From Okamejei kenojei (taxonomy: Eukaryota): a stretch of DNA of 64,000 bases. Made by a program: the position numbers and the translations under genes. Below the pieces are notes generated by a model. The model had not been told where the DNA came from, ran no database searches, and worked only from the letters and a program-made list of their open reading frames with translations. The stretch is from positions 992,001 through 1,056,000 of the forward strand of contig CM069154.1 in assembly GCA_035221665.1 (NCBI GenBank), read 5' to 3'. This document shows positions 1 to 64,000 of this stretch, piece after piece (positions within the stretch are counted from its first letter, which is position 1; the number at the start of each line of letters is the position of its first letter).

Positions 1-121
1 AAGGCCCATCAGGCCAGAGAGTCCTCGCAGACCAGCGATCATCCTGTACACTAGCACTATCCTACACACACTAGGGACAATTTTACAATTTTTACTGAAA
101 CCAATTAACCTACAAACCTGT

Positions 122-325
122 TTAAGAAAGAACTGCAGATGCTGGTAAAATTGAAGGTAGACACAAAATGCTGGAGTAACTCAGTGGGTGAGGCAGCATC
201 TATGGAGAGAAGGAATTAGCGAAGTTTCGGGTCGAGTCTGAAAAAGGGCCTCGACCCGAAAACTCGCCCATTCCTTCTCTCCACAGATGCTGCCTCACCC
301 ACTGAGTTACTCCAGCATTTTGTGT
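122..325. repeat. Inverted pair of Penelope terminal repeats
   Basis: GCTGGAGTAACTCAGTGGGTGAGGCAGCATC and its reverse complement flank a degenerate hammerhead core. Many similar copies occur across the window. Confidence 0.8.
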
Positions 326-737
326 CAACCTACAAACCTGCAAGTCTTTGGAGTGTGGGAGGAAACCGGAGCACCTGGAGGAAACCCACATGGTCACGGG
401 GAGAAGGTACAAAACTATTTGTGCACCCCTAACCACGGCAACATTGTGTCTTTTATATTTCTGCTTTATTCAAATACACAGTAAAATGCCAGTTGAGATT
501 TAACACCCTGGGAAGGTCGACGACAGGTTTTACAGCGAAACGGAAACAAAGTCCACTGCTCGTGTTGCAAGTCATGTCACCACTTCCTATCTGCAAACCA
601 GTCCCATTTTCCTGCTCCCTTGGCATGGCTTTGCAACCCTCTCACAAGCTCCATCTAAACCCCTCGTTCAACCAGCAACTCCTGCCGAGCTCACTTATAA
701 ACAAGACCCCAAATCATTTGGTCTGTATACCTCACTC

Positions 738-771
<34 letters not shown>

Positions 772-2229
772 ACCCACAGCTAACTGTCGACAGTTTTCAT
801 TGTCATCGTTCCTTGTTTGCATATCTTTCATTAATTTGTTCTTTATCTCTCTACATCACCATCTATATCTCTCGGCAGTCTTTCCCCTGACTCCCAGTCT
901 GAAGAAGAGTCTTGACCCAAAACGTCACCTATTCCTTTTCTCCAGAGATGCTGCCTGACCCGCTGAGTTACTCCAGCTGTTTGTGTCCATCGTCACACCA
1001 AATCATTGATGTGGTTCACCTGTAGAAGCCCAAAATATCGTCTGTCCATTCCACCCCTCCTACCCACAGATGCTGCCTGACCCTCCGCGTTCCCAGACCA
1101 CCAGACATCGCTGGGCTGCTATGATGCCTGGTCCCAGGGCAGAGTTGGAGGCAGCCAGGGGATGAATGACTGCAGGATTGCAGCATCCAAGAGCACAGCC
1201 AATATAGGAAAGAGACTCGGTTTACAGCAAAGATTAGGTTTACACTTCGGGGAAATCGAGATTGCAACATAGTTTGCTTAAATACAAAGTTAATAATTAA
1301 ATTCACCGTAAGCCGTCACCAACCAAATATTGTCCCTACCCATAAAACTAGTTGAAAGCAGAAAAGTTAAATACTTCAGTGCAGTGAAAGACAATGACTT
1401 CAGCACAGGAGCAGCCACGTACCATTTAGTTGACAAGCATTCCGCACTTTGTTCAGTATATTCATAACATCCCATAATTACTTTGAAATAAAGACATGTT
1501 GCATCATTACAGTCACATTAGCACCTGTGGTTTGCCACTAATGCACATAAAACGTCAACCTTTTAAACTAGTGTCTTTACCAGTGAATTAAAAAATCTTT
1601 ATTCTCTTCAGGATTTGCTCTCGAAAGTGACGTTTCTGGCACCAACCACACATTTCTCTTTAGTTCACCCCCACATTTAATTTGCAAAACTGCCGCCTTT
1701 ATAGACACAAAAATGCTGGAGTAACTCAGCGGGACAGGCAGCATCTCTGGAGAGAAGGAATGGGTGACGTTTCGCATCGAGACCCTTCTTCAGACTCGAC
1801 CCTAAACGTCAACCATTCCTTCTCTTGGAGGGGAGGATGCTCCTCAAACTGTGTACAGCCCCCCCCCCCCCCCCTCCATGACACACTGGTCAACCTGAGG
1901 AGCACCTTCAGCAACAGACTGGTTCAGCCAAGATGCAGCACGGAACACCACAGGAGATCCTTCTTCCCCGAGGCTATCAAACTGTACAACTCCTCCCCCT
2001 TCCGTCGTGAGGTAGACTGACTCCTCTTGTCCCCCCCATTCCCCTCCCAACCCTAATCTTTGCACATCCCCAATCCTTTCCACTCGTCGTTTAAATTTCA
2101 TGTTTCATGTATCTGGTGTGTTATGACTGTTGGCAGATCAATTTCCTTCCTGTGATAAATAAAGTTCCATTGTGTTATATTTTGTGCCCATCTTCTGTGT
2201 AAACCAGTATATGTATTTTGTGTCTCCCT

Positions 2230-2620
2230 ACACTGACCTTTCTGTCCTAGGCCTCCTCCATTGTCAGAGTGAGGCTAAACGCAAAATGGAGGAACAGCAC
2301 CTCATATTTCGCTTGGGTTGCTTACACCCCAGTGGTATGAACATTGATTTCTCTAACTTCAAGTAGCCCCGGCATTCCCTCTCTCCCCATCCTTCCCCAC
2401 CCAAGTCGCACCAGCTTCTCGTTTTCACCGAACAAACAGATAACAACGGCCTGTTTCCTTTATCATCGTTACTTCTTTTGCATATCTTTCATTCATTGTT
2501 CTTTATCTCTCCACATCATTGTCCATATCTCTCGTTTCCCTTATCCCTAACCAGACTGGAGAAGGGTCTTGACCCATTCCTTCTCTCCAGAGACGCTGCG
2601 TGTCCCGCTGAGTTACTCCC
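2230..2620 (+). mobile_element. Penelope-like 3' fragment
   Basis: DLSVLGLLHCQSEAKRKMEEQHLIFRLGCLHPSGMNIDFSNFK plus terminal repeat. Confidence 0.8.
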
Positions 2621-4325
2621 TGCCTCATGCGAGGAACACTTACATGACCGGAGACGTGGCTGGCTTCATTGGTGTAGCTGCCGACACTGGCGATGGAGTC
2701 CATGAGTGCTGCTCCAATGCACCGGGAACCTAGGGCATTGCTCTAGTGACTTGGTGCTAAGTCGGGTCGAAGCACGAGCATCAGGATCAACCAAACACTC
2801 CAACGGCACCTGTAAATCACAAAAACCATCAACAAACAGGAACCCAGATGCTATAAATAATTTTAAAGTATTACATTCGGTCACAACAACGCTCAATAAA
2901 TTATTGAAGCAGTTTCCCGCAAATGTCAATTGGCATTTTTGATCTGTCTTTACACAAATCCACACGGCAACGACACCTTCTTGCTGAGCGTGGGATGATC
3001 ATGAGGTCATAAGTGATAGGAGCAGAATTAGGCCATTCAGCCCATCGAGTCTTCTCTGCCATTCAATCATGGCTGATCTATCTCTCCCTCCTAACCCATT
3101 TTCCTGCCTTCTCCCCATAACCCTTGACACCCGTACTAATCGAGAATCTATCTATCTCTGCCTTAAATATATCCACTGAATTTGCCTCCACAGCCGTCTG
3201 TGGCAAAGAATTCCTCAGATTCACCACCTGTATTATCTTCAGTAACATCGAGAGTTACAACACCTTCAACGTGCAATCTGGTTGTATTAGCAAGTGAACC
3301 AGTGAGGGAACCGTGGGCAGGGTGCACGACCGACCAACAACCCACCTGGCGGAACGCAAAACAAACAGCTCCAGGAGCAAGGATAGACACAGAGTGCTGG
3401 AGTAACTCAGCGGGTCAGGCAGCATCTGTGGAGAACATGGATAGGTGACGTTTCTGGGCTGGTCCCTTCTTCAGGATCCAGGGCTCCATGAATGGACTAC
3501 ATGGGAAGGCTGGGATTTACATCCCAAGCCTAGATGGACAAGCAGCCATATGGACCATTGTGAAAGATATTAAAATTGGGAGATGTCGCCAGGCCAACAA
3601 CCCCTGCAATACCAACCCAGTGCTGCCACCAGGACAACGACCAATCTCAAGGCCAAGATAGGACTCTGCACTTTCAAGCACTTTGAAACTTCAAGGACAC
3701 GTACCAGAAAGGTGGCGACTCTTTGCGTACACTATCCTTTCACTACAATCATTGCACACGCACTGATCATTGAATTGAATCTAGGTTTGTGCTTACACCT
3801 TGTATGACTTTACCGGATTGTACGCAAGAATATCGCTGTACCCAGGTACCTGTGACAACAAAGTCAATCATTGAATCTATTGAGATCCCAATATTTATTT
3901 TATCCAGACACTTTGACAGTTTTATACTCGATTAACTGCACCAGGTTTTTCTTCCAGATTTAATTACAGAATGTAGATTCCCAGCGGCTGTGGTGGGAAG
4001 ATGTGAACACATCTCCTACCAGAACCTGGAACAACTCTGTCATTTACATCACACATTCAAACTCCTCAACAACGTAAAAACTACACGATACATTCTGCAC
4101 TGAAGCAGAGACGAGGAGCGGTGGCAAGAAAGTTCACCGTTGTTCAAAGCAGCAAGACTGAAGAAAATAATCTATGTGGGGCTGTGGTGTCAGTTTGCAC
4201 TGGATGAGAGAGTGGGATATCATGGATCTAGTGTGACCGATGGAGTGTGTGGGCTCGATGGGCCAAAGGGCCATTCCCCCCCGTTGGATTTATCAATCAA
4301 TTAAAGAAATTCCTGCCAATCTCTA

Positions 4326-4568
4326 AAGAGCCTGTCCCACTTAGCGATTATTTCGGCAACTGCCGGCATCATTGACTGACGTATCAGGTCACTGAAAAAT
4401 TCGCGGCGTGACCTGAAAAATTTGCGTATGACGGCCGGTGTTTTTTCAAGTGTCGCAACATTTTTTTTCTCGCTGCTGGATTTTGAAATGTTCAAAATCT
4501 TTTGGTGACACTGATATGACGCCAACAGTCACCGAAAAAATAAAATCGGCAAGTGGGACAGGCCCGTA
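4326..4568. mobile_element. Harbinger-type MITE
   Basis: TIRs (A)GAGCCTGTCCCACTT / AAGTGGGACAGGCCC with TAA-like flanks. Confidence 0.8.
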
Positions 4569-4894
4569 AGTGTTCAGCTGGCACACAGGTGTGGCCTAGA
4601 GTAACAAACATCTGTCACCTTTGTCCATCTGATACAGATGTCAGCAACTGCAGTCTGAAGCCTCCAGAGAACATGGAATTAGTGTGAATGGGTGATCATG
4701 GGCCAAAGGGCCTGTTTCCATGTTGTAGCATTTCTGAATGAAATACCGACTGCATTGTTGCATGTGTGATGCGCACAAAATGCACTGCTGCTTTTACACC
4801 AGGCAGCTCGCAACCCAGTCCATGACACAAGGATGGACAAGGGCTGCAGGTGCATGGGAACGCCTCTGCAGAAGGACCAGCGCAGTCTCCAGGA

Positions 4895-5120
4895 CCAGAC
4901 AATGTTGCCTCCTCTACCCTCAAGCTCTGTGCCAAACAACTGGCACCGGTCTACACAACCATTTACAACCGGTCCCTGCAAACCTGCACTGTCCCCGCCT
5001 GCTTCAAACCCTCCACGATTGTTCCCCTATCCAAAAAGCCAAGGATGACTGGTGTTAATGACTACAGGACTGTCACACTGTAGTCATGAAGACCCTTGAA
5101 AGGCTTGTGCTGGCCCAGCA
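4895..5120 (+). mobile_element. Rex-Babar LINE RT fragment
   Basis: PGPDNV...LKLCAKQLAPVYTTIYNRSL...VPACFKPSTIVPLSKKP...NDYR. Confidence 0.8.
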
Positions 5121-6734
5121 GAGCCAAATCCAACTCTCATGAAAACATCTAGTGAACGCCTTCTGTGGCAGAGAATTCCAGATTCACAACTCTTTGGGTG
5201 AAAACGTTTTTCCTCATCTCAGTCCTAAATGGCCAATCCCTTATTCGTAAACTGTGACCCCTGGTTCTGGACCCCCAACATGGGGAACATTTTTCCTGCG
5301 TCGAGCCTGTCCAATACTGTAGTAATTTTATATATTTCTACAGGAGATCCTCTCATCCTTTTAAAATCCAACAGTGAAACCGACAGTGGAAGGATCCTGG
5401 CATGGGAATACTGGACACATTCTGGGGAACACGGGTCTGTGCTGGGGGATGCAGTGCCATTCAATCATGGCTGATCATCCACAATCAGTTCCCCGTTCCT
5501 GCCTTCTCCCCATATCCCCTGACCGCTATTTTTAAGAGCCCTATCTAGCTCTCTCTTGAAAGCATGCAGAGAATCTGCCTCCACCGCCCTGAGGCAGAGA
5601 ATTCCACAGACTCACCACTCTCCGAGTGCACCGAAGTACAGTGAAAAGCTTTGTTCTGCATGCTATCCAAATATATCAGACATTGCACATATAGATCCAA
5701 TCAAATCAAACTCAAGTACAATGGACAGAGCAAAGGGGAAGATACAGAGTGCAGAATATAAGGTAGATAAAAATGCTGGGTCTCGACCCGAAAAATCACC
5801 TATTCCTTTGCTCCATAGATGCTGCCTCACCAGCTGAGTTCCTCCAGCATTTTAATCTACCTTCGATTTTTCCAGCATCTGCAGTTCCTTCTTAAACGAG
5901 TGCAGAATATAGTTGTGATTAACGACCTCTCATACACTCGAGCCCAAGGAAGGGTCCCCATCCAAAACGTTACCTAGCCACATTCTCCAGAGAGGTTACC
6001 CGACCCACTGAGTTACTCCAGAGCTGTGTCTTTTTTTGTAAAGCAGCATCTGCAGTTCCCAGATTCCACATCTCTCTCACACAGTGAGCAGGGGTGTTGT
6101 CTGTGGAGCAATCTTTAGAGGAGTTATAATTCTATACATCTTAAGGGAATGTTTAGAATTGATGGGACAAGCTGAGGTGGGAAAGCATTGATTATTTAAA
6201 ATGTGTGCAGTTATAATTTTGAAATAGAAATGATGTTCTTGCCAGGGACACCGACAGTATATCTTTAAGAATGAACTGGAGCAGATGGGATTTAATTAAA
6301 TTCTTGGATCGTAAACGGCTGCAGAGCAACAGCTTGCAGCAGCTCAGATGAGCTTAGAGGCGACAAATCTGTTTACTACATGTAACAGAGCAACTGACAG
6401 GCTCCATGTCACAAACTTGACGCCAGTCTCTGAGACACCACCTTGATTCCTCTGCTTCAACCACAGTCATAGAGCCATACAGCATGGAAACAGGCCCTTC
6501 AGCCCAACTTGTCTATGCTGTCCAAGATGCCCCATCTACACAAACCCCCACCTCTGCCTGCTTTTGGCCCATGTTCCTCTAAATCTACCCTATCCATGCA
6601 CTTGTCTAAATGTTTCCTTATGCTGGTGACACCAGGAGCACTGGCTGTGGGGTCCAGGAGTACACTGAGAAACCGACTGTTCATCCACTCAGAGCGTAGG
6701 ACCAGATACCCAGGTGTAATACCACAGTTTTACA

Positions 6735-7040
6735 GGTGGCATAGCTGTTAAAGTTGTCGCCACAGTGCCAACGATCCAGGTTCGATCCTGAACTCGGATG
6801 CTGCCTATGTGGAGTTTGCACGTTCTCCCGTGTGGGTTTCCTCTGGGTGCCCCGATTTCCTCCCACATCCCAAAGATGTGCGGGTTTGTAGGTCAATTGG
6901 CCTCTGTAAATGGCCCCTAGTGTCTAGGGAGTGAATGAGAAAGTGGGATAACATCGAACCGTGGTGGACAGGTGCTCGCTGGTCGGCGTGGACTCGTTGG
7001 GCCGAAGGGCCTGTTTCCGTGCCCCATTTCTAAAACTATC
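6735..7040 (+). mobile_element. tRNA-derived SINE (HE1-like)
   Basis: A box TGGCATAGCTG, B box GGTTCGATCC, central GTGGAGTTTGCACGTTCTCCC core, GGGCCGAAGGGCCTGTTTCC tail. Confidence 0.85.
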
Positions 7041-7630
7041 TCCAAACTCAATTCAGTAAAGAGACTGTCACACAGCACAGGAAAAAGGCCCCTTCAGCAC
7101 AACTAGCCCATGCCGGCCAAGATGCCTCACCTACACTAGTCCCACCTGCTCAACATCTACAATACAAAACCACTCCATAACACAGAGACAAGCAAAAGTA
7201 ACCAGCCCAACAATGTGCTCTAGGGAAGGATCCATGTTGTCCCTGCCCACCCTCTCCAGAACCCGTATCAACTCCTCAGATCAGCAACATGTGAGGCGGG
7301 GAATAAACGTCACCACCGACAGCAACAATGACCTTCCCACCAAGACAATAAAACATACAGAAGGAACAGGTGACGTTCGGGTTGAGACCCTTCTTCAGAA
7401 ACCCATTCCTTCTCTCCAGAGATGCTGCCTGTCCCACTTAGTTACTCCAGCATTCTGTGTCTATCTTTGGTTTAAAACAGCATCAGCAGTTCCTTCTTAT
7501 ACATTAAAACATACAGCGGATATCGAGCACTAAAAGGCCTATTCTTATCTCGGCAGGTGAGGTAGACATTTCACATAGTGCTGGAGTAACTCAGCGGGTC
7601 AGGCAGCATCTGTGGAGAACATGGATAGGT

Positions 7631-7658
7631 GACGTTTCGGGTCAGGACCCTTCTTCAG
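7631..7658 (-). ncRNA. Minimal hammerhead ribozyme motif (Penelope-associated)
   Basis: Minus strand CUGAAGA-A-GGGU-CCUG-ACCC-GAAA-C-GUC. Confidence 0.65.
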
Positions 7659-7843
7659 AGTGTGAAGCGTCCCGACTCAGAATGTCTACTGCTGCCTGAC
7701 TTGTTGAGCTACTCCAGCACTCTGTGTCCCTTTGTCTTCAAGCAATCTCCACCCTTGTTTACCTCAGTATGCTGAGAGAGATCCCATCAGGCCCTGGGGA
7801 TATCTCCAGTTTGATCTTTTGTAACCTCGACCTTTTTAATAAT

Positions 7844-8016
7844 GTCACAGAGTGCTGGAGTAACTCAGCGGGTCAGGCAGCATCTGTGGAGAACATGGAT
7901 AGGTGACGTTTCACAGAGTGCTGGAGTAACTCAGTGGGTCAGGCAGCATCTGTGGAGAACATGGATCGGTGACGTTTCACAGAGTGCTGGAGTTACTCAG
8001 CGGGTCAGGCAGCATC
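7844..8016. repeat. 66-bp tandem amplification (about 2.6 copies) of a Penelope terminal-repeat segment
   Basis: TCACAGAGTGCTGGAGTAACTCAG...GGTGACGTT repeated head-to-tail. Confidence 0.9.
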
Positions 8017-9338
8017 TTTCTATCACTTCCTCCTTGCTTTCAACAAGCTGCAGAACATCGACATATCCCTGCCTAATCCCTGATCACCTATGTCAATCTG
8101 CCTGGTGAATACCAATACACAATACTCATCATGGACCTCGCCCATTTCCTCTGGATCCACACACCTGTGTGCTCAAGTGGACCTACCTTAAGAAATATAT
8201 AAAATTCTTAAGGGATTGGACAGGCTAGATGAAGGAAACATGTTCCCGATGTGGGGGGAGTTCAGAACCGGGGGTCACAGTTTAAGAATAAAGGGAATTA
8301 TCTGCCACAGAAGGCAGTGGAGGACAATTCACTGGATGTTTTCAAGAGAGAGTTCATTTAGCTCTAGGGCTAACGGAATCAAGGGATATGGGAAGAAAAC
8401 TGGAAAATTGGGGTACTGATTTTGGATGATCAGCCATGATCATATTGAATAGCGGTGCTGGCATGAAGGGCCGAATGGCCTACTCCTGTATCTGTTTTCT
8501 GTTTTACCCAAGACATTTCATGGCCCATTTTAGCCATCCTAATTTCCCATTCTTCCCTGCTTCCTTCATATTACTCACGGGTCTGTCCAACGTGAATTCC
8601 CGAAATCCTACTTATTAAAATTTTTCATTTTGACTAAATATACAGACAAAACGAAACAAATATAGGGGAACATGTTGATTTACTTTGGTATTACCACAAA
8701 GAATGTTGCAATTTTAATTAAAGGTTTCACATGCGTGTTTTTTTAAGAAGTCAGAGAGATCATTAAATTAAATGGTAGTTTCGATATTGGAGATAGACAC
8801 AGAGTGCTGGAGTAACTCAGCGGGTCAGGCAGCATTCCTGGAGAACATGGATAGGTGACGTTTCTGGTTGAGAACCTTCTTCAGACAGGTCAAGAAGGGT
8901 TTAGAGGTATATGGGCCAAAAACAGGCAAATGGAACTAGCCCAGTATGCCAACTTGGTGGGCCGAAAGGCCTGTTTCCGTGCTGTACAGTTCTGACGCCA
9001 CTGTGGCAGAGTTAGATAGCTGTTGCTTCTCCCTCAGCCAACACCTCACTCAACACGAGGCGCCAGGAATGCGGCGGGTTCAGGTCGGGCAGCGGCCGGG
9101 GCAGAGTGGGACGGGTCCTCGCCCAGCCCAGCCCACCCAAGGGGCTCAGTAACTGAAGTAACTGCTAACCGGGGCTCAGTAACTGAAGCCACCCCTCCCA
9201 ATACACACACCCCCCCCCACCGCCCCGGTGCTCGCTCGGACCAAGATCCGGACATTTGAGGCTGCGATTAGCGCCGTCCGGCAAGGTTCACCCCGCCTCA
9301 CCTGCACCCACACACCGTCCGATCCGGTCCTGCCTCAC

Positions 9339-9800
9339 CTGTGACCCAGACTGCCACGCTCGCTCTGTCCCTATCCCCGTATCCCCCTCTGTGCCGTGCC
9401 GCACCTGTCCGTGTCCCCGTCTCCCTCTGCCGTGTGTCCCTGCCCAGTCCAGCGGCGCCGCGCCTGTATCCCACGCACCTGTGTCCAGCAGCGCTTCACC
9501 TGTGTCCCACACACGTGTGTCCAGCAGCACCACACCCGTGTCCAGCAGCACCACACCCGTGTCCCACACACCTGTGTCCAGCAGCACCACACCCGTGTCC
9601 CACACACCCGTGTCCAGCAGCACCACACCTGTGTCCAGCAGCACCACACCCGTGTCCAGCAGCACCACACCCGTGTCCAGCAGCACCACACCCGTGTCCA
9701 GCAGCACCACACCCGTGTCCAGCAGCACCACACCCGTGTCCAGCAGCACCACACCCGTGTCCCACACACCTGTGTCCAGCAGCGCGTCACCTGTCCGAGT
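9339..9800 (-). other. Putative non-coding first exon of that gene
   Basis: Lies downstream of the TATA box; no minus-strand ATG seen; consensus donors CAG|GTGAGG at 9339/9338 and 9302/9301. Confidence 0.45.
9477..9795. repeat. Minisatellite of mixed 21-bp (GTGTCCAGCAGCACCACACCC) and 15-bp (GTGTCCCACACACCT/C) units
   Basis: Directly visible tandem array; it produces the repetitive ORFs in several frames. Confidence 0.95.
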
Positions 9801-9960
9801 GTCGCCGCCTCTCCCTCTCTCCCTTTATAGGCTCCGCGGCGCCCGCTCCACGCAGCCAATCCACTCCGCTTCCGCCTTCGCATCCGACCAATCACGTCGC
9901 GCCCTTGTTCGCTGGGTGCTGATTGGAGCGGCCGCGCCGCTCTCCGCCAATCAGCTCCAG
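9800..9960 (-). promoter_or_regulatory. TATA + multiple CCAAT promoter of an unidentified minus-strand gene
   Basis: TATAAA on the minus strand at 9829-9824; CCAAT boxes at 9856, 9888, 9922 (inverted) and 9947; CpG-rich about 9050-10010. Confidence 0.7.
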
Positions 9961-10011
9961 CCGGGACCAGCCGAGCCCGGGGTCCAGGGTCCGCCTCTGC
10001 GCACCTGAAGT

Positions 10012-10123
10012 TCACCTGTAAAGATCCTCTGCTCACCTGTTAAGATCCTCTGCTCACCTGTTAAGATCCTCTGCTCACCTGTTAAGATCCTCTGCTCACC
10101 TGTTAAGATATCTGCTCACCTGT
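10012..10123. repeat. 21-bp tandem repeat TCACCTGTTAAGATCCTCTGC, about 5 copies
   Basis: Directly visible. Confidence 0.95.
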
Positions 10124-10199
10124 ACCAGCGCTGGAGGGGCTCACAAACAAAGACACAAAGTGCTGGAGTAACTCAGCGGGTCAGGCAGCATCTCTGGAG

Positions 10200-11075
10200 A
10201 ACATAGAAGAAGAGGAAGAAAAATAGGTGCAGAATTCGGCCCTTCGAGCCCGCACCGCCATTCAATATGATCATGTCTGATCATTCAGAATCAGTACCCC
10301 GTTCCTGCTGTCTCCCCATATCCCATGATTCCGTTAGCCCTGAGAGCTAAATCTAACTCTTGAAAACATCCAGTGAATTGTCCTCCACTGCCTTCTGTGG
10401 CAGAGAATAACAGATTCACAACTCTTTGGGTGAAAAAGTTTTTCCGCATCTTAAATGAACTAGCCCTTATTCTTAAACTGTGACCCCTGGTTCTGGACTC
10501 CCCCAACATGGGGAACATTTTTCCTGCATCTAGCCTGTCCAATCAGAGTGATACAGTGTGGAAACAGGCCCTTCAGCCCAATTCGCCCATACCAGCCAAC
10601 AATGTCTGATTGTTTCTTAAACAATGCAATAGTCCCAGCCTCAACTACTTCCTCTGGCAGTAGGCAAAAAATGCTGGAGAAACTCAGCGGGTAAGGCAGC
10701 ATCTATGGAGAAAAGGAGTAGGCGACGTCTAGCAGCTCGTTCCATACACCCACCACCCTTTGTATTTCTATAAAAGATCTCCTCTCATCCTAAATTCAAG
10801 TGAATACAAGCCCAGTCAACCCATTTTTTCATCATATCAGTCCCGCCATCCCGAGAATTACCTTGGTGGACCTATGCTGCACTCCCTCAATAGCAATAAT
10901 GTCCTTCCTCAAATTAGGAGACCAAAACCACACACAATACTCCAGGTGCAGTCTCACCAGGGCTCTGTACAACTGCAGTAGGACCTTCTTGCTCCTAAAC
11001 TCAAATCCTCTTGCAATGAAGGCCAACATGCCATTTGTTTGTTCACTGCCTGCTGTACCTGCATGCTTACTTTCA
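10200..11075 (-). mobile_element. CR1 3' fragments
   Basis: LYRALVRLHLEYCVWFWSP; FPMLGESRTRGHSL. Confidence 0.8.
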
Positions 11076-12134
11076 GTGAAAATTAGCATTGTATTTATGC
11101 AATGATTGCTTCCACACCTAGACTTATTTAGTAGGAAAGAGATGGAGCCTTGGGGAAAATCTACAGTACATGGATCCGCAGATAGCAAATAAGTAGATAA
11201 TGAGGGTGGAGTTTAAAGCAAAAACCTGCACCCTTGCTGAATATTGGTACTAAGAATACACACAGACACAAAGTGAGAAAGAAGCTCATGTTACACAGCC
11301 TTCAGTTTATTTTGTTTTCTGAAAAAAAGTATAAATTATAGATGACCAGATACACCCAGAGAATAGTCATAGATACAAGTAAGTCCACGAGGATTTGTCA
11401 ACTGGCATTCAGGTACTTTTAGCAGCAGTGAAGTGTAACCAACTTGTTAAATGATCATTCTTTTTTTGCCAACAATGTCTGAAATATGGGAAAAATTCAC
11501 ATTGCTATTTGAAACCTCGAATTACAATCGCAGGTCACATTGTTACTGTGCTGCATAACTATCATTGCACAATTTACATACAAACACATCTACTAAAATA
11601 TCATCAAGCTCAACAACAGATTGCGGCAAGAGTCCTGAAGTATCAGTCATATACATCTCCCTCAAATCCAGTCCGAAGAAATACTTATCCTTAGAAACAT
11701 AGCTCATGTTAGTTGATTCAGATGACAGTTACGAAAGAGAAGGGTGAAGAAGGGTCTCGACCCGAAACATTGGCTATTTCATTCGCTCCATAGATGTTGC
11801 CTCACCCGCTGAACTGGACCTTTTGGACACCAGGAACACATGTCAGGCTGTTGTTCACAGATCACAGTTTGCCGTTTAATTAACATCATACATCATACAT
11901 CATATATCAATAATTTGGATGAAAATGTACAAGGCATTATAAGTTACTTTGCAGTTGACACTAAAACAGATACAATTTAATTTAATAGGACCCTGGTACA
12001 ATAACAGTTGATAAAAGACACTTGGGCAGGTACATGAATAGGAGAGATATGGGCCAAATAGGACTAAAGGAGATGAGGCATTTTGTCAGCATGCACGAGT
12101 TGGGCCAAAGGGCCTGTTTCTGTGCTGCATGACT

Positions 12135-12925
12135 GTGGCATTGTCAAACTCAGGCAACTAGGTCTCCACTCTTCCCAATGCAACTAGATCATCAATTTCC
12201 TCATTGATAGACCTCCATTAGCATGGATTGGCAACGACACCTCCTCACTGACCATCAACGCAGGGGGGCCTCAGGGCTGTACTCCAGTCTTGCTCAGTCT
12301 TGTGCTCTACCAGCAACACCATCTTTAAATTCACCCATAATTTCATTGTTGTTGGACAAATAACATAACGTTGGAGTATGGGAGGGAGATCGATCACAGG
12401 TTGAGTGGTGCTAGATTGAGTGGTCTGGCTCAACATTAGCAAGACCAAGGAGCTGATTGTTGACTTCAGGAAAGGGAAGCGAAATGTCACCACAGGCCTG
12501 GGTGGGAAATTCAAATGCTCAAGAATGAAGAAGGGAGAGGTGGACATTGCTTGGTCCATCATTGTTACCGACTTCAATGGGATCTAAACAGCAGCAAATC
12601 TCAATGACCCTCACCACTCTGATCACACACTCATCTCACTGCTACCATTAGGAAGATACAGAAGCCCGAGAACCGTGACCTCAAGGTTCAAGAACAGCTT
12701 CTTCCCATCCACCATTACGTTTGTGATGCACCATTCACAACCCTACCTCAGCATCAAACCACTGCGGACTGCATTGCTATGGGCGTTCTACATACTTTTT
12801 GCACGGTCATGGTCTGATTTAATCAGAATAACTGATAATTTATTGTTTATAGTATATTGTTGTTGCACCTTTAAAGCGGGATTACATTGTTTCCGTTTAT
12901 ATCTTGTGCATATGACAAATAACCA
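12135..12925 (+). mobile_element. Degenerate Rex-Babar LINE 3' part
   Basis: GGPQG, NISKTKELIVDFRK, TSRFKNSFFP motifs. Confidence 0.7.
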
Positions 12926-13247
12926 CTCTTACCACTGGTTTCAGTAATTAAATCCATTCAATTCTGTAAACCTCCAGCTGCATATTTTTCCCCCATTACC
13001 CACTTACGAAGTGATGGAAACTACAGCAGAAGCTGGAAGGAAACTAGCATTCACAACAGAATAGCTCATCGGTTGCAACCTACCCAAGATTAAAAGGACA
13101 ATACACAATCAGGACAAGGAGGTGCCATTACCTCATCTCCTGCACATTTTGGGTGTGTGTCTGCTGAGCCCACATCACACCCAAATACTCAATTCTTTTT
13201 AAGGCTAATTCTCACTGAAAGATTCATTATTTGTTTGTATCATTTAT

Positions 13248-13445
13248 AGTTTAGTTCAGAGATACAGCATGGAAACATGCCCTTCGGCCCACCAAGTCCA
13301 CTGATCACCCATTCACTCTAGTTCTCTGTTATCCCACATTCACCCTCTACACACTAGTGACAAATTAGAGGCCAATTACCCTGCAAATTACACCTTTGGA
13401 ATGTGGGAGGAAACCGAAGCACCAACTCTGCACCACCGTGCTGCA
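13248..13445 (-). mobile_element. HE1-like SINE, internally deleted
   Basis: Reverse complement of SINE head, core and tail. Confidence 0.7.
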
Positions 13446-14477
13446 TGTTTAAGACTTCCCTCTAAGTTTTTGACCATACCTTGATATCATGTTACACTGC
13501 CTCAATATCATAAGACAAATTAATAAAACGCATTTGTTTTATGTAAACCACATGAAGCAGCTGGGATATTTTATTCAAGCTATGTGTCGTCATCTTTAAT
13601 AAAGATAGGAAATGCTGGAAATACCTGGCGATCAGGAAGCAGCAGTGGAGAGACAGTCAATGCTTCAGGTCATTGACCTTACAAAGATCATTGAACTTAA
13701 ACAACGATCCCTTGCCACAGGCACCATGCTGATTATTTACACCATTTGTAGATTGTTTTGATTTACCATCGTTCTCGCTCAATGGGCCATGCTGCGAACG
13801 TTTGCTAATTGGTTTGCAGCCCAACGTGGCAAACTTACCTGGTTCTGATCCCGAGTGAATGATGCCTGGATCCAATCAAGCAAGACCCTTGTGCACCATT
13901 ATCAGGTTAGGTGACAGAGCCAAAGCTCTGCCCAGGAACCCAATAAGATGACATTTGCCAGATGCCAAAGTCACCCCCCCCCCCCCACCCCCACAAAGCG
14001 TTGCTGTCGAAGCTGAAATTTAAACGCATTCAAAAGTTGTTAAAATTAAACATTTTAAAAAGGTAAAAAATGGATAATTCCAACATAAAAATAATTAAAA
14101 AAACATAGCTCATTCTTGCACTTTGATTGCAGCTGTATCATCTGTGATGAAACAAATAGACTTGTGGAGCTTGCTCAGAGCCTAACCTGGAGCAGAATCC
14201 GCTAGCATATTCTTCAGCTCATGTGCTGGGAAATCTCACCAAACATGTACCAACGTTGGACTCCTTGCAGAGTCCAGCAGCAGAATCAAGGACGGGTCAC
14301 ACCCTGGCCACTCCCCCCCCCCCCCCCCCCCCCCCCCCTAGGCAAAAGGTATAGAAGTGTGAAAACACACACCACCAGATTCAGGGACAGTTTCTTCCCA
14401 GGCAACTGAGTTATTCTGCCACAACCAGAGAGCAGTGCTGAACTACTATCTACCTCTTTGGTGATGCTCGGACTATC

Positions 14478-17400
14478 TGTAGATTGGTTACATTACTTAC
14501 TAACCAATGCAGAGCTTTATTAATATTGGGTTCGCGTACTACCACACATTCATGTTATCGCAAGCCGACATGTGCTGTTAGTTGGTGATGCAGCACGGTA
14601 GGTAGAACTAACAGTGTGTGTAGTGTGTTGTATACGTTACTGTTGTATCAGATCCGTGAGTATGTGAGATTTACTAAACATGGTGTCAGAAGTGGGATCT
14701 GCCAGATTGAGATTTTGGCTTCACGGACAGAAAACAGAGACACTGCCGAGCTGAGCAGCAACTTCCCCCACCATGCGCATCGGGTAGTGCGGGCGTTGAC
14801 ATCTGAGATTCACAACACCATTAAGATTACAGCTGATTCCAAGGTCTCCATTCCAATGCTTCCCGGTCGAGGAACAGACAGTGAAGTAAAAGTGACCATG
14901 ACTTGGTAAGGGGGAGGGGGAAACAACTCGGCAGTCAACCAATGTGTTTGCCTACCTGCCACATCAGTGAATCCGTCCAGAAACTGGTGGAACTGGTTTA
15001 TCAGACACTTTCAGAGGTTACAAGTGCTTCACCTGAATGTGCTGTGCAGTTGTTCCACACTGTTAGAAACAGGGTCCACTTGTACTGTGATGTTCTTCCG
15101 ACATATCAAACGGAGACGCTGCAGAAGTTGCTTCCCATCGACTAACAAGTTTGCAGAGATTCCTGGGAATGGTTAACTACTTTGGGAAATTCATTCCCAA
15201 CCTCAGCGAAATATCAGCCCCCCTGCGACATCTGATTCACAAAGACACTGCATGGTCTTGGTACCCATGACACCAGAGGGCGTTCGAAATCCTTAAATTA
15301 CAATTGTCCAGCGCTCCTACCTTCGCTTATTTTGATTTAAAACTACCGGTGACATTTCGTGTGATACCTCCCAATATGGACTTGGAGCTGCTTGCCTCCA
15401 GAATTCTGTCGAGGGAGACTGCAGACCTCTTGCTTACGCCTCCCGCATCTTGTCTGAGACGGAACAGCGAAACGCCCAGATCGAAAAGGAATTACTAGCT
15501 GTGGTTTTTGCCTGTACAAAAGTCAAGGACTTTGTTTTTGGGAAGCCCGTGATTGTTGAAACAGACAACCAGCCTTTGGTCACTATTCTGAACAAACCCA
15601 TTCATGCTGCTCCTACTCGCCTGCAACGGATGATGATGCAGCTAGAGAATTTCGATTTCACACTAGTCTACAAAAGGGGCAAGGACATGCATCTGGCTGA
15701 CACGCTATGAAGAGCCCCACGAAAAACCTGCGACCAACAACTGTCAGAAAATGACCAGTTCACATTAATGATGGTGTCGTACATTCCTACAGAATGCCTA
15801 AGCTACCTAGCAGAGCAAACGGCTGAATTCCTACAGAATGCCTAAGCTACCTAGCAGAGCAAACGGCTGAATATACAACTGTCTTCAGTCATCCGGCGTG
15901 GCTGGCTGGATAAACAATATCGCGCACCACTTCCTATTCGCCTATATTACCTGCTCTGCGACGAACTGGTGCTGCAGGACGGTGTCACAAGGCAGTTATC
16001 CCAAATGCCCTACAGGACAAATATTTTGATGCCGTCCACAGGAGCCACCCCGACGTGGAAGCAACCATACTCCGAACAAAGAGCATGTTTTTCTGGCCCA
16101 GAATGACCAAATTCGTGCGTGGGAAAGTTAAAGCCTGTGCTATCTGCAACAGCCTAATGCCAACAGAAGCAGCCCCTGCTCTCACATCCTGTTCCTCCTC
16201 TGCCTTGGTCCACGGTTGTTACTGACACATTCGAGTGGCGTGGCAAACAGTATCTGGTTCTCGTTGACAAGCATTCGGGCTGGTTCGTAATCGACCTGCT
16301 CCAAAGCCCATCATCCGCTGCAGGAATCCACAAGCTGGCACGCCATTTTGCTGTACACCGTGCCCCCACACGCCTCGTCAGATAACAGCAGTCAGTTCAC
16401 TAGCCAGTGTTTTAAAAACTTTGCTCAACGATGGGACGTTCGCCACGTCACCAGCAGTCCAGAATTCCCACAATCAAACGGACCTGCAGAACGAGCTGTC
16501 AGGAACGCCAAGCAATTGATGGAGCGCTCACAACTTGCTAAATCCGGTATCTACCTGGACCTGATGAACATCGCCCGCCTCCCAATACTGAGGTCTCCTG
16601 CCCAACGCCTGATGTCCCGACAGACCCGTGCTGCACTGCCTGTGTCCCAACAACTACTGCACCCACAGGTTTGTTCACCACTTGCTGTCCAGAAACACTC
16701 CAACTGAAACGCGATACCCAAAAGCGATGTTTTGATAAATGAAGCAAACCACTTACACCTCTCTCCAGTGGCCAAGTTGTTTGCCTTAAAACCAACAAGG
16801 ACTATGGCCGTTTGGGTTACGTCCACAGTCGCGCAAAAGAGCCGCGCTCATACTGTTGAGCGCAGACGGAGGGATCTACAGACGCAACCGTCAACAACTC
16901 CTTCCTACTGTCTCGTATCCTGATGCGACACGTCCGATCTACCCATCTACTGACGGACTTTCTCTTCCCTCACGCCATGCAGCTGGAGACCCACCCCTGG
17001 TTGTGTCTCCAGTTCCCTCACCATCAGGCTCGCCTGCCTCGCCATGTTTGTTCCCCGAGTCCCCAGTGCTCCCGCCGCACGGGACCCCAGCATTCTCGCT
17101 GGTGAAGGGAGATGTTGATCTGTACTGTACGCGTGCAGGACAGGTTTGTTGGCCTTAGATACAAGGACTTTGTTTGAACCATCTGAACATCCTTGTAAGC
17201 GCTATCAGCGTTTTGGTTACATTATTAATCAGTCAGCACCTAGTAACATGCTTATACATATATATCACTTCATTGTGGATGTTTCACTTTTTATTCTTAC
17301 AAGGAAAGATGTAGATTGGTTACATTACTTACTATCCAATGTAGTGCTTTATTAATATAGGCTCAGCCTACTTCCACACCATTCATATTATAGCAAGCCG

Positions 17401-17520
17401 ACATGTGATGTTAGTTGGTGATGCAGCACGGTAGAACTAACAGTGTGTGTAATGTGTTGTATACCTTACTCAGTAAATATTGTTGTACCAGATCTGTGAG
17501 TATGTGTGATTTACTCAACA
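14478..17520 (+). mobile_element. Gypsy-like LTR retrotransposon, internally deleted and degenerate
   Basis: TG...CA LTRs at 14478-14680 and 17310-17520; 5-bp TSD CTATC (14473-14477, 17521-17525); PBS TGGTGTCAGAAGTGGGAT (14681-14698, complementary to the tRNA-Leu 3' end); PPT AAGGAAAGA. Pol remnants in Gypsy order: LQRFLGMVNYFGKFIPN, RNase H (AQIEKELLAVVFAC...ETDNQPL), integrase (PWSTVVTD, DNSSQF, PQSNGPAERAVR). Confidence 0.95.
14790..15135 (+). pseudogene. ZW10: Intronless ZW10-like fragment inside the LTR element
   Basis: TSEIHNTIKITADSKVSIPMLP and, after a frameshift, [61 protein letters not shown]. Both match recalled vertebrate ZW10 ([22 protein letters not shown]...[21 protein letters not shown]...[31 protein letters not shown]). 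Confidence 0.88.
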
Positions 17521-19807
17521 CTATCCTTGATCGGACTTTCCTGGCTTTACCTTGCACTAAACGATATTCCCGTATCACATATCTATACACTGTAAATTGT
17601 TTGATTGTAATCAATTCTGCTGACTGGTTAGCATGTAAGAAAAGCTTTTCACTGCACGTTCAATAAACTAAACTGTGTCTTTCCGCTGAAACTCTTATCC
17701 ATATAGAGCCTGCTTGTAAGTTTGCACTTACACATATACTTTTATTCTTTGAGTCTGAATCTACTTTTATTTACCCACAAGATTCAGCTCATCATCTTTA
17801 ATTAAAAGGCCGTGTAAATGTTCTTGCAAAATGTCCTGGTCCAGAGCCAAGGCCATTGCAATCATATTAATGTTCTTATATTCAAAACAACCAAGCAAAC
17901 AAATTTCACGCACACTAACTAAATATCAAAACCAGAGCCAAATGAGTAGCACTGAAAGACATATATAAATAAAAAAGCAACCTGCAATGTAAGCTCACAA
18001 TCTCTCCATTGTTCTTAGCTAATCTGCTGAGGGATTCCTGCGTAGTTTAGTTGAGAGATACAGCGCAGGAACAAGCCCTTCGGCCCACCCAGTCACCCAT
18101 TCCTTCTCTCCACAGATGTTGCCTGTCCTGAGTTACTCCAGCATTTTGTGTATATCTTTGGTCTCTAAACAACTGTGCCAAGTACACCTTGCCCACTTAG
18201 AAATAAAACATGTTTGAATTATTTAGAATTTGAAAACTAATTGCATTCATAAATAATTCAGTTGGCTTTCACAATTAACTATAAGCACCTGTTAAATCAT
18301 TTATATCATGTGCGTGAGATAACTAGCTTGATGTAATCCTTTGATCCAATGACACCGTAGACAAAATACTTCCGTTTCCACTTTAAGCCCAAATCTTGAA
18401 CTCATTTTCCCAGTATGTCTCAGTAATAACTTCTGTTTCTGTTTGTATAGCACAGTTGACATCAGTACATTGAGGCACTTCACAAAAGCTTGTAGAAAGA
18501 AGCCATGAAGAATAAGAAACCCAAAACTGGACTAAAAATGATTTTGATGAGGTTTTAAAGGGTGGGGTGAGCTTTTTAACGGTGAGTAAATTAATCATCA
18601 TGGTGTAACAATCAGAATGATAGATGGAAGCAGCAAGGACACAGGCCTTTCAACCATCAACAATCAATTTACAATAATCCTTCATTAATTCCATCTTAAT
18701 CTTCTAACATTTTATCAACTCCCTCAGATTCTACCACCCACCTATATGTTAAGGGTAATTTACAGTAGCAAGTTAATTTATCAACCCTTTGGGGCTGTGG
18801 AAAGAAATCAGACATTGTCACAGAGAGAACATGCAAACTCCACAAAATAGTAGAAATGGGGATTAAATTTGGTTCTCTGATGCTGTGGCTCAACTAGTCG
18901 TACCACTGTGCTGCCCAATCTGTTAAGACTAGACATAACTTAGTTCTCAGACATTGTATTTAAGTGGCAATTGTATTTATGCCTTTGGGTATCATATTCT
19001 TAAAATATTAGAACTAATTACACAAAAGTAATTTAAAATTCCAAGTTATCAATACTAAACAATAAATCAATTCTAAATAATTATGTTTAAAATCACCATC
19101 CCTCAGTTTATGAAACACCAATATAGCAGTTATCCTGATTCAAGTAATCATTGATTTTTCCTCTTTTAGACAGTAACATGTAAAGTTTAATGCCAAACAA
19201 GGATCATTCTGAAGACATGCAAATACATTAGTAAGCAAAAATTAAACTGCTTAAAGACATAACAAGTGAAAATAGTTCCCTGTCCACAATGCATGAAACC
19301 CTTACCCAACTAAAGTTTATCTACTGAACCATAAAACCCTTTTGAAGCTACATGTAGAAATGATTGGCACAAAATGGTATTAAATGCATTCACTAACCCA
19401 CTGCCAAATATATTGATCTTTGCTTGGCATATCTGCTAATTTTAATCTTCACATGTACATGAAGTATTAAAAATATCTAATTGTACACCAAATCATTAAA
19501 TTATAGAATTCAAAAACATGTAGCTTTAACTGATACATCTTAATTCACATTTATATTATAAACCAAATAAATCTGATCACTGGTGGCAATATGCAGTTGA
19601 CACATTACTAACTGCAACCTTGCTTTCAGTTTGACGTAAAAACTTAGTTGCAATTTTGTGATTTCCTGTAAAACCATACTAGGGTCAACATGGTTGCATT
19701 GGCATGTGAGCTTGTGAGTTCTTGGGGATGTTACAAGCTGCAGCACTTGCTCAAGATTTTCCTTATGCTGTTTTTCATAAGAGCATTAACATATAAGACT
19801 GCTCCGT

Positions 19808-19835
19808 CTGAAGAAGGGTTTCGACCCGAAACATT
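19808..19835 (+). ncRNA. Minimal hammerhead ribozyme motif, variant
   Basis: CUGAAGA-A-GGGU-UUCG-ACCC-GAAA-C-AUU. Confidence 0.5.
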
Positions 19836-22800
19836 GCCTATTTCCTTCGCTCCATAGATGCTGCCTCACCCGCTGAGTCTCTCCAGCATTTTTGTCCACC
19901 TTCGATTTTCCAGCATCTGCAGTTCCTTCTTAAACAAGGATTTAAAGTGTATGTTTTGTGTCAGCTCTTACACAACACACCTGGTTAACTTTAATTTTAT
20001 GACTATGATAATACGCTTATGAAAAACAACATAAGGAAAATCTTGAGCAAGTGCTGCAGCTTGTAACATCCCCAAGGACTCATGTTTTACATTTGTTTCA
20101 AACACTTAACTATACTTTTTACATGAATGCAGGACTGATAACTTAGTTAATGATAGGTTATTGAAGCTTATTTTAAAATATTTATCGTGAATGTACTGCA
20201 ATGTTAATTTATATAACAAAGTATTTCTCTGAAATGTCAAAACTACCTTTTCTGGTTTCAGTACAAGTGCATCATGAGCAATTTCACTTTGTGTTTTTGC
20301 AAGACATTGCTCACCTCTGTCAATGTTCTAAAAGCTTGTCACCTTTTCTGATTGTTGCTTTCTATTACCCTTTCATAAATTTGTAGACCTGTCATACCAC
20401 AGAAAGTGCCTATTCAGTCCCTCCATTCTGGCTCTTTGTAGAGTCATGCTGGCTCTTTGTCGTAACAATTCTGCCATTCTTTCCCTAAAGATTTGCAAAT
20501 TATTTTGCCTGAAGTGCTTCTCCAATTCCCTTTGGAATTTATACCATGCTCTTGTGTTTATAATGGATCTGTTGGCATTGAATCTTCCAGTAATAGAGGC
20601 TGTAAACATTGGATATGTGTAGCTTATGGTGTTTTGATGTAAAATATTTCCATGACTAATCTCTCAGGAAATCAGTATATTTAAAATCAGAATTCTGGCA
20701 TAAAGCAAATAAGTACTCAGATTATGCTTCTACTAAATATGAAGTTCAAGATGAAGTGAACAGTGAAGTCTGTGTGATGAAGATCCAAATACCCTTCAGT
20801 GGCTATGAAACACAGAATTCACAACCAATATTAGCTCATATTTTTGTTCTTTGGTTATAGTCCTTGTGTACATTTAACTACATGGGAGAATTGACGATGT
20901 GAGCCCTGCAGTACAAATCTAGAGGTCAGTAGTTCAGCTGAACGTAATGTGTTCTCAGCAGGATGAAGAGTACTAAACCCAAGTTGACAATAATTTTGAC
21001 TCGTATAAAATATCAGTTATCTTCAAATGAGAAACTATTGAAAACCAAATGTTTTTTTTTATTTGGCGCTTGTAGATGCCATATTTAGCCCAAATTACTT
21101 TGACAACAAATTGCTGGAGGAACGTGGGTCAGGCAGCTTCTGTGGAGGCAATTGAACACAGTTGACTTTTGCGTCACCCGTCTTAAGACTGAGACTTAAG
21201 ACTGTCCAGTCAAAAACTGCACTACTATCACATCATTACTTAATGTAGTAAGAGTAATTGAATCAACTAGGCAAATACTTTGCTAGAGTTTAGAGGAATG
21301 AGAGGAGAGCTCATCAAAACCTATTGTAGCCCATCTGGAGAGACAAGATGCAGGAAACTTGGATTGGAGTCACTGATTGCAGATAAGAGGTAGGTCATGT
21401 AATATTGAGATGAGGAAAAAGTTATTTACCCACAGAGTGATGAACCTGTGGAATTCTCCACCACGGAAGGCAACTGAGGCCAAATCATTAAATATATTCA
21501 AGGAGGAATATTAATAGCTGGAGAAATCATGGGATGAGGGAAGAAAACAAGTTCAGGGATCTGAATTTGGATGATTAGGAAGATCACGTTGATTGGCGGA
21601 TTCCACCTGCTCCTGTTTTCTATTTTTCCCCAAAAGTAAATTTCAGAGCCCTAGACCTCCACGTGGTCCGCCCTGTTTCGACGAATGCAATCAACCTGGC
21701 ATGCACAATCAAATAGAACAAGCTGTCCTATAACTTTAGGCTGTGCACGCCATACGCAAGAAGAAGACTAAGATTTAAATAAATGGAATGTAACAACATT
21801 AGTTTATCCCAAGAAGCTGAATAAAAATGAATATAGATGCTAAAATGATTTAAAAAATACAACAAGACATGAACAATGTGGAAACATGTGATCTTGGATG
21901 GTGTGATGGTGCCATGAAATATATCGATGGTGCATAAATGATTTTTGTATCCGAGTTTGAATGCCACTTGCAGGCATTTAGCAGTAGTGCGGCTATTTGC
22001 CAAAGACAGAGCAATGAGGAATCCTCTTTCCCAGAGGAATATGGATGCTGACATGCAAGTTTATTGAAAATGAAAAAGGAGAGATTAGCAACACAAAAAA
22101 AAAATGCTCGGGTGGGGGTCTTGAGAATATGAACATTTGCAATTCCATCATTTTGTGAAGATTTGACAGATTAGTTTTGGTTTCAATGGGAGAGGCAAAT
22201 GGGACTCATTTCTCTGTTGTGAATTTACATGGACCCACCGAAAATATTTGAAAGAGGCCCGTTTGCTCGAAATAAAAATGTTACTGCTACGATGGCACAG
22301 CAACCAACAGCATGTGTTTCTGAGATGCTGTATAAATTGGTTGATTTGTGGCAGTAATCTGCTTTATGCCCAAAGTACACTTGGCATACCCAAATATTTA
22401 GATTGTAATTTGTAACAGGTTTTTACTTAAAACATTCAATTAGTAATATGAGTAATGATTGCACACAATAACTAAAAGCCATCATTGTATACTGGACATG
22501 CTATGATTTCAAGTTGCCAGAAATAATATTTGTTAAATGAGCCTTCACATCCAATCCATTTGGTCATTAAAAATAGTTAACGTAAAGATTAAAAAATCTA
22601 AAACATTTATACACTGATGTATCTTTCTGATGGAAGCATACCTACTATTAAAAATGTTTGTGACTAAAGCAGACAATTATTCAATTAATCATTAATTACA
22701 TTATTTTTAAAGAAAAATGCTTTCAAGGGTGACTAATGCCCAAAATGGCCCCAATTTTGGCGCAATTGTGAATAGATGCAAACCATTTTCCCCACAGTAA

Positions 22801-24353
22801 TCTTTAAAACAGGGATCAGTTTATAAGGCGCAGGCTGGAATTAAATTTTGTTATTGAATTAGGATGCACATGTTAATCTTTAGATTGAAAAGCCATTAAT
22901 CTGTATGAGTCATGAGACTATTGATTCAATGGTAAGAGGCAAATCATATAATTAATTGAAAGCTCCATGTTGAGAAACCACTGGACAAGGACATACATCG
23001 ACCTGCCTTTTGACCGAGATTTCTGACAGTTTCACTGAATTAAAGAGAAAAAAAATCCATGTGGGTCATGTAGGAATCTACAAAGAAACTTCACATCAGG
23101 AAATCAACAAAAGATTATTTCCTCAGATATTAATTATATTAACTGCATCTGGACAGATACAATATTGGCTATTTTCTAAATAATTATACCATCAATACAG
23201 TGCTACTTCTATACATGTCTATACAAACATCTAATTGGATAAAGGAGCAAAAAGTGATGAAACTCAGCAGTTGGAGCACTTCTGCAGTGTATGAGGAATT
23301 TATGACATTCTGCGTCGACCATCTTTGATGCAGAATTGTGACCCAAAACATTGACAATCTCTCTCACTCCCACACATATTTCTTGACTCGCTGAGTTTCT
23401 CCAGAAATTGTATTTTGCTGCAGATTCCAGCATGTACTCTCACATCATTTGTAACTAAATCTATCAGCATTAATCTTCAAGTAACAGTCTGACTCTATAA
23501 TGTTTTTTAGTGTGGTAAGCATTCCATGTGATCCGTTGTGTACTACTGTGGTTGTGTATAATTCAGACCAGCATCATAGTATCAGAAATACAATGCCATT
23601 ACAATATCTATCAAGGGAACAGGTTCCTGGACTTAGTGTCTTGGGCTGTTCAACAAAACATCCCTTTGACTGTGAAAGCAGGCAACTGGGCAACTGTGCA
23701 ATAACCATTACTGAGCTGAACAATTAATTAAAAAAGATTGCAAGAACTTCTACACAAGCTAGGGATGAAGGCAGTACTTCAGGATGTGTAGTCATTTCCA
23801 TAGCAGACCACAAAATGGTTGTTGAATCATACAAAAAGGCAGCCCCCATCTTCCATGGAGGGATGGTATGATGAATTGTAAGAATCTTCCAAAATTAATA
23901 CTAATGCAACCTTTTCTAAAAGGTTTACAGTTTGTGTTTCTGCTAGTTGTTTTTCTGATTTTCCAGTCATGGTTCACTCTTACAGATGTTCAGCCACAAT
24001 CAGAATTTGAAGAAACTACTTACAGTTGATAATCCTCAGACAGCTAAATGTCTTCGTTGTTTAAGTAATCTCAATGGATGTTAAAACTGAGCAGTATTTT
24101 GTTAATATATTTAATAAAAAGGCTTATAATAGTAGTTATAATAGTTTAGAATTAGTAGTCTCAATAAATTCCTAATATGTAAACAGATGTTCAAGAATGA
24201 AGACTAACCTTTGCAAACAACTAGCAATTTGATCAGCTCAGGTTTTAATCAACTCAGTGTTTAAAAAATCCATAGAATTCAAATTCATTCCGAAAGAGAT
24301 TAATTATTCCAGTGCATTCCAGGAAAGTGAGGTAGATAATAATATTCAGAACA

Positions 24354-25057
24354 TCACACTTCTCCAAAGTTAGTGTGTCCAGTCTCCTTTGCATGCTCCC
24401 TTGCTTCTATCTGACCCACCAAGCCCTTTTGGCAGACTATGCAACGCAGTGTGAACCTGTTCAGATCAGTAAATTGCCGTTTTCTTCTAGCTTCATCTCC
24501 CAACTCCAATGCTTCTGCAAGTACAACATCATCAGCTGTTGAGAAGATGGTTTGTGGTGGGCTCTCAGGATCTTCAAATTGTCGTTCTATTGGGTCATAG
24601 TGGATTCCGTCATAAATCAGAAGCACACGCTTTGTGTAGCTTACATCCTCTCCAAACCTGTCTATCCGCACTGTCTGCGTATCCACCACACAGATCTCAC
24701 ACCGGTAAAACTTGGATAGAATGGAGATTTCAATGGCCCCTCCCCATGTGTCATTCTGGCAAATCCAATTGCAGTAGTCCAAATTACTTTTTCCCAGTAC
24801 TGCTTCTGTGTATGACTCTGGGTCACTGGCCACAATCTGAGCTATCAGGTTTCGCATTTCCGGGGCACAGGTTGGCTCACAAACACCACCTTCAACCACG
24901 TAGTGAATGCTTGTGAACAGACATGAATTATCTGCAGGGACAACGTGTCGAGTCAGTTGTGGGAAAGCATTCTTATCCGAACTTTCAGCACCAAGCTTTG
25001 AGATGGAGGCTTTAGCTTTCATTACATCTCTTTCCTCTTCCACAATTAAAGTATCAC
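24354..25057 (-). CDS. YOD1: YOD1/OTU1 deubiquitinase, last coding exon (OTU domain + C2H2 zinc finger)
   Basis: ADNSCLF catalytic Cys motif, WGGAIE, YDGIHYD His motif, C-terminal CIVC...[13 protein letters not shown] zinc finger. Acceptor ttttttccag|GT GAT ACT (exon starts 25057); TGA stop ends at 24354. Confidence 0.97.
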
Positions 25058-25773
25058 CTGGAAAAAATAATTAATATAACCTACTTCCTTACTTCATAAT
25101 TAGGTTAATAATGGTTATCAATAAAATTACAAGGAATAAACAAAGAAACAGACCTTTCACACCAAGTTGTCTAAGTCAACATTCTTTACTTTAGGCTCTT
25201 GCTCATTTAATCCCACCAGTACAAACCTACTTTCCATTCCCATGCCTTTTCCTAGTTTGTGCCTAAATATTTCCACACTATTGAACTCAGCCACTCTATG
25301 GTAGAGCATTACATTCTTGCTCACTATACTTGGGATAAAGAGATATCAAATATGGGCTGATGCCTCACCCCCACCAACCCCCAACCCCCATATGTTCTTT
25401 CACAGAAGTGAAAACAACTTTAATCAAAACATTTCAGAACTTTATGCACTAAATGTGTTGACCAAGGATAAACTCCAACGTTGTCATGAAACTTGCTGAC
25501 TGGGAGATGCACTAATATTAAGCTTGCATCTCCCCACGCAAACAATGGAGAACCAACACCTGTCCTCTTTCTCCCCATCAACCAGAGACCCAATCATTGG
25601 CAGATGAAGTAGCAGATCTCAGCCTCTGATATATCAATGCAGATTGGCTGATCGCTTTCGTGAACATCTCCGTTCAGTTTCGACTGACTTTCTCTTGCCT
25701 CTTGCTCTGAATAACATAAAGCAGTGCGTACTCTTCATATTTCCTATCTAGACAAGGCCTTTAATACACTTAC

Positions 25774-25981
25774 CGGATTTGATTGAACAATCTTTGAGAG
25801 CTAGGTCTCCATTACGGAGATCTAGGGAGGTTGGAGGAAATCCCACCATAATTTTTTGCAGAGCACATGGAACTCCAGTTAGTTCTTCCACCTTATCTTT
25901 CAACTCTTGGACACTCGATGTCGAAGTCAGCCCTCGCATCAGATGGGTTCCATTCTTTGCTTTACATTGCAAACGCAGCAT
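25774..25981 (-). CDS. YOD1: YOD1 first coding exon (UBX/ubiquitin-like domain)
   Basis: MLRLQCKAKNGTHLMRGLT...KIMVGFPP...IKSG. Donor TCC G|gtaagt at 25774/25773; the phase-1 join to 25057 gives 912 nt = 303 aa + stop. An acceptor (ttcttctag) 6 nt upstream of the ATG implies a further non-coding exon upstream. Confidence 0.95.
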
Positions 25982-27887
25982 TTTACTCTAGAAGAAAAAA
26001 TGTTAAATTCTGTTAAAGATTACACTAATATTTTTTGATCGAAATTACCAATGTTCTTTTTTCACAAACATTGGTTTTTCAAAGTGACTTAGTCTGCATA
26101 ATGTTGCAGCCAAGATTTATTTTAAAGGTTACAATGTTTTAGTTGTTTAAAAAAAAATGCTTAGTAGCTTGCTGACACATGCAAATGAGACACAATAAAA
26201 CAATGACTTGCAGTATATTACTATAAGGTGTAGAAAAAAATTCAAATAGATACATGGAAAATAAATTGTGTGGGCATGATCCACAAGACATTAAGAGCCA
26301 TATTACCCGCAATGGCAACTAATAATAATCACCAAGAAAATGTAGAATAGCTACAATAAAGTAATCAATTGTGTTGCACAAACGCCACATACACTCCCCA
26401 ACATTGCTTTGGACTAATCGTTAACCAGGAATGAAATAGCCATCACATTTTTTTCCATATGATGATATCCTGCCAGTGCTGTTGGACAGGGAGATTCAGG
26501 ATTTAGACTCTTTGACCATCATTATTGTTATCTGCCCTTATATATTCTTGTCCCATTGAGAAATATTTTAAGTACCATGGGAAGCTTTACCACATTAGAA
26601 GAGTTTTCTAAACACAAGTTGCCGTAGCCACACTACCATTTGTACGTTTACTTCACTACATTATCAGAATACAAAACTATGAGAACAATTCATTGAACAA
26701 TGAGCCTCATGAACCCCAATATGCTGCCCATTAGTCAGTATCCTTGTTCTCCTTAGTCAGGTTTGCTTGTATGTAAAGATCAATTGAAAACTTGAATAAG
26801 TAAAACCTGGCATGCTAACTTACAACAAAACAATACATTGACATAAAAGTTAGACAACTAACACACGGGCCCACGTTAGTTGCATGCCAGATGAAGCAGG
26901 AACAAGCATGGCCCTAATGTTTGAGGGAGAGAAAAAAAAAACAGAAGCATCAGTGGGCCAAATTGAGCTAGGTATGTCTGAAGGGAATCTCAGGCATTCA
27001 GCTGCTCCAGTGTCGTTGCATCCCAGCATAAATGAAGCAAGCATCTTAAATTAAAGAAAGTATTATGCTAGAATTGGGCCTCATCAGCGCACATGGAGTG
27101 CTTTCAAACTGTAGAATATAGGAGGGTCAGAAATATATCCTCCTTTAACAGCTCATCAGAAGCCACAGTGCAAGAATTATATGAAAAATAAATCACTGTG
27201 AGTATAAGAAAGTTACACAGCACAGAAAACAGGCGCTTTGACTCAATTATTTGGTGAATCAGGCACGTGATCAACCAAATTCAAACAGGCAGAGAGCATG
27301 ACAAGGAGCAATTATGTTTGAAATTATATTCAATATCTCATTGCTTTTCATTCTTTCATTGTTAAATCTTACTTTAAAAATGTAGACATTATATAAGATG
27401 CATCATAATCATCTAACCTGCAGAACAGATTTTTCTCCCCTGGTAATCTAATCATTGCTTCTCAAGTCTAACCTTTTGCATTCACCAATCCTTTAATCAC
27501 ACACTTGCACTGTGCACTCTTCCTTTTGTGTCTTTAACCTGATGCCTTCCACCTGACCAAAGACAGATCTCAAATATGATCTTTATTTCCACTAAAGTAA
27601 ATTTCAGAGCCCTAAAGCAGCCATGATTCAAACAAATTAATGGAATTTAACTGAAAACTAGTTGAGATGGAAAATAGCCTCCCAGCCCACTCCACCATTC
27701 AATTTCTTCCCAAACATTACCTGACCTTCATATCCTTAGCACTTTGAATTTATTAATAATCAGGTTGCAAGTAAAGAATTGCAAAGTTAAAAAATCTGAA
27801 ATAAGTGTTGAACATACTCAGAAAGTCAGACAACATCTATGGAGAAAAACATTGACTCCAATATTTAGGGTAGTAAACCCGGATCGT

Positions 27888-28185
27888 ACAGTGGCGCAGC
27901 TAGTAGAGCTGCTAACTTAGTGCCAGTGATCTAGATCCAATCTTAACCTCAAATATTGTCCGTGTGGAGTTTTAAGGATCTCCATGTGATCGTGTGAGTT
28001 TTCTCCGCCACATCTCAAACACGTGCGGGTTTGTAGGTTAATTGGCCTCTATAAATTGTCTTGAGTGTAGGGAGAGGACGCGAAAGTGGGATAACATAGA
28101 ACTAGTGTGACTGGGTGATCTATGGTTGGCGTGGACTCGCTGGGCAAAGGGCCAGTTTCAGTGCTGTATTTTTAAACTAAACTAA
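27888..28185 (+). mobile_element. tRNA-derived SINE (HE1-like)
   Basis: Same architecture as the 6735 copy; (TAAAC)n tail. Confidence 0.8.
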
Positions 28186-30165
28186 TCCAGAAAACAAGAT
28201 GTTTCAAGTCACTGAGGAGGCAATAATGTTGAGAGACCAATGGTGGAAATCAAGACATATGGATTGAACAGATAATAGGGAGGGCAGCTGACAAGAGGGC
28301 TTGTCCTCTAACCAGTTATTGTCGGGAGACAAGTGGGAAGAGAGAAATGAGGAGAAAAACAGTACTGGTGTGACAGAACCCAACAGTTGCTGAAAACGTG
28401 AAGTGAAGGATAACACTGGAATGCAGCAGGTCAGGCAGCAAGCACCTGCGGAGAGATAACCTGTTATCATTAGCGCCATGTGTAGGAAGGAACTGCAGAT
28501 GCTGGTTGAAACCAAAGATAGACACAAAAAGCTGGAGTAACTCAGCAGGACAAGCAGCATCTCTGGAGAGAAGGAATGGGTGACGTAGAAACATAGAAAA
28601 TAGGTGCAGGAGTAGGCATTTGGCCCTTCGAGCCTGCACCACCATTCAATATGATTATGGCTGATCATCCAACTCAGTATCCTGTACCTCTCCAGAAAGG
28701 ATCTCTCCATTCCCCCGGTTCTCTTTAGCCACAAGGGCCACATCTAACTCCCTCTTAAATATAGCCAATGAACTGGCCTCAACTACCTTCTGTGGCAGAC
28801 AATCCCACAGATTCACAACTCTCTGTGTGAAAAATAATTTTCTCATCTTGGTCCTAAAAGACTTCCCCCTTATCCTTAAACTGTGACCCCTTGTTCTGGA
28901 CTTCCCCAACATTGGGAACAATCTTCCTGCATCTAGCCTGTCCAACCCCTTAAGAATTTTATAACTCTCTATAAGATCCCCCCTCGATCTTCTAAATTAG
29001 AAGATCGAGGGGGGATCTTCAATACTCGAGTACAAGCCGAGTCTATCCAGTCTTTCTTCATATGAAAGTCCTGCCATCACAGGAATCAGTCCGGTGAACC
29101 TTCTCTGTACTCCCTCTATGGCAAGAATGTCCTTCCTCAGATTAGGAGACCAAAATTGTACGCAATACTCCAGGTGTGGCCTCACCAAGACCCTGTACAA
29201 CTGCAGTAGAACCTCCCTGCTCTTATACTCAAATCCTTTTGCTATGAATGCTAACATACAATTCGCTTTCTTCACTGCCTGCTGCACTTGCATGCCTACT
29301 TTCAATGACTGGTGTACCATGACACCCAGGTCTTGTTGCATCTCCCCTTTTCCTAATCGGCCACCATTCAGATAATAGTCTACTTTCCTGTTTTTGCCAC
29401 CAAAGTGGATAACCTCACATTTATCCACATTACACTGCATCTGCCATGCATTTGCCCACTCACCAAACCTATCCAAGTCACCTTGCAGCCTCCTAGCATC
29501 CTCCTCACAGCTAACACAGCCCCCAGCTCCGTGTCATCCCCAAACTTGGAGATGTTGCATTCAATTCTCTCATCCAGATCATTAATATATATTGTAAATA
29601 GCTGGGGTCCCAGCACTGAGCCTTGCGGTACCCCACTAGTCACTGCCTGCCATTCTGAAAAGGATCCGTTTACTCCTACTCTTTGCTTCCTGTCTGCCAG
29701 CCAGTTCTCTATCCACATCAATACTGAACCCCCAATACCGTGTGCTTTAAGTTTGTATACTAATCTCTTATGTGGGACCTTGTCGAAAGCCTTCTGAAAG
29801 TCCAGATATAACACACCCACTGGTTCTCCCTTATCCACTCTACGTTACATCCTCAAAAAATTCTATAAGATTCGTCAGCGTTGATTTACCTTTCATAAAT
29901 CCATGCTGACGTTGCCCAATGATTTCACCACTTTCCAAATGTGCTGCTATTCCATCTTTAATAACTGACTCTAGCATTTTCCCCACTACCGATGTTAGAC
30001 TAACTGGTCTGTAATTCCCTGCTTTCTCTCTCCCTCCCATTTTAAAAACTGGGGTTACATTAGCTACCTTCCAATCATCAGGAACTACTCCAGAATCTAA
30101 AGAGTTTTGAAAAATTATCACTAACGCATCCAATATTTCTGGGGCTACCTCCTTAAGTATTCTGT

Positions 30166-30622
30166 CATACCTGCCAACTTGTGAGAATGAAAAATCGGAA
30201 TCCTATTAGTCTGACGTCAGTGAGGGCGGGGCACGTGACGTCACTAAGGGGCGGGGCATGTGACGTCAGTAAGGGGCGGGGTACGTGACGTCAGTCAGGG
30301 GCGGGGTACGTGACGTCAGTGAGGGCGGGAAAGTGACGTTAGTGCGGGGGGGGGGCAAGTGACGCCGAACGCCACCGTGGCGGGGCGGGGTCATGTGGCT
30401 GCGTGCTGACGTACACCCGTGCGTGCCCCCATAAGCGGCGCAGGCGCGGTGCGCTCTCTCGCTGTCTCCTCGCCGCCGCCGCCGCCATGGGTCGCATGCA
30501 CGCTTCCATCCCAATTCCGAATTCCAATTTTTTTCGGAATATTGAGGAAAAAAATCGGAATTCGGAATTGGGATGGAAAAATCGGAAGAATTCCGCCCAA
30601 ATCGGAATGGTTGGCAGGTATG
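30166..30622 (+). mobile_element. Non-autonomous TIR DNA transposon (13-bp TIR CATACCTGCCAAC, 6-bp TSD TTCTGT) inserted in the CR1
   Basis: TIRs 30166-30178 and 30610-30622; TSD 30160-30165 and 30623-30628; subterminal AAATCGGAA repeats at both ends. Superfamily tentatively hAT-related. Confidence 0.92.
30430..30504 (+). pseudogene. RPS13: RPS13-like 5' end (pyrimidine-rich start, Kozak context, MGRMHA)
   Basis: CTCTCTCGCTGTCTCCTCGCCGCCGCCGCCGCC ATG GGT CGC ATG CAC GCT (ATG at 30487). RPS13 begins MGRMHAPG in its short exon 1. Only 6 codons support the call. Confidence 0.7.
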
Positions 30623-30948
30623 TTCTGTGATGCAGCCTATCTGGCCCTGGCTATTTCCGGCAGATTATTTATGTCTTCCTTAGTGAAGACAGAACCAAAG
30701 TAGTTATTCCATTGGTCTGCCATGTCCTTGTTCCCCATGATCAATTCACCAGTTTCTGACTGCAAGGGACCTACATTTGTTTTAACTAACCTTTTTCTCT
30801 TCACAGATCTAGAAAAACCTTTACAGTCAGTTTTTATGTTCCCTGCTAGTTTTCTTTCATAATCTATTTCACCTTTCCTAATTAAGCCCTTTGTCCTCCT
30901 CTGCTGGACTCTGAATTTCTCCCAGTCCTCTGGTAGGCTGCTTTTTCT

Positions 30949-31737
30949 TGGCACTTGGAAAACTTTATTGTCATTCAGACCTTGTGGTCTGAACGAAATT
31001 TCGTTGCCTGCAGTCATACATATAATAAATAACAACACACAATAAACACATATTTAACATCCACCACAGTGAGTTCACCAGACACCTCCTCACTGTGGTG
31101 GAAGGCAAAAACCTTGTCTTTGTCTCTTCCCTTCTTCCTCTTCCTCTGCGCTGAGGCGATCCAGGCCTCCGATGTTGTGACCGCACCGGGTGATGTAAAT
31201 AAGTCCCACGGGTGAACCGTGGCCCGGGGCGGTCGAAGCTGCCGTCCCCCAGTCCAGCGGACGCAGCTGTTGCCGCGGGAGCTCCAGAAAAACAGGTCAT
31301 CAACCTGTGACCTGCGAGCTCCCGACGATGTCGTCCACTGGGCCCACGGCCGGGCCTCCAAAGTCGCTGCCGCCGCCACCGCCACCGGAAAGCCGCCACA
31401 GCTCCGAGTCGGGCCGCCGGGACGCCTGAAACCCGCTGCAGCCCCGCGCTGGTAAGTCCTGGCTCTACCTCCGGAGCCTCGGGTCGGTGGCAGTTAAAGT
31501 TGGAGGCCGCCATTTCCGCGATAAGACTCAGCGGAGATGGAGACGGGGGATACGACAAGAAAAGTCGCGTCCCCCGAAAAGGAAGATACTAAGATCATTT
31601 CTCCCACCCCTCCCACACACATACACTACATAATAACTCAAACTAACGCTAACAACAAGACAAGAAAACAACAAATAAAAAGAAAAACAGACGGACTGCA
31701 GGCTAGCCGCCGCTGCCAGGGCAGTGCCGCCACTTCC
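30949..31737 (-). mobile_element. Non-autonomous GC-rich retroelement inserted in the CR1
   Basis: Interrupts the CR1 sequence ctttttct/ggctaat (possible TTCT TSD); 3' hairpins, AATAAA and short tandem tail; related to copies at 42180 and 46410. Confidence 0.75.
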
Positions 31738-33303
31738 TTCTGGCTAATTTGTATGCTTCATCTTTTGTTTTGATATTATCCCTGATTTCCCTTGTTATCC
31801 ACGGATGCACTACCTTCCCTGATTTATTCTTTTGCCAAACTGGGATGAACGATTGTTGCAGTTCATCCATGCAGTCTTCAAATGCCTTCCATTGCATATC
31901 CACCGTCAACCCTTTAAGAATCACTTGCCAGTCTATCTTGGCCAATTCACATCTCATACCCTCAAAGTTACCTTTCTTTAAGTTCAGAATCCTTGTTTCT
32001 GAATTAACAATGTCACTCTCCATCGTAATGAAGAACTCAACCATATTATGGTCACTCTTGCCCAAGGGGCCACGCACAACAAGACTGCTAACTAACCCTT
32101 CCTCATTACTCAGTACCCAGTCTAGAACAGCCTGCTCTCTCGTTGGTTCCTCGACATGTTGGTTTAGAAAACTATCCCGCATACATTCCAAGAAATCCTC
32201 TTCCTCAGCACCCCTGCCAATTTGATTCACCCAATCTATATGTAGATTGAAGTCACCCATTATACCCGTTTTACCTTTGTTGCACACATTTCTAATTTCC
32301 TGTTTAATGCCATCCACAACTCCACTACTACTGTTAGGTGGCCTGTACGCAACTCCCAGTAGCATTTTCTGCCCCTTAGTGTTTCGCAGCTCCACCCATA
32401 TCGATTCCACATCCTCCAAGCTAATGCCCTTACTTTCTATTGCGTTAATCTCCTCTTTAACCAGCAACACAACTCCACCTCCTTTTCCTTTCTGTCTTTC
32501 CCTCCTGAATATTGAATATCCCTGGATGTTCAGCTCCCAGCCTTGGTCCCCCTGGAGCCATGTCTCCGTGATCCCAACTATATCATATTCATTAATAACT
32601 ATCTGCACATTCAACTCATCCACCTTATTACGAATGCTCCTTGCATTGAGATACCAAGCCTTCAGGCTTGTTTTTACAACACTCTTACCCCTTATACAAT
32701 TATGTTGAAGAGTGGCCCTTTTTGATTTTTCTGCCTGCCACTTCTACTTTTCACCTTGCTACCTATTGCTTCTACCCTCATTTTACACCCCTCTGTCTCT
32801 CGGCTCATGCTCTCATCCCCCTCTTGACCCAAAACGCCACCCATTCCTTCTCTCCAGAGATGCTGCCAGTCCCGCTGAGTTACTCCAGTTTTTTGTGTCT
32901 GTCATTAGAGCCATATGGTCATAAGGGTAAGGAGCAAAATTAGGCCATTCCGCCTTGTTTGTCCGTCCTCCATCCCACACATGGTGATTGCCTGGTGCCC
33001 GGCATCGTCTCAGTCCTTCACAGGCACTTTGTCCATTCCCCCACTGCCAGGCAGCACTGGCTATGCTGGTTGAACCCCGGCCCGACCAAGAACTACCCAC
33101 CCCCTCCATCTTCCCCATCTTCCCCCCCTCGTCCCTCTCCACCCACTCTGATGGCGCCCTGCCTCCAGCTCAGGTCTGAGCGCAGCCTGTCCACTGCCTC
33201 CATTCCCAGCCGGGGTCCCAGTGCTTGGTGCCTGCCACCCACACTATCTCAATACTGGCAACACATCCCACCCCCACCTTTTCAGAATCAAGGACATGCC
33301 GCT

Positions 33304-33335
<32 letters not shown>

Positions 33336-33469
33336 TCCACCGGGAACACCCCTCTCCCCGCCCCCTATTCACCTCAGAACCAAGGGCATTCAGTATACAC
33401 CCACCCCCATTTCAGCACCAGGGACACATTCTCACACCCCACCCCACATTTACCTCAGCACCGGGGACA

Positions 33470-34180
33470 TCGCCGTCCCGCCCGCCCGCCCTCGCTGACC
33501 GACTGCACTGAGCGCGCTCCCGCTCCCGCGCCCGCCACAAAGCCCGCGAGCGCCGCTCACACAACCCCCGACCCTCACCCCTCCTCTCTCCCATCCCACC
33601 CCCACCTGCCGATTGGTCGGATCCGCTGGCCGCTCTGCCTGCCCTGCCGGCGGTTGCGACTACACTCGCCGCGGGGGTGATGGGAGGGTGCAGGTGTCGG
33701 GGGAGGGGAGTGTTGACGTCACCATGGGCGCGCGGGTCACGTGTGTGGGGGGAGGGGAGGAGGCGGCGGCGGCGGCGGCCGGTGCAAGATGTCGCTGCAG
33801 CCGAGGAAAGGTAAGGGGAGGACAGCGGAGACCCACCGACCCACTCACCGGCCCCCGACCCACCGAGCCACCGACCGTCCCGCCGCCCGGGCCGGGGAGG
33901 ACGTGCTGCTCCCTGCAGCGGCCGATCGTGGCTGGCAGCTGTGTGCGGCTGTCACTGAGCCCGCGGCCCGGAATGCCGGCTGCCGACAGCTGCTGGAGCC
34001 GGTGTAGGGGATGCTGTCAGCCGGCATGGTGGCGTCCCGTCCTCCGCAGGGCAAGCTGGCGCCAACCCCCCGCCCCCCAGGGCAGGCTGGCGGGTTCCCC
34101 CGGGGAGCTGTGTGTCAACCACACCATTACCTCGGTCCCTTCCCCTACACCTCCCGGTTTAATCTCAGCTCACGCCGCTA
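33470..34180. promoter_or_regulatory. CpG island / bidirectional promoter shared by YOD1 (-) and PFKFB2 (+)
   Basis: Very GC- and CpG-rich. Inverted CCAAT at 33612, palindromic CRE TGACGTCA at 33714-33721, GACTACA (ZNF143-like) at 33658. Candidate minus-strand donors near 33499 and 33578. The head-to-head YOD1/PFKFB2 arrangement is also seen in mammals. Confidence 0.8.
33789..33810 (+). CDS. PFKFB2: PFKFB2 predicted first coding exon (MSLQPRK, phase 1)
   Basis: aagATG in the CpG island followed by strong donor AAAG|gtaagg; phase 1 is compatible with the exons at 44009 and 45203. Confidence 0.65.
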
Positions 34181-34441
34181 CTTGAAAGTATCTCATTGAT
34201 TAACTCTCACAAAGTGATCAGAATCATCGCGCAAGTTCAGCAGAGACTGTAAGGGATCATCAGACCCGTCAGTCAGGTGGAAAAAAAACAGGGCTTGAAA
34301 GAGATCCAGGTTCACTGACAAGTGACAAGTCCCTGAGTGGGGTAGGAAGGAAGTGCAGATGCTGTTTTACACCGAAGATAGACACAAAGTGCTGAAGTAA
34401 CTCAGCGGGTCAGTCAGTATCTCTGTTGAAAAGGAATAGGT

Positions 34442-34469
34442 GACGTTTCGGGTCGAGACCCTTCTTCAG
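34442..34469 (-). ncRNA. Minimal hammerhead ribozyme motif (Penelope-associated)
   Basis: Minus strand CUGAAGA-A-GGGU-CUCG-ACCC-GAAA-C-GUC. Confidence 0.65.
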
Positions 34470-34924
34470 ACTGAGAGTCCGGGGAGAGGGAAATTAGAGT
34501 AAAATAACTTAAATAGAACAAATTAATAAAAATAAACACAAAAAACAACGATGATCAGGAAAGTTGGAGCCCACAATGATCCATTGTGTGACCTGCATGA
34601 ATGGGACTGTGCTGATTCTCAGAAAAGCTGCCCCACATTTCATACTAATGATCTTTAAAACACAACCTAATCAGCACCTTCCCATTCATAGTCGCCACAG
34701 ACAACAGGAAATATTCAAAAGGACACAAAATGCTGGAGTAACTCAGTGGGCTAGGCAACATTTATGGATAGGTGACATTTCGGATCAGGACCCTACTTCA
34801 GCGCCGGTCTGAAGAAACATCACCTATCCGTGTTCTCCGGAGTTGCTGCCTAATCTGCTGATTTACGCCAGGATGTTGTCTTTTTTTGTAAACTGGCGTC
34901 CGCAGTTCCTTGTATCTACAGAAT

Positions 34925-35512
34925 CACAAACTATCTCGCTGGCCCTCCACTCCGCTCTGGACCACTTGGACAACAAAAACTCATATGTCAGGCTGTTATT
35001 CAATGATTACAGCTCAGCATTTAATACTATCATCCCCTCCAAGCTGGTTACTAAACTCGCATAACTGGGTCTCTGCGCATCCCTCTGCAATTGGATCCTC
35101 GACTTCCTCATTCACAGACCACAGTCTGTTCGTATTGGTGGAAATGTGTCAGACACGATAACAATCAGCACGGGAGCACCTCAAGGCTGCGTGCTCAGCC
35201 CCCTGCTGTACTCACTCTATAGTCATGACTGTTAGCCGGTCATAGTGCGAACTCCATCATCAAGTTCGCTGATGACACCACTGTTGTGGGACGTATCACT
35301 GATGGGGATGAGTCAGAGTATAGAAGAGAGATCGAGCAACTTCCATAAGGTGCCAGCACAATAACCTGGCCCTCAACACCAGTAAAACCAAGGAACTGAT
35401 TGTGGACTTTGGAAGGAGTAGGATGGGGACCCAGTCCCATTTATATCAACGGGTCGATGGTTGAAAGGGTCAAGAGCTTCAAATTCCTGGGCGTGCACAT
35501 CTCTGAAGATCT
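34925..35512 (+). mobile_element. Rex-Babar LINE RT fragment
   Basis: [54 protein letters not shown]. Confidence 0.88.
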
Positions 35513-36354
35513 TTGTTTAATTTGTCCATTATTTCTTAATTTCCCCATCATACATTCTTCTGTCTTTGTAAGGATCCCAGATTTGCTCTGACTAGTCTTT
35601 GTTAATGTAGAATCTTTTGTAGCGGCAGATTTTTATATCGTTCAAGAGATTACCCCCTCTAGCCTCTAAGTGGACTGCATGGCTAAGGGGAATGTCTTTG
35701 TTCACATGCGAGCTCTCCATCCGAGACCTTCAGTGCTTCTTCACAGATAAATCTTCAAAATACAGTCCTTTGATTAATAAATTCTTTATTGTGGATTAAC
35801 AACAATAAGGTACATCCAAACCTCTTCCGACTCGTACACTATAATCTTCATCGAACTCCAGCTTATGGCATTAAACGTTAAAAAACTCTTCGTGTCTCCG
35901 TTACACTTTGCATGATCGAAGGGTAAACCTTCCCCATAGTCCTAAACTAATACTGAAAACTAAGCTTCTGCGCAAGAAACCTAGCTCCAAACACGCCCTA
36001 AAATACGTCGTAAATCCTACCCACAATATAACGGGCAGTCTAAAATGTAAAGATATATGCCATCATCAATGACACACAAAACAAGCCAAATGGCCAAGCT
36101 TTTAGTCTTTAATGCTGCTTATTAGTTAACTCTCATTTGACTTCCCTTAATTGATTCTTTGGTCACTGTTCTTAATTCTGCAGCACTCAAGTTTACTGCA
36201 TTTTCTGGGGACTTTATAAGATGTTTTAAACTTATAGCTGGACTACTTTATCTGTTGTATTTGTGCCTTAAAGGAATGCAAGGTCAATAGTGGAGAAGAA
36301 TACAGAAAATATAACAACTGCATAATCTTAAAACTGATTAATATTTTAGGCTGG

Positions 36355-37180
36355 ATGAATGAACGAATGAATAAGTTTATTGGCCAAGTATTCACATACA
36401 AGGAATTTGCCTTGGTGCTCTGCCCGCAAGTGACAGCGTGACATACAGTGACAGTTAAGAATGATACATAGAAACATAGAAATTAGGTGCAGGAGTAGGC
36501 CATTCAGCCCTTCGAGCCTGCACCGCCATTCAATATGATCATGGCTGATCATCCAACTCAGTATCCTGTACCTGCCTTCTCTCCATACCCCCTGATCCCC
36601 TTAGCCACAAAGGCCACATCTAACTCCCTCTTAAATATAGCCAATAAACTGGCCTCAACTACCCTCTGTGGCAGAGAGTTCCAGAGACTCACCATTCTCT
36701 GTGTGAAAAAAGTCTTTCTCATCTCGGTCTTAAAGGATTTCCCTCTTATCCTTAAGAATTAACATTAACCATTAATAATCAAACATTATTAATTGATTAA
36801 TTATTAATCAATTATTGATTAAACATGTGAATTAATTAAAATACCAGAGCAAAAGGAGGCTACAGATTTTTGGTTATTGAGTAGAGCTACTACTCGTGAA
36901 AAAAAAGCTGTTTTTATGTCTGGCTGTGGCAGCTTTGACAGTCCAGTCGCCTTCCAGAGGGAAGTGATTCAAAGAGTTTGTGGCCAGGGTCAGAAGGGTC
37001 AGAGATGATCTTACCTGCTCGCTTCCTGGCCCTTGCAGTGAACAGTTCTTCTGTGGTGGGAAGGTTGCAGCCAATAACCTTCTCAGCTGATCGGACGATT
37101 CGCTGCAGCCTCCGAATGTCGATGGATTGAGGATTTTTTGAGATGTACACATTGGAAAAAGTTCTGTAAACATAAGGAAT
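36355..37180 (-). mobile_element. Rex-Babar LINE 3' end with a nested CR1 3' fragment (36468-36757)
   Basis: RLQRIVRSAEKVIGCNLP...HKLFESLPSGRRL; (TTCA)n tail. Confidence 0.75.
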
Positions 37181-37607
37181 TGTGGATGCTGGGTTATAAA
37201 AATAAACAGAGTAACTCAGCGGGTGAGGCAGCATCTCTGGTGGATAGGTGACAATGTGGGTTGGGACTCTTCTTCGGATTGGAGACTAAGAGAAAGTTAC
37301 TTTGATATCTGGAGACACAGAGACCGCAGAATCTGGAGCAAAATAACCAAACCGTTGGAGGAGTTGAGCGGGTCAGTATCTGTGGAGGGAAGAGAAGGGA
37401 ATTGTCATTGTTTTGGAGTCGAGAACCTGCATCTGGACTGAGTATGTAGTGGGATGATAGCCAGTATAGAGAAATAAGAGGGGGGTGAGGCAGAGGCTAG
37501 TAGGTAATAGGTGACTATATAAGAAGGGAAAGAAGGCAGATGAGGGAGAGGCTGGTAGGTAATAAAAAATAACTGGTTTATACCACAGCTAGACAAAATG
37601 CTGGAGT

Positions 37608-38530
37608 AAAGGGCCTGTCCCACTTGGGAGACCTCCACCGCGACCTCTGGTGACCTTAAGCAACTAAAAAAAATCAAGGTCGCGGTGACCTACGACCTTC
37701 CTCCACTATGTGTACAACCGCCTACGACTATGTTGAAGACCTCCCTCGACTATGAAAAAGACCTTCGTCTATGTTGAAGACTGGCTTCCACTATGTATGT
37801 TTTACTCGAGGATGGTCTCTGGCAAATTGGTCCATGAATGAGCACGACCCTATCCACCTCAGAGGCCCACACTGAAAACCACCAACGACCATTGACGAGT
37901 GTCTACTGCTCAAATGATCACCTGATAAAATAATGTAATGTCTGCCTTTTCTTCTCACTGAAAAATGCCTCCCAGGTTGTTTTTTTAATCATTCTGAACC
38001 ATGCAAGCAAGGAAGGAAGGAACTTTGGAGGATGTTAGTAAAAATACAACTACTGCTGTTTGCAGGAGCTCTTTTGCTTCAGCAGCCTTTTAAGAAAGGC
38101 AGAAGGGGAAGAGCAAGGGTGAAGAGGAAGCACAAGAAAATGTCTCAATGGGTGAATAGAGATGATGTGATGAACTGTCCCAGTACACCAGATGACTGGA
38201 AGAGAGTAGCGCTGGGTTTTGACAAAAGATGGAACTTTAAGCTAACATGTGGGGGAGTGGATGGCAAGCATGTCAATCTTGTCCCTGTCCCTGCACCCCT
38301 CATTTTCCTTTTCGTACAGGATGGCATTCTGCTGGAACCATTCCTCAAGTTCCCCTTCCTGCTGCCTGGTGAAGGTGTAGGGCATAACCTTCCTCCAGCC
38401 CTCCCTCACTACCAATGGGGCATCTGCCTCTGATGCTGTGTCAGACACAGGAGAAAGGGCTGCTTTGCTGTCTTCAAATGAAGATGGGGTGGTGATGGGG
38501 ACATACACTACCACCTAGTTTCCTTCCTCC
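37608..38530. mobile_element. PIF/Harbinger relic: left TIR + transposase fragment (+) + Myb/SANT-like fragment (-)
   Basis: AGGGCCTGTCCCACTT terminus; CPSTPDDWKRVALGFDKRWNFKLTCGGVDGKHV (first DDE Asp motif); opposite strand FTRQQEGELEEWFQQNAILYEK. Confidence 0.75.
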
Positions 38531-38544
38531 AGGGGTCAAGGGGG

Positions 38545-39538
38545 ACTGCCCTTGTTACGAGTGAGGGGATGAGGAGTGAGAGCAGAGTAACGGGGTTTAG
38601 CTATCTGGACACACCTCTTCCCACCTTGCTTCCTGTAAGGACTCCATCCCCTACTCCCAATTCCTTTGTCTACGCCGCAACTGCACCCAGGATGAGCTGT
38701 TTCACACCAGGGCATCGGAGATGTCCTCATTCTTCAGGGAAAGGGGGTTCCTCTCTTCTACCATAGATGGCGCTCTCACCAGGGTCTCTTCTATACCCCG
38801 TAACTCTGCTCTCTCTCCCCATCCTCCCACTCGTAACAAGGGCAGAGTCCCCCTTGTCCTCACCTTCCACCCTACCAGCCGTCACATACAACAAAGAATC
38901 CTCCGACATTTTCGCCACCTCCAACGTGATCCCACCACTTGCCACATCTTCCCATCTCGTCCCCTGTCTGCTTTCCGCAGAGACCGTTCCCTCCATAACT
39001 CCCTGGTCAATTCGTCCCTTCCCACCCAAACCATCCCCTCTCCGGGCACTTTCACCTGCACCTCCTCCAACCTCATCTATTGAATCTGTTGTAGATGTCA
39101 GTTGCTCTACATCGGTGAGACCAAGCGTAGGCTTGGCGATCGCTTCGCTGAACATCTCCGCTCGGTTCGCAATAACCAACCTGATCTCCCGGTGGCGCAG
39201 CACTTCCCCTCCCATTCCGAATCCGACCTTTCTGTAATGGGCCTCCTCCATGGCCAGAGTGAGGACCACCGTAAATTGGAGGAGCAGCATCTCATATTTC
39301 GCTTGGGCAGTTTGCATCCCAGCGGTATGAACATTGACATCTCTCCCTCAGCCCTCTGGCTCCACCTTTTCCTTTCTTTCGACCACCTCCCCACCCCCCC
39401 CCATCAGTGTGAAGAAGGGTTTTGACCCGAATCGTTGCCTATTTCCTTCGCTCCATAGATGCTGCCTCACCCGCTGAGTTTCTCCAGCATTTTTCCCTAC
39501 CTTTGATTTTCCAGCATCTGCAGTTCCTTCTTAAACAA
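38545..39538 (+). mobile_element. Penelope-like element 3' part (RT thumb/linker, GIY-YIG endonuclease, terminal repeat)
   Basis: FRERGF...RVPLVLTFHP...ILRHFRHL; LYIGETKRRLGDRFAEHLRSV...EQHLIFRLGSLHPSGMN; followed by the hammerhead-bearing terminal repeat. Confidence 0.9.
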
Positions 39539-40499
39539 TATAGAAAGTGTTGGGCATGAGAAATTGTACAAATCTTTGCTGGACAAGCTGAACTGTTTCC
39601 CTCACAATATAAACTTGGCTAAATTAAGAAGAATATCTTTGTCCCTCAGACAATCATTGCAGTTGCCAATTCCTAACCAGTTAGAAAAGCTCTGAAGATA
39701 TCTTTGATCTTCTCTATGGTCAATTAATACAATTTCCTGTCCAGAACTGGCTGTTGCAAAATTTCCAGATAATGGAGGGATCAGGGGAGGTAATAATAGT
39801 TAGTTGGATTTCGTCAAGATACTTGTGAACCTTGCATGTTATTTTGGATGATGTTACTAAGAGGTCTCTGGGAAATGCCAAAGGTAATGGTTAGAGAGCG
39901 GTAAAGAAATCAGAGAAATTAAGTGTTTGTCAATAACCTGGTAGAAGAGAGAGAATTTAAATCAGGTGAGAGATAGTTGCTAAATTATCAACTTGCATAT
40001 TAGTTATGTAGTCCGTATGAAATGTGATTTTAACACTTCATATAACACACATGAATTATGATGGTCATGACGGTCAAAAAGACAATTATAATGAACTATA
40101 CTTTAAGATGATGTTTCCAAATTTTTGATTCAATAATAAGAAGAAGTGATTATATGTCCAAGGCAAGATGATGTCAAACTTGGTGCCACAGGGAGGTGAT
40201 TTGTTCCTGTACATCTATTGTGCAGATCTGCGAGTTGCTGCAGGTGAAGTCTTGGGAACTGTATGCAAAGTTATGGGAGGTGGACAGAGATGAAGTTTGT
40301 ATGCCTTGGCCTAAAAGTTCATGAGAATTTTGCAGGTGAACAGACTTGTTGTTTTTAGGTAGTGAAGAACTACAAATGTTTTGGGAATTGCTATTGTACA
40401 ATACCCAACTTCTGATTTACTGATTTGCTGCTCTGTTGTTTATTGTCAATGATCATGTCCATATTATTGTTCATGATGAATACAATGATTATACTGCTA

Positions 40500-41672
40500 T
40501 TATACAATAGTTCAGTGAAAGTGACAACACAGGTCAATAGGGTGGTGAAGAAGGCGCATGACTTGCCTTCTCCAATCAGAGCATTGAACATACATGTTTG
40601 GATGTTATCTTGGCAGCTTTACAAGCCACAGGTTTGGGCCATACTTGGAGTATTATGTGCAGTTCTGGTCACCACACGATAGGAAGAATGTGGTTGAGAT
40701 CATACGGTCACAATTGATAGAAGTACAATTAGGCCTTTCAGCCCATCAAAGTAACATTAGCAAATTTGCAGATGACAAAAAGCTGGGTGGCAGCGTGAAC
40801 TGTGAGGATGATGCTATGAGAATGCAGGGTGACTTGGACAGGTTGGGGGAGTGGGCGGATGCATGGCAGATGAAGTTTAATGTGGATAAATGTCAGGTTA
40901 TCCACTTTGGTACCAAAAACAGGAAGGCAGATTACTATCTAAATGGCGTCAAGTTGGGAAAAGGGGAAGTACAACGGGATCTGGGGGTCCTTGTTCATCA
41001 GTCTATGAAAGTAAGCATGCAGTTACAGCAGGCAGTGAAGAAAGCGAATGGCATGTTGCCTTTATAACAAGAGGCGTCGAGTATAGGAGCAAAGAGGTCC
41101 TTCTGCAGTTGTACAGGGCCCTAGTGAGACCACACCTAGAGTAGGTCACACCTAGAAGGACATTCTTGCTATTGAGGGAGTGCAGCGTAGGTTTACAAGG
41201 TTTATTCCCGGGATGGCGGGACTCATAAGGTGGGAGAATGGAGCGGCTGGGCTTGTACACTCTGGAGTTTAGAAGGATGAGAGGGGATCTTATTGAAACA
41301 TATAAGATTGTTAAGGGTTTGGACACGCTAAGAGGCAGGAAACATGTTCCCGATGTTGGGGGAGCCCAGAAGTAGAGGCCACAGTTTAAGAATAAGGGGT
41401 AAGCCATTTAGAGCGGAGATGAGGAAACACTTTTTCTCACAGAGAGTTGTGAGTCTGTGGAATTCTCTGCCTCAGAAGGCAGTGGAAGCCGGTTCTATGG
41501 ATACTTGCAAGAGACAGCTAGATAGGGCTCTTAAAGATAGCGGAGTCAGGGGATATGGGGAGAAGGCAGGAATGGGATACTGATTGGGGATGATCTGCCA
41601 TGATCACATAGAATGGCGGTGCTGGCTCGAAGAGCCGAATGGCCTACTCCTGCACCTATTGTCTATTGTCTG
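40500..41672 (+). mobile_element. CR1 3' part
   Basis: SKFADDKKLGG, WQMKFNVDKC, LVRPHLE, SRGHSLRI; (CTATTGT)n tail. Confidence 0.9.
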
Positions 41673-42179
41673 TCAACCCCGCCATTCAATCATGGCTGAT
41701 CAATCTCTCCCTCCTAACCCCATCTCCTACCTTCTCCCCATAACCTCTTGACACCTGTACTAATCAGGAATCTATCTATCCAAGCTATTTACTATTCTGT
41801 ATGTTTCAATGAAGTCCCCCCTCATGAGGTCCCCCCTCATGACTCCGGACTGTCAAAGCTGCCACAGCCAGACATAAAAACAGTTTTTATCCACGAGTAG
41901 TTGCTCTACTCAACAGCCAAAAATCTGTAGCCTCCCTTTGATCTGGTATTTTGTTGGTTCACATGCTTGATCAATGGTGTTTTATCATGAATGTTTTATT
42001 ATTATAAATGTTTAGTTTTCGGAGTCATTCGTAACTGTCACTGTATGTCATGTTGTTACTTGTGGGCGGAGCACCAAGGCAAACTCCTTGTATGTGAATA
42101 CTTCACCAATAAACTTATTTACTTACTTCTTCTCAACTCCCACGAGTACAGGGTCAGTGCCGACAAACGCTCATCGTAG

Positions 42180-42752
42180 GTTAACCTATGCTGTTAGTCT
42201 TTTCACTTTTTTTTATTCTTAGTTAGTTAAAAGTGTTTGTTTTGGAAGTCTTTTAGTCTTTTTATGTGGGGGGTGGGAGGGGGGGAAAGGGGGAAACTAT
42301 TTTCCCCAGTACCTACCTGGTTGGAGATGCGGCTTTTCTCCGGGCTGTGTTTTCGCCCCTTCCTCGCGGCCTACCAACAGTCTGGAGCGGCGTTTTCCTG
42401 CCGGGACTGGCTGGGACCGACGGGGAGGAGGCGGCCGCCCCAGACACTCCGGGCCGCTGAGAGTGTTCACCCGACGCCAGAACTTCATCATCCGGCGAGA
42501 GGGCCTGAAGCATCGGGCTGCCGTAGCGGCAACTGCGGAGGCCTCAATAGGCCCGACGATGGGTGAACTGGGGATGGGACTGGACTTTGCTGCCTTCCCC
42601 ACAGTGGGAACCATTGTGGGGGGATGTTCTTATGTTTACTGTTAAATTTCTTGATGTGTTTTATCTTTATTTGTGTGCTGCATGGCAAGTCAAATTTCAC
42701 TACACCAATTGGTGTATGTGATAATAAGTGTCCTTTATCCTTTGTCCTTTGT
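42180..42752 (+). mobile_element. Non-autonomous GC-rich retroelement (same family as 30949)
   Basis: T-rich 5' part, GGGGGAAACT motif, 3' hairpins, (TGTCCTT)n tail. Confidence 0.7.
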
Positions 42753-44008
42753 CCTCTCATTCCTGGGATCATTCTTGTAACCTCCCCTGGACCCTCTCCA
42801 GAGCCAGCACATTCTTCCTCAGATATGCTGCCCAAAATTGCTCATATTCCAAATGCGGCCTTACCAGCGCATTATAGAGTCTCAGCATTACATCCCTGTT
42901 TTTGTATACAAGCCCTCTTGAAATAACTTCTAGCATTGAGTTTGCTTTCTTTACTACATATTCGACTTGCAGAGTCCCTTTGCACCTCCTATTTCCAGAT
43001 TCTCTCCCCTTTTAGAAAATAGTCTTTGCCTTTATTCCTGCTACCAAAATGCACCACACTTTGCTATACTATATTCCATCTGCCAATTCTCTGCCCACTC
43101 TCCCAACCTGACCTTCTGCAGAGCCCCTGCTTTCTCTCCACTACCTGCCCTTCCACCTTTTGTCATATCATCCGCAAATGTCCACAAAACCGTCAATCCC
43201 CTCGTGAAAATCATTAATATACAATGAAGCGTAGCGGCCCCAGCCCCAGTTGCACAGGAAACAATATCAACGTAATTCACCAGGATGTTGATGTCTGGAC
43301 CGTGCTATTTGTGTGCCATCTGTGCACTGGGTAGCTACAACAAGCATGCTCGCCTCCCATCGGGACCCTTGTTCAGACTGATTGTAAGGGGGAGGGGAGG
43401 GAGAGGGAAAGGGAAGCTAGAAGAGAGGAGGGTAGGACAAAGCATGACACGTAATAGGGAAATACAGGTAAGGAAGGGTTTTGATTTACAGGTGGTTGGA
43501 CAAAGGCCAGAGATGAAAAGGCAGAAGGTGTAAGACAAAGGGATTGAAGAATTGCGAATTGTGAAGCTAGAGATAGAAGGGGAGGGGGAAGGGAGAAAGA
43601 GGTGCTGGTCCAGATGTGGCACTTGGATGGGGGTGAGGGGGAGGGGGGGAGGATGGAGAGGGTGTGGTTGGTGTTTACTTAAAGTTGGAGCATTCAATGT
43701 TCATACCGTTGGGTTGTAACCTACCCAAGCTTGCATCCAATGGTATGAACATTCTCCCCTACATCCCCCGCCCTTTCCACCCTCCCCTGTGCCCCACCTG
43801 GTTATCCGAGTTACTCCATCACGTTGTGTCTTTTTTTTGTAAACCAGCATCTGCAGTTCCTTGTTTCTAAGGTTAAACTAATGATACTTAAAACATCTTA
43901 ACAGTTTTTCATGATGAAAGTTTACTCACCTGAAACATTAATTTTCTACACATGTGAATTAGTCTTTATTATTATTTATGTTACCACTAATAATTTCATG
44001 TATGTCAG

Positions 44009-44113
44009 AAGGGAGCTGCCTACTGCCGTTGTATGAGATGCGACTGCTGGGAGAGTCAGAGACGAGCAAAAGACAGAGTCCACGGCCAATTGTCAGCAGC
44101 AACATTGTGACAT
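44009..44113 (+). CDS. PFKFB2: PFKFB2 candidate N-terminal exon (105 nt, phase 1-1; internal ATG at 44038)
   Basis: Open frame EGSCLLPLYEMRLLGESETSKRQSPRPIVSSNIVT; T|gtaact donor joins to CA to give S-WASHM, like mammalian SWASYM. Splice sites are only moderate. Confidence 0.45.
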
Positions 44114-44261
44114 GTAACTAACAGGAGGGTTGGGGTCTTTGGGATAGGGGAGGTGGGACGGGTCGGGACCCTCCTTCTGACTGGGTCTGGTATAAACCAG
44201 CACCTGCCGTTACTTTTTTTTACACTGGATTAGCATAATTTGGTTTGTCCTGGCTACCTAA

Positions 44262-44580
44262 ACCCCCTGTCCCAGGGTACGAGTTTATTCCAAGAGTTCT
44301 CCCGAGTTTGCCCTGATTCAAACTCGGAGATTTACGGTAATGGCCCCTCGTCGGTACTCGGGGCTCTCGTGGGTATTTTTTATCATGTTGAAAAATCTTC
44401 ACGAGTCTTCCCGTGCTTCCCTGCCGTTAGTGAGTCTTCCCGAGTACCTGCCGTTAGCGCTAAGAGACATCCCCGAGCTCCGACGCACCCGCTACGTTCA
44501 TTCTCTGTGCTTACCGCGAGCTTGATTTTTTTTAAACTCGGGAGAGCTCTTGGAATGAACTCGTACCGTGGGACAGGGCT
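44262..44580. mobile_element. Harbinger-type MITE with long TIRs
   Basis: CCCTGTCCCA..GTACGAGTT.ATTCCAAGAG.TCTCCCGAGTTT and its reverse complement at the right end. Confidence 0.8.
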
Positions 44581-44635
44581 ATAATCCAGCAATACTCTCG
44601 AACCGAAAAAAGGTTCGGACCTTTGGGATCACCAC

Positions 44636-45102
44636 TATAGCGAGACCAGTCAGGTTGAGTTAAGGGCCTGTCCCACTTTCATGACCTAATTCACAACCTT
44701 TTTTACTCGTGGACATTTTTCATCAAGCTAGAAAAACGCCCCGACCTACTTGATGCCACGAGTACCTACAACTAGCATCACGACCTACCTATGACCTACC
44801 TACGACCTCCTACGACCTCGTGACGACCATGCTGCGAGTATGAGTCAAGTGCAAACATGGCATAGGTCGTGAAAGTGGGACAGGCCCTTTAAGTAGTTTT
44901 TATTGGCAACAACAAACGGAAACTAAACTCGGTAACATGCGTGCCTGTCTAGCTAATACGAAAATAGCTCCTGTTGCTGAGAGGAGAGCTGACAACTGAC
45001 TGGAAAGCCCGCAAACGAATCCCCTCGATCACGTGATCGAGCCAACCATGATCGTGATCGAGGAGAGTTCTCACCTCCCCAAACCACCACTAGGTACCGC
45101 TA
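44636..45102 (-). mobile_element. Probable LTR (interrupted by the MITE) followed by a PBS-like sequence
   Basis: Minus strand TGTAGCG...AATAAA...CGCTATA, then TGGTGATCCC (tRNA-Trp PBS-like, one mismatch). Confidence 0.4.
44663..44889. mobile_element. Harbinger-type MITE
   Basis: AGGGCCTGTCCCACTTTCATGACCTA / TAGGTCGTGAAAGTGGGACAGGCCCT. Confidence 0.85.
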
Positions 45103-45180
45103 CACCTTTATTATAATGCTGCGAATGAAATGGGCGCGCATTTTTCACACTTATTTTTCCCCTTTTCAATCACCATTTAA

Positions 45181-45351
<171 letters not shown>

Positions 45352-45814
45352 TAAACCCTTGCAATAATAGACCAGTGGTAGGGGGGGAATTGTGTCCGTT
45401 ATTGCCGACTGTCTGCTATAAATGAGTGAGGGGGGGTAAAGTTTAACCCAAGGTCGGGAGGGAGGATACGCGGCATGGGGGGTAAACAAGCAGGAATTCA
45501 GCGGCCGGGGAGCTCTCTCTCTCTCTCTCTCTCTCTCCCCTCCCGCAACCAGAAACCCCACACGATCTGCGCCAAGGATGGGTCCGGTAATCACGTCTCC
45601 TCCATGCTGCTCTCTCTCTCTGTCTCTCCCTCCCGCAACCAGAAGCACACCATGGCGTCAGCTCATCGGGAACCATGGCGGATGTGCACTGATCTCTCTA
45701 ATTAATACATGGGGATTTATAGATAATAGATATCTTTTATTTGATAATTAACATTGCTTCATTTGACTTTGTAGCTTTGATATTTATGATTATATTCTCC
45801 CCTCCCTACCCCCC

Positions 45815-46360
45815 TGACCCGTTGGGCCCCGTTCCCCCAACACAATATTCCACCACTGACCCGTTCCCCCAACACAATATTCCACCACTCACCCACAGCC
45901 CCCAACTGCGCAGGCATAGTTCATTTCCCCTCATCCCCCAACACTCCCTCCCCCTCCGCTTCACCCTCCCTCTTCTCTACCCTCTCCCACTTCTTACAAC
46001 AATGTAACAAATCTCTCATTGCACTGTTGACAGGCAGTTTATGTAAATTAGATCCTATTGTGACATCATACCTGTAACTGCCACTGCAACTTCAAGTCAT
46101 TTTTTTTCAAAGCGGGGTTTTGTAAATTTAAAAATGTGAATAACTTGCAAAATATAACATAAATCTGAACAAAACTTGATACACCACATGCACAGACAAT
46201 GGTGAATAAGATGGGCCAAATATTGTAGCGCTATCGTGTACCGTTTTGCCGTAATTCAAGGCATGACTACGCATGCAAACACACAGATAGGCACACAACT
46301 GACAGACTCACAAACAAACAAGATGAGAGTTTTAGTAATATATAGTAATATATAGATAGA
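45815..46360 (-). mobile_element. Possible non-autonomous Helitron-like element
   Basis: Minus strand begins ATCTATATATTACT..., has an internal CA-rich microsatellite, and a GGGCCCAACGGGTC hairpin-like remnant at the other end; no terminal CTAG seen. Confidence 0.4.
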
Positions 46361-46409
46361 TAGATGATACTATTTCTGAATATTAAAAGCCTGAAACTCA
46401 CACTTAAAA

Positions 46410-47120
46410 TCCACCGGGCGGCACTGTCAGCCGACGGTCTGTCTGCCTTTTTGTCTTTTTTTGTTATTTTTAGTGTGTTTTTAAGGTTTGTGTTAATGTT
46501 CTCTGGTTTGTTTTATATGGAGAGAGGGGGTCGGGGGAAACTTTTTCTCAATCTCTTACCTTGCCGGAGATGCGATTGTTTTCCGGATCGTATCTCCGGT
46601 CGCTCTGTGGCCAACATCATGGAGCTGATGGCCTTGCTCGAGACTGATTTGAGCCCCACCGCGTGGCTGTGGACTTGCCTGGGATCGACCGGCCTGCGGA
46701 TTTCACCGTCAAGGAGCTTGCAGTCTCGGGTAGAAACCGATGTCAGCAAGCTCCAAAGTCGCAGAAGGTTTGACCAACCCTGGCTCTGGGTCCGATCGCC
46801 CGGCGCGGGGGAGCTGAGATCCTCCTGATGAGGGATCTTGATCGCCCCGAGGCGGGGGGCCCGAATGCCGGCTACGGGAGCCAAGGTTGTCCCGACAATG
46901 GAATGTTCAAGGCCCCCGAACGCGGGAGAACAAAGGGAAGAGATTGAACTTTCTTTTTCACCTTCCATCACAGTGAGGAATGTGGAGGAGTCACTGTGAT
47001 GGATGTATATATTAAAATGTATTTTATGTGGTTTGTTGCTTTTTATTGGTATGACTGTATGGCAAGTCAAATTGCTCGTATGTTGCAAAACATACTTGGT
47101 TAATAAAGTATGATTATGAT
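46410..47120 (+). mobile_element. Non-autonomous GC-rich retroelement (same family as 30949)
   Basis: GGCGGCACTG 5' end, 3' hairpins, AATAAA + (TATGAT)n tail. Confidence 0.7.
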
Positions 47121-47621
47121 GAAAATTGCCAGACCTTTTAAATGGAACTTCACAGTTGTTCATGGTGTTGTCCATGGTGAATGCAGCACCTTCACCTCTG
47201 CTCTGCCACACCCCTTTTCAATAGCCATCCACTCTCGGGCAATGCGTTCGGCTAGTTACTATATTCCATTAAACATATCAATAGACAATAGGTGCAGGAG
47301 TAGGCCATTCGACCCTTTGAGCCAGCACCGTCATTCAATGTGATCATGGCTGATTGTCCATAATCAGTACCACGTTCCTGCCTTCTCCCCATATCCCTTG
47401 GCTCCATTATCTTTAAGAGCTCTATCTAACTCTCTTGAAAGCATCCAGAGATGGCTTTCACCGCCCTCTGAGGCAGAGAATTCCACAGACTCACAACTCT
47501 CTGTGTGAAAACGTATTTCATCATCTCTGTTCTAAATGGATTACCCCTTATTCTTAAACTGTAGCCCCTGGTTCTGGACTCCCCAACATCAGGAACATGT
47601 TTCCTGCCTCCAAACTGAGCG

Positions 47622-48570
47622 TGGCTGTACTCACTCTATTCTCATGACTGCGTAGCCGGTCATAGTGCGAACTCCATCATCAAGTTCGCTGACGATACCA
47701 CTGTTGTGGGACTTTTCACTGATGGGGACAAGTCAGAGTACAGAAGTGAGATCGACCGACTGACCAAATGGTGCCAGCACAATAACCTGGCCCTCAACAC
47801 CAGCAAAACCAAGGAACTGATTGTGGACTTTAGAAGGGGGAGGATGGGGACCCACAGTCCCGTTTATATCAATGGGTCGATGGTGTAAAGGATCAAGAGC
47901 TTCAAATTCCTGGCCGTGCATTTCTCTGAAGATATTTCCTGGTCCGAGAATGCAATCATAAAGAAAGCACATCAGCGCCTCTACTTCCTGAGAAGATTAC
48001 GGAGAGTCGGTATGTCAAGGAGGACTCTCTCTAACTTCTACAGGTGCACAGTAGAGAGCATGCTGACTGGTTGCATCATGGCTTGGTTCGGAAACTTGAG
48101 CGCCCTGGAACGAAAAGACTACAAAAAGTAGTAAACACTGCCCAGTCCATCATCGGCTCTGATCTCCCATCCATCGAGGGGATCTATCACAGTCGCGCCT
48201 CAAAAAGGCTGGAAGCATCATCAAGGACCCACACCATCCGGGCCATACACTCATCTCCCCACTACCTTCGGGCAGAAGGTACAGGAGCCTGAAAACTGCA
48301 ACGACCAGGTTCAGGAATAGCTACATCCCCACAGCCATCAGGCTATTAAACTCGGCTCGGACAAAACTGAACATTAATAGCCAATAATCTGTTTATTTGC
48401 ACTTTATCATTTTAATTATTCATGTGTGTATATATTTATACAATGGTATATGGACACACTGATCTGTCCTATATTCATGCCTACTACGTTCTGGTGTGCT
48501 TAAGCAAAGCATGAATTTCATTGTCCTATCAGGGACACATGACAATAAACTCTCTTGAACTCTTGAACTC
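47622..48570 (+). mobile_element. Rex-Babar LINE 3' half
   Basis: KFADD, WCQHNNLALNTSKTKELIVDF, KKAHQRLYFLRRL; 3' stem-loop + TGACAATAAA + (CTCTTGAA)n tail. Confidence 0.88.
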
Positions 48571-48574
48571 ATAA

Positions 48575-49220
48575 TAATCTTATATGTTTCAATAAGATCC
48601 CCTATCATCCTTCTAAATTCCAGAGTATACAAGCACTGCCGCTCCATTCTATCAATGTATGACAGTCCCGCCATCCTTGTGAACCTACGCTGCACTCCCT
48701 CAATAGCAAGAATGTCCTTCCTCAAATTTGGAGACCAAAACTGCACACAATACTCCAGGTGTGGTCTCACTAAGGCCCTGTACAACTGCAGAAGGATCTC
48801 TTTGCTCCTATACTCAACTCATCTTGTTATGAAGGCCAACATGCCTTTCGCTTTCTTCACTGCCTGCTGAACCTGCATGCTTACTTTCATTGACTGATGA
48901 ACAAGGAACCCCAGATCCCGTTGTACTTCCCCTTTTCCCAACTTGACACCATTTAGATAATAATCTGCCTTCCTGTTTTTGCCACCAAAGTGGATAACCT
49001 GACATTTATCCACATTAAACTGCATCTGCTATGCATCTGCCCACTCACCCATCATGCCCAAGTCACCCTGCATCTTCAGAGCATCCTACTCACAGTTCAC
49101 ACTGCCACCCAGCATTGTGTCATCTTCAAATTTGTTAATGTTACTTTTAATCCCTTCATCTAAAGCATTCACATAATTTGTAAATAGCTGTGGTCCCAGC
49201 ATTAAGCCTTGCAGTACCCC
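48575..49220 (-). mobile_element. CR1 fragment
   Basis: MQFNVDKCQVIHFG, LVRPHLEYCVQFWSP. Confidence 0.85.
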
Positions 49221-49271
49221 ACAATATCCAGCTCCATGTTGTTCTCCAATTGCTTATACCTTTCTCTTTGA

Positions 49272-49376
<105 letters not shown>

Positions 49377-50241
49377 TAAGCTAGTTTGTTTTGGTTCTGC
49401 AGGGTGTGTGACAACTTGTCAGAGTAGTTAGGAAATTAACAACCATTCCAGCAGGCTACAGACGTGCTACTGAAATCTCAGCCTCCCAGTTACCATATCT
49501 CGCACTCTGTGACTCCCGTTCCTCACCAACACTCGTCTGCTGTGTAGACCCAGTGTGTCAGGGATGAGAGTAGCGTCGCTCTCTGTGCTCACGTGACTTT
49601 ATTCATATATATGCCAGACTATTTAGCTGTCGGACTACAACTGAGTTTAATGTTATCACATGACATTCATAAATGCTATTCCAGCTATCATGCACATGGA
49701 TATGCAGAGAGTTGGGGGGGGGGGGGGGTGGAGGATGTAGATCACGTGCAGGCAGCGGAGATTAGTTTAATTCGGCATCATGTTCGGCACGGACAATGAT
49801 CCAAAGGGCCTGTTCATGTGCTGTACTGTTCCATGTAGTCACTTTCAGTGGGTAACTGGGTTCCTGGTGTGTTAGTTTATTCCATTGAGAAGATATATTG
49901 GTTTTGCATCTCAGCAGTTTCTATTTTCCATTGCAGTAACCATATAACCATATAACAATTACAGCACGGAAACAGGCCCTCTCGGCCCTTCCAGTCCGTG
50001 CCGACCATTTGTTTTCCCCTAGTCCCATCTACCTGCACTCAGACCATACCCCTCCATTCCCTCCAGTAACTTCCATCTCTGCAGTCAAGACACACACATT
50101 TAGTGTTGTTCCTGCTCTGTTTTTCCAAACATCTTTAACTATCTATTCATTTCTTATTCAATCACTCTCAAATATGATCCCTCATTTTTGATTAAAGTTT
50201 ATCCTTCTCTTTGCAATAGGTTGCTACCACCTGTGGCTTCT

Positions 50242-51952
50242 TTAGACAATAGACAATAGACAATAGATGCAGGAGTAGGCCGTTCGGCCCTTCGAGCCAG
50301 CACTGCCATTCAATGTGATCATGGCTGATCATCCACAATCAGTACCCCGTTCCTGCCTTCTCCCCATATCCCCTGACTCCACTATTTTTAAGAGCCCTAT
50401 CTAGCTCTCTCTTGAAAGCATCCAGAGAACCTGCCTCAGCCGCCGAGGCAGAGAATTCCACAGACTCACCATTCTCTGTGAGAAAAGGTGTTTCCTCGTC
50501 TCCGTTCTAAATGGCTTACTCCTTATTCTTAAACTGTGGCCCCTGGTTCTGGACTCCCCCAACATCGGGAACATGTTTCCTGCCTCTAGCGTGTCCAAGC
50601 CCTTAACAATCTTATACGTTTCAATGATATATCCTCTCATCCTAAACTCCAGAGTGTACAAGCCCAGCTGCTCCATTCTTTCAGCATATGACAGTCCCGC
50701 CATCCCAGGAATTAACCTTGTAAACCTACGCTGCACTCCCTCAATAGCAAGAATCGTAACCTCTACACTTAATGCACTTGAAAGGAATTCAACATAGCTG
50801 TGCATATAGTGCGTAAATGTGCATATAGACGATAAACACTGTGGTTTAGTGTCAGTGATCAAGTTTTATCAACTGGCAATACACAATAGGTGCAGGAGCA
50901 GGCCATTCGGCCCTTTGAGCCAGCACCGCCATTCAATGTGATCATGGCTGATCATCCCCAATCAGTACCCCGTTCCTGCCTTCTCCCCATATCCACTGAC
51001 TACGCTATTTTTAAGAGCCCTATCTAGCTCTCTCTTGAAAGCATCCAGAGAACCTGCCTCCGCCGCCCTCTCATCCTTCTAAACTCCAGAGTGTAAAGCC
51101 CAGCTGCTCTATTCTCTCAGCATATGACAGTCCCACCATCCCGGAAATTAACCTTGTAAACATATGCTGCACTCCCTCAATAGCAAGAATATCCTTCCTC
51201 AAATTAGGGGACCAAAACTGCACACAATACTCCAGGTGTGGTCTCACTAGGGCTCCGTACAACTGCAGAATGACCTCTTTGCTCCTATATTCGATTCCTT
51301 TTGTTATAAAGGCCAACATGCCATTTGTTTTCTTCACTGCCTGCTGTACCTGCATGCTTGCTTTCATAGACTGATGTACAAGGACCCCCAGATTCCGTTG
51401 TACTTCCCCTTTTCCCAACGACGTAATTTAGATAGTAATCTGCCTTCCTGTTTTTGCTACAGAAGTGCATATCCTCACATTTATCCGTATTAAACTTCAT
51501 CTGCCATGCATCTGCCCACTCCCCCAACCTGTCCAAGTCACCCTGCATTCTCAGAGCATCCTCCTCACAGTCCACACTGCCACCCAGCTTTGTGTCATCT
51601 GCAAATTTACGAATGTTACTTTGAATCCCATCATCCAAATCATTGATGTATATTGTAAATAGCTGCGGTCCCAGCACCGAGCCTTGCGGTTCCCCACTAG
51701 TCACTGCCTGCCATTCTGAAAGGGACCCGTTAATCCCTACTCTTTGTTTCCTGTCTGCCAACCATTTCTCTATCCATGTCAGCACTCTACCCCCAATACC
51801 ATGTGGCCTAATTTTGCCCACTAATCTGTGTGGGACCTTATCAAATGCTTTCTGAAAGTCCAGGTACACTACATCCACTTGGCTCTCCCTTGTCCATTTT
51901 TCTAGTTACATCTTCAAAAAATTCCAGAAGATTAGTCAAGCATGATTTCCCC
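50242..51952 (-). mobile_element. Two adjacent CR1 3' fragments (50242-50752, 50885-51952)
   Basis: [24 protein letters not shown]; 3' UTRs, the first with a (TAGACAA)n tail. Confidence 0.9.
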
Positions 51953-52435
51953 GTACTTGCTTGATTGTGAACGTCAGGTTGATTGCATTCGTCGAAACAG
52001 GGCGTTACTGTTACTGCTCTCCAAATGTGCAGTAACTTGCCTTTAATTTGCATGCATGTCACAATTTTATCACAATAATTTTATTTCAAAATGTTGTGAA
52101 ATATTTTAAATGTTGGGAAATGTTTGCCTTTTAATTTATCTGTCTTACCCAATTGCATTTGAACTGTGATAAATTATTCATGAACAAAGCAAAATTCTCA
52201 TATTGAGCTAATATTTTGGGGAAAATCCCCTGCTCTGCAAGGCAAGATCCAAAATAATCCACGATTGTTTCTATAAAGTATTTCAAACCAATTATTTGAA
52301 TTGTATCCTCTACACTATGACCAAATTCAGACTGTACAATATTTAACCCCACCCTCCCCACAATTATTACCATTTGCGAGTAGTGTGTATGCTGTTGGGA
52401 GCTCTACAACTTAATTTGCCCTTTGATTTCCACAG

Positions 52436-52502
52436 AGATTGTGCCATTGCAGCATTGCAGGATGTGAAAACCTACCTCACAGATGAGCATGGACAGATCG
52501 CA
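52436..52502 (+). CDS. PFKFB2: PFKFB2 exon
   Basis: DCAIAALQDVKTYLTDEHGQIA; cacag/gtgagt, 67 nt. Confidence 0.95.
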
Positions 52503-52611
52503 GTGAGTTGCCCCCTGAATATATTTGTCACAGCCTGCTCAATGATGATTCAGTCGTTCAATTATTTTGTTATTGTCATGCGTGCTATCCATTAAAATCA
52601 TACCTTACATG

Positions 52612-52752
52612 GGGCGGGAGATTGCAACCTACACGTGGTCCACCCTGTTTCGCCGAATGCAATCAACCTGACGTTCACAATCAAGTAAGATCAAATAGAA
52701 CAAGTTGTCCTCCAACTTTAGGCTGCGCACGCCATACGCAAGGAGAAGAAGA
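52612..52752 (+). repeat. Short interspersed repeat with (AAG)n tail; other copies at 21655-21768, 58448-58590 and 51960-52004 (-)
   Basis: Shared ACGTGGTCC.CCCTGTTTCG..AATGCAATCAACC...CTTTAGGCTG...GCCATACGCAAGAAGAAGA. Confidence 0.8.
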
Positions 52753-53909
52753 CTACCTTACATGAGTACAATAGATCCTCATCTGAAAAACACAATGAAT
52801 CACCATTTTTTGGCACCACCTTTCAATATCCGAGCCTCTGAAGCATCCAGTCTAACTTAAGGAGACATACATTTTTCTATATCACATGTTAATACCCCTG
52901 GCAGACTGGACCGATGAAGAAGTGGTTTATCTCCTGTGATGTATTTCTTACTCATTTTTGGCTTAATTGGGCATTTTGATGTTCAGCGTACGTATCTCTT
53001 TTTGTCCTTTAAGTACAGGAGAGATTTTCTGCTATGGTTCAAGTAGTATCTATTTTGATAGAGACAAGAACTGTAGATACTGCAATCTTGATGAGTAAAA
53101 CACAATGTGCTCAGTGGGTCAGGCAGCATTTGTGGAGGGAATGGACAGCTGATGCTTCGGGTCAGCACCCTTCTTCACCTCTAGACTGCTGGAGTAGGGG
53201 GGAGAAAGCTGGAAAAGAGCGATGGGGTGGGTCAAAGCCTGCCAAGTGAAAAGGGTGTCACATCCTTTCCCTTTCTCAAGTCAAAGGTGTAGCCATTGGG
53301 ACTCACAAGGGCCCCAGTTATGCCTGTTTTGTTGTTGGTTACATTAAATCTTCCAACATATACCGGCACCATTTACCAATTCTTCTTCACTACATCCATG
53401 ACTGCATCTTGCTGCCTGAAAAACAGAACCCCATCAAGCACATTTCAGATGTACGTTTACAGAACTGTAACCTATAAGACTGCAGAATTAATGCAAGTAG
53501 GTGTGGTCAGGATGTGTAGCTTCCTCTGATAGTACATATCGTCAGTGAACCGGTTGGGCAGTGAAGAGTCAACTACCTTGGTGGGCCTGATACAGGCCAG
53601 ACCTGGTAAAAATGGCAGGTTTCCATCCCGGCAGGGCAATGGTGAACCCAATGGGCTTAGAGTGATAATCTGGTTGTTTCACTGTTGCCCATATTAAGCC
53701 TAGCTATAATTCTAGTTTTAACAGTACGTTGGTGTTCTAGAATTTGCACTTGTCTCCAAATTAATTGTCCAGTTGTCTGGTTATCTTGTTGTTTAATCAC
53801 TGCATTACAGTACTGTTTCTTTAAGATTAGCCAATGCTCCTCAGTCTATATTTGTTGGAAATTTAAGCTCAGTCCAAATATACGCCTTATTTATTTTCCT
53901 TTATTTTAG

Positions 53910-53984
53910 GTTTTTGATGCAACCAACACAACCCGGCAGAGGAGAAATTTAATCCTGAATTTTGCCAGTGATAATACATTTAAG
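53910..53984 (+). CDS. PFKFB2: PFKFB2 exon
   Basis: VFDATNTTRQRRNLILNFASDNTFK; ttttag/gtcagg, 75 nt. Confidence 0.95.
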
Positions 53985-54353
53985 GTCAGGATTAGGAGTA
54001 AAGACAACTTATTGTTCTATTATTGTTAATGCATTTTGACCACCAATTCACAATAAATGAATGGCGTTGACCAAATTTGTCTGATCTATATATTATAACA
54101 GTAAATTATTTGTGGTAATATGGCTTGCATTTTGAAAAATCGCTCTGCATATCTGTCAATGGCTGCCTCGCCAACATCCTGTCTATCCCTTCCTTTGTGT
54201 TTTAATAGTATGTATTAAATGTATGTTTTTAGTATTCTTTAACTTGTTTTATTTGTGGGGGGGGGCGTTGGGGGAAACTTTTTCTAATCTCTTACCTTGA
54301 CAGAGATGCGATTTTTTTCCATATCGTATCTCTGTCTGCACTGCGGCATAACC

Positions 54354-54797
54354 AGGGTTACCAACTGTCCCGGATTCGCCGTATTTCGTCCCGGCGAAAC
54401 AACCTAAATACGGTGTTCCGGCAGGCAAACAAGTCGTTACGGAGAAGGGCTGGGGGGGAGCGGGAACGGATGTGAGCGGCGGTTGAGCAGCATGCGGGAA
54501 GGGACACGTGCAGCGGCGGGAGCGGGAACGAGCGGCGGTTTACACGTGCGCGGGATCGACGGTTCACGGAAGGGCGCCAATGGTGGGGTACAGGATGATG
54601 CTTGGTCAAAAGGACGTTAACATTAGCATTGTGGAGCCCATGGACTTCTGTTTAGGGGGCATTAATTACAAAGAGAGATATGACAGACATGGATTGTATT
54701 CTCTGGAACTCCAGTTGAAAAAAGGAAGGTTGGATTCAACGAAGTTACGTTACTGACAAATGGGTTGAAACTGTGAACTAAAATTTAGGGTTGGCAA
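54354..54797. mobile_element. hAT-like MITE remnant
   Basis: CAGGGTTACCAACTGTCCCGG left end; partial GTTGGCAA right end. Confidence 0.5.
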
Positions 54798-55546
54798 TAA
54801 CATCGAGGAGATGGTGGCCTTTGCTGGAACCGACTGTTGAGAGCTCCACTGCGGGGAGCCTACGGGACAACATCGAGAAGGGCCCATGGACTTCTGTTTA
54901 ATTAATTATGACAACATGCTCTGGAACTCCAGTAGAAGTCTAAAAGATGGTAAGGGTGGACAGCCAGAATCTTTTTCCACGGGTGAAAATGTCAAAGACA
55001 AGTAGGCATCGGCTTAAGGTGAGATGGGCAAAGTTTAAAGATGTGCAGGCAAGTATTTTACTCAGAGGGTGCTGTGTGCCTGGAACATGCTTACGGGAGT
55101 GATGCTGAGGCTTGTAGATAAGCACATGGATAATCAGCGAATGGACGGATATGGATGATATGCAGGCAGATGGTCGGCATAGACATGGTGGGCTGAAGGG
55201 CTTGTTCAACTGTTATATTGTTCTATGTTTCAAATGCATATCAATAATCTACACATCTGGATACTAATTCCGCAATTTAGTCACAATGTTACTGAACAAT
55301 GTCCTTGTAGAGAATTTCTGATGAGCAAAATGCCATTTATTGTGGTGTTTAAAGCAGAGTTTGTTTAACTGGTAATGTACTGACTGACACGTAAGATGCA
55401 TTTTGGTTTTGAATCATGCGTACAAAGATGTCTTGAGGAACATAAATCAATGAAGCTATCATAATCAAACAATTCTGTTTTCTGGCCTTTTTCATTTCTT
55501 GTTAATTTAATATATTTACTGAGACCGAACTGTTGTTTGTTTACAG

Positions 55547-55603
55547 GTGTTTTTTGTTGAATCTGTCTGTGATGATCCAGAGGTCATTGCTGCAAATATC
55601 AAG
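55547..55603 (+). CDS. PFKFB2: PFKFB2 exon
   Basis: VFFVESVCDDPEVIAANIK; ttacag/gtacgt, 57 nt. Confidence 0.95.
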
Positions 55604-57124
55604 GTACGTGATATCTTTTACCTTCAGTCAGATCTTGCTGTTAAATAAGATCTGGCCAACAGTTGTTTGAGAGCAAAATGATTAATTTGCCGGAACTCAA
55701 TAGGGTGTGGAGTCAAGGGATATGGGGAGGTGGCAGGCATGGGGTACTGATTGTGGATGATCAGCAATGATCACAATGAATAGCGGTGCTGGCTTAAAGG
55801 GCCGAGTGGCCTCCTCCTGCACCTATTGCCTGTTGTCTATAAGTAGAGGCATGACATTTCTCCTGACTGTAGTACAACCTAAGGGGTGTCAAGTTGGGGG
55901 GTAACCAATTAGGACTGAGCAGATAAAACAATTATTTGCACAAAGGATCATTGGTTGCTCTTGATTAAAGAGAAAACGAAGATTGAGGCAATATGATGCT
56001 TTTTAAAAATTAAATTATTTTTAAGTTCGTTCCTGGGTGTTGGATTCTCAGCAGGACCAGTGTTATTTTCTGCCCATAATTGCCTTTGAGAAGGTTGAGA
56101 GGAAACTGCTGCATTGCTGCTGGAGCTGACTGGTGGTCTGTCCCAGGCTTTGCACCAGGCGATGACGCAGCCGATGGCATGTTTACATTCCTAGGTAAAA
56201 GCGAAACCAGCCATTGATATAAGACGGTCACCGAGAAATCGGAATGGACTGTGTATTCCATGCAATCATGCTGCGGATAGTCAAATTATTCAGACTAAAG
56301 CATTCCGTGAATATCCATAAACATTTTTGAAAGTGAAGCTTCTATTTTTGCTTTGAAACAAAATTGGGTTTTGTCAAGGGAAATAAGTATTTTACGATCT
56401 ATTGTTTATAGGGCCTCCTGAATGTTCTGCAGAGTTCAATAGTTTAACTCCAGACTCCTGCATTGTTCACTTTCAGTCATCAGCTCAGATCTGTTTTAGT
56501 CTTAATAAAGGTCGAGGAAATTACAGAATTATGCTTTTGAGAAGGAAGTGCTTATTAAAAGGAATTGATTTTGAAAAAAAAAATCCTTGAAGCAATTGCT
56601 TATTTTTCCCTCTGAACTCAGTGACGTTTTTTCCTGCGGTTAACACTGGTGGCATCAATTACTGCACTGGAAACAGTAGCCCATCACCACAAATTACCTT
56701 GCAGCTTACTACAGACCCAGCCCTTGGGAAGCTTTCTGGAAGGAGGAGTGCTCTTTCAATGACAAGACAATTTAACTATGCCAGTTGTGGCCAAATCAAG
56801 GTGTGATATATCCCAAGGTGATGCTTTCTCTAGTGAATCTGTAGAAATTGGTAAGAGTCATTGATTGAGACATACCAAATTTCCTTAGCCTTCTGAGGAA
56901 GTAGAGCCATTGGCGTGCAACTCGGCTGTAGCATCAATGTGATTAGACCAGGGCAAATAGTTGATATTTACTCCCAGAAACCTGAAGCTCTTGGTCACCT
57001 CCACATCAGCACCATTATTACACACTGAGGCATCTATTCAACCCCTCTTCCTGAAGTCGATGACCAGCCCCTTTGTATTGTTGACATTGAGGCAGTAGTT
57101 GTTGCCTTGACACCATGTTGCTAA

Positions 57125-57543
57125 AGGGCCTGTCCCACTTGGTGATTTTTTTTTGGCGACTGCCGGCGTCATATCAAGTCAAGTCAAGTCAAGTTTTATT
57201 TGTCACTTGCACATAAAGTGCAGTGAAATGAATTTGCCAGCAGCGGTACAATAAAAAAAGAATACACAATACACAATTAAAATGTATACAAACATCCACC
57301 ACAGCATTCATCACTGTGGTGGAAGGCACAAAAATTGGCCAGTCCTCCTCCATTTTCCTCCATATCAGTGTCACCAAAAGATTTTGAACATTTCAAAATC
57401 CAGCGGCAACAAAAGAAATGTTGCGACACTTGAAAAAACACCGTGCATCATAAGTCGTCACGCCACAAATGTTTCGGTGTCCTGATACGTCAGTCAATGA
57501 TGCCGGCAGTCACTGAAAAAATTGCCAAGTGGGACAGGCCCTT
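57125..57543. mobile_element. Harbinger-type MITE (related to 4326) interrupted by a retroelement 3' end (57175-57360), within a Rex-Babar fragment
   Basis: TIRs AGGGCCTGTCCCACTTGG / CCAAGTGGGACAGGCCCT with TAA flanks; (TCAAG)n tail inside. Confidence 0.8.
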
Positions 57544-57909
57544 AAGTTCTCTAACTCCTTCTTGTACCCTGTCTCATCATTGTTCAAGATCTGGCCCAGT
57601 ATTGTGGTCTCATCACCAAACTTGGAAATGGAGTTAGAGCAGAATTTGGTTGCCCAGTCATGAGTGCATAGGGAGCATAGTAAGGGACTAGAACATAATC
57701 CCTTATTGTATCTCATGGTAAGCGACTAGAGCATAGTTTTGTCGGTCACCGGTGGTGAAGATTCTGCTGGAGGATGTTTTGTCGCCTACACGTGCAGATT
57801 ACAGAGTATGGGTCAGGAAGTCGAGGATCCAGTTGCAGAGGATGGTGCTGAGTCTGAGGTCCAGGAGTTTGGAGATGGATTTGCCTGTGTAGTATAATGT
57901 GAGTGTTAA

Positions 57910-58116
<207 letters not shown>

Positions 58117-58759
58117 TAAGAGTTTTAAAATGGAATAAATTTAAAAATCTCTCTGACTAAAGTTATGATTGCCACTTGATTAATTCACAGATTTACCATC
58201 CCTACTGAATACTTAGCAATACAGCATGGAACGTTAGGTGGTAGTGAAATAGTTTTAAATTGTATTTTGTGAAGCTACATCGAAAGGAAGTGATGATGCA
58301 ATTTGGAGTTTTCTTTTGATGCATAATAATATTTATTCATGAAATGGAATGCCAAGAATTAATACAAAATATACGCTCATCTACGAGATGCTTCAGCAGT
58401 CCGTATGCATCATTATATTTCAGGTTTGCATTTATTTAAGTGTGAAGTGGGGTGGGAGATTGCAACCTTCACGTGGTCCACCCTGTTTCGACTAATGCAA
58501 TCAACCCGACGTGTATAAACAAATAGATCAAATAGAACAAGTTGACCTTCAACTTTAGGCTGTACCTGCCATACGCAAGAAGAAGAAGAAGTGTGAAGCA
58601 GGTTGTTGTGATTGTACTCGTCAATAAGGTCTGGTCATTGGTCCAATTCTGATTGATTTTTGGGTCTCCTCTGTTGCCTGTATTCATTTCACAACTGTCT
58701 GTTCTACTTGTAGAAATTTGAAATTAAATCTGACTTAAGCCGACGGTTTATTTTGCTAA

Positions 58760-59107
<348 letters not shown>

Positions 59108-59774
59108 TGAACGCAGTGCTGGAAGAACTTTGGAACATCTCTGGAGAAAGGATGGGTGATGTTTTGGGTCGGGTCCCTTCTTCAGAGTGGGACTACCAGC
59201 AAGATATTTATTTGGTTTTGGTTTATCATTATTGTTAAATGCATGGAGATACAGTGAAGAACTTTGTTTGGGTGTTATTCGGGCAATTCATACCATCCTT
59301 GAGCACATCAGATTGGTTCAAGAAGGAAGAAGAAAAAGGATGCGGAATATAGTGTTACAGTTAAAGTGAAAGTGCAGATTAAAAAAATATATACAAGGGC
59401 TCCAACAAGATACATAGGAAGATCAGGAATTCATCCTCGGCATGACAAGTCTGCTCAAGAGTCTGATAACAGTGGGGAATTGGCTATTCTTCAATCTGGT
59501 GGTACGTCCTTGCAATATTCTGTATCTTCTGCTCAACAGGGTAGAAGAGGGAATGCCCAGGGTGAATGTTTGCTGCGTTCCAGCGCAATGTGAAGTGTAG
59601 CTGGAGTAGATGAGGCAGGGAAGGATGGGTTGGGTGATGGACTGGATCGCTTAGACAATCCTTTGCCATTCGTGGTCTTGAGCAGAGCTGCAGCCAAACC
59701 AAGCTGTCATGCATCTGGATAGGATGCTGTCCACGATGCATTTGTAAAAGCCTGAACATTTGCCAGGAGTACTC

Positions 59775-60190
59775 ACTGGAGATTCGAAGAATGGGGGGGA
59801 GCGGGGGACCTCATTGAAACATACAGAATAGTGAAAGGCTTGGATAGAGTGGATGTGGAGAGGATGTTTCCACTAGTGGGAGAGTTGAGGACTAGAAGTC
59901 ATAGCCTCAGAATTAAAGGACGTTCTTTTAGGATGAAGATGAGGAGACATTTCTTTAGTCAGAGACTGGTGAATCTGTGGAATTCTTTGCCACAGAAGGC
60001 TGTGGAGGTCAAGTCAGTGGATATTTTTAAGGCAGAGATAGATAGATTATTGATTAGTGCGGGTGTCAGGGGTTATGGGGAGAAGGCAGGAGAATGGGGT
60101 TAGGAGGGAGGGATAGATCAGCCATGATTGAATGGTGGAGTAGACTTGATGGGCCAAATAGCCTAATTCTACTCCTATCCCTTATGACTC
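59775..60190 (+). mobile_element. CR1 3' end
   Basis: KGLDRVDVERMFP...TRSHSLRIKG...VNLWNSLP. Confidence 0.85.
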
Positions 60191-60456
60191 TTAAGAGTAT
60201 GATGGGAGGGGCAGTTGCTTACAAAACGATTGTTTCAGTCTCATCTGCAGACCATCATTACAACGAGGGTGCCAGTATTGTCCTCACTTTTCAGAAGTCA
60301 ACAACTAACTGGCCCAATAAAATGAAAGCTGATCTTAATTTACCAGGCTGTGGAGAAAGAGCCAAATGGGGTTATAGTTGAATTCATATTATAACATATT
60401 TGAACTAGTTAATGACCTTTGAGTAACCACACTAACTTGTGTCGATTCTTCAATAG

Positions 60457-60639
<183 letters not shown>

Positions 60640-61444
60640 TGACTTTTTAATATCACTTTCATTTTAAAAGCCATTGAAAAAGAAATGACTACAGTCAACA
60701 GCTCCACACTTCAGTGGTAACTTTTGGTCAAAGTTATTGCAGGATTGAATTGGTCATAGGGGGAGATTAATCAGCCCACAGAATCCAGATGTACTTATTG
60801 TAGAACAATCTCTTCAGTCCGATTCCTTGCTATTTTCCCTACAATTTATTTTGCCTCAATTTCCTTTTGAAAGCTCTGATTCTACCATTTTATACAGTGA
60901 GTTCCAGTTTATAATACGCCCTGTAATAAAAAAGACCTTTGTATTATTTAAATGTCCCTTTACCTCAGCACCATAGCTCTTGAACCATCAACTGAGAAGG
61001 TCATAAGTGATAGGAGTAGAATTAGGCCATTCGGTCCATCATGTCTACTCTGCCATTCAATCATGGCTGATCTATCTCTCCCTCCTAACCCCATTCTCCT
61101 GCCTAATGGGAACAGATTTCTTGTTTTATCCCCACCTGCATCTATATGATCTTAGAAAATTGACCAGTACAGCACAGTACATCATGTTCAGCATGGGCAT
61201 TGTTGGAACAGGCCCTTCATCCCACAATGTCTGTGCTGAACATCATGCCAAGACCAACTCTCGCCTGCTTGCATATAATCCATATCCGTACATTCCTTCA
61301 ATTTCCACGTGCCTATCCAAATATCTCTGTAATGCCACTGTCATACCTGCCTCCACCACCACCCCCAGCAGCGTGTGTTGCTGCCATTCATTTCCCTCAG
61401 TGTAAAAAAACTTGCCCTGCTCATTGCCTTTCAGCTTGGAAGTT

Positions 61445-64000
61445 GTTTATTTTTTTTATTAGAAGTACAGGAATATGGCACCTAGGTGCCTAATATATAT
61501 TGACATATTACATTTTATGTACAGCTTCTTTTTTTTTTTTTTAATAATGAAAAAGAAAAAGAGAGAATAGATAATAAAAGATACAGAAACGTGATATATA
61601 GTGTGTGAGAAAGTAAAAAGTGTGAAAGAAGAAAGTTGAGAAAGAAAAAGAAAAAAGAAAGAAAAAGAGTAGAAAGTAAATGATTAAGGAGATCGTTATC
61701 TATATTCTTGCCCATCCCTCACCCAATCCTGAAACAGTTAGCTTCTACCATTTTGTTGCACCATATGCTTCTAAAAAATCGACAAATGGAGACCAACTCG
61801 TTAAAAATTGGTCTGATTTATCTATTAGGAGGAATCGTATTTCTCAAGATGTGCGGTGTCCAACATGTTTGAAATCCACATTTTAAGCGTTGGTATGGCT
61901 GTATTTTTCCAAAAGTTGTATAAGTTTTTTTGCTGTTAGTAACCCATAATTAAAAAATAAATTTTGAGATGAGTTCAATTTATTCCCATCTTCCATTACC
62001 CCAAATATAATCATTTCAGTATTAGGTTAAATAATTTTGTAAATATTTCAAAAATATCACTCCAGAATTTATTAAGTTTTATGCAGGAGACAAAAGAGTG
62101 TGTTATAGTTGCATTTTGGGATAGACATTTATCACAAATGGGGGAAGTATTTGGATAGAATTTATTCAATCTAGTTTTTGAGTAATATAATCTATGTAAA
62201 ATTTTAAATTGAATTAAATTATGTCTTACATTAATCGAACATTTGTGTATATATATCAAATACTTTTCCCATGTTTCCTTCGTAATTTTTATCATTAATT
62301 CCCGTTCCCACTCTTCTCTAAGTGCCTCTGTTGATGGTAAATCTATATTTAAAATATTATATAAATATGATATTAATTTCTGTGAGTCAGCCTTAATGTT
62401 CATTGCTTCTTCCAGTGGATCTAAAATTATGTTTTGATATATTTGTATGTATTTCTTCATGAAGTTGCAGATCTGAAGATATTTAAAATATTGGTTATTT
62501 TTCAGTTTAAATTTTAATTGTAATTGTTGGAATGATAACAGATTTCCCATTTCATACATATCACCAATCCTTTTAATTCCCATTTTTTCCCATTGATTAT
62601 ATGTTTTATCAATAAGAGATGGTTTAAATGAAGGATTATTCACTATTGGCATTAACAATGATAGGTTTCTTAATTTTAAGGATAATTTTACTTGTTTCCA
62701 AATTCTTATTGTATCATGTATAATTGGGTTATTCTTATATATTGTGTTGTACAGTTTTATCGGGGAGAAGAGGATCACACCTTTTATTACAAGGAGAACA
62801 GTCCTCTTTCTCCATTCTTATCCATTCTGTCTGTTGGGTAGAACTGTCCAACCAGTAAATTATATTCTTAATATGCACTGCCCAATAATAATACAAAAAG
62901 TTCGGAAGTGAAAGTCCCCCAATGTCTTTTGGTTTGCACAAATGTTTTCTTTGGATTCTGTGTGATCTATAATCCCAGATAAAATTGGTAATATTAGAGT
63001 CTAGTTTTTAAATACGTTTTTTGGTATACATAATGGTATAGATTGAAATAGGTATAATATTTGTGGTAAAAAGATCATTTTTATAGCGTTTATTCTGCCT
63101 ATTAATGATAACGGAAGTGTTTTCCACAATTTAATCGATGTGTTGAGTTTATTCAATAAAGGCATAAAATTAGCATTAAATAATGCTTTGTATTTTCTAG
63201 TAATTTGAATACCCAAATACTTAAATTTTTCTGTTGTAATTTTAAAGGGGAATTTTAATAGGTGTGTAGATTCTTGAGGTTTTAATGTCATGATTTCACT
63301 TTTAATTCCAATTTATTCTGTATCCAGAAAAAAAAAACTGAATTCCTCTATTAAATTTAATAAGTTTGGTATGCTCGTTTGTGAGTTTGTAATATATAAA
63401 AGTATATTGTCTGCATATAATGAAATTTTATTATTTGAGTCCATTGTATTATATCCCTGAATATTCAGATGACTTCTTATACTTTCAGCCTGGGGCTCTA
63501 ACATAAGGGCAAATAGCAAAGCACATCCCTGCCTATTGCCCCTCGATAATTGAAATTTTGGAGATATTTAACATATTATTCTTGCCGTCGGTTTATCATA
63601 TAGTAATTTTACCCATACAATAAAATTCTCTCCCATATTAATTTTTTACAATACTTTATATAAATACTGCCACCCTACCTGATCAAATGCTTTCTCTGCA
63701 TCCAGAGAAACAATTGAAATATCTTCTTCCTCCGTTTTATGCAAGTACATTATATTAAACAGGCATCTCAAATTATTAACTGAATGTCTTTTGGGTATAA
63801 ACCCCGTTTGATCAGGATTTATAAATTTACTAATATATTTACTCAATCTTCTTGCTAAGGTCTTTGCTAAAATTTTCTGATCTGTATTTAAAAGTGATAT
63901 AGCTCTATATGAGTCCGGTTCATCTAAATCTTTATCTTTTTTTGGTATAAGCGTAATAGTTGATTCAGCTAATGTTTCTGGTAATTTATTTTCTTTAAAG
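61445..64000 (-). mobile_element. L1-clade LINE ORF2 3' half, degenerate, continuing beyond the window
   Basis: INPDQTGFIPKR, SLDAEKAFDQV, LYADNILLY, FKYLGI, GGLSLPNF, C-terminal CDKC...H...C; AATAAA/poly(A) end near 61450. Confidence 0.92.

Follow-up and report, generated by a model that had tools for sequence, protein, structure and literature searches.

A Ty3/Gypsy element of Okamejei kenojei carrying a spliced ZW10 fragment, and mis-primed plus-strand strong-stop DNA as its probable origin

Within the window, by which we mean the whole stretch of 64,000 nucleotides of Okamejei kenojei DNA that was analysed, a Gypsy element of 3,043 nt occupies positions 14478-17520 and is flanked by a 5-nt target duplication. 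The element sits in a host repeat, and repeat copies without the element run from 14477 into the sequence after 17525, with loose ends. Two host exons were also recognized: one at 24357-25070 on the minus strand with an OTU1/YOD1-type domain, the element lying about 7 kb beyond it, and one at 58760-59107 on the plus strand with a 6-phosphofructo-2-kinase domain. The parts of the element and its flanks are as follows.

14473..14477, no strand: 5′ target-site duplication CTATC, matching the 3′ CTATC; host-repeat contigs are uninterrupted at 14477
14478..14680, plus strand: 5′ LTR, TG...CA, from LTR comparison
14681..14698, plus strand: 18-nt tRNA-type primer-binding sequence (PBS), unlike the native PBS of the family
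14699..14797, minus strand: inverted piece of the element's own RT N-half, 99 nt, equal to positions 1992 to 1892 of the sister element L166
14797..14825, plus strand: last 29 nt of ZW10 exon A, host G000:C29:37970353-37970325
14826..15039, plus strand: whole ZW10 exon B, minus 25 nt near 14905 (frameshift), from host-gene alignment
15040..15111, plus strand: whole ZW10 exon C, preceded in the host by a GC-AG intron
15112..15131, plus strand: first 20 nt of ZW10 exon D, from host-gene alignment
15132..17300, plus strand: decayed RT C-half, RNase H, integrase and 3′ region, L166 position 2359 onward
17301..17309, plus strand: polypurine tract, read from the sequence
17310..17520, plus strand: 3′ LTR, from LTR comparison
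17521..17525, no strand: 3′ target-site duplication CTATC, matching the 5′ CTATC

The order of RT, RNase H and integrase, the Gypsy-type domains (PF17917/PF17919, PF17921 and rve in Pfam, with RNase H and integrase decayed) and the absence of env place the element in Ty3/Gypsy, within which its clade is presumably Mag-like. Its two LTRs differ at 18 of 199 aligned positions (about 9%). Two full-length copies, L166 and L171, served as references; L147 was dropped as a reference, being itself rearranged. Zinc knuckle and protease motifs were read by eye upstream in L166, and over the RT C-half, RNase H and integrase the full-length sister copy shows 55-59% likeness to K02A2.6-like Ty3/Gypsy polyproteins of fish and marine invertebrates. 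An internal stretch of about 2,150 nt in L166 is replaced in the window by 434 nt, and the leader, gag, protease and half of RT are absent. The LTRs, target duplication and polypurine tract that the sequence-only reading had called intact are present, but the PBS that it placed beside them is not native to the family. The element also holds a perfect 44-nt tandem duplication at 15783-15870, which is absent from two other samples of organism A and is either a recent polymorphism or an assembly error.

The replacement consists largely of host sequence. The 335 nt at 14797-15131 lie in the same sense as the element; the frame 14885-15142 matches Pfam ZW10_C (E 2.3e-19), human ZW10 is matched over aa 468-534 (E 1.7e-21), and the closest named proteins are batoid ZW10, at 74-75% identity. 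Four exons of the host gene on contig C29 of the assembly (G000) are joined exactly at their splice sites, with zero intron bases in the insert; the three introns passed over measure about 0.6, 4.7 and 0.7 kb, and one is of GC-AG type. The proposal from the sequence that a spliced ZW10 mRNA fragment was captured is thus confirmed by three exact exon joins and the Pfam match; the colinear match across exon junctions named as the check was found, and the 340 bp or so that had been read there in element sense with one frameshift correspond to 335 nt with a 25-nt deletion near 14905. The fragment is internal and cut at both ends, with neither poly(A) nor a duplication around it, and it substitutes for internal element sequence instead of interrupting the element; these features, the intron-spanning joins and the two LTRs with their outer target duplication are those of an LTR-mediated retrocopy. 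The open frame of a functional retrogene has been lost through the deletion in exon B, the start codon of the ZW10-bearing stretch disappeared at the 5′ junction, and a stop stands at 15143-15145. The ZW10 piece is inert, and no function is indicated. The microhomology anticipated at both switch points is a weak 1-3 nt at the 5′ junction (chance of at least 3 nt, 0.055) and has no exact counterpart at the 3′ junction, where an adjacent 6/7 likeness was found post hoc; this weakness at both junctions counts against the explanation favoured below.

The spliced fragment occurs once in the assembly. A DNA search, in which 9 of 9 candidates were scored and which very diverged copies could escape, yielded no other spliced ZW10 copy; a strict first look by protein search of the assembly gave no second one; a pattern search of the assembly returned two places only, the window and the gene; and the insert is absent from the sister element loci screened. 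A multi-copy non-autonomous family spreading the fragment, which the sequence-only reading had entertained, is supported by none of the DNA, protein and pattern searches. A single copy in an assembly could be an artefact of that assembly, but this reading has next to no probability, being refuted by single contigs, which span both junctions in sequencing runs X6, X8 and X10 and, in X20, the 3′ junction. The chimera was present in runs of three organism labels (4 of the 24 listed runs were examined, and the runs are probably DNA): two more samples of organism A have both junctions, with 9 differences in about 580 nt; organism B has both, with 10 differences in 502 nt; and organism C has the 3′ junction, with 20 differences in 330 nt. 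One assembly copy, and a chimera found under three labels, mean that it is real, old and shared, and not a spreading family.

The donor was not the main ZW10 gene. Exon B of the insert differs from intron-bearing ZW10 duplicates at 23-25 of 214 positions and from the C29 gene at 33 of 214; a further comparison with the duplicates gives 8 of 69, for an overall divergence of 11-12%. At six codons insert and duplicates agree on a changed amino acid, whereas the C29 gene has the residue of the outgroups (of all three at five codons and of two at one), and no codon shows the reverse pattern, so that the main gene is rejected as donor. The host ZW10 mRNA that had been named as the source therefore stands, with its origin moved from the main gene to a decaying duplicate lineage, to which sequence comparison assigns it. 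The main gene has changed as well: in exons A-B it alone differs at several amino acids, the insert and the duplicates having retained the residue of the outgroups. At most about 130 kb separate the gene from the end of C29, and the GC donor of the intron after its exon B (L043:9453 region, G000:C29:37969447-37969452) is retained in the duplicates. Intron-bearing ZW10 fragments occur on G000 contigs C952, C374, C308, C859, C27, C1120, C1, C999, C441, C581 and C15, that is, on at least 11 besides C29, mostly unplaced and with long duplications in common.

Exon A was found in no ZW10 duplicate of the assembly, so the donor locus has been lost or is unassembled; its absence counts against the explanation that we prefer. 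The insert nevertheless proves that a ZW10 duplicate that is now in fragments formerly gave rise to a spliced transcript. Its divergence from the duplicates (11-12%) is not below that between the LTRs (9%), which fits capture at or before integration. Insertion of a ZW10 cDNA into a resident element, whether through LINE machinery or in the repair of a double-strand break, and accompanied by loss of element sequence, would accommodate the weak microhomology at both ends and the LINE RT genes nearby; it is very unlikely, however, given a fragment cut at both ends with neither poly(A) nor a duplication around it, an insert not younger than the LTR pair and the same chimera in three organism labels. 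DNA-level recombination with a pre-existing processed ZW10 pseudogene, for which the many duplicates on at least 11 other contigs might have supplied a partner, is less likely again: the duplicates covering exons B-D retain introns, and searches of the assembly revealed no second spliced copy.

The clue to the route of capture lies upstream of ZW10. In normal copies the 99-nt stretch that follows the PBS in the window is in sense and continuous with the rest of RT, so that the roughly 100 nt between PBS and ZW10, which might be taken for a leader, are inverted RT. Mapped on L166, the window reads LTR, PBS, inverted 1992-1892, ZW10, then sense from 2359. The capture of spliced RNA during reverse transcription put forward by the sequence-only reading holds, with the amendment that the 5′ junction follows an inverted RT piece, apparently primed from a tRNA-copied PBS, and is not a plain minus-strand switch back into a leader.

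The PBS itself separates two kinds of copy. All 15 rows with a native leader have an imperfect PBS that lacks the last tRNA-complement bases, and none of the 15 has the tRNA-type 18-mer. Among the 33 other rows, 31 carry that 18-mer and 2 are of native type with the leader undetected. Progeny of this family thus keep the element's own PBS, as in Ty1/Ty3-type inheritance (15/15 native-leader rows, a genomic pattern), and the window's 18-nt PBS, being different, is read as copied from the tRNA primer and carried on plus-strand strong-stop DNA. We take the primer to be tRNA-Leu and the stop at 18 nt to be the methylated A58 of the tRNA. In a hand count of 100 listed of 136 matches to an LTR end with tRNA-type PBS, the inverted RT start follows in 12, the sequence continues into the tRNA in 56, and the other 32 fall in neither class, with related families mixed in. 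Where sister loci have a longer PBS, it agrees with a tRNA-like T-arm with CCA; a tRNA gene was not found in the 4 loci scanned of 287 matches. At L081, L126, L146-L156 and L028 the PBS reads 10-30 nt further into the tRNA and then jumps to internal or unrelated sequence, and the first position after the 18-mer is a variable base.

The inverted piece begins at an 8-nt sense-strand complement of the PBS end, which is intact in L171, and 27 of 73 mapped copies share one starting base for the junction from PBS to inverted RT. The 73 were chosen by pattern (L061, whose PBS was not matched, is omitted), so these counts are not frequencies. The inverted stretches of the 27 are about 50 to 1,800 nt long, with differing return points, and in L073 and L125 the inverted copy continues through the PBS into U5, which is not expected from plain genomic inversion. 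Other copies show antisense entry elsewhere or a forward jump directly at the end of the PBS. At four entry sites of the same family, mostly 5-8 of 8 positions match the PBS complement, against a background of 3.5% for at least 5; some forward jumps land behind GGGAT or GAT, and others have little or no likeness. By a curious coincidence, position 2359, where sense sequence resumes in the window, borders on a second near-complement to the end of the PBS, of which each copy has 2-5, and L071 has its antisense entry exactly there. Several mis-joined copies have target duplications; among 15 checked copies they are clear in only 4 and match at 4 of 5 positions in a fifth, with several ends decayed or misplaced.

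These copies bear on the main competing account, a classical minus-strand double switch from element to ZW10 and back to element RNA, in which the parent was a transcribed non-autonomous copy already inverted. It is the published route according to the main text of PMC5131818; inverted copies are numerous (37 pattern matches), and the inverted label is somewhat clustered on the tree, with 4-5 of 500 shuffles as low. Such a parent, however, would be without the native leader, and the inverted copies have varying return points and carry unrelated LTRs, with LTR identities of 80 to 99.5%. Their monophyly is rejected (AU p=0.001): on a tree of 232 columns with 16 inverted copies of at least 180 nt and 23 other rows, the label has to change 8 times. 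At 99 nt the piece in the window was too short to be included in this tree, which is also poorly resolved within the window's own subfamily, so that a small inverted subfamily may be the direct parent of the window copy. On balance, we regard the double switch as unlikely.

The arrangement in the window is instead probably the one-off, non-coding product of one faulty round of Ty3/Gypsy reverse transcription, a reading built from sequence, whose steps would have run as follows. The minus strand would have proceeded from the 3′ LTR to mid-RT and left the element at position 2359 to switch to a co-packaged spliced RNA of the ZW10 duplicate, of which about 335 nt would have been copied; the insert lies in element sense, so ZW10 would have been copied by the minus strand, and a strand that left at 2359 would not have got as far as the element's PBS. 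Meanwhile, the first plus-strand strong-stop DNA would end in 18 nt copied from the tRNA, the last bases of which are unmatched by the family's own PBS. This tail may have paired with the 8-nt complement inside RT on plus-sense element RNA and been extended for 99 nt in antisense. Joining of the extended plus strand to the end of the ZW10-bearing minus strand would then give a two-LTR DNA, which integrase would insert with a 5-nt duplication. We speculate that the switch could have been forced by a strong-stop strand gone astray, if it cut or blocked the RNA at 2359. Our best model is that mis-priming of the tRNA-tailed strand is a recurrent error of the family and its relatives, one that would yield inversions, deletions beginning at the PBS end and antisense host-mRNA capture.

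The last of these products is expected because a strong-stop product priming on any complementary RNA would place antisense host mRNA directly behind the PBS, and this prediction was stated before the junction at a second locus, L140 on G000:C5, was inspected. At that locus, which has a different LTR, a spliced p24/TMED fragment lies antisense directly behind a tRNA-type PBS.

L140:2553-3167 (G000:C5:79752912-79753526), antisense: p24/TMED capture, from Pfam and host-gene alignment

The piece is joined across a 6.7-kb intron of a host gene on contig C38, with 93-95% identity, and the C38 sequence beyond the junction is an exact 8-nt complement of the PBS; a TMED paralogue on C11 is without this complement. 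A third TMED exon was not located. A solo LTR of another type, with a 5-nt duplication, later interrupted the capture, and after the capture come a U5, a PBS and a leader of the same type as the solo LTR. The Pfam scan for captures, which can detect only coding ones, covered 68 of 111 listed frames and 25 of 25 further frames and yielded this one capture and one false lead, L113:1103-1306, rejected as a genomic CRIC-domain exon (CNKSR type) with splice sites beside a truncated inverted element. At L069, L117, L136, L148, L151, L153, L155 and L161, unique stretches near the PBS or the inverted piece have no Pfam match and could be non-coding captures or flanking DNA.

Related errors are known from retroviruses. 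Rearrangements and cellular inserts bounded by the PBS have been obtained in vector experiments with avian viruses, and Pulsinelli and Temin in 1991 reportedly described deletions from faulty retroviral strand transfer. Those cases come from single-cycle experiments in which the tRNA copy is inherited, whereas the copies described here are germ-line Gypsy fossils with one recurrent hot spot and antisense products. Yeast Ty1/Ty3 elements keep their own PBS, and their tRNA-tailed first plus-strand product accumulates as a dead end (PMC5371799; PMC7472051). The present family resembles them in keeping its own PBS and in a first plus-strand product bearing a tRNA copy, but its tRNA-tailed products, unlike that dead end, appear to have been mis-primed and integrated.

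LTR-mediated retroposition is already known, and the plus-strand route is the part that appears to be new. In the main text of Tan et al. 2016 (PMC5131818), LTR-mediated retroposition is reported for fly, mosquito, zebrafish, chicken and mouse as well as human, with a model of microsimilarity-driven switching. The window copy is like the retrocopies described there in being partial and spliced, in replacing internal ORFs between two LTRs and in the absence of L1 hallmarks; it differs in a junction that follows inverted RT primed from a tRNA-copied PBS and in a donor that is a decaying duplicate, and the second capture differs in being antisense. That main text uses none of the terms plus-strand, primer binding, inversion or second strand, and its supplements may hold similar junctions; excerpts of PMC3187697 and PMC6894440 do not describe the plus-strand route, and PMC9503663 yielded a single reference, on an unrelated matter. 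A literature search found no ZW10 retrocopy in cartilaginous fish among the matches listed, and no integrated mis-primed strong-stop products in Gypsy elements in a survey that covers older virology thinly.

The value of the finding is mechanistic, in that it indicates how an LTR element can finish a capture after a single switch onto host RNA. We lean towards the view that the tRNA-tailed strong-stop DNA of Ty3/Gypsy elements is more than a dead end and, in families whose PBS mismatches the tRNA tail, roams as a primer over whatever packaged RNA offers a 5-8-nt complement, which would make it a general second route to retrocopies. If so, priming on host mRNA would produce antisense retrocopies, otherwise unfinished sense captures would be rescued, and the products would be findable in any genome by a perfect tRNA-type PBS without the native leader. 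The model leads one to expect antisense retrocopies that stand under an LTR promoter and might give rise to silencing RNAs directed at host genes, and with a searchable signature it becomes possible to test from genomes alone what happens to the 'dead-end' strong-stop DNA of Ty3/Gypsy elements.

Follow-up and report, generated by a model that had tools for sequence, protein, structure and literature searches.

Host promoters amplified to high copy number by transposable elements are known in vertebrates from the Helitrons of bats. HelibatN3 of vespertilionid bats is present in about a thousand copies and has been shown to give chimeric transcripts, and bat Helitrons amplified the promoters of 15 genes to 4690 copies, according to the sections of these reports drawn on here (PMC4224331, PMC4778049). 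Animal Pack-TIRs, which carry host DNA between terminal inverted repeats (TIRs), are described as nearly always single-copy. In the relevant passages of the animal survey, 4 of 370 cases are multicopy, those given as examples having 3-4 copies; gaps had a median of 4.6% of the element, and a unique best match was required (PMC8277862). hAT elements with 6-bp target-site duplications (TSDs) are named hAT6 in the part of the source used here (PMC12730594).

Here we describe a 457-bp element at 30166-30622 of a 64,000-nucleotide stretch of Okamejei kenojei DNA (the window). The original prediction was that a TIR DNA transposon had captured the promoter and exon 1 of RPS13. We consider it probable that the element is one of hundreds of non-autonomous hAT copies with a captured RPS13 promoter, likely spread by way of a full-length hAT.

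Results

Structure of the element

The insertion is bounded by perfect 13-bp TIRs (30166-30178 and 30610-30622) and flanked by the TSD TTCTGT, read in the sequence at 30160-30165 on the left and 30623-30628 on the right. These features of a clean insertion all lay where they had been predicted. A match to a long transposase-coding copy (L133, below) identified the left TIR (plus strand) as the parental 3' terminus, when the hAT is read in the direction of its transposase. The first 38 bp (30166-30203, plus strand) are kept from the autonomous hAT, and their final CC is a 2-bp microhomology with the region upstream of RPS13. Alignment to the RPS13 locus placed the captured fragment at 30202-30504 on the plus strand, comprising an upstream array, core promoter, 5' UTR and codons 1-6. 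The tandem array (30212-30364, plus strand) has six units of 23-25 bp, containing what we take to be five CRE palindromes, five GC boxes and one E-box. Within the core promoter and 5' UTR (30365-30486, plus strand) are motifs of putative promoter function: a GC box at 30383, CATAAG at 30430 and GCGCAGGCGC at 30438. They are followed by a pyrimidine tract (~30454-30471) with a predicted TCT start near 30454, by (GCC)n, and by the ATG at 30487, from which 18 coding bases (30487-30504, plus strand) encode MGRMHA, codons 1-6 of RPS13. The claimed promoter-like motifs, pyrimidine tract, (GCC)n and MGRMHA start were thus all located. The claimed CpG-island-like interior was also found, with a CpG observed/expected ratio of 1.11 within the element versus 0.31 and 0.07 in the flanks.

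Native RPS13 exon 1 extends 5 bases beyond the captured codons, up to its donor. In the element the splice donor has been replaced by a foldback inverted duplication of the subterminal region (30504-30578), with 32-bp arms, an 11-bp spacer, a hairpin z of -6.5 and 1-bp microhomology at its junction. The last 95 bp (30528-30622, minus strand) derive from the 5' terminus of the autonomous element and comprise subterminal repeats and the right TIR. Where this TIR meets the TSD, its end plus one TSD base make a predicted donor-like motif, CAG/GTATGT (30615-30623, plus strand), resembling the splice-donor consensus. The frame is open from the RPS13 ATG to this motif, in phase 2, and this copy has T at +6. 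The six-unit array and the foldback hairpin go beyond the original prediction, as do the high copy number and the CR1-like LINE ORF2 host described below.

Source of the RPS13 cargo

A profile search (PF08069) of the 2.76-Gb genome found one intron-containing RPS13 locus, on contig C18, and one processed pseudogene, on C22. Bases 71-342 of the element matched the C18 promoter and exon 1 with 248/273 identities (E 1e-104). The match reached out to element base 37, giving 91% identity overall across the 303-bp interior. The 142-bp non-array core differed from the locus by 3 substitutions and one GCC unit (96% identity), and the native locus also has an array, of five units versus six in the element. 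On this alignment the interior 30202-30504 is confirmed to have been copied from the promoter and first exon of the host's RPS13 gene, the result that the original prediction had expected from such a comparison. It had also named two outcomes that would count against capture. Of these, a chance match of the 18 coding bases is ruled out by homology over ~300 bp, and standard transposon sequence in the interior is ruled out by the autonomous element, which shares the ends only.

No TIR, end sequence or autonomous-element match was present within 29.7 kb around RPS13. A cis donor element was not found near the gene, the nearest one seen (L130) being 3.3 Mb away. The processed pseudogene (L031; G000:C22:11741870-11742049), in which the start codon is altered, was ruled out as cargo source, having only 31 matching bases and no promoter.

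Autonomous parent and classification

Five long transposase-coding elements (L133, L143-L146) were found among 43 left ends of an old type. L133 is 4463 bp (4.46 kb) long and has its own 6-bp TSD, AGAAGG. The hAT dimerisation domain PF05699 is recognised towards the C terminus of its product (24.1 bits versus a cut-off of 21.4, E 3e-5), and CxxH and RW motifs are visible in the transposase. The element in the window shares just its terminal 38 and 95 bp with L133. One intron and an inserted low-complexity repeat were also noted in the transposase. Every transposase frame inspected was interrupted and no intact driver was seen among them, to which assembly errors may contribute. Four of the five coding copies (L143-L146) lie within 2.6 Mb (G000:C30:5.78-8.33 Mb), a clustering that suggests local hopping.

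As in a multicopy Pack-TIR, the TIR ends of one element, here the 38 and 95 bp matching the ends of L133, flank a non-TE host interior of 303 bp (expected range 100-5000 bp) that is 91% identical to its source (at least 90% expected). The RPS13 source is free of the same TE over 29.7 kb, and copies occupy different loci with distinct TSDs (95/112, below). The PF05699 match assigns the transposase to the hAT superfamily. The usual hAT TSD is 8 bp, and the 6-bp TSD found here points to the hAT6 group, whose transposases belong to the lineage containing Blackjack, rather than a canonical hAT, a placement based on the hAT transposase and TSD length, including that of L133. A Pack-MULE (long TIRs, 9-10-bp TSD, Mutator transposase) is ruled out by the 13-bp TIR, 6-bp TSD and hAT transposase. 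A Helitron (TC...CTRR ends, without TIR or TSD) is ruled out by the TIRs and TSDs, its likeness being functional only. Assignment of the family as a high-copy, multi-gene, promoter-carrying multicopy Pack-TIR of hAT6 type in a vertebrate is well supported by these sequence features.

Copy number, insertion sites and age

A DNA search of the genome gave 1089 candidates, 40 of which were scored and were all near full length (97-100%). Searches with exact 22-24-base end patterns, whose controls had no matches, set lower bounds of 319 (the type of the window copy), 362 and 43 for three classes of left end and of 539 for right ends. A 20-base core-promoter pattern, likewise a lower bound, gave 446 matches, the native RPS13 gene among them. 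The RPS13 array was present at the left end in 30/30 and 30/30 loci sampled, mostly from contigs C1-C2, from the two large classes. By extrapolation, ~700 elements would carry RPS13 DNA.

Exact 6-bp TSDs flanked 95 of the 112 unique full elements parsed and were distinct among loci; among the parsed best matches, 27 of 29 had one. Carriage to new loci, as originally proposed, is thus borne out by hundreds of copies with distinct TSDs. Judged from these copies, the capture itself did not occur at 30166-30622, and the copy there is one of a family of hundreds. No insertion bias near CpG islands was seen at 70 element sites relative to 85 control windows (13/70 versus 14/85, p 0.83), in a weak test with controls from C1-C4 only.

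Divergence from the column majority was 0.7-1.1% for type A, to which the window copy belongs, 0.2-0.3% for C and D and 1.3-3.6% for F. The insertion had been called young or unmethylated, and divergence of about 1% upholds the first of these. Contigs labelled as two other organisms bridged the exon 1-to-foldback junction with 1-3 differences, one of them also spanning the right TIR and SINE junction. Because these contigs bridge the junction, the family likely predates the split from both organisms. Contigs over one copy (L005), compared for presence/absence polymorphism, included empty-site joins in X1 and X6, but its flanks are repetitive and the X6 contig differs at 21 of ~590 bases; the joins may come from paralogs.

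Subfamilies and additional cargo

Subfamily order was read from a stepwise table of diagnostic bases and would run from autonomous and F ends to B1, B2, A, A2/A3 and then C/D. B1 copies still have ends like those of the autonomous element, a complete exon 1 followed by its donor, and the alleles of RPS13 (L127 at 3/3 scorable sites); B2 differs from B1 by few bases. The B type makes up 15 of the 43 old-type left ends, with promoter, 23 coding bases and splice donor present. In A, the foldback of the subterminal region takes the place of the donor, and one copy (L117) combines the foldback with the old left end. A2 has an extra folded insert, presumably SINE-like, within a short duplication. 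Thirty sampled members of the 362 class comprised 10 A2, 3 A3, 8 C, 8 D and 1 other. Array unit number varies widely among copies, and the B-type L116 (1039 bp) apparently owes its length to an expanded CRE/GC-box array. Three further members (L101 at G000:C1:30.30 Mb, L129 and L137) have a different AT-rich insert resembling a LINE end.

Collecting the TIR elements and comparing their cargo, as had been suggested, revealed a family of hundreds with DNA from RPS13 and three further loci. Lineage F made a separate capture of gene X (GC box, CCAAT, an apparently non-coding first exon and donor). Its source is a CpG-rich promoter on C10 (L167; G000:C10:6545352-6545803), around which no TIR or autonomous-element match was found within 23.2 kb. 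LIM-homeobox (LHX3/4-like) exons lie 27-43 kb downstream of this source, across a 500-N gap, and their link to gene X is putative.

The D elements are 3.87 kb long, with TSDs in L096 and L098. Their left part is of A2 type and their right part of F type, and between them lie 2.6 kb from a CACNG-like gene. The CACNG-like piece, a name we presume from its PF00822 match (E 5e-12), contains 5' UTR, exon 1 and intron. Its source is L195 on C22, with no TIR or autonomous-element match within 4.5 kb around it. In the D copies (L096 at G000:C1:52513232-52517098, L098 and L187-L216) exon 1 and its donor are intact. The exon runs in the opposite direction to the RPS13 array, and the promoter that precedes it in the source gene is absent. 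The D search scored 40 of 111 candidates; 29/30 fetched were element copies, at 0.19% from the column majority. C is a deletion form of D, and both are without the RPS13 core promoter while keeping the array. A3 holds a fourth fragment, with 26 long matches, from a TIR-free source on C6 (L290; G000:C6:114112064-114112497). L290 contains CpGs and ETS-like and donor-like motifs and adjoins an AT-rich tandem repeat. Three of the four cargos are clearly gene 5' ends, and the fourth has, on its sequence, CpGs and a donor-like motif.

Host locus

The element interrupts a CR1-like LINE ORF2 (29000-31053, minus strand), with RVT_1 matches at 29383-29844 and 29843-30202 and the frame resuming at 30637-31053. 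CR1-like paralogs show the empty site (8 matches, some being the same locus twice). A GC-rich segment within the LINE (31100-31600) is probably another inserted repeat.

On the minus strand, coding exons of YOD1 occupy ~25.8-26.0 kb and 24.35-25.07 kb; on the plus strand, PFKFB has its first ATG at 33789. The element had been placed in YOD1 intron 1, antisense to YOD1 and facing PFKFB2. Orientation and approximate distance (3.3 kb) hold; intron 1 is a putative assignment, based on a splice acceptor that immediately precedes the ATG of YOD1, and the paralog name PFKFB2 is presumed from synteny. Ahead of the first PFKFB exon, a CpG-rich region (33600-33815) contains separate CCAAT, CRE and E-box motifs and is a probable shared YOD1/PFKFB promoter.

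Promoter output and CpG decay

Transcript evidence came from assembled contigs of 4 of the 23 listed runs, and such contigs cannot show starts, strand or level. In a run with spliced RPS13, one contig spans the element-specific exon 1-to-foldback junction, and contigs of the same RNA-containing run extend over sequence that precedes the predicted start, namely the array and left end. An X6 contig starting in the pyrimidine tract was rejected as evidence of a start site; the assembly graph branches at a variant in GCC number roughly one word length further on. Another, joining A2-type upstream sequence to spliced RPS13, is likely a graph chimera formed via the shared exon 1. A further X6 contig, at L005:1787-1824, shares the pyrimidine-GCC-ATG stretch and continues into a presumably profilin-like frame, probably a chance 5' UTR resemblance. 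The open phase-2 frame up to the TIR-end motif was present in 35/51 A copies, as one inherited state and not as independent evidence.

The CpG transition excess was 2.0x among 49 A copies (p 0.03) and 1.5x (not significant) among 24 not picked by best match. D gave 2.3-2.8x, versus 3.3-5.9x in CR1 controls. Youth and assembly noise can suffice to explain the lower excess relative to CR1. A few copies may switch on neighbouring DNA.

Discussion

The 5' end of RPS13 was likely captured once, by template-switch gap repair. We infer such repair because ~97% of the parent is replaced and the breakpoints lie near its ends, the pattern expected of excision-triggered repair in the relevant part of the survey (PMC8277862). 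An already shortened element is an equally possible recipient. The mini-elements would then likely have been mobilised in trans, with transposase supplied by a full-length hAT of this genome. The foldback would have replaced the donor in A, and C/D would have arisen by recombination with an F-type end. We favour end changes (extra subterminal repeats and one end substitution) over the promoter as the likely main cause of the burst, because the B type remained rare despite a complete promoter. Separate foldbacks are present in A and in C/D, and subterminal motifs number 6 in the autonomous end, 7 in A and 10 in D. Array, end substitution and foldback co-occur in the large lineages, which makes their effects inseparable, and the motif gain in A is one only. 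Most copies, probably including that at 30166-30622, are likely passengers with little output, while a minority may act as mobile promoters.

It is possible, if doubtful, that the captured promoter or its CRE/GC-box array itself drove amplification, through open, poorly methylated chromatin accessible to transposase. The array is kept in all 60 of 60 sampled members of the two large classes, even in C and D, which have lost the core promoter, and CpG excess is lower in the elements than in CR1. Bat Helitrons with 5' cargo also attained higher copy numbers, as stated in the portion of that report used here (PMC4224331). Against this, B copies with both array and promoter number only about 15, F copies bear another promoter and are likewise few, and the CpG-poor intron of D has the same low CpG excess as its CpG island. 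The direction of transfer could also be reversed, with the array born in the transposon and gene-converted into the RPS13 promoter, as RPS13 homology begins merely ~10 bp upstream of the array. This is highly improbable: autonomous and F elements have no array, the 29.7 kb around RPS13 hold no TIR or end remnant, copies with the oldest ends share RPS13 alleles, as in L127, and the cargo terminates in conserved coding sequence.

At the window copy, activity as a promoter, whether for a PFKFB2 transcript with an upstream start or for antisense RNA interfering with YOD1, is quite unlikely. Its core promoter is intact and aimed at PFKFB 3.3 kb away, the TIR-end motif with T at +6 could serve as donor, and the junction contig shows exon 1 bridged into the foldback in RNA-containing data from some family copy. 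But the native donor is absent, the TIR-end exon ends in phase 2 and PFKFB exon 1 in phase 1, the interval from the element to PFKFB exon 1 contains three poly(A)-like hexamers, and PFKFB has the CpG-rich upstream region described above. The copy is moreover nested in a LINE, and the coverage upstream of the predicted start resembles read-through or DNA carry-over. Any effect of this copy on YOD1 or PFKFB2 is, from its sequence, a guess. For the family as a whole, one can picture a natural promoter-trap cassette: a cut-and-paste transposon that repeatedly gained gene 5' ends and scattered ~450 RPS13 promoters and ~700 arrays, a share of which would start chimeric transcripts spliced via the RPS13 or TIR-end donor and so rewire expression in the lineage. 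We regard this as unlikely.

What is new here is a TIR transposon that captured a promoter at the scale of hundreds of copies. The literature searched held no description of an RPS13-carrying hAT family, and Repbase or Dfam may hold a consensus. Source genes, transposase-coding parent and intermediate stages all persist in one genome, which opens two questions to direct test: the way in which TIR elements acquire host sequence, and whether it is the promoter cargo or the structure of the ends that determines which derivative amplifies. Hundreds of near-identical housekeeping promoters in varied chromatin also constitute a natural position-effect experiment.

Comparison with known systems

Like HelibatN3, the family amplified a host-gene promoter with a few N-terminal codons and a splice donor, a design that B-type copies have in full. 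As in the promoter-carrying bat Helitrons, several genes were captured in sequence, with a bias to 5' ends. Unlike the rolling-circle HelibatN3, the hAT that serves as carrier here moves by cut-and-paste and has TIRs and TSDs, and its main subfamily has lost the native donor; chimeric transcripts have been shown for HelibatN3, and those of the family here are hypothetical.

Plant Pack-MULE and Pack-CACTA elements and E2F-site MITEs resemble the family in mosaic cargo from several loci, GC-rich 5' fragments and amplified regulatory motifs (in part, PMC13317346). They belong to other superfamilies and another kingdom, and a CpG-island insertion bias was not seen here (13/70 versus 14/85, in the weak test above). 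With hAT6 the family shares a hAT transposase and a 6-bp TSD, and the hAT6 passages mention no host-promoter cargo (PMC12730594).

The closest structural likeness is to animal Pack-TIRs such as Pack-hAT-N8_XT and Ssk-FB4, with TIR ends, ~300 bp of host cargo, a TE-free source, short microhomology, distinct TSDs in multicopy cases and mostly hAT carriers (PMC8277862). Unlike those examples, the family has ~100 times their copy number, with ~700 copies bearing RPS13 DNA by extrapolation; unlike in the surveyed elements, replacement extends to ~97% of its 4.46-kb parent, and its cargo combines DNA from four source loci. The unique-match rule of that survey may hide families like this RPS13-carrying hAT (PMC8277862).
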